Source of the DNA: Candidatus Methanoperedens sp.
Lineage (GTDB): Archaea > Halobacteriota > Methanosarcinia > Methanosarcinales > Methanoperedenaceae
Length of the DNA: 32,000 nt
Direction: 5' to 3'
Assembly (NCBI GenBank): GCA_027460535.1
Contig: JAPZAR010000027.1
Span: 60,001 to 92,000 of the forward strand
Below the pieces are notes generated by a model. That model saw only the letters and a list, made by a program, of their open reading frames with translations, did no database searches and was not told where the DNA came from. The position numbers and the translations under genes are program-made. Below, piece by piece: positions 1 through 32,000 of this stretch; the stretch's first letter is position 1; each line of letters begins with the position of its first letter.

Positions 1-432
1 CATGCCTGCCAGGAAGTACCCTCCATCCTCGCAAGGCCCAATGACAATATCAACTTCATCCAATCGTCGCAGCGCCTCCCGTATATAATCCGGGGGCAGG
101 TTTGGAGTATCGCTATCCAGCATCACAACCTTCTCAAAGCCTCGATCAAACAGGATATTCGATATGTTTGCAAGTCTTTCACCAAGATCAGCACCCACCT
201 GGCTGATGAGAGTAAACGCAGGAGGTATGATGCTTCGAAAAAATTTCTCTTCGGCGACAGGTGTATAGGCCAAAAAGGGTTGCGCTTCCTTTATAGTTTT
301 AACCTGCTCAATCTTATCCAGCAGGAAATTATGATAGAGGCGAGCTGCTGCTTCCGGTTTCAGCGGAGGGGTCAGCCTGGTCTTGACTTCATTCGGTAAA
401 GGTGCCTTGGCCATAATTACAATCGCGTCCAT
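1..432 (-). CDS. DUF2064 / TIGR04282-like GT-A fold glycosyltransferase; only the N-terminal 144 codons are in the window and the 3' end runs off the left edge
   Basis: My own translation of the minus strand from the ATG at 432-430 gives MDAIVIMAKAPLPNEVKTRLTPPLKPEAAARLYHNFLLDKI...FEKVVMLDSDTPNLPPDYIREALRRLDEVDIVIGPCEDGGYFLAGM. This has the family pattern KaP.pG.VKTRL, a DxD-like DSD and P.eDGGY.L.G. The frame is open to position 1. The start lies 4 nt after the upstream methyltransferase stop. Confidence 0.7.
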   Translation of the reverse strand, partial: MDAIVIMAKAPLPNEVKTRLTPPLKPEAAARLYHNFLLDKIEQVKTIKEAQPFLAYTPVAEEKFFRSIIPPAFTLISQVGADLGERLANISNILFDRGFEKVVMLDSDTPNLPPDYIREALRRLDEVDIVIGPCEDGGYFLAGM

Positions 433-436
433 AGGT

Positions 437-1246
437 TTACGCCTTTTTACCTATCAGCCTGCCCCATCCCACTTTTCCCTCGTCTGCAGCCCTGACCCAT
501 TCATGAAGACCCTGATCAGCCACCTGGAATATCTTTTCTCCATACTGCTCAATTATCAAATTTTTCAATTCGTTGCGAAGCTTATTCTGGTATATGTGAC
601 AATGACAGACAAAATCTTTGCTTATGTCCTCTATTTCTACAATCGCAAAACCCTCTTCCATCAATAATTGTTCATATCCCTCCAGCGTTTCCATGTATGG
701 GAATGCCATGAAATTATTGAGGTTCTCCCACTCCATATCAGTCATATTTCCTGTCTGTATCCAATCCGTAAAAGCGATAGTTCCTCCCGGTTTCAGAACC
801 CTGTGGGCCTCGCTTATCAGCTTTTTCTTATCTGTAATATAGCACCAGGCATCCTGCCCCCAAACCACATCGAAAGTGCCTGCATGAAAAGGCATGTCCA
901 GGGCATTCCCCGGCCTGAAAGTGACAAGATGGGAGAGACCTTCACTTTTCGTTCGCTCGGTAGCTTCGTTCACCATCTTTATTGTGGCGTCAAGCCCCTT
1001 CACCCTGCATCCATACTTCCGTGCCAGGTGCCTCGCTGGCCCGCCCAGGGCGCTGCACACGTCCAGTACCATCATGTTCCTGGTTATCCTCGCTTTCTCG
1101 GCCAGAATCTCTGTCTCACGCTCGCCCCCCACGTGAATTTCTTCCCCCATCAGCGCCTCCCATAATACACCCACCGGGCCTTCATATATTCCATTAACGT
1201 CTGCTATGGTGAAATCCAGTCTTTTTCCTTTTACAATTTTATCCAT
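437..1246 (-). CDS. Class I SAM-dependent methyltransferase (Methyltransf_11-like; resembles sarcosine/dimethylglycine and phosphoethanolamine N-methyltransferases)
   Basis: 269-aa ORF. SAM-binding motif I is VLDVCSALGGPARHLA. It also has the acidic loop GLD, post-I DVVWGQDAW and LKPGGTIAFTDW. It overlaps the upstream radical SAM gene by 8 nt. Confidence 0.85.
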   Translation of the reverse strand: MDKIVKGKRLDFTIADVNGIYEGPVGVLWEALMGEEIHVGGERETEILAEKARITRNMMVLDVCSALGGPARHLARKYGCRVKGLDATIKMVNEATERTKSEGLSHLVTFRPGNALDMPFHAGTFDVVWGQDAWCYITDKKKLISEAHRVLKPGGTIAFTDWIQTGNMTDMEWENLNNFMAFPYMETLEGYEQLLMEEGFAIVEIEDISKDFVCHCHIYQNKLRNELKNLIIEQYGEKIFQVADQGLHEWVRAADEGKVGWGRLIGKKA

Positions 1247-2324
1247 TTTTCATTTTTCCGGCATTTGAATAATTATCAGGGTTCATCCAGCATTTTGGAT
1301 CAGGTGCGAGCATGTCCCCTGTTTCATAATATGCCTGCGCCCTGCATCCCCAGCACACCGAATTATTTTCACATGTCCCGCAGTATCCCTGCATATTGCC
1401 CGGATTCCGGATGTGAGTTAGAAGGAGATTATCTCTCTGCTGCTCAATTATATTTTCCAGAGAAGTCTCATGGATATTCCCAAACCCTTTCCTTATGACA
1501 GAACATGGTGTAACGTCCCCGTCAATGGTAACACATACAATCCCGCCGCAATAGAACTTATTGGCATCCATGGTGCTCATTGAAAGACTTGAATTAGAGT
1601 AGTTGACCTCATCCCTGAACTCGCATGCTTCCCTGATATTCCGGATGCTGGGGCTCCATTCGGGATGTTCCAGGGCAAGACCTGCCATGCACATCTGGGT
1701 CAGGCAGGTTCTCATACCTTTTTCTTCGAAGAAGAATCTGGTCGTCCTCCTGACATCCTCTCCGGCAACAAGGTTCGTGAATGTGATGCAGTTGATCATA
1801 TTCTCGGGTCTCTTGCCAAGGGATTGGATATTATCAATGCCCTGTAATATCGCTTTTATCTTCTTTTCCGGATCCCCTGTGTGGAGCCTGCCATATATTC
1901 CTTCATCAAGACTATCAAGATGCACTGATATGAACCCCCCTTCTGACATCTCGACTGCTTTTCTTGCCACATCTCTATTCTCCAGTGGAATTCCGCTTGT
2001 CCAGATATTGTTCCTCAAACCCTTATTCATGGCATACTGCATCAGTTCATACCAGTCTTCACGCACAAGTGGATCGCCGCCGAGCCAGTCGATGGCTTTA
2101 ACTCCCATCCCTGCCGCGGAATCAATGACTGCAAGGATGTCTGATGCCGGAAGCTCTTTCATCGGTGCGCCCCCGGAAAAAGCATAACAGTAAAGGCATC
2201 CCTGGGGGCAGGCGAGATTTGACTCGATCTGAACGGAATACACTTTCCCTTCATTGAAATACCTCATTTCTTCGGAATAATCCGGATGCAGGCAGCCGCA
2301 GGTCATTACAGACTCGTTACCCAT
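1239..2324 (-). CDS. Radical SAM protein with C-terminal SPASM/twitch-type auxiliary Fe-S cluster domain
   Basis: 361-aa ORF. The CxxxCxxC motif is CPQGCLYC near the N-terminus. A GGDPL glycine-rich SAM motif is present. C-terminal Cys clusters are CGGIVCVTIDGDVTPCS and CGTCENNSVCWGCRAQAY, typical of SPASM. Confidence 0.85.
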   Translation of the reverse strand: MGNESVMTCGCLHPDYSEEMRYFNEGKVYSVQIESNLACPQGCLYCYAFSGGAPMKELPASDILAVIDSAAGMGVKAIDWLGGDPLVREDWYELMQYAMNKGLRNNIWTSGIPLENRDVARKAVEMSEGGFISVHLDSLDEGIYGRLHTGDPEKKIKAILQGIDNIQSLGKRPENMINCITFTNLVAGEDVRRTTRFFFEEKGMRTCLTQMCMAGLALEHPEWSPSIRNIREACEFRDEVNYSNSSLSMSTMDANKFYCGGIVCVTIDGDVTPCSVIRKGFGNIHETSLENIIEQQRDNLLLTHIRNPGNMQGYCGTCENNSVCWGCRAQAYYETGDMLAPDPKCWMNPDNYSNAGKMKNG

Positions 2325-2385
2325 CTTATATCACATCAGCATTCAGTAAACTTGTTCAGCATATATATCTGTATTGATTCCAAAT

Positions 2386-3039
2386 TCATCGGATAGAAAG
2401 CAGAGGAATAATTATCATCAAAATGGCCCAGGCAAAACAAAGCTTTGAGACCGCAAACCCTCCCAGCGTTTTGACATATCTCTCCATTGCAGCGAGCGGG
2501 ATCAGTACCAAAAGCATGGCGTTGAAGATGGTCGTGGGAATATCATGTTCTACCGGCAGGTCATTGAGGAAAGGAGCCGGATTTGACCACCTTGTCACAA
2601 AGAATATCAGAGGCATGTGTGCAAGCCCGATATAGGAGAAGTTCAAAAGATGTATCGAAAGCCACGCCCTGAGTCTCGGATTCGGATGCATGAGTTCGGT
2701 GCCCCCTTTCTCAACCAGGAATAAAATGACAACGACGATGAGGAACGCGATAGCGATGATAATACCAGTATCCCACGGCAGGATGGCAAGCATGGTCGGG
2801 ATGGTCACCACGAAAGCGGAAATGACCGTTATCAGCTGGCAGGAGAGCTTTCTCAGATTATATGCCAGGCCCACCGTTATGAAAACTATGGGGATAATGA
2901 AGTTATGCCCCCAGCGAGGGTCTTTCTCAAATAAAGGGTATGCGGGGCCGAGCCAGAATAAAAGCCATGCTATTCCTATCAATAAAAATGCTGTGCCGAC
3001 TGTCATGGCCTTGTCTAATTCAAGTTTTAACGTTCCCAC
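2386..3039 (-). CDS. Hypothetical polytopic membrane protein (about 6 predicted TM helices); first gene of the minus-strand cluster
   Basis: 217-aa ORF made of long hydrophobic segments. I recognise no family motif. It is co-directional with, and 61 nt upstream of, the radical SAM gene. Confidence 0.6.
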   Translation of the reverse strand: MGTLKLELDKAMTVGTAFLLIGIAWLLFWLGPAYPLFEKDPRWGHNFIIPIVFITVGLAYNLRKLSCQLITVISAFVVTIPTMLAILPWDTGIIIAIAFLIVVVILFLVEKGGTELMHPNPRLRAWLSIHLLNFSYIGLAHMPLIFFVTRWSNPAPFLNDLPVEHDIPTTIFNAMLLVLIPLAAMERYVKTLGGFAVSKLCFAWAILMIIIPLLSIR

Positions 3040-3085
3040 TGATAACCATATTAATTTTTAAATATTTGAGAGTTTCTCTATCCGT

Positions 3086-3778
3086 ATGATCTCTATAATT
3101 ACGCCGCTTCTCAACGAGGAAGGCTATATCGAGCCTTTCATTTCTCATCTCAGGGAGCTGCAAGGTGATTTTGAACTGATACTGGTGGACGGCAAAAGTA
3201 GCGACGGAACATTGGAGGAAGCGGGAAGATGCAGGAAGGGATTCGAGCACAGGTTTATTCTGCTGGAAGGTTCTCGCGGCAGGGCCAGCCAGATGAACGT
3301 GGGCGCAAAGAATGCCCGGGGAGATATCCTGTTATTCCTCCACGTGGACTGTTTTATCCCGAAGGATTCGCTCTTTCTGATTGAGAGAACGGTTTATCAA
3401 GAAATGGCTGCAGGTGGGGGTTTCAGGCAGGCTTTTGCCAATCCTGATACGTTCTTAAAGCTCCAGAGCGCCATCGGGAACATGCGCGCAAAGATCACAG
3501 GGACATTCTACGGGGATTACGGGATATTTATGAGAAAAGATATTTTTGAAAAGATGGGCGGGTTCGATAATGTTCCCTTCCTTGAGGATGTGGAAATCTG
3601 CAGGAAAGCAAAGAAGTTCGGCAGGCTTGCCCGCATAGACCGGGTCATAACCACATCACCCAGGCGGTATCTGAGCAAGGGAAGAGCCAGGCTGATGGCT
3701 GCCTTCATTCTTGCCATCTTGTTCAATGCGGTGGGTTTGCACCCCGGGTTCCTTACAGAATATATCGTGGATAAATAG
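3086..3778 (+). CDS. Family-2 glycosyltransferase, TIGR04283-like
   Basis: 230-aa ORF. Motifs seen: ISIITPLLNEE, ELILVDGKSSDGT, GRASQMNVGA, GDILLFLHVDCFIP, YGDYGIFMRK, LEDVEICRK and TSPRRYLSKG. These match the pattern I recall for this GT2 subfamily. It is divergent from the membrane-protein gene across a 46-bp spacer. Confidence 0.8.
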   Translation: MISIITPLLNEEGYIEPFISHLRELQGDFELILVDGKSSDGTLEEAGRCRKGFEHRFILLEGSRGRASQMNVGAKNARGDILLFLHVDCFIPKDSLFLIERTVYQEMAAGGGFRQAFANPDTFLKLQSAIGNMRAKITGTFYGDYGIFMRKDIFEKMGGFDNVPFLEDVEICRKAKKFGRLARIDRVITTSPRRYLSKGRARLMAAFILAILFNAVGLHPGFLTEYIVDK

Positions 3779-3817
3779 AGGAGGTTTAGGAATTACGATA
3801 GTGTCAAAAAGTTTGTG

Positions 3818-3916
3818 TTGATATTCCCTGCATGTTCCTTCTATCTTTTCCTGCTGCTCTTCACTTTGCATGATCAATATTGCATTCCCGCCTATCGCTA
3901 TTACTATCCGGCTCAT
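3818..3916 (-). pseudogene. Possible relic of the 5' end of a carbamate kinase (amino-acid kinase family) gene
   Basis: ORF 3656..3916 begins MSRIVIAIGGNAILIMQSEEQQEKIEGTCREYQ. The xRIVIAxGGNAl motif followed by an EEQ segment is the typical carbamate kinase N-terminus. After about 33 codons the frame runs antisense into the GT2 gene and loses all resemblance. Confidence 0.3.
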
Positions 3917-3957
3917 ACTTTTATCATAATTAGCTTGATCCTTTTTATTTTACTTGT

Positions 3958-4797
3958 TCATTTCATGCCGATATTTTCCGCTTTTTTCCACAGGTCATTA
4001 AAATGCTCCAGGTATGACTCAAATATTCCGTCTTTGCTGCGCGTGAATTCCATGGTCGGACAAGCTCTTCGTCTCTTATTATATAAATAAGGTGTTACTC
4101 TCATCAGATTTTCATCTATGATCGTCATGGCGCACAATGGATAGTTATCGTAAAATCTTATTTCCACATTTTGTTTAAATTCATCTTTTAAATTCTTCAT
4201 AAACTCTTTTTCAAGATTATGCAGGCGAATTATTTGACCTTTGAGGTTTTCATTGTTTTCATCCTTTTCCCTATATGCTACATGTGGTGAGTCTGGATTC
4301 AAGATCAAGATCTGCAAAGTACATCCCTCCTCTACAATAGATTTAAGTCTTGTCCATTCGTCGCTGTCGGGATAGAAATAATAATTGAGCGATACACCCA
4401 GCAATTTAATATTTTTTGTGGCAAGATCAAGGATATCGGTACTTCCTCCTTTTTTATACACGTTTAGAAGTCCGGATTTCCTGACAGATTCACTTATTGA
4501 TTTTACTTTTTCACAGTGTTGTGTTATCATGAACATGAAGTTGGTTCTGAAAAACTCCTCAATAAGATCCATCATATTCCTGCGTAAGAAATATTCATAG
4601 AATAATATCGCAAAACCAATGATTATCAATGCAATCCCTATTTCTTTGAACACATCCTCCCTGATAATGGAAATCAAGTCTTTGTCTGGTGATACCAGTA
4701 TGACGATGATTGCACCTGAGATAAGAATAGATAAAGAGAGAAGAATTATTTTATAAAATAAAACCAGTTTTAATAATTTCTCTGCTATTTGTGCCAT
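3958..4797 (-). CDS. Hypothetical membrane protein: two N-terminal TM helices plus a ~180-aa soluble C-terminal domain (tentatively DUF5919 / PLD-like fold)
   Basis: 279-aa ORF. TM segments are LVLFYKIILLSLSILISGAIIVILV and IGIALIIIGFAILFYEYFL. The C-terminal pattern is KLLGVSL...LQILILNPDSP...VEIRFYDNYPLCAMTIIDENLMRVTPYLY...HFNDLW. The DNA is very AT-rich: one 60-nt line counted by hand is 20% GC. Confidence 0.6.
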   Translation of the reverse strand: MAQIAEKLLKLVLFYKIILLSLSILISGAIIVILVSPDKDLISIIREDVFKEIGIALIIIGFAILFYEYFLRRNMMDLIEEFFRTNFMFMITQHCEKVKSISESVRKSGLLNVYKKGGSTDILDLATKNIKLLGVSLNYYFYPDSDEWTRLKSIVEEGCTLQILILNPDSPHVAYREKDENNENLKGQIIRLHNLEKEFMKNLKDEFKQNVEIRFYDNYPLCAMTIIDENLMRVTPYLYNKRRRACPTMEFTRSKDGIFESYLEHFNDLWKKAENIGMK

Positions 4798-5055
4798 TTC
4801 CTCACCCCAGCGCTATTAATATAATTATCTAAACGGCATCGTATTTCAAACCTTGTATGATGGTTTGCATTGTATTCTTTTTCAGGTTAAATGCAGTCCT
4901 GACATTTTTTCGCTGATTTTTTTTCATCACTATTACTTCATTCATGTTCCTTTGCCATCCAAAAGCCTTAGAAAAGCGTCCTAAGATCGATTCTGGCTGA
5001 ATTGTTCTAACAAAAGCAATTTGGAGTTTCACCCCACCCGCGGAATTACAATACC

Positions 5056-5063
5056 TTTATATT
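5056..5063 (+). promoter_or_regulatory. Putative archaeal TATA box for hisB
   Basis: TTTATATT is centred about 31 nt upstream of the hisB ATG (5090). No SD is seen, which suggests a leaderless or very short-leader mRNA. Confidence 0.35.
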
Positions 5064-5089
5064 CCTATCCAATAATATAATCCCCCATC

Positions 5090-5665
5090 ATGCGGGAATC
5101 AAAACTTACACGGAAAACCAACGAGACCGATATCGAACTTAAATTTTCACTGGAGGGTTCTGGTAATACTGACATCAACACCGGTATCGCGTTCTTTGAT
5201 CACATGCTCAACTCTTTTGCAAAACACGGCTCCTTCAACCTTATGGTAAAGGCAAGCGGCGACCTCACGGTGGACGACCACCATACAATAGAGGATGTAG
5301 GCATAACATTGGGCAGCGCGATTGTAAAAGCACTGGGTGATAAGAAAGGAATTGAACGCTTCTCTGACGCCCGCGTACCCATGGATGAGGCGCTTGCTGA
5401 CGTTGCGATCGATATCAGTGGGCGAAGTTTTCTCGCATTCAATGCCACTTTCGCAAACCAGAAGATAGGTGGGTTCAATCCGCAGAACACGCGGCACTTT
5501 TTCGAATCGCTGGTAAGCAATGCGGGCATCAATGCGCACATGAGCGTCACGGGTGAGAACGACCACCATAAGATCGAGGCGCTCTTCAAGGCTTTTGGCA
5601 TCGCACTCAAAAGAGCGGCAGAAATAAGCGGCTCCGGTGTGCCGAGCACAAAGGGCGTTCTATAA
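5090..5665 (+). CDS. hisB: Imidazoleglycerol-phosphate dehydratase
   Basis: 191-aa ORF with RKTNETDIELKFSLEG, GIAFFDHML, DDHHTIEDVGI and ENDHHKIEALFKAFG. These are the canonical HisB metal-binding motifs. Confidence 0.95.
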   Translation: MRESKLTRKTNETDIELKFSLEGSGNTDINTGIAFFDHMLNSFAKHGSFNLMVKASGDLTVDDHHTIEDVGITLGSAIVKALGDKKGIERFSDARVPMDEALADVAIDISGRSFLAFNATFANQKIGGFNPQNTRHFFESLVSNAGINAHMSVTGENDHHKIEALFKAFGIALKRAAEISGSGVPSTKGVL

Positions 5666-6505
5666 AACCTTATTCAGGATACTTCCGGCGATGAAGGCGA
5701 TAAGTGCAAAGAACATCGCCACCTTAAAATATCTGGAAGAAGCCGATGGTTCCTTTTTTAGTATCAGGAGCACAGCATATATAAAAATGAGATCGGCGAC
5801 ACCGACCGCAAAGAGATAATGCCTGCTGAAAAGTCCCATAACGTAAGGTACGGGGCTCAAACCAACTGCAAGGAGCCCGATTAGCGATGCGATATAGGCA
5901 GAAGGACGCTCTCCTATCCTGATGGGCAGAGTCATAGCCCCATCCTTTCTGTCCCCTTCGATATCCTCGATCGCCTTTACTATCTCCCTGGCGAGGGTAG
6001 CCAGCATGGATAGGAAAAAGAGGATGATAGTGATCTCGATACCTTTTCCGCCGTATGCGGCCCCGCCAAAAAGGAATGTTGAGCCGGAGAGGTAACTCAC
6101 GCTTAGGTTACCCACAAAGACTTTCCTTTTCAGGGAAAAAGCATAGAGACAGAGCAGCAGGGAGTTGATTACGGCAATAATTAAAGGGATGATGGACTCA
6201 CCTATAAAGTAGGCGATCATGATACCTCCCGCAAACAGGGCGATTGAAAAACCAAAAGCTGATTCTTTTTTTATTCGCCCTGAAGGTATGGGGCGGCCCG
6301 GGCGGTTGATGGCATCGATACCCGAATCAAAATAATCATTGATCGCGTTCCCCGCGCCTGTTATCAGGAAAACCGTGATGAAAACCAGCGGCATCCAGAT
6401 GAGTTCTCCAGGCACAGCACTGTATGCTATGGCCGCACCGATGACAGCGGCAAGCCCTGCCATGGCGCAGTTCCTGTATCTCATCAATTCAAGAAATACC
6501 ATCAA
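5660..6505 (-). CDS. UbiA-family prenyltransferase, most likely digeranylgeranylglyceryl phosphate (DGGGP) synthase
   Basis: 281-aa polytopic protein with NAINDYFDSGIDAINRPGRPIPSG (the UbiA Asp-rich motif) and a second motif, KAIEDIEGD. Its start overlaps the nadA stop by 4 nt. Confidence 0.85.
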   Translation of the reverse strand: MMVFLELMRYRNCAMAGLAAVIGAAIAYSAVPGELIWMPLVFITVFLITGAGNAINDYFDSGIDAINRPGRPIPSGRIKKESAFGFSIALFAGGIMIAYFIGESIIPLIIAVINSLLLCLYAFSLKRKVFVGNLSVSYLSGSTFLFGGAAYGGKGIEITIILFFLSMLATLAREIVKAIEDIEGDRKDGAMTLPIRIGERPSAYIASLIGLLAVGLSPVPYVMGLFSRHYLFAVGVADLIFIYAVLLILKKEPSASSRYFKVAMFFALIAFIAGSILNKVL

Positions 6506-7410
6506 TCGCCCCGTCCCACGGCCAGCATCCTGTCAAGCGCCTGCTTTGCTTTTATCCTGATACCTTCAGGGACTTTGATTACATGCTCATTTTTTTCAAG
6601 CGCCCGGATTATACTTCCCAGCGTGTTCATTTTCATGTTCGGGCAGACCGCGTATCTTGTGGCTGGGAAGAATTTCTTTCCCGGGTTCTCTTTAATCAGG
6701 CGATGCAAAAGCCCTATCTCTGTTCCTATTATGAACTCTCTGGAATTTGACTGGCCTGCATATTTCAGCATGCCTGCCGTGCTTAGAACCTTATCTGCAA
6801 GCGCGATGACATCGGGCCTGCATTCAGGATGGACAAGAATCTCGGCTTCAGGATGCTCTTCCTTTTCAAGCAGAATGTCACCAGGGAGGATCAGATGATG
6901 CGTGGGGCAGTACCCATTCCATGGGATGATCTTCTTTTCGGTATTCGCTGCCACGTACATGGCCAGATTTTTGTCCGGGACAAAGAGTATCTCCTTTTCT
7001 TCCAGCGCATTTACGACTTTGATGGCATTTGCTGATGTGCAGCAGATATCGCTTTCAGCTTTCACGGAAGCCGGCGTGTTGACATAACAAACCACGGCAG
7101 CACCGGGATGTTTTTTTTTCTCAACCCTCAGGGACTCAGGGGTTATCATGGCCGCCATGGGGCACTGGGCGTTCAATTCCGGCATAAGAACTATTTTTTC
7201 CGGGTTCAGAATGGCCGCGCTCTCTGCCATGAAGTCCACGCCGCAAAAAACAATAACATCCGCGCCGCTCGAAACCGCCTTCTGGCTCAGGCCGAAAGAA
7301 TCTCCCACGAAATCCGCCGCATCCTGCACATCGCCACGCTGGTAATTGTGGGCAAGGATGATCGCATTTCTTTCTTTCTTCAATTGTTTGATCCTTGCGA
7401 GTTCGTCCAT
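6502..7410 (-). CDS. nadA: Quinolinate synthase
   Basis: The NadA pattern starts at MDELARIKQLKKERNAIILAHNYQ. It continues with DFVGDS, VFCGVDFMAE, CPM and the C-terminal NMK..TL region. I place the start at the ATG at 7410-7408. The 58 extra upstream codons of track ORF 6502..7584 show no NadA-like sequence and cover an intergenic inverted repeat. Confidence 0.9.
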   Translation of the reverse strand: MDELARIKQLKKERNAIILAHNYQRGDVQDAADFVGDSFGLSQKAVSSGADVIVFCGVDFMAESAAILNPEKIVLMPELNAQCPMAAMITPESLRVEKKKHPGAAVVCYVNTPASVKAESDICCTSANAIKVVNALEEKEILFVPDKNLAMYVAANTEKKIIPWNGYCPTHHLILPGDILLEKEEHPEAEILVHPECRPDVIALADKVLSTAGMLKYAGQSNSREFIIGTEIGLLHRLIKENPGKKFFPATRYAVCPNMKMNTLGSIIRALEKNEHVIKVPEGIRIKAKQALDRMLAVGRGD

Positions 7411-7501
7411 AATTTGTGTGTAAAACTGTATCCTATTGCTTAAATGTTTTACCGAAAAGTTGTTGTAAAATTCTTTGGTGTCAAATCTTCGTATAAAGTA
7501 A

Positions 7502-7568
7502 CTTTGCGCTCTTTGCGTGCTTTGCGGTGCAGGATTTTTCACCACAGAGGGCGCAAAGTACGCAAAGG
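7502..7568. promoter_or_regulatory. Heptamer array / 16-bp inverted repeat in the cbiA-nadA spacer
   Basis: CTTTGCG occurs at 7502, 7511 and 7520, and its complement CGCAAAG at 7552 and 7561, with 9-nt spacing. Segments 7511-7526 and 7552-7567 can pair over 16 bp with one G-T, leaving a 25-nt loop. The element lies 46 nt past the upstream gene's stop and about 90 nt before the nadA start. Confidence 0.4.
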
Positions 7569-7613
7569 ATTTGCTCAATACCAAACTTTTTTACAGTTCC
7601 ATTCCGAAAAAGG

Positions 7614-8948
7614 CTATATTTTATTGTGCCTTCTGCAACGCCTCAAAAACTCATCAAAAGAAACCGCTGCCGGATGCGTATGCATGTAGCTTCCCAGAGT
7701 ATTGTGCTCCGTAAGACCGTCCATACCTGCGTTTATGCCCTTCCCTCGCCTCAATTTATACGCAAAATGTGCATCCCTGTCGCATTCAGTGACCGAATAA
7801 TGGAACTCGTGACCCCTGATAATTTTCCCTTTTTTTGCAAGAAGTGAATCCGATACTATGCAGGCCTCGGTGTAACCAAGCGCCTGAAGCTTATCCGTCA
7901 TCCTTGAGCTTGCACCCAGTATTCCTGCCATTTTATAACTCCTGTCCGTCTCAAGGCTCTCGTTCAGATAGAGCAGCGCCCCGCATTCACCGTATACCGG
8001 CATTCCGTTTTCAGCCACTTTTCTTATCTGGCCTCGCGTTTTTGAGTCGGAAAGTTCCTGCGCGTAAAGTTCGGGATATCCGCCGCCCAGGTAAAGACCA
8101 TCAACCTGCGGTAACTCATCGCTCATCGGGCTGAAAAAAGTAAGCTCTGCACCGGACTTGCGGAGAACATCGAAAGAATCCTGGTAGTAGAAACAGAATG
8201 CGCTGTCCCAGGCAATCCCGATATTGACATCGAACTTTTCATCTGGCTCCTTAAATTCCACCCCTGTCGAGATAAAACTGCTTGCGATAGCCATTACCGA
8301 CTCTACATCTATGTTCTTCTCTATTAGATCTGAAAGCATTTTCATATCACATTCATCCTCGCCCGCCATGTGAAGCCCGAGATGACGTGATGGTATGGAT
8401 ATCTCCCTGGATTTCGGGAGCGCCCCGATGACAGGGATCTTTATACCTGCGTCGCAAAGCGAATCTCTGATGAGCTTAATGTGCCTTTCACTGCCTGTGT
8501 TATTGAGAATTATACCCTGTATATTGACCCTGTCAAATTCAGAAAAGCCTTTCACCACGGCAGCTATGCTGCGCGATACGCCATGCGCATCCACCACCAG
8601 TATCACAGGAACATTCAGCATCTTGGCCACATGCGCTGAGCTTGCGATCTCCGTGGCATCAAGGCCGTCATAAAGCCCCATCACACCTTCGATTATGCAG
8701 AAATCCGCGTCATCAAATGCGCGAGAAAAGGTCTCAAGCACTCCTGTCTCGCCCATCATGTAGCTGTCCAGGTTCCTGGAAGGCCTGCCGCATATTTTCG
8801 TATGGTGACCCGGGTCAATGAAATCCGGCCCGACCTTGAAAGGCTGAACTCTATACTTTCCGCAGAGCGAAGCCATCAGGCCCATAGCAATTGTGGTTTT
8901 CCCGACACCGCTGCCCGTGCCGGCGATCATGACAGAAGGCGTGTTCAT
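7614..8948 (-). CDS. Cobyrinate / Ni-sirohydrochlorin a,c-diamide synthase (CbiA/CfbB family; corrinoid versus F430 role cannot be told from sequence alone)
   Basis: 444-aa ORF. The N-terminal P-loop is GTGSGVGKTT, followed by FKVGPDFIDP. The C-terminal glutamine amidotransferase domain has GGGYPE and YGECGALLYL. Confidence 0.85.
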   Translation of the reverse strand: MNTPSVMIAGTGSGVGKTTIAMGLMASLCGKYRVQPFKVGPDFIDPGHHTKICGRPSRNLDSYMMGETGVLETFSRAFDDADFCIIEGVMGLYDGLDATEIASSAHVAKMLNVPVILVVDAHGVSRSIAAVVKGFSEFDRVNIQGIILNNTGSERHIKLIRDSLCDAGIKIPVIGALPKSREISIPSRHLGLHMAGEDECDMKMLSDLIEKNIDVESVMAIASSFISTGVEFKEPDEKFDVNIGIAWDSAFCFYYQDSFDVLRKSGAELTFFSPMSDELPQVDGLYLGGGYPELYAQELSDSKTRGQIRKVAENGMPVYGECGALLYLNESLETDRSYKMAGILGASSRMTDKLQALGYTEACIVSDSLLAKKGKIIRGHEFHYSVTECDRDAHFAYKLRRGKGINAGMDGLTEHNTLGSYMHTHPAAVSFDEFLRRCRRHNKI

Positions 8949-9289
8949 ATACTCACGGAGCTCCAGCCTCCTATGAGATGGATATGCAGGTGGAATACTA
9001 TCTGGCCTGCTCCACTACCCACGTTTATCACAAGCTTGTAGCCGCTGTCGGCAATGCCCAGTTTTCTTGCTATCTCCTTTGCTTTCATCATCATTTTTGA
9101 TATAATCACACTATGCCGCTCTTCTATGGAATTAACGCTTTCGATATGCTCCACTGGGACTAACAGCACGTGAACGGGCGCAGAGGGTCTTGTGTCATAA
9201 AAAACCACGAAGTCCTCTTCCTTATGAACAAATTTCGCTGGAGCTTCACCTCTGATAATTTTGCAGAAAATGCAATCATCGCTATTCAT
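8945..9289 (-). CDS. HIT (histidine triad) family nucleotide hydrolase/transferase
   Basis: 114-aa ORF with DCIFCKII at the N-terminus and the histidine triad HLHIHLIGG. It overlaps the downstream diamide synthase start by 4 nt. Confidence 0.9.
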   Translation of the reverse strand: MNSDDCIFCKIIRGEAPAKFVHKEEDFVVFYDTRPSAPVHVLLVPVEHIESVNSIEERHSVIISKMMMKAKEIARKLGIADSGYKLVINVGSGAGQIVFHLHIHLIGGWSSVSI

Positions 9290-9341
9290 ATATTATCCGG
9301 AATATCGTATATGATAACACTATCTATTAAATCCCTGCATC

Positions 9342-10010
9342 GTGATGGCCATTTCCAAAGAAATTTTGAGCAGCATGCTGCCCCTAATAGAAAAACCAGA
9401 AGGTATTACGCCAAAGCAGAAACTCATGGATGATGTTATTGTCAGAGTACGCAATTGCAGAAAATGCCGCCTCTGGCAGTATGCAACAAATCCTGTCCCG
9501 GGTGAGGGAAGCCTTGATGCATCGCTGATGCTCATCGGCGAAGCGCCGGGTTACCAGGAAGACCTCAAGGGCAAGCCTTTCGCAGGAAGAGCGGGAAAAA
9601 TCCTGGATAAGCTGCTTTCAGGCATCGACCTCAGGCGCGAGGACATTTATATAGGCAATGTTGTGAAGCACAGGCCTCCTGAGAATAGGCAGCCAAAAGA
9701 GGATGAAATCAAGGCGTGCACCCCTTATCTTGATGAACAGATCCGGATAATAAAGCCCGGGATAATCGTGACTTTGGGAATGCATTCGACAAGATACATT
9801 CTTTTGAAAATGAATGTGGAATTTGAGAGAATAACCGACGTCAGAGGCCAGATCTACGAAGGAAGGCTTCTTGATCTTCAGGTTAAAATAATGCCAACCT
9901 TTCACCCTGCAGCGGTGCTACACAACCCGCGGTACAGGTCTGTGCTTGAAGAGGATTTCAGGAAGATAAAGATGGAACTATCTAAGCAGCACTCTCAAGG
10001 GATTCAATAA
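9342..10010 (+). CDS. udg: Family-4 uracil-DNA glycosylase (Fe-S type)
   Basis: 222-aa ORF with CRKCRL, LMLIGEAPGYQEDLKGKPFAGRAGKILD, NVVKHRPP and FHPAAVL. The start may be the ATG at 9345 rather than the GTG at 9342. The last ~9 codons are encoded antisense to a toxin-gene relic (see findings). Confidence 0.9.
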   Translation: MMAISKEILSSMLPLIEKPEGITPKQKLMDDVIVRVRNCRKCRLWQYATNPVPGEGSLDASLMLIGEAPGYQEDLKGKPFAGRAGKILDKLLSGIDLRREDIYIGNVVKHRPPENRQPKEDEIKACTPYLDEQIRIIKPGIIVTLGMHSTRYILLKMNVEFERITDVRGQIYEGRLLDLQVKIMPTFHPAAVLHNPRYRSVLEEDFRKIKMELSKQHSQGIQ

Positions 10011-10026
10011 AATCTGTAAGTTTCAT
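9982..10026 (-). pseudogene. 14-codon relic of a TumE/DUF6516-like toxin gene
   Basis: The minus strand reads ATG AAA CTT ACA GAT TTT ATT GAA TCC CTT GAG AGT GCT GCT TAG, i.e. MKLTDFIESLESAA*. Compare MKLADFIYALEKAAS at the start of ORF 11607..11819 (10 of 14 identical). The same ATGA stop/start overlap with the upstream small ORF is kept. Confidence 0.55.
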
Positions 10027-10316
10027 GTGTATTTTGCAAGCTTTTCAAGCTCTGTACTTATCGATTGGATCCCGTCTATGGCAAGCTCCCAATCGCAGTA
10101 ATCCTCTTCAACCTGAAATGAATGACCTGATTCTTCAACAACATGTCCCCGCTTGAAATCATCAAAATCCATTTGATATTTTTCTCGGAATGTTTTATCT
10201 ATTAGATTATACTTTGCAAGCCGCCTCTGTAATTCGTTAATGACGAGAGGTATAGTGGCTTCTTCAGATCTGCATCGAGATGTTTTGGATTGAGGTTTTC
10301 GCGTTCTCATTTTCAA
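10023..10316 (-). CDS. Small hypothetical protein, putative antitoxin-like (paralog A of 11816..12136)
   Basis: 97-aa ORF. The C-terminal 76 residues are about 71% identical to ORF 11816..12136 by hand alignment (LVINEL.RRLA.Y.L.DKTF.E.Y.MDFD...VV.ESGHSF.VEEDYCDWELA.DGI....EL.KLAKY). It starts 5 nt after the HEPN stop. Confidence 0.6.
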   Translation of the reverse strand: MKMRTRKPQSKTSRCRSEEATIPLVINELQRRLAKYNLIDKTFREKYQMDFDDFKRGHVVEESGHSFQVEEDYCDWELAIDGIQSISTELEKLAKYT

Positions 10317-10321
10317 AAATA

Positions 10322-10720
10322 TTACTTCTTGATCATGGTTTTTATTTCATTAAGTACAAAATTTGCATCATCGAGAGCCTTTTTAGCATCTTCATTCGTA
10401 AAATCTTTCTCGCCATAGAATGAAGGCGCTCTTGCTTCTGCAAGCCATCTGGATATCCTTTCTATCTCTTTGAGCGAGCTTTCTTTAAAGGGGAACTTTT
10501 TGCCGGCTTCTATGGTAAAAATGCCCCCAGCATCATGTACTTTAGGGTAATCGATCCCTAATATTCGCAAGCATCCCTTGAGAGTTAGCTCAACCACTTC
10601 CTGCGCCCTTCTTACAGCGATGTTATAGTTTTCTTCTTCTACAGCAGTTTTCAGGTCTTTTTCGAATATCCATTCCGCCTCTTTCAACAGTTTCTCCCCA
10701 AACTCCCGATTCGTTGTCAT
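10322..10720 (-). CDS. HEPN domain protein (PF05168-type partner of a minimal nucleotidyltransferase)
   Basis: 132-aa all-helical ORF with NYNIAVRRAQEVVELTLKGCL, YPKVHD and ARAPSFYGE...EDAKKALDDANFV. It overlaps the upstream NTase gene by 4 nt. Confidence 0.8.
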   Translation of the reverse strand: MTTNREFGEKLLKEAEWIFEKDLKTAVEEENYNIAVRRAQEVVELTLKGCLRILGIDYPKVHDAGGIFTIEAGKKFPFKESSLKEIERISRWLAEARAPSFYGEKDFTNEDAKKALDDANFVLNEIKTMIKK

Positions 10721-11199
10721 AGTTCGAGGATTTCTCCAGCCTTTAGGTCAGGCTTTAACTGCCAGTACCATGTGTTGTCCTTGAGAGTCACTTTTCTTGA
10801 ACCAAGCTGGATGAGCCGATTTTTCAGTTCTTTCAGCCTGTTTTTGAAAAAGTTATCTTTATCGAACAGGATCACTGAGTCATCTATCATGTCCAGAAAA
10901 ATATTGCGATTTTCCATCGCCTCTTCTTTTGATAAGATTATGCTGCTGAAGATCGGCGCCGTTCCTGAGATGTTCTTTCGCAGTTTTATCTCGATGTCTA
11001 TTACAGGTTCCAGGCGTTCATAATACGCAGCGGGAGCGTTCTTTAAAATGATAAGGAGGTCTATATCGCTTTCTTCTTTTGCTGTACCTCTGGCTACTGA
11101 ACCGTAGAGGACTACAGAAATAAGATTATCTCCAAATTTCTTTAGAAGCGATTGTCCAAATCTGGTGAGAATTTCTTTATGATCTTTGTAACCGCGCAT
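10717..11199 (-). CDS. Minimal nucleotidyltransferase (MNT) domain protein
   Basis: 160-aa ORF with the pol-beta superfamily motif LYGSVARGTAKEESDIDLLIIL. Confidence 0.85.
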   Translation of the reverse strand: MRGYKDHKEILTRFGQSLLKKFGDNLISVVLYGSVARGTAKEESDIDLLIILKNAPAAYYERLEPVIDIEIKLRKNISGTAPIFSSIILSKEEAMENRNIFLDMIDDSVILFDKDNFFKNRLKELKNRLIQLGSRKVTLKDNTWYWQLKPDLKAGEILEL

Positions 11200-11304
11200 A
11201 TTTTTTTATCTTTTTATTTGATTTTCGAGTTATTAAAGGATACTATAGTACATGGAGGTTCAGGTACTTTTTGTGATTGAAGGCGCCCAGATTGAGAGAA
11301 CTAC

Positions 11305-11464
11305 TTATTCAACCTTCTCCCTCACCATCTCCACCCCCTTATCAAGCGCCTCCTCAATCCTCGTAACATCCGTTCCCCCGCCCTGCGCAATTCCCGGCTT
11401 CCCGCGCCTCCGCCGCCCACGAGCTTTGACATCTCGTGCACTATCACACCCGAATCGCCCATCC
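11305..11464 (-). pseudogene. Decayed duplicate of the last ~53 codons of alaS
   Basis: Hand alignment shows 11326-11464 is roughly 85% identical to 12949-13100. The relic reads [52 protein letters not shown]. The intact gene reads [53 protein letters not shown]. The relic has its own stop (TAA, 11305-11307) and a 1-nt deletion in the Gly-codon run. Confidence 0.8.
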
Positions 11465-11472
11465 TTTCCTTA

Positions 11473-11819
11473 TCATATCAGTTTTTCTCTCAATAATATT
11501 TCGAACACTTCATCGAGGAACTCTTCTGGCGTCGCATCCTTAGCACTATCACCAGTTGTTTCATGTGCCTCTGGATTCTCAAAAGGATGCCGATGCCAAT
11601 TGCCACCTACACAATCCCTGCCGATAACCGGTTGTTCCATCCCACAAGTACATAATTCGATGTGCCTGAAATCTGATGAAAATAGAACTGGATATAAATA
11701 TTATCTGAAATCTCGATTCTGGCTTTGACTGCGTTGTCAGTTTTTACTAGAACTCGCGGTTTTAACAAATATTTTGAAGCAGCTTTTTCAAGGGCATAAA
11801 TAAAATCCGCCAGCTTCAT
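11473..11819 (-). pseudogene. TumE / DUF6516-like toxin gene interrupted by a frameshift near 11630-11650
   Basis: Frame 1 (track ORF 11607..11819) ends ...NYVLVGWNNRLSAGIV*. A second frame continues (M)EQPVIGRDCVGGNWHRHPFENPEAHETTGDSAKDATPEEFLDEVFEILLREKLI* to the stop at 11473-11475. Joined, the two halves give the family pattern (...RxDN/C..G..HxH....L.EFL..V). Confidence 0.55.
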
Positions 11820-12136
11820 GAGTATTTTGCAAGCTTCTTAAGTTCTGCCGTGATCATCTTAATTCCGTCAAGAGCGAGTTCCCAATCACAGTAATCCTCT
11901 TCAACCTTAAAAGAATGACCTGATTCTTTTACGACCTGTTTCATCTTGAGTTCATCAAAATCCATTTTATAACGCTCATGAAAAGTCTTATCCATCAACT
12001 TATATTCGGCAAGACGCCTGCGCAATTCGTTAATTACTAGCTGGATTGTACCCTCCTCAGGTTCTTTTTTTAAGAGATTTTGGTAGATATATTGGAATTC
12101 GGAGGGAAGTTTTACTGAGACTGGCATTTTATTCAC
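11816..12136 (-). CDS. Small hypothetical protein, putative cognate antitoxin of the TumE-like gene (paralog B of 10023..10316)
   Basis: 106-aa ORF with an ATGA stop/start overlap to the downstream toxin-like ORF. It is about 71% identical to paralog A over 76 aa. Confidence 0.65.
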   Translation of the reverse strand: MNKMPVSVKLPSEFQYIYQNLLKKEPEEGTIQLVINELRRRLAEYKLMDKTFHERYKMDFDELKMKQVVKESGHSFKVEEDYCDWELALDGIKMITAELKKLAKYS

Positions 12137-12288
12137 CTATTAGCTTTTAGTTCTAATGAGTTATTAAAACTTTCCTGAAAGAGCTATCAGAATTAGGGTT
12201 TATAGTATTTCTCGCATCCTTGCATATAGGCGCGAAAGGGAGGGGAGCGGGTAGGGAGATAGTGTAAGCAAAATAGTTGCCCATAGAT

Positions 12289-12921
12289 TCATTTAGAAGA
12301 TGCTTTGAATGAAAACTCTTCTAATCTTATAATCCGTTCTTCTATGGAAGGGTGAGTTGGGCGATTTGCAAAATAAATCACATTAATAAGCTCTTGAAAC
12401 CTTGAAAAAGGCTGGTTTTTAGCGCATTCTTTCACCTTTTTTAGCGCAGAAATCAATGCTTTAGCATTTCCAAGACCTACAGAAATTTTATCTGCTCCAT
12501 ATTCGGATTTTATTTTTAGATTTATCATATGATTCAAAAGGGAAAATCTTAATACTAAAAATGTAAAAAGTAATGGTAACCATATCTCCAAAAATCTAAT
12601 TTTAAAATAAAATAATAAATTTAAAACTATGAATACACCTAGAACTAATAATGTTAAAGGCATTAGAAAATAAATTATTAAAAATAGGTCTTTCCATCTT
12701 TTTATATGACCCAACTCATGATCTAAGAATGCAAATTGTTCATCTTTATTTAACTTCTCCAGAACTATTGAATATATAATGACTCCAAAAAAGAATGCGC
12801 CTGCATTCATTTCATCGGAAGCTATTTTCAAAAGAAGAACAGGATGCCGTATTCCCAGTTTTTTCTTGCTTTTATTAAAATGAGATTTTAAATCTCCTTT
12901 ATTTATAAGGCTTATTGTCAT
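12289..12921 (-). CDS. M48-family (HtpX-like) membrane zinc metalloprotease
   Basis: 210-aa ORF with HEXXH (DHELGHI) followed by hydrophobic helices, and the C-terminal M48-type motif RPTHPSIEERIIRL. The DNA is extremely AT-rich: one 60-nt line counted by hand is 23% GC. Confidence 0.75.
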   Translation of the reverse strand: MTISLINKGDLKSHFNKSKKKLGIRHPVLLLKIASDEMNAGAFFFGVIIYSIVLEKLNKDEQFAFLDHELGHIKRWKDLFLIIYFLMPLTLLVLGVFIVLNLLFYFKIRFLEIWLPLLFTFLVLRFSLLNHMINLKIKSEYGADKISVGLGNAKALISALKKVKECAKNQPFSRFQELINVIYFANRPTHPSIEERIIRLEEFSFKASSK

Positions 12922-12937
12922 TTTAATTATAAAAATC

Positions 12938-15685
12938 TCAACTTAAAGTCTCCCTCACCATCTCTACACCCCTCTCAAGCGCCTCCTCAATCCTCCCAGC
13001 ATCCGTCCCCCCGCCCTGCGCAATCCCCGGCTTCCCTCCTCCTCCGCCGCCCACAAGCTTTGACATCTCGCGCACGATAGCGCCCGCATTCACCCCCATC
13101 TTTTGCGCCCGCTCACCCGCCGCCACCACGAACTTAACGCCGCCGAGGTCGCTTGCCAGGAGCACCACAAAATCGTCATCCTTGCTGAACTCCGTGGCTG
13201 CTTTTATGAGTTCTTCCACGTCTGCGTGTGTCAGCTTCTTGCAGAGAACTTTCAGGCCGCTTATACTCACGGCTTCGCTCATCATCGCTTTAACCCTCAC
13301 CTCAGCCAATTCAGCCTTCAGCCGCTCGTTATCCTTCTTAAAATCCTTCCATTCGTCGAAAAAACGATTGACCGTATCAGGCAACTGTTCAGGCGAAACC
13401 CTCAGGCCTTCCGAGGATCTATTCAGCAATTCGTCCCTTTCCTGCCACCGTTTGATGGCAGCCTCACCTGCCGAGAACTCAATGCGCTCCACGCCATCCT
13501 GTATCCTTTCTGTCTTGATGAGTTTGATGGGCCCGATAAGCCCCGTGTTCGAGACATGCGTTCCCCCGCAGGCTTCCACGTCGTTCCCCACTCGCAGGAT
13601 GCGTATCTCCTTTCCCGGAGGCACGCCGCCCTGATAGAGTACGAAACCATAGCGCTTTTCCGCCTCCACCCTGTCCATCCAGTCTATGTGCACGGGCTGG
13701 TTTTTCATCACCGCTTTGTTAGCGAGCAATTCGATTTCCCTGAACTCCGAATCCGTTATACGCTTGTAATGTGTGAGGTCAAGCCTTGCCCTGTCCGTGG
13801 ATTTCTGCGCCCCGGTCTGCCAGATATGATTTCCGAGGACAATTTTTGCTGACTCGTTAACGATATGCGTGGCTGTGTGATGGCGGGCATGGGCCATTCT
13901 GCGCTCCACATCTATCTTTCCCTTCACCCTGTCTCCCTTCTTAAATCCAAAATCCGAGTCTGTCTCATGGACAATGACCCCGTTAATGCTCTGGGCATCC
14001 ACTACATTCACAAGAAAATCATCCACTGATAAAGTCCCTTGGTCTGCAGGCTGGCCTCCTCCCTCAGGATAGAACAGGGTCTGGTCAAGGATTATTTTGT
14101 TCTCAATGACCGATAGTACGTGTGCAAAAAATTCCGTCTTTTCCGGATGTTCATAATACAGCTTTCGTGTTGGCTGTATCTCAAGCGGCAGGACTTCTTT
14201 TTCTTCCTCTTCTGCTTTGCTGTGTTTTTTTGCCACAAGCGAATAGAAGGTATCAGGCAGCTCCACTTCCACGTCTGTTTCTTTTGCCACCTCCCGCGCG
14301 ATCTCGGGCGGGATGCCGTGCGTGTCATATAACTGGATCAATTCCCCAAGCGGTATTTTTTGCTTTTTTTCCTTGAAATGCCCTGCCATTTTTCTGACCA
14401 GTTTTGATCCGCGTTCAATTGTGTCGGCGTATTTTTCCTCCTCAAGCGTAACGATCTCTCTGATGGTATCAAGACGCTCCCTGAACTCAGGATATTCCGG
14501 GAAGTTCCTGATCTGCATCTCGATGAGTTCTACGAGTGGCTCTCTTATACCAAGGGATTTCATCATGCGTAGAGTCCTTCGAAGCACAAGCCTCTCAAGA
14601 TAGCCTGCCTTCACATTGGAAGGAATAATGCCGTCACCCAGCATGAAGGCAAGGCACCGGGTATGATCCGTGATTGAGTATACGGTTTCTACGGGTTCCA
14701 TCAGATTCTGGAGTTTTTCTACAGTAGTGCCGATGCTTTCCGCCACCTTCTTTCTTAACTGGAGAAGATTCGCCTGCCCGCTGATATCCATTACCCCTGC
14801 GAATCTCGCGTTCTGAGAGAATATTTTCGCATATTCTGGATTCTCTATGCTGTGTTCGATACCCGCAAGGTCCATTAGTTCAGAAACGATCTTGGGGAAA
14901 ACAGCATCATATATCGTTGGCGAGCCTTTGGACGCCCAGACAAACCGCTCCAGGCCATAGCCTGTGTCGACGATATAATTATCCATTTTCTCATAACGTT
15001 CCCCCTTGATGTCTATCGGCCCATCTTTTGCCTGCTTCAGGTCCATGAAGACAAGTGTGGCAAGTTCAAGCCCGCCCACAAGCACTTCCACGCTGGGGCC
15101 GGCATTGCCCCCTCCTGCCCATGGGGATTCCTTATATGTTACTGAATTCAGGTCAAGACCAAGATCTGATAGCAGGGTATCGCATAATTCCACTGTCCTG
15201 TCCTTCCAGTAAATCTCGTTCTCACGCGAGTTGAAAGCATGATGGGCCATCATCTCAAAAGTGGTGAGGTGGCGGCCGCTTCGCCCCACAGCGTCCAGGT
15301 CATCAAGCCTGATGCAGGGCTGTGAAATGGTGAGAGGGTTCGCTGGCGGCGGAACAAGCCCGGATGTCACAAAGGGTTGGAAATCTGCTATTGAAGCGAT
15401 CGTCAGGTAAATATCATCTCGCCAGCGTGCGATTACAGGATACCGTTTTACACGCGTGTGGCCATGTCTTTCGAAAAATGATAAATATGCTTCGCGCATG
15501 GAGGAAATATCGTATTCTTTTTTGAACACAGGGTTGCCGATAAAAGTGTATGATACGCATGGAGGATCCCCACAAAATTCAGTTTCTTCATCCCGCGTCC
15601 AGAAATTCGTGCCGCATTTTGGGCATTGTTTTCGCACAAAGCCGTTCTCTTTGAAATAATCCAGTTGATACTCGTCATCAGGCAT
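12938..15685 (-). CDS. alaS: Alanine--tRNA ligase (archaeal type)
   Basis: 915-aa ORF. It has an N-terminal Zn-ribbon-like CPKCGTNFW...C..PPC, the class II core (FEMMAHHAF, GGGNAGPSVEV), the editing-domain HxxxH/CxxxH motifs (HHTATH, ACGGTH) and a C-terminal DHHA1-like domain ending in a Gly run. Confidence 0.97.
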   Translation of the reverse strand: MPDDEYQLDYFKENGFVRKQCPKCGTNFWTRDEETEFCGDPPCVSYTFIGNPVFKKEYDISSMREAYLSFFERHGHTRVKRYPVIARWRDDIYLTIASIADFQPFVTSGLVPPPANPLTISQPCIRLDDLDAVGRSGRHLTTFEMMAHHAFNSRENEIYWKDRTVELCDTLLSDLGLDLNSVTYKESPWAGGGNAGPSVEVLVGGLELATLVFMDLKQAKDGPIDIKGERYEKMDNYIVDTGYGLERFVWASKGSPTIYDAVFPKIVSELMDLAGIEHSIENPEYAKIFSQNARFAGVMDISGQANLLQLRKKVAESIGTTVEKLQNLMEPVETVYSITDHTRCLAFMLGDGIIPSNVKAGYLERLVLRRTLRMMKSLGIREPLVELIEMQIRNFPEYPEFRERLDTIREIVTLEEEKYADTIERGSKLVRKMAGHFKEKKQKIPLGELIQLYDTHGIPPEIAREVAKETDVEVELPDTFYSLVAKKHSKAEEEEKEVLPLEIQPTRKLYYEHPEKTEFFAHVLSVIENKIILDQTLFYPEGGGQPADQGTLSVDDFLVNVVDAQSINGVIVHETDSDFGFKKGDRVKGKIDVERRMAHARHHTATHIVNESAKIVLGNHIWQTGAQKSTDRARLDLTHYKRITDSEFREIELLANKAVMKNQPVHIDWMDRVEAEKRYGFVLYQGGVPPGKEIRILRVGNDVEACGGTHVSNTGLIGPIKLIKTERIQDGVERIEFSAGEAAIKRWQERDELLNRSSEGLRVSPEQLPDTVNRFFDEWKDFKKDNERLKAELAEVRVKAMMSEAVSISGLKVLCKKLTHADVEELIKAATEFSKDDDFVVLLASDLGGVKFVVAAGERAQKMGVNAGAIVREMSKLVGGGGGGKPGIAQGGGTDAGRIEEALERGVEMVRETLS

Positions 15686-15751
15686 ATGGGTCAGTAATTG
15701 TAAAAGGAATACATAATCATATCTGGATTATCTGGAAGGCACCCTTGACGT

Positions 15752-16969
15752 TTAACCTGTTTCTTTCTGTATCCCTATTACTGAAAGCACTCGCTTGACA
15801 ACGACCTCTTCGGCAAGTTTCATCAGCGTCTGTTTATCCTTCGTTCCGCTCAACACCCCCAGCGGGATCTGTGCCCCGGCAAGCATGGCATGCCCACCGC
15901 CTTTATCCGACCCGAAGGCATCCTGCATCACCTTCCCGATATTTATTCGGGTATCCCTGCTCCTTCCCGAGACGTAGATATGATCTTCTCCAAGACCGAA
16001 TACAATGGTTGTGGTCACCCCTTCCAGCGTGAGCAAATAATCTGCAGCCTGTGCAAGCGTATCTCTGTTACGAATTGTCCCTACGTTCGAGATAAGATAA
16101 CTTCCTTTTATCTCCCTGTTCTTGATGGCATCCCCCAGGACCTCGATCTCCTCGGTGGACCTCGATGGGGTCTCTATCTTGCTTAAAATGTCATGGTTGG
16201 CAAGAGGATACAGATATGCTGCAGCGGTCAGATCGGCCGGGTCCGTATTTCTTCGAAAATCATTGGTATCTACTTTAATACCATACAGAAGAGCAGTAGC
16301 AAGCTCGGTCTTGATTGGTATTTCAAGATCCTGTAGATATTTTGTCATTATGGTCGCGGTTGCGCCAATATTTGGCCTTATATCGACATATTCTGCCTTT
16401 ACCTCATCGATATTCGCCTGGTGGTGATCGATAACAATGCTGACCTCTGTGGACGGTGGAAGGAGGTTGTTCACGCCCGGGACTGAACTTTCGATCATGG
16501 CTATTTTTGTATAATCAGAAGCCTTGAAATCCTTCGACTGGTCTAATTCAACATCCAGAAGATTGACGAACGCCTTGTTCTCATTATGCCCTATCATCCC
16601 CTTGTAGAGTATTTCCCCTTTGACCCCCACGCTGTTCGCTATCTCTTTCAATCCCATAGCACTTGAAATTGCATCCGGGTCAGGGTTGTCATGAACTATG
16701 ATGGCGAATTTCCCATCCCTTACGTTGCTCACCAATTTTTTCAATTCCTGTGCCAATTTTACGGAAGTGATCCTCTCGATATACTGGACAATAGCAAGGG
16801 CAATTGATTTATGAGGAAGTTTTGACGGAAGGACTACCAGGTCTGCGCCCGCAGCCTCTATCTCTTCCTTTTGCTGATAATCATCCCCTCTTACCACAAT
16901 TTGAACATCTGGTGCGGTTTTTTTTATAAAGGCAAGGGCCTGTTTGTTTGCCTCGATATCAGAGCTCAT
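15752..16969 (-). CDS. DHH/DHHA1 phosphoesterase fused to an N-terminal TrkA-N (NAD-binding) domain; the coordinates give the ATG-defined part only
   Basis: DHH motifs are IIVHDNPDPDAISS, IDHHQ and DKGGGHAMLAG. The reading frame stays open for 96 more codons upstream (to 17257). That extension encodes the Rossmann start KVIYAVLGSGGIGLALANEL...LLDND but contains no ATG, GTG or TTG (see findings). Confidence 0.85.
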   Translation of the reverse strand: MSSDIEANKQALAFIKKTAPDVQIVVRGDDYQQKEEIEAAGADLVVLPSKLPHKSIALAIVQYIERITSVKLAQELKKLVSNVRDGKFAIIVHDNPDPDAISSAMGLKEIANSVGVKGEILYKGMIGHNENKAFVNLLDVELDQSKDFKASDYTKIAMIESSVPGVNNLLPPSTEVSIVIDHHQANIDEVKAEYVDIRPNIGATATIMTKYLQDLEIPIKTELATALLYGIKVDTNDFRRNTDPADLTAAAYLYPLANHDILSKIETPSRSTEEIEVLGDAIKNREIKGSYLISNVGTIRNRDTLAQAADYLLTLEGVTTTIVFGLGEDHIYVSGRSRDTRINIGKVMQDAFGSDKGGGHAMLAGAQIPLGVLSGTKDKQTLMKLAEEVVVKRVLSVIGIQKETG

Positions 16970-17267
16970 TACAAAGACAGATTTGAGGTTCTTGAAATCA
17001 AGTTTTGAAAGGACTGAGACATCACCGATGTCGCCCAGTACCGCATTAAGGTTTTGCTCTTTCAGTGTTTCAACTTTTGCTGAATCATTGTCTAAGAGAA
17101 TGATATTCTTATCCCTGACTGCAAGTTCGTTCGCCAGGGCCAGACCTATGCCTCCGCTTCCCAGAACCGCATATATGACCTTGATCGGCTTTAAGTCGTA
17201 CGATTTCTCCTCGATAGCAAAGCCTCCTGATATTCCTGTTTGTTCTGGTATCCTATATTAAGAAACA

Positions 17268-17276
17268 TATATAAAA
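17268..17276 (-). promoter_or_regulatory. Putative TATA box upstream of the TrkA-N/DHH gene
   Basis: The minus strand reads TTTTATATA just upstream of the in-frame stop (17258-17260) that opens the extended reading frame. Confidence 0.35.
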
Positions 17277-17406
17277 ATGCATTGCCATAATTTTTCTTCG
17301 GATTGCAAAATGAATGCAGATTGCCCGACGTTTAACCATGTTCTGTATCGGAATACAAACAGAATATTTATCTATAATGGATTCTTATTGATTAAAGGTG
17401 ATATTA

Positions 17407-17481
17407 ATGGGCGGAGTAATCGGCCCGGCAGAAAAGGAAAGAATAAAAAAGAACCTCGATAACAAGAAGAAAAGCAAGTGA
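17407..17481 (+). CDS. Candidate 24-aa Lys-rich micro-ORF (MGGVIGPAEKERIKKNLDNKKKSK)
   Basis: The ATG follows AAAGGTGAT (a strong SD) at a 6-nt spacing. There is no homology evidence and it falls below the ORF-track cutoff. Confidence 0.25.
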   Translation: MGGVIGPAEKERIKKNLDNKKKSK

Positions 17482-17535
17482 ATCCCATAATTGGATTTAT
17501 TTGCATTTTTATTTTTTTTATTCAGGTGATATACC

Positions 17536-17871
17536 TTGGAAGAGCCCAAAAAAAAGAAGACGGAATTTAAACTTACGGCTGTTGATAGGTTCAATAAGGT
17601 CATCGATGTCATGGTACATGAGTGCCAGGATTGCAGGGAGCTCGTACCTAACGTTGGCAATTGCCCAAACTGCGGCATGGCTTATACCCACGTAAAAACG
17701 GTGGAGGATTTCAAAACGGGATTCCTGCACTATATTTATGAATGCAGCGGCTGTCCAGCAGAAGAGCGAAAGGCCCAGAAGGTCATCAAGTTCACCGATG
17801 TCGTTGATGAGAGCAGGCTGAACATCAGGAAGAACCTTGCGGATGATTTCCTGAAGTCCGGCGGATATTGA
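17536..17871 (+). CDS. Hypothetical zinc-ribbon protein
   Basis: 111-aa ORF with a TTG start 5 nt after the AGGTGAT SD. Cys pairs are CQDC...CPNC plus CSGC. Confidence 0.6.
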   Translation: MEEPKKKKTEFKLTAVDRFNKVIDVMVHECQDCRELVPNVGNCPNCGMAYTHVKTVEDFKTGFLHYIYECSGCPAEERKAQKVIKFTDVVDESRLNIRKNLADDFLKSGGY

Positions 17872-17917
17872 AATTTATGACTTTTGATTACAATACCAGG
17901 TAGAGTAACGTCAAAAA

Positions 17918-18091
17918 TTATATCATAAGGCGTACTGTTCCCGCGGGAGGGCATTTAATATCCATAACGCCTTCCACTAGCGACTCTTTTTTGCCAGCGA
18001 GCTTATCAGCGATTTCGGATGCGATTTTTTCCGGAGTTATGACCGGTATATTTTCTGGCCCGTATTTCGGTTTTTCTTTCTTAAGCTTCAT
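17918..18091 (-). CDS. Candidate 57-aa hypothetical protein (MKLKKEKPKYGPENIPVITPEKIASEIADKLAGKKESLVEGVMDIKCPPAGTVRLMI)
   Basis: The ATG follows GGGAGGGAT (SD). The ORF fills an otherwise empty gap and is below the ORF-track cutoff. I recognise no family. Confidence 0.35.
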   Translation of the reverse strand: MKLKKEKPKYGPENIPVITPEKIASEIADKLAGKKESLVEGVMDIKCPPAGTVRLMI

Positions 18092-18165
18092 ATCCCTCCC
18101 TTGAGTGGTCTACGAGCAAATAATATTATTACTCCTGCAACACATCATACATAGGGTGAAAATGA

Positions 18166-18393
18166 ATGTCATTCGTCAAAATTATCGATACCGTAGGCTC
18201 GTCCACCGAGGGATGGGAGCAGGCTGCAAAAAACGCAATAGAAGAATCTTCAAAACTTCCGATCTTCAGGCAGAAAGGCAGGATTACGAAAGCCACGATC
18301 AAGGGTTTTGATGTGGAAATCAAGGATAATAAAATAGTTGCTTATCTCTGCAGAGTGGAGATGTTCCTGAGCGGCGCCGAGGGGAATGAATAA
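18166..18393 (+). CDS. Dodecin-family (flavin-binding) protein
   Basis: 75-aa ORF. VKIIDTVGSSTEGWEQAAKNAIEE followed by ...VEIKDNKIVAYLCRVEMF matches the dodecin beta-alpha-beta-beta pattern. A GGGTGA SD lies 6 nt upstream. Confidence 0.75.
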   Translation: MSFVKIIDTVGSSTEGWEQAAKNAIEESSKLPIFRQKGRITKATIKGFDVEIKDNKIVAYLCRVEMFLSGAEGNE

Positions 18394-18703
18394 CATACCC
18401 GAAATAAGTGAGGACGAACTTGAAGCCATGCTCGAGCGCCGTCCGTCTGTGCGAGAAGCAAAGGTCGCTGATCACGAGCTCATGGTCAAGGCGCTTGATC
18501 ATCCGGTAAGGCGGAAGATGATAAAAGCCATAGGAGTATTTGGAAAAACTAAGAGTGAACTCATGAAAGAAACGGGTGTAAATGATGACATATTCAATTT
18601 CCAGACCGATTTCCTGATAAAAGGGAATTACCTCAAAATCGAGGGGGATAACTTCAGGCTTACAGATCGGGGGCTTGTATTGCTATCAAATATCCCGAAA
18701 TAG
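18386..18703 (+). CDS. Winged helix-turn-helix (ArsR-like) transcriptional regulator
   Basis: 105-aa ORF with LDHPVRRKMIKAIGVFGKTKSELMKETGV... and a wing (LKIEGDNFRLTDRG). It overlaps the dodecin 3' end by 8 nt. Confidence 0.7.
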   Translation: MNNIPEISEDELEAMLERRPSVREAKVADHELMVKALDHPVRRKMIKAIGVFGKTKSELMKETGVNDDIFNFQTDFLIKGNYLKIEGDNFRLTDRGLVLLSNIPK

Positions 18704-19597
18704 CCCCATAACATATTTGGCGAGGGCCTCGCTTTTTTCAACAGAGGTCATCAAGGTATCACATCTCGCCGTCCTCATTGGAAAGTCCTTTTCATTTGCA
18801 GTATCCCTCTCGTCGATCACCATGATATCCAGAATATCTCCGTAGAATTCAGCCACGCCTCTCGAAGAAACGGGAAGTCCTTTTGCCTTCATCAGTTTCC
18901 CCGCAGGCCCGCTTACGGGTGAATCTCCTATGATGGGGCTTATGGCAATCACTTTTTTCATGGATAAGATCCCAGGTATATTTTTTAACGCAAGTATGGG
19001 TCCGATGCTTGTTATGGGATTGCTTGGTCCGATTATCACTTTATCATCAGAGCCCAGCGCTTCCATTATCTCTCGTGTAATTCTTGCTTTTTCGATCCCC
19101 TTGATTTTAACTTCGAATACATCAGGTTCACCCCGTTCTCCTACCCAGAAATCCTGGAAATGCATTTCCCCCTGAGGTGTGACAATAATCGTATCAACCC
19201 TTTCATCGCACATTGGAAGAATTCTTGCTTTAATTCGAAGCGCCATTGAGAGCTGCGCGATGGCCTCAGTTAAACTCGCACCTTTTCTCATCAATTCTGA
19301 TCGGAAAATATGAGTGGCACGGTCCGCATCGCCTATCATAAGTGTTTCATTGATGCCCATTTTTTTTAACATCTGATAAGTGCAGAATGTATCCTTTTTG
19401 ATCCCCCACCACTTCTTATCATCAAGTTGTCCCGAAAAAAGGTACAGAACAGTATCAATGTCAGGGGAAATAAGATTCCCTGAAATTTCAATATCCTCCG
19501 CCGTGTTCACTATTACGGTGATTTCCTCGTCCGGAATAAGCCTCCTCAATCCCTGGATGAGCTTGGGCGTGCCCGTACCACCTGAGAGGAGTATCAT
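18686..19597 (-). CDS. cofD: 2-phospho-L-lactate transferase (F420 biosynthesis)
   Basis: 303-aa ORF. ILLSGGTGTPKLIQGL, VIVNTAEDIEISGNLISPDIDTVLY, IGPSNPITSIGPIL and SPIIGDSPVSGPAGKLM closely match the archaeal CofD sequences I recall. Confidence 0.9.
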   Translation of the reverse strand: MILLSGGTGTPKLIQGLRRLIPDEEITVIVNTAEDIEISGNLISPDIDTVLYLFSGQLDDKKWWGIKKDTFCTYQMLKKMGINETLMIGDADRATHIFRSELMRKGASLTEAIAQLSMALRIKARILPMCDERVDTIIVTPQGEMHFQDFWVGERGEPDVFEVKIKGIEKARITREIMEALGSDDKVIIGPSNPITSIGPILALKNIPGILSMKKVIAISPIIGDSPVSGPAGKLMKAKGLPVSSRGVAEFYGDILDIMVIDERDTANEKDFPMRTARCDTLMTSVEKSEALAKYVMGLFRDI

Positions 19598-19598
19598 T

Positions 19599-20363
19599 TC
19601 AGACCCTCATTCTTTCAAACATCTTCCCACCCAATCCAACCATTGCTAAAGCGAATAATATCAAGACTGTAATGCTCCACGCGATTGGAATCGCAGGTTT
19701 TCCAAGTAAAGACCAGCGAAGCGCTTCAATGCCGTAGGTAAGAGGATTTGCATATACCAAGACCTTGAGCCAGGGGGGGAGATTTGAAATCGGGAAAAAA
19801 GCTGGGCTTAAGAGAACAAGCGGCATTGTAAGGAAGCTCATCACCATCTGGAATCCCTCGTGGCTGTCTATCTTGCTGGCAAGAGCGATACCCAAACCTA
19901 TGAACCCTATGCCTGAAATGAACATGATAGGAATGCTTATCAGGACACCAATAAACGATTTGTATTCTATCCCGATCAGCCAGGCAATGACCAGTATCAG
20001 AATTCCCTGTATCATGGATGTCGTGACCCCACCAACAGCTTTACCGAGTGACACATAGAAGCGGCTAACAGGTGCTATCAATATCTCCTTAAGGAAGCCG
20101 AATTCCCTGTCCCAGATAATGGACACTCCGCCCATCAGGGATGAGAAAAGGATCGCCATGCCTATCAGGCCCGGCGCCAGATAACTCTTGTCGAACTTGC
20201 TGCCTCCCGGAAGCTGGAAAGATGAACTGAAACCGGCGCCCAATATGACCAGGAAAAAAAATGGCGTAGCAAGAGAGCCGATGATCCGTGATTTTGATCG
20301 CCAGAAGCGAAGCATCTCCCGCAACCACATAGTATATACCGTATTGAAAGCTTTCCTCACCAT
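19599..20363 (-). CDS. ABC-2 type exporter permease
   Basis: 254-aa ORF with 6 TM segments. The N-terminus WLREMLRFWRSKSRIIGSL is typical of the ABC-2 family. It abuts the ATPase gene with a 1-nt overlap. Confidence 0.85.
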   Translation of the reverse strand: MVRKAFNTVYTMWLREMLRFWRSKSRIIGSLATPFFFLVILGAGFSSSFQLPGGSKFDKSYLAPGLIGMAILFSSLMGGVSIIWDREFGFLKEILIAPVSRFYVSLGKAVGGVTTSMIQGILILVIAWLIGIEYKSFIGVLISIPIMFISGIGFIGLGIALASKIDSHEGFQMVMSFLTMPLVLLSPAFFPISNLPPWLKVLVYANPLTYGIEALRWSLLGKPAIPIAWSITVLILFALAMVGLGGKMFERMRV

Positions 20364-21361
20364 TATTTCCTCCGTGAGCGGATAATATACCCTACCCTTT
20401 CAACCTCACTGACCTCCTTATCCCGGATCGCACGGCCGGTGTGATGGAGGAATACATCGTCCAGTGTAGGTTTGCGGAGATTCACCGAAAGAATGGAAAT
20501 GCCTGCTTTTGAAGACAGGTCAAGGATATGCGGGATCTGATGTTCGCCATTTTCGACAGTGATAAAAACTTCATGGTTTTTTTTCGAGATTATATTGGCG
20601 CAACCGTTTCTTGAATAGATATCGCATAATCTTGCCATATCTTCTTGTTTTTCTATCTCAAGTATGATAACATCTCCCCCAAGCCCGCTTTTTAATGCTG
20701 TCGGCGTGTCCAGCGCTACTATCTCCCCATGGTCTATTATCGCAATCCTGCCGCAGAGGTGATCCGCTTCTTCCATATAATGCGTGGTCAGGACAATAGT
20801 AACACCTTCCTCTTTGTTAAGCTTCTTAATGTATTCCCATATATGGTTCCTTGTCTGGGGATCAAGACCGAGGGTAGGTTCGTCAAGGAATAGAACATGA
20901 GGGTGGTGCATCAATCCGCGGGCAATTTCAAGACGCCTCATCATCCCACCTGAATACGTCCTTACGATCGCATCTGCCCTCTCCGTTAACTCCACAAGGG
21001 CGAGAACCTCCCCAATCCTTTTTTTCCTTGTTTTGCTATCAAGGCCGTAGAGTCTGCCGTGAAGGTCAAGGTTCTCCTTTCCCGTAAGGCGGTCATCCAG
21101 CGTGGTATCCTGGAACACCATGCCTATGTTCTGCCTGACCAGAGATGGTTGTTTCACCACATCATAATCCCAGACCCTGGCGTTCCCACCTGAAGGTTCG
21201 ATCATTGTGGATAACATGTTTATAAGCGTGGTCTTGCCCGCGCCGTTGGGACCAAGCAGCCCGAACAATTCTCCCGGTCTTACTGAGATGCTGACATTAT
21301 TTACTGCTGTTATTTCATCAAATCTCTTGGTTATTCCCTCTGTCTCTATAGCATAAAGCAT
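20363..21361 (-). CDS. ABC transporter ATP-binding protein (DrrA-like, with C-terminal extension)
   Basis: 332-aa ORF with Walker A GPNGAGKTT, signature YSGGMMRRL, Walker B VLFLDEPT and an H-loop TTHY. Confidence 0.9.
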   Translation of the reverse strand: MLYAIETEGITKRFDEITAVNNVSISVRPGELFGLLGPNGAGKTTLINMLSTMIEPSGGNARVWDYDVVKQPSLVRQNIGMVFQDTTLDDRLTGKENLDLHGRLYGLDSKTRKKRIGEVLALVELTERADAIVRTYSGGMMRRLEIARGLMHHPHVLFLDEPTLGLDPQTRNHIWEYIKKLNKEEGVTIVLTTHYMEEADHLCGRIAIIDHGEIVALDTPTALKSGLGGDVIILEIEKQEDMARLCDIYSRNGCANIISKKNHEVFITVENGEHQIPHILDLSSKAGISILSVNLRKPTLDDVFLHHTGRAIRDKEVSEVERVGYIIRSRRK

Positions 21362-21507
21362 GCTCCTTTCTTAACGTATAAAGTTTTAAGATTATCGACC
21401 AACATCGCGAGCAGGCACATAGACGTATGCAGTACTCATGGATTTTATAACCGAAGTCTTTATCAGTCATCATTCACATTGAAAGGTTACTATTTTTACT
21501 CCATCGA

Positions 21508-21582
21508 AGCGGGGTAGGGTAGTCAGGAAATCCCGACGGGCTCATAACCCGTAGATCCATGGTTCGAATCCATGCCCCGCTA
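21508..21582 (+). tRNA. Initiator tRNA-Met (CAT)
   Basis: The sequence is AGCGGGG-TA-...-ACGGG-CTCATAA-CCCGT-AGATC-CATGG-TTCGAAT-CCATG-CCCCGCT-A. It has the A1:U72 pair and three G-C pairs closing the anticodon stem, both archaeal initiator hallmarks. CCA is not encoded. Confidence 0.9.
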
Positions 21583-21769
21583 TCGGCGAATTTGTGGGTC
21601 GGCATAAAGTTTGCAATTGTAAGCACAGAGTTTGTAAATAGAATATTCCTATGTTTGCAACTGTTATTTCTGGTGATACGCAAACATCTATGCACGCTCG
21701 ATACTTGTGACGCAATGTAAAATTATGTTGAATGGATTGACTACAGGCAAATTATATGACATAAGTATA

Positions 21770-22906
21770 TTAAACATTTTTATATTTAAAAAGTACCTTC
21801 CTGAACCCATTCAGAGATTTTTCTATAGTCTCCTTCTTGACGCAGAAGGCTATTCTGAAATATCCACTTCTTCCAAATACCGTTCCTGGAAATACAAGGA
21901 TTCCCTCCCTGGAAAGTTCTCTGGCAAACACGAGATCATCCACAGGACTTTCCGGGAAAATATAATACGTGCCTTTGGGCCGTATGAATGAGTAACCGAA
22001 ATCATCTAAAGCATCACAGAAAAAGTCCCTTCTTTCCTGGTACTCCGAGATATCGACACGGACGCCCTGCAGATTAGTAATTACCTGCTGCATAAGGGCA
22101 GGAGCATTAATGAATCCAAGAATGCGATTTGCAAAAGTCATTGCCTCCATAATATCCCGGGCATCATCCATTTCAGGATTGACTGCTGCATATCCTATCC
22201 TTTCTCCAGGGATCGATAATGGCTTGGAATAAGCGGCTGCAATAATGGTATTTGAATAAATCTTGAAAACATCAGGAAGCTTGATGCCGTCATAAACTAT
22301 ATCCCGGTATGCTTCATCAAGGATCAAAAAAATATCTTTTCCAAACTCCTGGCTCTTCTCATATAGGAGTTTTGCAACAGATTCCAGGGTTTTTTCAGAA
22401 TAGATTTCCCCCGTCGGGTTGTTGGGTGAGTTCAGGATGATCGCTTTGGTACTGGAGTTTATCTGAGAATCTAAATTATCAATATTTATGGTGAAATCCT
22501 TGTTTGTTTCCGCTATCCGGCAAACTCCACCGTGGTTATCTATATAATAGGGATACTCCAGATAACTGGGCGCCAAAATAATAACCTCCTCACCAGGGTT
22601 CAGGAGCGCTTTTAAAGCAACATTTAACGCACCGGCGCAGCCAGCAGTCATAATTACATGCTGTGCGCTGAAAGATAATCCATGTTCCTTTGATATGGTC
22701 TTAGCTATTGCTTCTCTTGTCTTGGTATAGCCTGCTATCGGTGTGTAACGATGCATACCCGGAAAAGATTTATTTACAATGCGCTTCAACTCCTCAGTAA
22801 ACTTTGCAGGCGTCTCTATCTCCGGGTTTCCCAGAGTAAAATCGTAAATTTCCTTCTCTCCAACCTTTTCCTCAAACATCCTGGTAACCGAGGATGAAGC
22901 AGCCAT
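21770..22906 (-). CDS. Class I/II PLP-dependent aminotransferase (aspartate aminotransferase-like)
   Basis: 378-aa ORF with NSPNNPTGEIY, LDEAYRDIVYD and YSKPLSIPGERIGY (the PLP lysine). Confidence 0.9.
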   Translation of the reverse strand: MAASSSVTRMFEEKVGEKEIYDFTLGNPEIETPAKFTEELKRIVNKSFPGMHRYTPIAGYTKTREAIAKTISKEHGLSFSAQHVIMTAGCAGALNVALKALLNPGEEVIILAPSYLEYPYYIDNHGGVCRIAETNKDFTINIDNLDSQINSSTKAIILNSPNNPTGEIYSEKTLESVAKLLYEKSQEFGKDIFLILDEAYRDIVYDGIKLPDVFKIYSNTIIAAAYSKPLSIPGERIGYAAVNPEMDDARDIMEAMTFANRILGFINAPALMQQVITNLQGVRVDISEYQERRDFFCDALDDFGYSFIRPKGTYYIFPESPVDDLVFARELSREGILVFPGTVFGRSGYFRIAFCVKKETIEKSLNGFRKVLFKYKNV

Positions 22907-23287
22907 CTGCTCCCTTAATTTAATAGATATTGAGATACAAATACCTCCCTTCAGGGAAGTAGGTACTCAGAATTATAAATTCTTTGCGCTCTAGCTGCCG
23001 CATTGATGCCTATAAGTAGGGCCCACTAGAGTTACTTTGAACCTATCCAACTGTCTCATTCCGCTAAAGTGCAACGTTATATGCAAGACATAGAACTTAA
23101 AATCAAACTCGTTGATTGAGGATTTCGGAGTAAGTTTTGTGTAAAGTCGATGGTTGCAAACTTTACGATTATTTGGTGGATAGTTCCAGACTTTATACGC
23201 ATCGGACTTTGTGACTATTTCGGGGATTTAAAAGGGATTCCAATCGTAATCGCAAACTATATGATTCCTCACAATTCAAAAATGCGA

Positions 23288-23299
23288 TATATTTTAATA
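23288..23299 (+). promoter_or_regulatory. Putative TATA box for the intron-containing tRNA
   Basis: TATATTTTAATA is centred about 27 nt upstream of tRNA position 1 (23321). Confidence 0.4.
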
Positions 23300-23320
23300 C
23301 CTTCTTTGCATGTAGGTTGT

Positions 23321-23430
23321 GCCCAGGTGGCCTAGTTGGTTAGGGCGCCAGACTCATAGGGTAAAATTTGAAGAGGCGCTAAGCTTCCTGAGAAATCTGG
23401 AGGTCACGGGTTCGGATCCCGTCCTGGGCA
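23321..23430 (+). tRNA. Elongator-type tRNA with CAT anticodon (Met; Ile2/agmatidine identity not excluded) carrying a ~36-nt intron at the canonical 37/38 position
   Basis: Acceptor stem is GCCCAGG/CCTGGGC plus a discriminator A. The anticodon arm is CCAGA-CTCATA[23359-23394 intron]A-TCTGG and the T arm is ACGGG-TTCGGAT-CCCGT. The exons sum to 74 nt. Confidence 0.85.
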
Positions 23431-23503
23431 TGTCTTAACCATATCTAATGCCTTGGGTGCGTCACCTCAATTAAACCGATTTGATTAATAAGGAGTAATA
23501 CAA

Positions 23504-23626
23504 ATGTCGGAAATGTTTAAAAAGATGGGGTTGTTCGGTATCGCCCTGACAAAGAAAAAGGACAGAGAATTTGCCCCGGAAATGATAAAAAAAATCCAAG
23601 AAAGAAAAACAGGTCAAAGAACTTGA
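23504..23626 (+). CDS. Candidate 40-aa ORF (MSEMFKKMGLFGIALTKKKDREFAPEMIKKIQERKTGQRT)
   Basis: The ATG follows TAAGGAGTAA (SD). It lies directly upstream of the next ORF. There is no homology evidence. Confidence 0.3.
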   Translation: MSEMFKKMGLFGIALTKKKDREFAPEMIKKIQERKTGQRT

Positions 23627-23647
23627 GGTCTAACGAGGTAATAAGAC

Positions 23648-23899
23648 ATGCAAACAGATGTTAATGGGAAAGAAATAAAAATTGGGAATCATATAGAATT
23701 TGCAATACGGGACTGGATACAGAATGGAAAAATAACCAAAACTAAATCTGGAATAGTAAAATCGTTATCAAGAGACGATTCAGGAATATATGTCAAACCA
23801 GATGATGTTGATGGGGAATTATTTATTTGCACAAAGTGTCTGGCTCTATCTCCAAAAAAAGGCAAACTTGAACCTGAATTTGTAAAAGTGATTGCATGA
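23648..23899 (+). CDS. Hypothetical 83-aa protein
   Basis: ORF with a GAGGT SD upstream. I recognise no family. Confidence 0.5.
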   Translation: MQTDVNGKEIKIGNHIEFAIRDWIQNGKITKTKSGIVKSLSRDDSGIYVKPDDVDGELFICTKCLALSPKKGKLEPEFVKVIA

Positions 23900-24033
23900 A
23901 TAAAGAAATACTTATGAGTTCTTCCTGGTGCAGCTGAAGACCTGTATCAGAGGGAGTTATTTGATTCCTTCGATCGGTCTTCGATAATACTATCATAACT
24001 TTATATATTTTTAAAACATATTCTTATATTGAC

Positions 24034-25152
24034 ATGGACGCGACCAGCGAATTGACAATTCACAATGGCAGGCTTACGATTCTTGCGGCATTCGGGCATG
24101 GTGGAGAACTGGATAAAACCCAATTAAAGATGCTGATCGGTTCAGAAGTAATTGCTGAAAGATGGAATAAACCAATAGATATTGAAAAAGCAGAAGGCGT
24201 GACTGTTATTGTCGCAGGTGATGAAAAAATTACCTGCAATACAAACATGTATACTGATATTTTTGCGGCAGGGGTTTCGATACTACGCACAGAAATTGAG
24301 ATCCGGGATAAGATAACATTGAATGATATCCAGATAGCCCTTCATTCGAACAACATTATCGTGGAAGGACTTGACTACCAGTCATATGCAAACAAGAGGA
24401 TAAAGGAAATACGCGCGAAAATCAATCCAATAAAGGCGGTCGCATATCATCCGGATATTAAAAAATTCACCTTTCTGAAAATTAAAGATTTTGCCCCCCA
24501 GCTCGACCAGAAAAGCCTGAGAGAGCAACATGGAGAGATAATCACACGTTTCCTTTCAGGTGAGACATCCATCCGTGCGCTGCATAGCAAGGAAATCATG
24601 GAAAAGATCGCAAATGACCTTTCATATTACGATGAAGACCTTTTTCTTGCTACGACCGAGGGGGCTTTTGTTGTTGGTTGTGATGGGTACATCAACGAAC
24701 TGCGCGAATTACTGGAACTTTCAATATCACTATTGCTTTTGTTCCAGATATATGACAGGAAGATCGACGTTGAAGTATCCAATGCTTTCGACGCCCTGAA
24801 AAAACTTAACAGCTCAAGATATTATTTCATTACACAGGCTCCAAGAAAACTTGAAAAATCACTATTTATGGTTAGTGAAATTGGGCTTGTGATCCTTGAT
24901 GATATTAAAGATCTGATGAATCCTCACAAGATTACGAATGATTGGTATTACCAGTCTTTCTATCAGGAAATGCTGGATGCCCTCAAAGTACAGGACTATG
25001 GAAAATTGGTGCAGGAGAAGATCGATTCTCTCCAGGATCTCTACTCAACAGCAAGAGAACTTTCTACAGAGCAATTGACTCTCTGGCTTGAGGTTGCAAT
25101 AGTTCTCCTGATCTTATGGGAAGTAGTTAAACCTATTATTCAAATGCTCTGA
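24034..25152 (+). CDS. Hypothetical protein with a single C-terminal TM anchor (weak resemblance of the C-terminal third to the DUF155/RMD1-YagE family)
   Basis: 372-aa ORF. It has a C-terminal coiled-coil-like segment followed by LTLWLEVAIVLLILWEVVKPIIQML. The pattern ...WYYQSFYQEMLDALKV...KIDSLQDLY...LEVAIVLLILWEV recalls the DUF155 C-terminus. This was not verified. Confidence 0.6.
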   Translation: MDATSELTIHNGRLTILAAFGHGGELDKTQLKMLIGSEVIAERWNKPIDIEKAEGVTVIVAGDEKITCNTNMYTDIFAAGVSILRTEIEIRDKITLNDIQIALHSNNIIVEGLDYQSYANKRIKEIRAKINPIKAVAYHPDIKKFTFLKIKDFAPQLDQKSLREQHGEIITRFLSGETSIRALHSKEIMEKIANDLSYYDEDLFLATTEGAFVVGCDGYINELRELLELSISLLLLFQIYDRKIDVEVSNAFDALKKLNSSRYYFITQAPRKLEKSLFMVSEIGLVILDDIKDLMNPHKITNDWYYQSFYQEMLDALKVQDYGKLVQEKIDSLQDLYSTARELSTEQLTLWLEVAIVLLILWEVVKPIIQML

Positions 25153-25156
25153 TCAA

Positions 25157-27763
25157 TCAAAATTTCACCCTCCTGTAGAATACCGCTTTCACTATTTCTG
25201 CCGCGATGATGTAAAAGGCCACTATCCCTCCCATAAGAAGGAGGAACGAAATCGGAAGCTGACTAAATCCAAATACTTTCCCGATTGGCATGAAAGGGAA
25301 AAGAAGTGCGCCTGCAACGATCAGCAGTGTGGCTGCGGACAGATACTTTCCGGGTATGCTCTTGAAGAAAGGTTTTTTTGTGCGAATAACAAGCACGATC
25401 ATCGAAGCTGAAATAACAGATTCCATAAACCAGCCGGTCCTGAATTGGTCCGTTGCAGCATGGAGGATGAAAAACAAAGCGCCGAATGTAAGAATGTCGA
25501 ATACGGAACTTAGAATACCAAATACAAGCATAAAATTGCGGATGAAGCCTATGTCCCAGCGCCTGGGATGATCAACCATTTCGCCATCCACGCTATCAGT
25601 AGCGATGGTCATCTCCGGGATATCAGTCATGAGATTGGTGAGCAGGATCTGTCCGGGCAACAGGGGAAGAAAGGGCAAGAAAAGCGATACACCAGCCATG
25701 CTGAACATGTTCCCGAAATTGGCGCTCGTGGCCATGAAAACATATTTGAGGGTATTGGCAAATGTCATTCTCCCTTCACGCACACCCTGCACAAGGACAC
25801 CTAAATCCTTTTCCAGCAGCACAATATCAGCCGCATCTTTGGCAACATCCACGGCGCTGTCAACTGAGATGCCAACATCGGCAACATGGAGAGCTGACGC
25901 GTCATTAATTCCATCCCCCATATAGCCCACAACATTTCCGGTCTTCTTTAGAGCCAGGATGATGCGTTCCTTCTGGTTTGGTTCAATATCCGCAAAGATA
26001 TTTACATCATTCACCCTCCCAAGGAGTGCTTCATCACTCATCTGGCGAACGTCCTGGCCTGTAAGTATGGAAGGTCCAGTCAATCCCACTTGTTTGCCGA
26101 CATTGGCAGCAACCAGTTTGTTGTCTCCTGTGATGATCTTCAATGTAATGCCGAGATGATGTAATTGATTTATAGTATCGGCAATTCCAGGCTTGGGCGG
26201 ATCGAATAGGACGATGAATCCTAAGAACGTCATCGCTGCTTCATGGTCTTTGGTTATAAGCGAATCAGACCCGATATCCCGGTAAGCAACTCCCAATATG
26301 CGCAAGCCCTTACTGCTCTGCTTCTCATAGCACTGCTGAATCTGCTCCTTCACGGTAGCTATATCCGCGATCTTTCCATTGGAAATTTCTGCTGAGGAAC
26401 AGACAGCCAGCACATTCTGCAGAGCGCCTTTGGTCACCATCAGATGCTTATCATCTTTTGAGACAAGGATGCTCAGTCGCTTACGGATGAAATCGTACGG
26501 CACTTCATCCAGTTTCTGGCAGCCAGGAACCTTAAACTGGCTAAAGTTTCGGATCGCGCTGTCTATCGGGTTCGCAAAACCAGTCTGGAAAAATGCATTG
26601 AGATAAGCATAGAAAAGAACTTTTTCGCTCTCCTTTCCTTCAACATCAAGAGTGGAGTGCACCCGCACTACCCCTTCGGTCAGAGTGCCGGTCTTATCTG
26701 AACAGAGAACGTTCATACTGCCAAAATTTTCAATGGAGGCAAGGCGTTTAACGATCACTTTCTGCAGCGCCATGCGCTTTGCGCCGTATGCAAGGTTCAC
26801 GCTGATAATCGCCGGTAGCAGTTGAGGGGTCAGCCCAACAGCGAGTGCCAGGGAAAAAAGAAGAGATTCCAGAATTGGGCGTGCCAGATAGGCGTTGATT
26901 GCAAAAATTGCAATTACCAACAGGAGCGTAATTTCCATAAGGAAATACCCGAACCGCCGGACACCACGTTCAAATTCCGTCTCCGGCGGCCGCAGTTTCA
27001 ACCGTTCGGAAACCTTGCCGAATTCGGTTTCTGTCCCTGTGCAGACAACCACAGCTTTCGCGCTGCCGCTCACCACATGGGTGCCCATGAAAAGAGTATT
27101 CTTCCGCTGACCAAGCTGTGTTTCCTTCGCCAGTTCCCCTGCCGACTTTTCTACCGGATATGTTTCGCCTGTCAGCGTGGCTTCATCGACGAATAAATCT
27201 TTAGACTCCAGGATCAGACAGTCTCCAGGAATGATATCTCCACCATTGAGGATAACAACATCCCCGGGCACAATCTCTTCGACAGGAATTTCTCTCGGGC
27301 TTCCATCACGCAGCACCATAGCCTTTATCTGCACGATAGCGAGTAACTTCTCTATTGCACTGGCAGCTCCTCGTTCCTGCCAGAATCCCAGAAGGCCGCT
27401 TATGAAAACGATTGCAAGGATAATGAAAACGTCAACATGTTCATGCAGGAAAAATGATAATCCTGCCGCAAAGAGAAGTATGAGGGTAATGGGGCTTTTG
27501 AATTGTGTAAGTAAAAGCGAAAGTGCATCCGTTCTTCTTTTGGGCGTCAGGAGATTGGAGCCATAACGTGTGAGTCGCTGCCGTGCTTCATCGCTTGTAA
27601 CCCCCTGTGGTGTTGTTTGAAGTCGCGCAAGCAGTTCAGCAGCAGGGAGGCTCCAGAATGCCGGAGGTCGTTGATTCATCGGGTCAATCTTTTTAGAAAT
27701 GTTGAATAATTGCATATGATTATCAGGTAAATTCGGTAGTGTTAATTTATTCTTGATTAACAT
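25157..27763 (-). CDS. mgtA: Magnesium-translocating P-type ATPase
   Basis: 868-aa ORF with TGET, CSDKTGTLT, ITGDN, MGDGINDASAL and the MgtA-type C-terminal membrane domain (PFLPLLPGQILLTNLMTD). The true start may be an internal Met (residue 17 or 29). Confidence 0.92.
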   Translation of the reverse strand: MLIKNKLTLPNLPDNHMQLFNISKKIDPMNQRPPAFWSLPAAELLARLQTTPQGVTSDEARQRLTRYGSNLLTPKRRTDALSLLLTQFKSPITLILLFAAGLSFFLHEHVDVFIILAIVFISGLLGFWQERGAASAIEKLLAIVQIKAMVLRDGSPREIPVEEIVPGDVVILNGGDIIPGDCLILESKDLFVDEATLTGETYPVEKSAGELAKETQLGQRKNTLFMGTHVVSGSAKAVVVCTGTETEFGKVSERLKLRPPETEFERGVRRFGYFLMEITLLLVIAIFAINAYLARPILESLLFSLALAVGLTPQLLPAIISVNLAYGAKRMALQKVIVKRLASIENFGSMNVLCSDKTGTLTEGVVRVHSTLDVEGKESEKVLFYAYLNAFFQTGFANPIDSAIRNFSQFKVPGCQKLDEVPYDFIRKRLSILVSKDDKHLMVTKGALQNVLAVCSSAEISNGKIADIATVKEQIQQCYEKQSSKGLRILGVAYRDIGSDSLITKDHEAAMTFLGFIVLFDPPKPGIADTINQLHHLGITLKIITGDNKLVAANVGKQVGLTGPSILTGQDVRQMSDEALLGRVNDVNIFADIEPNQKERIILALKKTGNVVGYMGDGINDASALHVADVGISVDSAVDVAKDAADIVLLEKDLGVLVQGVREGRMTFANTLKYVFMATSANFGNMFSMAGVSLFLPFLPLLPGQILLTNLMTDIPEMTIATDSVDGEMVDHPRRWDIGFIRNFMLVFGILSSVFDILTFGALFFILHAATDQFRTGWFMESVISASMIVLVIRTKKPFFKSIPGKYLSAATLLIVAGALLFPFMPIGKVFGFSQLPISFLLLMGGIVAFYIIAAEIVKAVFYRRVKF

Positions 27764-27808
27764 AACTATATACCTCTTCGAAATGATTACATTCTAAGAG
27801 GTAAGAAA

Positions 27809-27973
27809 ATGATTTTAAAAGAAGATTGTAGCGGTTTTGGATATTTAAAGAGTGATATTACTGGGATTGGAGACGGGCAAAGAGGATTTATGAATATTCC
27901 TAATTGTAGAATACATAAAATGTCTCTATGTGGATGTTCTGAGACTTGCTCATATTATGAAAAAGCTTGCTGA
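27809..27973 (+). CDS. Candidate 54-aa Cys-rich micro-protein (MILKEDCSGFGYLKSDITGIGDGQRGFMNIPNCRIHKMSLCGCSETCSYYEKAC)
   Basis: The ATG lies 6 nt after a GAGGT SD. The peptide has six Cys, including CGCSETC. It is divergent from mgtA and below the ORF-track cutoff. Confidence 0.3.
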   Translation: MILKEDCSGFGYLKSDITGIGDGQRGFMNIPNCRIHKMSLCGCSETCSYYEKAC

Positions 27974-28239
27974 CCTGATAAGCTATTCAGTTTATTAATT
28001 TTATAATTAATTGCTAATTCTATTAAATCTCTCCATCCATTCTCTGAGTGAATGGCAAAGTAAAAAAATTTATTCATCTTAACCAGACTCAATGGATATG
28101 TCGCCTGGAATATGAATTACTAAAATTATGTTAGCAAATTATAATGGTTTTGAGTAGAAGTTAGTAATCAGCGAAAGGCATTGCACCACCAAACTATTTA
28201 TTATAGATATTACATAAGTTACATTGTGGAGGTTAATTT

Positions 28240-28461
28240 ATGGAGGATGAAGAATTAAAGCAGATAAAGCAAACACTCAATGACCTAACCGTCAAAATTG
28301 ATGACAAAATTGATGAACTATCAAAATCAATCGGGAAAACAGTTGGAGAGAAAAAAGAATATGCTGAAGATAAGATAAACGAAAACCCTCTTGCTTATGT
28401 AGCTGGAGCATTCGTGGGCGGGGTGATCGTGGGTTACGTGATCGGTAGGGGAAAAGGCTAG
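28240..28461 (+). CDS. DUF883 / YqjD-ElaB-like C-tail-anchored protein
   Basis: 73-aa ORF with a GGAGGT SD. It is a charged helical region followed by ENPLAYVAGAFVGGVIVGYVIGR, the typical DUF883 C-terminus. Confidence 0.65.
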   Translation: MEDEELKQIKQTLNDLTVKIDDKIDELSKSIGKTVGEKKEYAEDKINENPLAYVAGAFVGGVIVGYVIGRGKG

Positions 28462-28754
28462 TGCAACAAAGTATAATAGATTTTCTTAGCGGCCTTTCAA
28501 AATCGATAATTGAAGGCTTTAGCGAAGCGCTGAAACATAGTGGAATTGGCAATTCCATAGAAGAAGGTATGGAGAAATTCAGAAAAAAGTTATTTATTAC
28601 CGGCATTGCAATCTCGCTCGCTGGTACCGGGTTTTTCTTGATCCTCTGGGGAATTGCATCCGCCATTGATGCGATGTTCGCTATGCGAGGCCTGGGATTT
28701 GTACTGATAGGTTTACTTGGAGTACTAACTGGAGCACTTGTGTTAAAGAAATAG
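28461..28754 (+). CDS. Small 2-TM membrane protein (YqjE / DUF1469 holin-X-like, tentative)
   Basis: 97-aa ORF. Its GTG start overlaps the upstream TAG by 1 nt (TAGTG). It has two hydrophobic helices. In E. coli, yqjD is followed by yqjE in the same order. Confidence 0.5.
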   Translation: MQQSIIDFLSGLSKSIIEGFSEALKHSGIGNSIEEGMEKFRKKLFITGIAISLAGTGFFLILWGIASAIDAMFAMRGLGFVLIGLLGVLTGALVLKK

Positions 28755-28990
28755 TATGGGTAGACAGCCGATTACTGTGCGGCTCAGTTTGCTTTGAATC
28801 TGATGAGAAAGGCCCCACCAGAGAGAAACGATTAAACTGTATTTCGAGAAGCAAGCTTCCATGACTTCGGATTACATTTACTTTAACTGCCTCATTGGGA
28901 ATCTCTGTTCGCATTGGCCATAATAAGTCTCTTTTAGCACTTTCTATTATCTCCTCTGCGTTACATCTTCCATTTTTCTAACAGGAATGG

Positions 28991-29143
28991 CTACAAAGGT
29001 TTGCGTCCCTGGATGATTCTGACCAGTATCACGATGATAGCAACGACCAGCAATATATGGATTAAGCCACCAAGTAAACCGAGCGAAAATCCCAATAGCC
29101 AGAGGATCACCAGAATTACAACTATTGTCCAGAATAGGTCCAT
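28991..29143 (-). CDS. lmo0937-family small membrane protein
   Basis: My own translation gives MDLFWTIVVILVILWLLGFSLGLLGGLIHILLVVAIIVILVRIIQGRKPL (50 aa). A GGAGGT SD lies upstream. It matches the family pattern LWTI..IL.VLWLLG......GGLIH.LLV.AII....R.I.GR. Confidence 0.7.
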   Translation of the reverse strand: MDLFWTIVVILVILWLLGFSLGLLGGLIHILLVVAIIVILVRIIQGRKPL

Positions 29144-29368
29144 AAATCTAACCTCCCATGAATGTCATTTGTACTAAGTGCTAATAATCTTTTCGCTTGT
29201 TTTTGGCTCTCAATTAACTTTACAACTTTATTCCGTCTTTCCGTACCGGGAAGATGGGCCTATAAAACCAAATATTTCTGGACTTCATAGTGGAATGCGC
29301 ATAATATTAAAATGCAGTAAATTAGGGAACCAAAATGCTTAATAAATATAAGATTCCTTTTACCATTA

Positions 29369-29614
29369 ATGGCAGTCGAGACAATAATCTTATTTTTGGC
29401 AATTATAGCTGTGATTGCTGTATATATTGTTTTGAGGGCTGCAAAGTACCTGATTGTAAATTCAATACTGGGCCTCATTCTTCTTGCTATGGGCAACATT
29501 ATTTTTAAATTGGACATTGCTTATACCGCTACAGTAGTATTGATTTGCGCACTCGGGGGAATTCCCGGTGCGATCCTTATAATGCTGCTTCATGTATTCC
29601 ATATAGCGTTCTGA
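29369..29614 (+). CDS. BofA-family small membrane protein (pro-sigmaK processing inhibitor homolog)
   Basis: 81-aa ORF. LIVNSILGLILLAMGN...ICALGGIPGAILIMLL matches the BofA C-terminal G(I/L)LGIPG motif. Confidence 0.65.
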   Translation: MAVETIILFLAIIAVIAVYIVLRAAKYLIVNSILGLILLAMGNIIFKLDIAYTATVVLICALGGIPGAILIMLLHVFHIAF

Positions 29615-29997
29615 CCTCAGTATAGAAAGATAATATATTTGCATAACATTACTGAAGTTTGGCCATCTATTGATCAGAGGAATGATGTGGGCAGAATCAT
29701 AATATCATCCAGAGGCACGTTGATGAACGTATGGAGCAAAAACAGGCTCTGATTTCAGCTATTTAACATGTTACAATAGTGTGAAATAAGTTGCCAATGG
29801 TTTTAGATGGGCACTGGTAACCACCGATATATTTTTATAGTATCTGTTCCTAACAAATAATATCGAATGGCAGTTATAACGGCAGGTAATATCGATAATT
29901 CTCCGAATTATTCGGCTTAAGGCTCCTGATAAGATGCCATAGCCGTGATTACGCTGCAAGATTATATAAGAACAGATTTACGAAACGGGGGAATTCC

Positions 29998-30177
29998 ATG
30001 AAAAGCAGTACACAGGACCAGGCAGAAGGCAAGATCCACAAAGTGAAGGGTGAGATCAAGGAAATCGCCGGGAAACTCAGCAAGAATCCCGACCTGGAAA
30101 CAGAAGGCAAAGACGAAAAGATAGCCGGCAAAGTTCAAGAAAAGATTGGCCAGATCAAGAAGGTCTTTGGGAAGTAA
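29998..30177 (+). CDS. CsbD-family stress-response protein
   Basis: My own translation gives MKSSTQDQAEGKIHKVKGEIKEIAGKLSKNPDLETEGKDEKIAGKVQEKIGQIKKVFGK (59 aa), which shows the canonical CsbD repeats (KGk.KE.aGK...d..le.EGK.dk..GK.Q.k.G). Confidence 0.8.
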   Translation: MKSSTQDQAEGKIHKVKGEIKEIAGKLSKNPDLETEGKDEKIAGKVQEKIGQIKKVFGK

Positions 30178-30211
30178 TATTTATGAACTAGTATAATTTT
30201 TTGGGAGGAAA

Positions 30212-31222
30212 ATGGTAATTATGAATAAAGAATCTACTATTTTCAAAAATATAATTGCTGTGCTGCTTATTTTGGGATTGGCGGCAGGAACGGCGAGTGC
30301 GACGCAGGCGCCGGTAAATCTTGGAACAGCCGGAAATTTCGTGATTCTGGCAAAAACAGGAATCTCAACCACTGGAACGACCTCGATTGTTGGAGATATC
30401 GGAGTGAGCCCAATCGCCAGCACTGCCATAACTGGATTTGGGTTAATAATGGATGCCTCGAATAAATTTTCCACGTCATCTCTAGTGACCGGAAAAGTAT
30501 ATGCAGCCAACTATGCGCCCCCAACTCCATCTACAATGACCACGGCCGTAAGCGACATGCAAACCGCGTACACTGATGCATCCGGACGAACATCACCCGA
30601 TCATACTGAACTGGGTGCCGGAAATATTGGTGGGATGACACTCACTCCTGGTCTTTATAAATGGGGGACCGGGGTTACAATACCCCCCGGTGGAGTCACT
30701 CTATCGGGCGGCGCAAATGATGTCTGGATATTCCAGATAGCGCAAGATCTCACCGTGGCCAACGGTGCTAAAGTTACTCTTAGCGGGGGCGCACAGGCCA
30801 GTAACATCTTCTGGCAGGTCGCCGGCAAAACGACCATTGGAACGACTTCTGACTTCAAGGGAATTATCTTGTCTAAAACGCTGATTTCGCTGAACACCGA
30901 CGCAACGCTAGACGGCAGAGCGCTGGCACAGACCGCGGTTACATTAATTGCCAATGTTATCACCGCCCCTGGCGTTAACCCGACAAACACCCCGAGGAGC
31001 ACAGGTGTGGTAACAGGAACTCCGGCTAATCCAACAGTTACGGCTACTCCAGCTAAACTAACAGTTACTGCTACTCCCACTAAATTAACAGTTACGGCTA
31101 CTCCAGCTAAGCCAACAGTTACAACTACTCCGGCACCAACAAATAAGGTACCGGGATTTGAATTTGCACTTGCAATAGCCATACTTTCGGTGGCTTATCT
31201 GTTCGGCAAAAAGAGAAGGTAA
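30212..31222 (+). CDS. Secreted ice-binding-like (DUF3494) protein with a Thr/Pro-rich repeat linker and a PGF-CTERM archaeosortase sorting signal
   Basis: 336-aa ORF with a GGAGG SD. It has a signal peptide (ILGLAAGTASA), the DUF3494 start LGTAGNFVILAKTGISTTGTTSIVGDIGVSP, the tandem repeat TVTATPAKL, and a C-terminal VPGFEFALAIAILSVAYLFGKKRR. Confidence 0.85.
   Translation: MVIMNKESTIFKNIIAVLLILGLAAGTASATQAPVNLGTAGNFVILAKTGISTTGTTSIVGDIGVSPIASTAITGFGLIMDASNKFSTSSLVTGKVYAANYAPPTPSTMTTAVSDMQTAYTDASGRTSPDHTELGAGNIGGMTLTPGLYKWGTGVTIPPGGVTLSGGANDVWIFQIAQDLTVANGAKVTLSGGAQASNIFWQVAGKTTIGTTSDFKGIILSKTLISLNTDATLDGRALAQTAVTLIANVITAPGVNPTNTPRSTGVVTGTPANPTVTATPAKLTVTATPTKLTVTATPAKPTVTTTPAPTNKVPGFEFALAIAILSVAYLFGKKRR
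31034..31141 (+). repeat. Four tandem copies of a 27-bp unit (ACAGTTACGGCTACTCCAGCTAAACTA-like) encoding the (T)VTATPAK(L/P) linker
   Basis: The units at 31034, 31061, 31088 and 31115 are read directly from the sequence. They lie in frame inside the ice-binding-like gene. Confidence 0.9.
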
Positions 31223-31300
31223 GCCCAAGCACTCCTCTGGAGAGAGCACGTCAACCGTTGCACCAGCTGACTTCCCACAACCGTCAGTTGACGCCGTGCA

Positions 31301-31406
31301 CACGTATGCCACCTGGCATATGTGGACGCGTCCTCAAGGGGCGCAACCCTTGACGTATGGCTTACGCCATACGTGGATATCACTGCGCGATATGCCGGCG
31401 GGCATC
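31301..31406. other. GC-rich cluster of palindromic hairpin motifs (three copies of TATGSC-N4-GSCATA plus further stems)
   Basis: The three motif copies are TATGCC-ACCT-GGCATA (31305-31320), TATGGC-TTAC-GCCATA (31356-31371) and TATGCC-GGCG-GGCATC (31391-31406). Further stems are at 31264-31290 and 31329-31355. T-runs follow at 31425-31435. Confidence 0.4.
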
Positions 31407-31676
31407 CGTAATAATTATTATCGTCTTTACTTTTTAACATTATTAAAAATTTCCTATAAATTCCAGAAGTTTTAAACTTTGGCCTCAGTTCTGGCAATAT
31501 TAGCAGTATAGAGCAAAAGCTGGCTCATTTAACAGAGCGGTTGAAAACTCGAAAAAACCGTTCTGGAACTGAAATCTGATCTCTCAGAAATACGGAAAGA
31601 GCCTCTCCGGAAGAACGAAACAACTAGAGCAGGATTGTTTTCGGATTAACTTATCCTATCCGATAACCAGAGGACT

Positions 31677-32000
31677 CTATTTTAAACCCATTTCAGACTG
31701 TTTAAGTTCACTTCTCTTTTTCTCAAGGAACTTATAAACCGGACCGTGAGCAGCACCTTCAAGGAGCATATCGATCCCCTTTCTTGCAACCGCGTTCTGT
31801 TCAGGATATCCGATCAAAGATACGGTTTTTCCATACACGGAAATGTCTGTATTGGTCAGGTTCTCAAAAAGATCCCGTGTCTTTCCGCCACTGCCAATGA
31901 TCCTTCCCCTGATGCGCTCCAGGTCTTTTTCTGTCCTGGCGATATTTGAGAGATCCATTGTTTCGAATATGAGATCTTCGTTATCAAACAGCTTCATGGC
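31677..32000 (-). CDS. KH-domain RNA-binding protein (archaeal Dim2/Pno1-like), C-terminal part; the 5' end is probably beyond the window
   Basis: RIRGRIIGSGGKTRDLFENLTNTDISVYGKTVSLIGYPEQNAVARKGIDMLLEGAAHGPVYKFLEKKRSELK matches the second KH domain and C-terminus of archaeal Dim2-like proteins. The frame is open to the window edge. Confidence 0.8.
   Translation of the reverse strand, partial: AMKLFDNEDLIFETMDLSNIARTEKDLERIRGRIIGSGGKTRDLFENLTNTDISVYGKTVSLIGYPEQNAVARKGIDMLLEGAAHGPVYKFLEKKRSELKQSEMGLK

Follow-up and report, generated by a model that had tools for sequence, protein, structure and literature searches.

The bacterial arsenosugar cluster consists of the radical SAM enzyme ArsS (TIGR04167, with DUF3641), the methyltransferase ArsM (NF038099) and members of TIGR04282 and TIGR04283, two families which both carry the NCBI label "arsenosugar biosynthesis glycosyltransferase". 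The same four functional classes are clustered in a five-gene locus of the methane-oxidizing archaeon Candidatus Methanoperedens sp., located in the 32,000-nucleotide stretch of DNA analyzed in this study (the window). Its TIGR04282 and TIGR04283 proteins belong to the identical families, and an arsM gene lies next door. The locus differs in that its radical SAM enzyme (rSAM) is a SPASM enzyme with two auxiliary clusters and without DUF3641, whereas its methyltransferase (MT1) is SDMT/PEAMT-like with one conserved Cys and not an ArsM. In addition, it contains an orphan seven-helix membrane protein (MEM), and most genomes with these genes have no ars gene nearby.

A second related system is the capping of mycobacterial LAM with methylthioxylose (MTX). 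The route reported by Angala et al. in 2017 is said to lead from MTA via MTR-1-P, NDP-MTR and an epimerization to decaprenyl-P-MTX and finally to LAM, with decaprenyl-P-MTX reportedly formed by the GT2 enzyme MtxS (Rv0539) and transferred to LAM by the GT-C enzyme MtxT (Rv0541c). Rv0540 of the same cluster is, as we assume, a DUF2064 protein. The gene mtxS encodes the enzyme that makes the lipid donor of the MTX pathway (PMC12088412). Both systems follow a similar logic, with activation as a nucleotide, a polyprenyl-phosphate GT2 and transfer by a GT-C enzyme, and bacterial and Bathyarchaeial relatives of the locus have an AglJ/Dol-P-type GT2 and a GT87/MptA_B-type GT-C enzyme beside DUF2064-rSAM-MT1. 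In contrast, the MTX pathway involves neither a radical SAM enzyme nor a methyltransferase, and the window's cluster contains no MTA phosphorylase or SDR epimerase and has a TIGR04283 GT2 and MEM instead of the GT-C enzyme.

The arsinothricin pair ArsL (a radical SAM enzyme with an RCCLKC tail) and ArsM also applies a radical SAM enzyme and then a methyltransferase to one small substrate, and one lineage of the rSAM-MT1 pair is found in an ars island. However, the rSAM in the window has a SPASM domain, no RCCLKC tail and no match to NF040542, and the AST-type ArsM model scored 54 vs. 240 bits. The mycofactocin system (SPASM enzyme MftC, GT2 MftF, methyltransferase MftM) shares the combination of a SPASM enzyme, a GT2 close to TIGR04283 and a methyltransferase, but the locus lacks the MftA precursor, MftB, MftD and MftE, and scores were 64 vs. 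265 bits for MftC and 35 vs. 280 for MftF. The tetrapyrrole SPASM enzymes AhbD, NirJ and AhbC were the best-scoring named families for rSAM, yet reached only 77–106 bits against cut-offs of 500–650, and tetrapyrrole genes are not conserved beside rSAM.

Organization of the gene cluster

The five genes form a tight array at window positions 1–3778. Re-reading of the open reading frames reproduced exactly the coordinates, the 8-nt overlap and the 4-nt and 46-bp gaps given in the first-pass annotation:

1–432, minus strand: DUF2064/TIGR04282 gene, 5′ part (144 codons); translation and profile matches
437–1246, minus strand: MT1, class I SAM methyltransferase of SDMT/PEAMT architecture, 269 aa; family matches and alignment to PfPMT and SDMT
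1239–2324, minus strand: rSAM, radical SAM enzyme with full SPASM domain, 361 aa; motif, profile matches and AlphaFold2/Foldseek
2386–3039, minus strand: MEM, orphan polytopic membrane protein, 217 aa, about seven helices, GTG start; AlphaFold2
3040–3085, no strand: divergent intergenic region, 46 bp, AT-rich; sequence read directly
3086–3778, plus strand: GT2, TIGR04283 family, 230 aa, hydrophobic C-terminal segment; profile matches

The rSAM and MT1 genes overlap at 1239–1246, the DUF2064 start follows the MT1 stop after 4 nt, and the remaining spacers measure 61 nt (MEM/rSAM) and 46 nt (MEM/GT2, divergent). This packing indicates a single operon. The divergent gap, which reads ...ATTAATTTTTAAATATTT..., is presumed from its letters to be a shared archaeal promoter with the TATA-like element TTTTTAAATATTT. 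An aminotransferase, dehydratase, phosphorylase or nucleosidase, which would define the sugar, was not found in the cluster, and neither was a GT-C enzyme.

Radical SAM enzyme and methyltransferase

The rSAM matched PF04055 (55.9 bits), the SPASM family PF13186 (26.2 vs. 21.5) and TIGR04085 (32.9 vs. 27). It contains the radical SAM motif C39x3C43x2C46, and nine further cysteines (179, 207, 259, 274, 315, 318, 324, 327 and 345) are kept in 232 archaeal and bacterial sequences. The SPASM cysteine set is complete and DUF3641 is absent, in agreement with the earlier assignment to the SPASM type rather than to ArsS. Identity with AhbD (106 vs. 500 bits) or NirJ2 (105 vs. 500) was rejected, as was identity with ArsS, ArsL, NirJ, PqqE or MftC, since no equivalog cut-off was reached; all of them lay far above the rSAM score, and the enzyme thus stands outside the characterized families, as had been anticipated. 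An AlphaFold2 model (pLDDT 92.5) retrieved the SPASM/twitch neighbors SkfB, SuiB, MoaA, PqqE, BlsE, anSME and DesII in Foldseek at TM ~0.6 and 12–20% identity, a modeled similarity that appears generic for SPASM/twitch enzymes. Among the closest solved relatives are the nucleotide-sugar or nucleotide enzymes BlsE, DesII, MoaA and viperin. Judged by these profile scores and conserved residues, rSAM represents an uncharacterized, highly conserved SPASM subfamily.

The top profile match of MT1 was SDMT (NF041675) with 117 bits (cut-off 550), while ArsM models yielded 32–59 bits against cut-offs of 240–510. In the alignment, the catalytic His of PfPMT and SDMT is replaced by Tyr136. This residue belongs to the motif Q131-D132-x-W134-C135-Y136, which is invariant in 52 orthologues and includes the sole invariant Cys of MT1 (C135); the As(III)-binding cysteines of ArsM are absent from MT1. 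The full SDMT/PEAMT architecture, the single invariant Cys and the low ArsM scores bear out the original view of an SDMT/PEAMT-like rather than ArsM-like enzyme. MT1 resembles sugar O-methyltransferases (6uv6, RebM) as well as N-methyltransferases.

DUF2064 protein, glycosyltransferase and membrane protein

The DUF2064 gene is cut by the window edge. Its 144-residue fragment scored 134.1 bits against TIGR04282 (cut-off 134) and 89.6 against PF09837; the complete protein on the parent contig (L001, 11893–12564; 223 aa) reached 188.8 bits. In the PDB it is related to 3cgx, which is listed as a "putative nucleotide-diphospho-sugar transferase" (E = 1e-33). The fold of the protein is thus of the nucleotide-diphospho-sugar-transferase type known from CofC and MobA, which makes it a candidate nucleotidyltransferase. 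GT2 scored 193.1 bits against TIGR04283 (cut-off 182) and 68.7 against PF00535. Both family memberships suggested in the first-pass annotation are hence confirmed. GT2 is also weakly similar to ArnC and other polyprenyl-phosphate glycosyltransferases, and with its hydrophobic segment beginning near residue 200 it is a candidate for sugar transfer onto a lipid phosphate or lipid acceptor.

MEM had no family match in Pfam or NCBIfam. It was described initially as a 6-TM protein; it is indeed a membrane protein, but its AlphaFold2 model (pLDDT 91) has about seven helices. No PDB fold matched this model (best E = 0.55). Only 37 relatives were found among 1.84 billion representative proteins, and in Bathyarchaeia MEM is fused to a ferritin-like domain. 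Its invariant residues are D40, R42, W43, H45, N46, H130, H141, R150, E164 and E186. We propose MEM as a candidate translocase or transferase for a lipid-linked product.

Conservation across archaea and bacteria

Gene neighborhoods were counted at 53 loci with full flanks from at least eight archaeal and bacterial phyla. MT1 follows rSAM directly downstream in all 53, and this arrangement, occurring across many phyla, is therefore not due to chance. DUF2064 (41/53), a GT2 (38/53) and MEM (24/53) were detected near rSAM, with DUF2064 and a GT2 together at 34 of the loci and GT2 divergent from the rSAM operon at 31. The identity of rSAM across phyla is 55–77%. Rosetta-stone fusions join DUF2064 to rSAM in a 621-aa protein (P0358, L086) and GT2 to DUF2064 in a 468-aa protein (L085). 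No other gene family recurred in the neighborhood.

All five genes are co-conserved in Methanoperedens, Methanomicrobiales, Thermoplasmata, Methanomassiliicoccales and Bathyarchaeia, so that the expected co-conservation in related genomes holds. Four of the five are co-conserved in bacteria as well, and many anaerobes of both domains carry the module; the proposal of a related but different pathway in archaea stands in this respect, but the module is not archaea-specific. Bacterial versions additionally contain DinB_2 and GT-C glycosyltransferases. Their operon order is GT2 (AglJ/Dol-P-hexose-transferase-like)-DUF2064-rSAM-MT1, and the adjoining GT-C enzymes are of the GT87/MptA_B type (L094, L087), the PMT_2/TMEM260_N type (L084, L086) or cluster 17 (L005, L009, L012, L026, L065, L079).

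Arsenic genes and alternative products

A true arsM gene (NF008823, 355 vs. 263 bits) is situated just past window position 1, 36 nt beyond the DUF2064 gene and convergent with it, together with a gene for a Cys-rich AbrB/HgcC-like protein. Prosthecochloris vibrioformis DSM 260 and a relative with an 87% identical rSAM carry an operon arsC-like-rSAM-MT1, which is divergent from arsR-thioredoxin(ArsE)-ArsP-arsC-acr3 (acr3 453 vs. 283 bits). A purely non-arsenic reading leaves these links unexplained. The first-pass annotation was right that the enzymes are neither ArsS nor ArsM, but its implied dismissal of arsenic does not hold. It is unlikely, though with a real chance of being correct, that the genes encode a true pathway for organoarsenicals (arsenosugars or arsenolipids) in anaerobes, with the SPASM enzyme as a non-orthologous replacement of ArsS. 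The rSAM would then take the 5′-deoxyadenosyl group from SAM and join it to a methylated As(III) compound whose As-methyl groups would come from the neighboring ArsM, MT1 would add a further methyl group, either a third As-methyl (arsonium) or a 2-O-methyl on ribose, and DUF2064 and GT2 would turn the arsenical nucleoside into a riboside or a lipid, in line with the proposal for ArsS/ArsM/TIGR04282/TIGR04283 clusters. Besides the ars neighborhoods and the two family names, the patchy spread, the cross-domain transfer and the restriction to anoxic-sediment hosts correspond to the behavior of ars genes, and the loss of the His in MT1 may fit a nucleophile, for example a tertiary arsine, which does not have to be deprotonated. 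However, only 2 of ~25 independent lineages (~90 loci) have adjacent ars genes, which is only mildly above chance (rough estimate, p ~0.04). Moreover, MT1, the constant partner, has one invariant Cys where ArsM has three or four for binding As(III), and scores far below the ArsM cut-offs; rSAM is not among the best ArsS-type matches and has neither DUF3641 nor the arsenite-binding RCCLKC tail. Its nine extra Cys suffice for two SPASM clusters plus one, and no spare three-Cys site kept in both domains was found.

At 8 of the 53 loci, rSAM and MT1 occur without GT2 or DUF2064 nearby, and loci with the pair alone, with or without DinB_2, include those of Chlorobiaceae, L037, L039 and L089, among others. 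Therefore, the product of the pair may be a small molecule in free, soluble form that is glycosylated by DUF2064 and GT2 in some organisms only, as mycofactocin is by MftF, with DinB_2 (bacteria) and MEM (archaea) as accessory proteins. We regard this as doubtful, with a small chance of being true. The molecule could be, for example, a compatible solute of the methylated onium type, a derivative of a low-molecular-weight thiol or a redox cofactor. In bacteria, the pair is repeatedly accompanied by DinB_2, whose fold is that of thiol S-transferases and of the N-terminal domain of EgtB (L083, L084, L085, L086, L089 and a JGI contig), an SMR quaternary-cation exporter adjoins the pair in Prosthecochloris, and the full SDMT/PEAMT architecture of MT1 and the position of TIGR04283 as closest relative of MftF point in the same direction. 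In contrast, a destination in the membrane or at the surface is indicated by the membrane proteins, the GT-C enzymes and the GT2 of polyprenyl-phosphate type, the MftC, MftF and SDMT scores are all far under cut-off, and the locus contains neither a precursor peptide nor MftB/RRE nor a gene for amino-acid activation. SPASM enzymes are often RiPP maturases, and by fold the peptide maturases SkfB, SuiB and CteA are the nearest solved structures of rSAM. That a ribosomal peptide is matured by rSAM and then methylated and glycosylated is nevertheless very improbable: the gaps of 4, 61 and 46 nt are too small for a precursor gene, 87 loci revealed neither a conserved small ORF nor any further conserved family, the radical SAM core starts at about residue 30 without an N-terminal RRE/PqqD domain, and the sequence identity across phyla is not typical of RiPP enzymes.

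Proposed pathway

For the reading that we tentatively favor, a sugar delivered to the membrane, we infer the following enzyme functions and order of steps. The DUF2064/TIGR04282 nucleotidyltransferase would convert a sugar-1-phosphate to an NDP-sugar, and the nucleotide-linked sugar would be tailored by the SPASM enzyme through radical chemistry, possibly an epimerization, deoxygenation, decarboxylation or C-heteroatom bond formation. The translationally coupled, SDMT/PEAMT-like MT1 may then methylate a heteroatom of the product, after which the completed sugar would be attached by the TIGR04283 GT2 to a membrane lipid or a lipid phosphate carrier at the cytoplasmic face. Finally, MEM might flip the lipid-linked sugar or transfer the sugar to its final acceptor, a step for which bacteria and Bathyarchaeia would use a GT-C glycosyltransferase in place of MEM. 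Sugar delivery via a polyprenyl-phosphate carrier ordinarily relies on a GT2 together with a GT-C enzyme. With the arsenosugar and methylthioxylose routes taken as models, the sugar would most likely be a 5-deoxy-5-substituted pentofuranose from the adenosyl part of SAM, with a substituent that by default is not arsenic. The five genes may thus constitute one horizontally mobile biosynthetic module for the assembly of an unusual sugar and its delivery to the membrane, a reading to which we assign nearly even chances; the most likely product would be a methylated sugar of unusual structure, destined for the membrane or surface of the cell.

Organization of the cluster and its glycosyltransferase-like proteins

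All five open reading frames (ORFs) claimed in the first-pass annotation were recovered at the positions proposed for them.

Five-gene cluster in the window
1-432, minus strand: DUF2064, first 144 residues; starts 4 nt past the MT1 stop and is cut by the window edge
437-1246, minus strand: MT1 (SDMT/PEAMT-like class I SAM methyltransferase), ORF
1239-2324, minus strand: rSAM gene (SPASM radical SAM enzyme), ORF; 8-nt overlap with MT1
2386-3039, minus strand: MEM (orphan polytopic membrane protein), ORF; 61 nt upstream of the rSAM gene
3086-3778, plus strand: GT2, ORF; across a 46-bp AT-rich gap from MEM

The AT-rich gap between MEM and GT2 reads TTTTTAAATATTT. The complete DUF2064 gene, found on the window's own contig extended past the window edge (locus L001), encodes 223 aa. 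Both glycosyltransferase-like proteins scored above the NCBI curated cut-offs of the families named for them in the first-pass annotation, and on sequence grounds we assign them to TIGR04282 and TIGR04283. For DUF2064, the TIGR04282 score was 134.1 bits with the 144-aa window fragment and 188.8 bits with the full-length protein (cut-off 134), while GT2 matched TIGR04283 over residues 2-221 with 193.1 bits, barely over the cut-off of 182. DUF2064 also matched PF09837 (89.6 versus 25.8) and, weakly, the CofC model; the one relative with a solved structure is 3cgx, a structural-genomics entry labelled “putative nucleotide-diphospho-sugar transferase”. NCBI names both TIGR04282 and TIGR04283 “arsenosugar biosynthesis glycosyltransferase”. 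A search of the full-text literature returned no paper matching DUF2064, TIGR04283 or Rv0540.

A SPASM radical SAM enzyme outside characterised families

The rSAM contains the CX3CX2C motif (C39/C43/C46) and a SPASM pattern of C259-x9-G269-x4-C274 ... C315x2C318x5C324x2C327 ... C345, plus C179 and C207. It thus combines CX3CX2C with the seven-Cys motif for two auxiliary 4Fe-4S clusters by which SPASM enzymes are defined, and the motif and nine further cysteines are kept in 232 archaeal and bacterial homologues. As predicted from the sequence, the nine extra cysteines would suffice for two auxiliary clusters with one cysteine over, and for this reason a spare three-Cys arsenite site was rejected, conservation of C212 and C264 being confined to archaea. 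The enzyme had been described earlier as a SPASM type and not ArsS, in agreement with its score against TIGR04085 (32.9 versus 27). Pfam detected PF04055 and PF13186 only, with no DUF3641, and ArsS (TIGR04167) was absent from the 25 best NCBIfam matches, all of which had at least 28 bits.

No cut-off of a characterised family was attained. The equivalog models of the AhbD/NirJ/AhbC group gave 106.5, 104.9, 84.9 and 76.9 bits with cut-offs of 500-650, and the scores by family were 106 versus 500 for AhbD, 105 versus 500 for NirJ2, 75 versus 381 for PqqE and 64 versus 265 for MftC. ArsL-type radical SAM enzymes carry the arsenite-binding C-terminal motif RCCLKC (bioRxiv 10.1101/2024.02.01.577332). 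This tail was not found at the C-terminus of the rSAM, which ends in ...DPKCWMNPDNYSNAGKMKNG, and ArsL-type chemistry was rejected on this basis. In the AlphaFold2 model (pLDDT 92.5), the fold neighbours were generic SPASM/twitch enzymes with 12-20% identity (SkfB, SuiB, MoaA, PqqE, BlsE, anSME, GDGT-MAS, DesII, EpeE and viperin). A role in the methylation or desaturation of BDGT or other lipid tails was also rejected, as the published enzymes are B12-rSAMs and the rSAM here has no B12 domain.

The methyltransferase and the membrane protein

MT1 aligned end to end, C-terminal lid included, with the Galdieria SDMT and the Plasmodium PEAMT. This common architecture bears out the earlier description of MT1 as SDMT/PEAMT-like and not ArsM, the ArsM models being far below their cut-offs (NF008823, 59 versus 263; NF038099, 32 versus 400). 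MT1 differs from SDMT and PEAMT themselves in its equivalog score (117 versus 550 for SDMT), in the catalytic His (PfPMT His132), which is replaced by an invariant Tyr136 beside an invariant W134-C135, and in the basic phosphate-/carboxylate-binding residues; the position of the phosphate-binding Arg of PEAMT (PfPMT R179) is hydrophobic (F/M). C135 is the single invariant cysteine in 52 MT1 orthologues, and the As(III) site of ArsM is therefore absent from MT1.

No Pfam or NCBIfam family was found for MEM. Its AlphaFold2 model (pLDDT 91) has about 7 helices and found no fold match in the PDB by Foldseek (best E 0.55). A profile search of 1.84 billion representative proteins yielded 37 relatives, among which an N-terminal ferritin-like domain, present in two clusters, was the only extra domain seen. 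One such protein, with a di-iron four-helix-bundle domain of this kind, is encoded in some Bathyarchaeia (L021 12587-13753; also proteins P0364 and P0371), where it adjoins rSAM-MT1 with GT2 and DUF2064 absent nearby. In Methanoculleus and relatives (loci L045, L047-L051, L053, L057-L059 and L061), MEM is absent and GT2 lies directly against the rSAM gene in divergent orientation; MEM is thus dispensable in that lineage.

Three uncharacterised families, rSAM, MT1 and MEM, form the core of the cluster. Judged by model scores and diagnostic residues, the cluster falls outside the ArsS/ArsM arsenosugar system as defined, and also outside the ArsL, AhbD/NirJ, mycofactocin, SDMT and PEAMT families.

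Distribution and conservation

Searches returned 575 rSAM homologues at E ≤ 1e-10 with the window protein as query and 507 at E ≤ 1e-20 with a Chlorobi homologue as query. The rSAM is unusually conserved, with 55-77% identity among archaeal phyla and 45-48% to bacteria. With one genome taken per species, a scan detected 174 loci, 80 of which were kept. Archaeal carriers among these 80 included Methanoperedens, ANME-2-type Methanosarcinales, Bathyarchaeia, Thermoplasmata, Methanomassiliicoccales and Methanomicrobiales, including the cultured Methanoculleus sediminis, M. nereidis and Methanosphaerula subterraneus; the bacterial carriers included Chloroflexi, Actinomycetota and Chlorobiaceae, including Prosthecochloris vibrioformis DSM 260. 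Neighbouring genes were counted for the 53 loci whose rSAM gene is flanked by 4 kb or more of sequence on each side.

Genes near the rSAM gene in 53 loci
MT1, immediately downstream: 53/53
DUF2064, within 8 kb: 41/53
GT2 of any type: 38/53
GT2 of TIGR04283 type: 31/53
GT2 of AglJ/Dol-P-hexose-transferase type: 8/53
DUF2064 and GT2 both: 34/53
MEM: 24/53

All-against-all clustering of the neighbouring ORFs revealed no sixth recurrent family beyond lineage-specific synteny. Within genera the distribution is patchy, the cluster being present in some Methanoculleus species and missing from others, which fits an accessory, horizontally mobile module. No plasmid-borne copies were found in PLSDB, and Rfam detected tRNAs only, and no riboswitches, in the window and nine bacterial loci. 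Methanospirillum hungatei and Methanoculleus marisnigri were absent among the rSAM matches listed (down to 45% identity). A link to the aminopentanetetrol lipid head groups of Methanomicrobiales, appealing at first for their N-methylated C5 polyol, was rejected because the cluster is patchy within this order.

Bacterial versions, gene fusions and putative delivery genes

The typical bacterial operon (L084, L086 and a JGI contig) has the order GT2(AglJ-like)-DUF2064-rSAM-MT1-DinB_2, and the DUF2064 proteins of bacterial operons reached 161-169 bits with TIGR04282. Two fusions were found, DUF2064::rSAM (621 aa, L086 7001-8866) and GT2::DUF2064 (468 aa, L085 11228-12634). Locus L094 reads GT2-DUF2064-rSAM-MT1-two unknowns-GT87/MptA_B GT-C, the last being a membrane glycosyltransferase. 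Bathyarchaeial, Chloroflexi and Actinomycetota loci further encode an AglJ-like GT2, a GT-C-like membrane protein of 410-477 aa and a small protein with 4 TM segments; in the bacterial and Bathyarchaeial relatives, the AglJ-like GT2 (110-129 bits) and GT87 (43 versus 25) occur in the same cluster. The window version has the TIGR04283 GT2 and MEM, without a recognisable GT-C. A GT2 that loads polyprenyl phosphate and a GT-C that transfers the sugar outside the membrane constitute the standard architecture of lipid-carrier glycosylation; MTX-, Arn- and Gtr-like systems are defined by a Dol-P/Und-P-type GT2 and a GT-C encoded in one cluster.

Several further genes accompany the bacterial loci. 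The DinB_2-family protein (about 150 aa) recurs beside rSAM-MT1 in L083, L084, L085, L086 and L089, and a ~600-aa family-less protein is shared by L085 and the JGI contig; L092 and L093 encode family-less proteins of similar size. Beside the L085 fusion lies a second, different SPASM rSAM of 350 aa, with best matches to metalloenzyme and tungsten-cofactor maturase families. One large HZS_alpha (hydrazine-synthase alpha-like) protein and one PQQ beta-propeller protein are encoded directly upstream of the L094 operon (832-4493).

Arsenic genes near the cluster

Immediately left of window position 1, L001 contains a true arsM and an AbrB/HgcC-like gene (12600-13718), both convergent with DUF2064. 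The ArsM (277 aa; NF008823, 355 versus 263 bits) is encoded 36 nt past DUF2064 and is followed by a Cys-rich protein of the AbrB family (89 aa), which scores above the cut-off of the “HgcAB-associated protein HgcC” model (127 versus 70). In P. vibrioformis DSM 260 and a relative (rSAM 87% identical), the rSAM and MT1 genes follow an arsC-like gene in a single operon, which is divergent from arsR-thioredoxin(ArsE)-ArsP-arsC-acr3 (L082 6044-11842; L090 and L091 2128-7905). An SMR quaternary-cation exporter is encoded downstream of the Prosthecochloris rSAM-MT1. No homology was found between the AbrB-like genes beside the cluster in L001 and L082. In the remaining loci of about 90, no ars genes were found near rSAM, and adjacency is thus confined to about 2 of 25 independent lineages (p about 0.04, a rough estimate).

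In the arsenosugar system the partner radical SAM enzyme is ArsS with DUF3641, whereas here it is a SPASM enzyme lacking this domain; likewise, the partner methyltransferase there is ArsM with As(III)-binding cysteines, whereas MT1 has C135 only and the true ArsM is encoded outside the cluster. These differences support the original interpretation of a cluster akin to, yet different from, the arsenosugar system. Arsenic is still a possible substrate because of the arsM neighbour in the window's genome and the Prosthecochloris ars operon.

Other features of the window

3958-4797, minus strand: 279-aa DUF5919 protein, hydrophobic in stretches near its N-terminus; adjoins GT2, lies in a region of GC 0.35 versus about 0.47, and is not kept beside the cluster in other genomes
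10322-11199, minus strand (L001 1126-2003): HEPN and NTP_transf_2 nucleotidyltransferase gene pair amid housekeeping genes
12001-14000: sharp GC step from 0.33 (12001-13000, peptidase M48 gene) to 0.55 (13001-14000, 3' part of the alanyl-tRNA synthetase gene, minus strand)
23321-23430, plus strand: 110-nt tRNA by Rfam (58.5 bits), not reported by ARAGORN; its length suggests an intron-containing archaeal tRNA
30212-31222, plus strand: ice-binding-like protein (PF11999, 272 bits)

Proposed pathway and alternative explanations

From the observed families, synteny, fusions and exclusions, we infer each catalytic step of a scheme in which the cluster would act as a system for tailoring nucleotide sugars and delivering them by a lipid carrier. 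DUF2064 would make an NDP-sugar that the SPASM rSAM would then tailor, two steps placed next to each other because of the DUF2064::rSAM fusion. MT1, translationally coupled to rSAM, would methylate a heteroatom, GT2 would put the product on a lipid, and delivery would be completed by MEM (archaea) or a GT-C (bacteria). Taken as a whole, this five-step scheme is tentative and falls a little short of what we would call probable. The closest precedent is the methylthioxylose (MTX) pathway of M. tuberculosis, which reportedly leads from methylthioadenosine via MTR-1-P to a nucleotide sugar that is epimerised and handed to MtxS (GT2) and MtxT (GT-C). Rv0540 is presumably a DUF2064 protein. A role of mtxS in the MTX route has been confirmed (PMC12088412). 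By analogy, the sugar of the cluster would probably be a 5-deoxy-5-substituted pentofuranose derived from the adenosyl moiety of SAM, since this logic is common to the arsenosugar and MTX routes.

The arsM beside the cluster in the window's genome and the position of the Prosthecochloris rSAM-MT1 in an ars island would also be explained by a genuine organoarsenical pathway in which the rSAM stands in for ArsS. However, MT1 lacks the cysteines that bind arsenic, neither known arsenite-binding module occurs in the rSAM, and ars genes adjoin the cluster in few lineages; we regard this pathway as unlikely. The loci with the rSAM-MT1 pair alone and the DinB_2 association are compatible with a soluble small molecule made by rSAM and MT1, with glycosylation optional, which we consider improbable. 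That the rSAM is a RiPP maturase is hardly credible: no adjacent precursor gene was found, the cluster offering no room for one and no conserved small ORF, an RRE/PqqD-like domain is missing, and the rSAM has no N-terminal extension.

A more specific reading of the chemistry is a long shot. The rSAM might be a new oxygen-independent carbon-heteroatom-bond enzyme that joins the 5'-deoxyadenosyl carbon of SAM to As, S or Se, and MT1, with its aromatic pocket and no catalytic His, might methylate that heteroatom to an onium (trimethylarsonio, dimethylsulfonio or similar). If so, the arsenosugar-type or onium-sugar lipids of anoxic sediments would have their anaerobic source, in archaea and bacteria alike, in this module, which might also be a microbial entry to trimethylated arsenicals, for example arsenobetaine precursors.

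Annotation pipelines apply the arsenosugar glycosyltransferase label to two of the five genes, while their partners here are different and uncharacterised. Either this label is misleading in hundreds of genomes from archaea and bacteria, or a second, unrecognised organoarsenical route exists in anaerobes. The families of the rSAM, its obligate partner MT1 and MEM occur widely, among methanogens, methane-oxidising archaea, Bathyarchaeia, Thermoplasmata, Chlorobi, Chloroflexi and other groups. The question is open to direct experiment in cultured carriers, namely Methanoculleus sediminis, Methanosphaerula subterraneus and Prosthecochloris vibrioformis DSM 260. As a lipid or glycan, the product could serve as a new biomarker for anoxic sediments.
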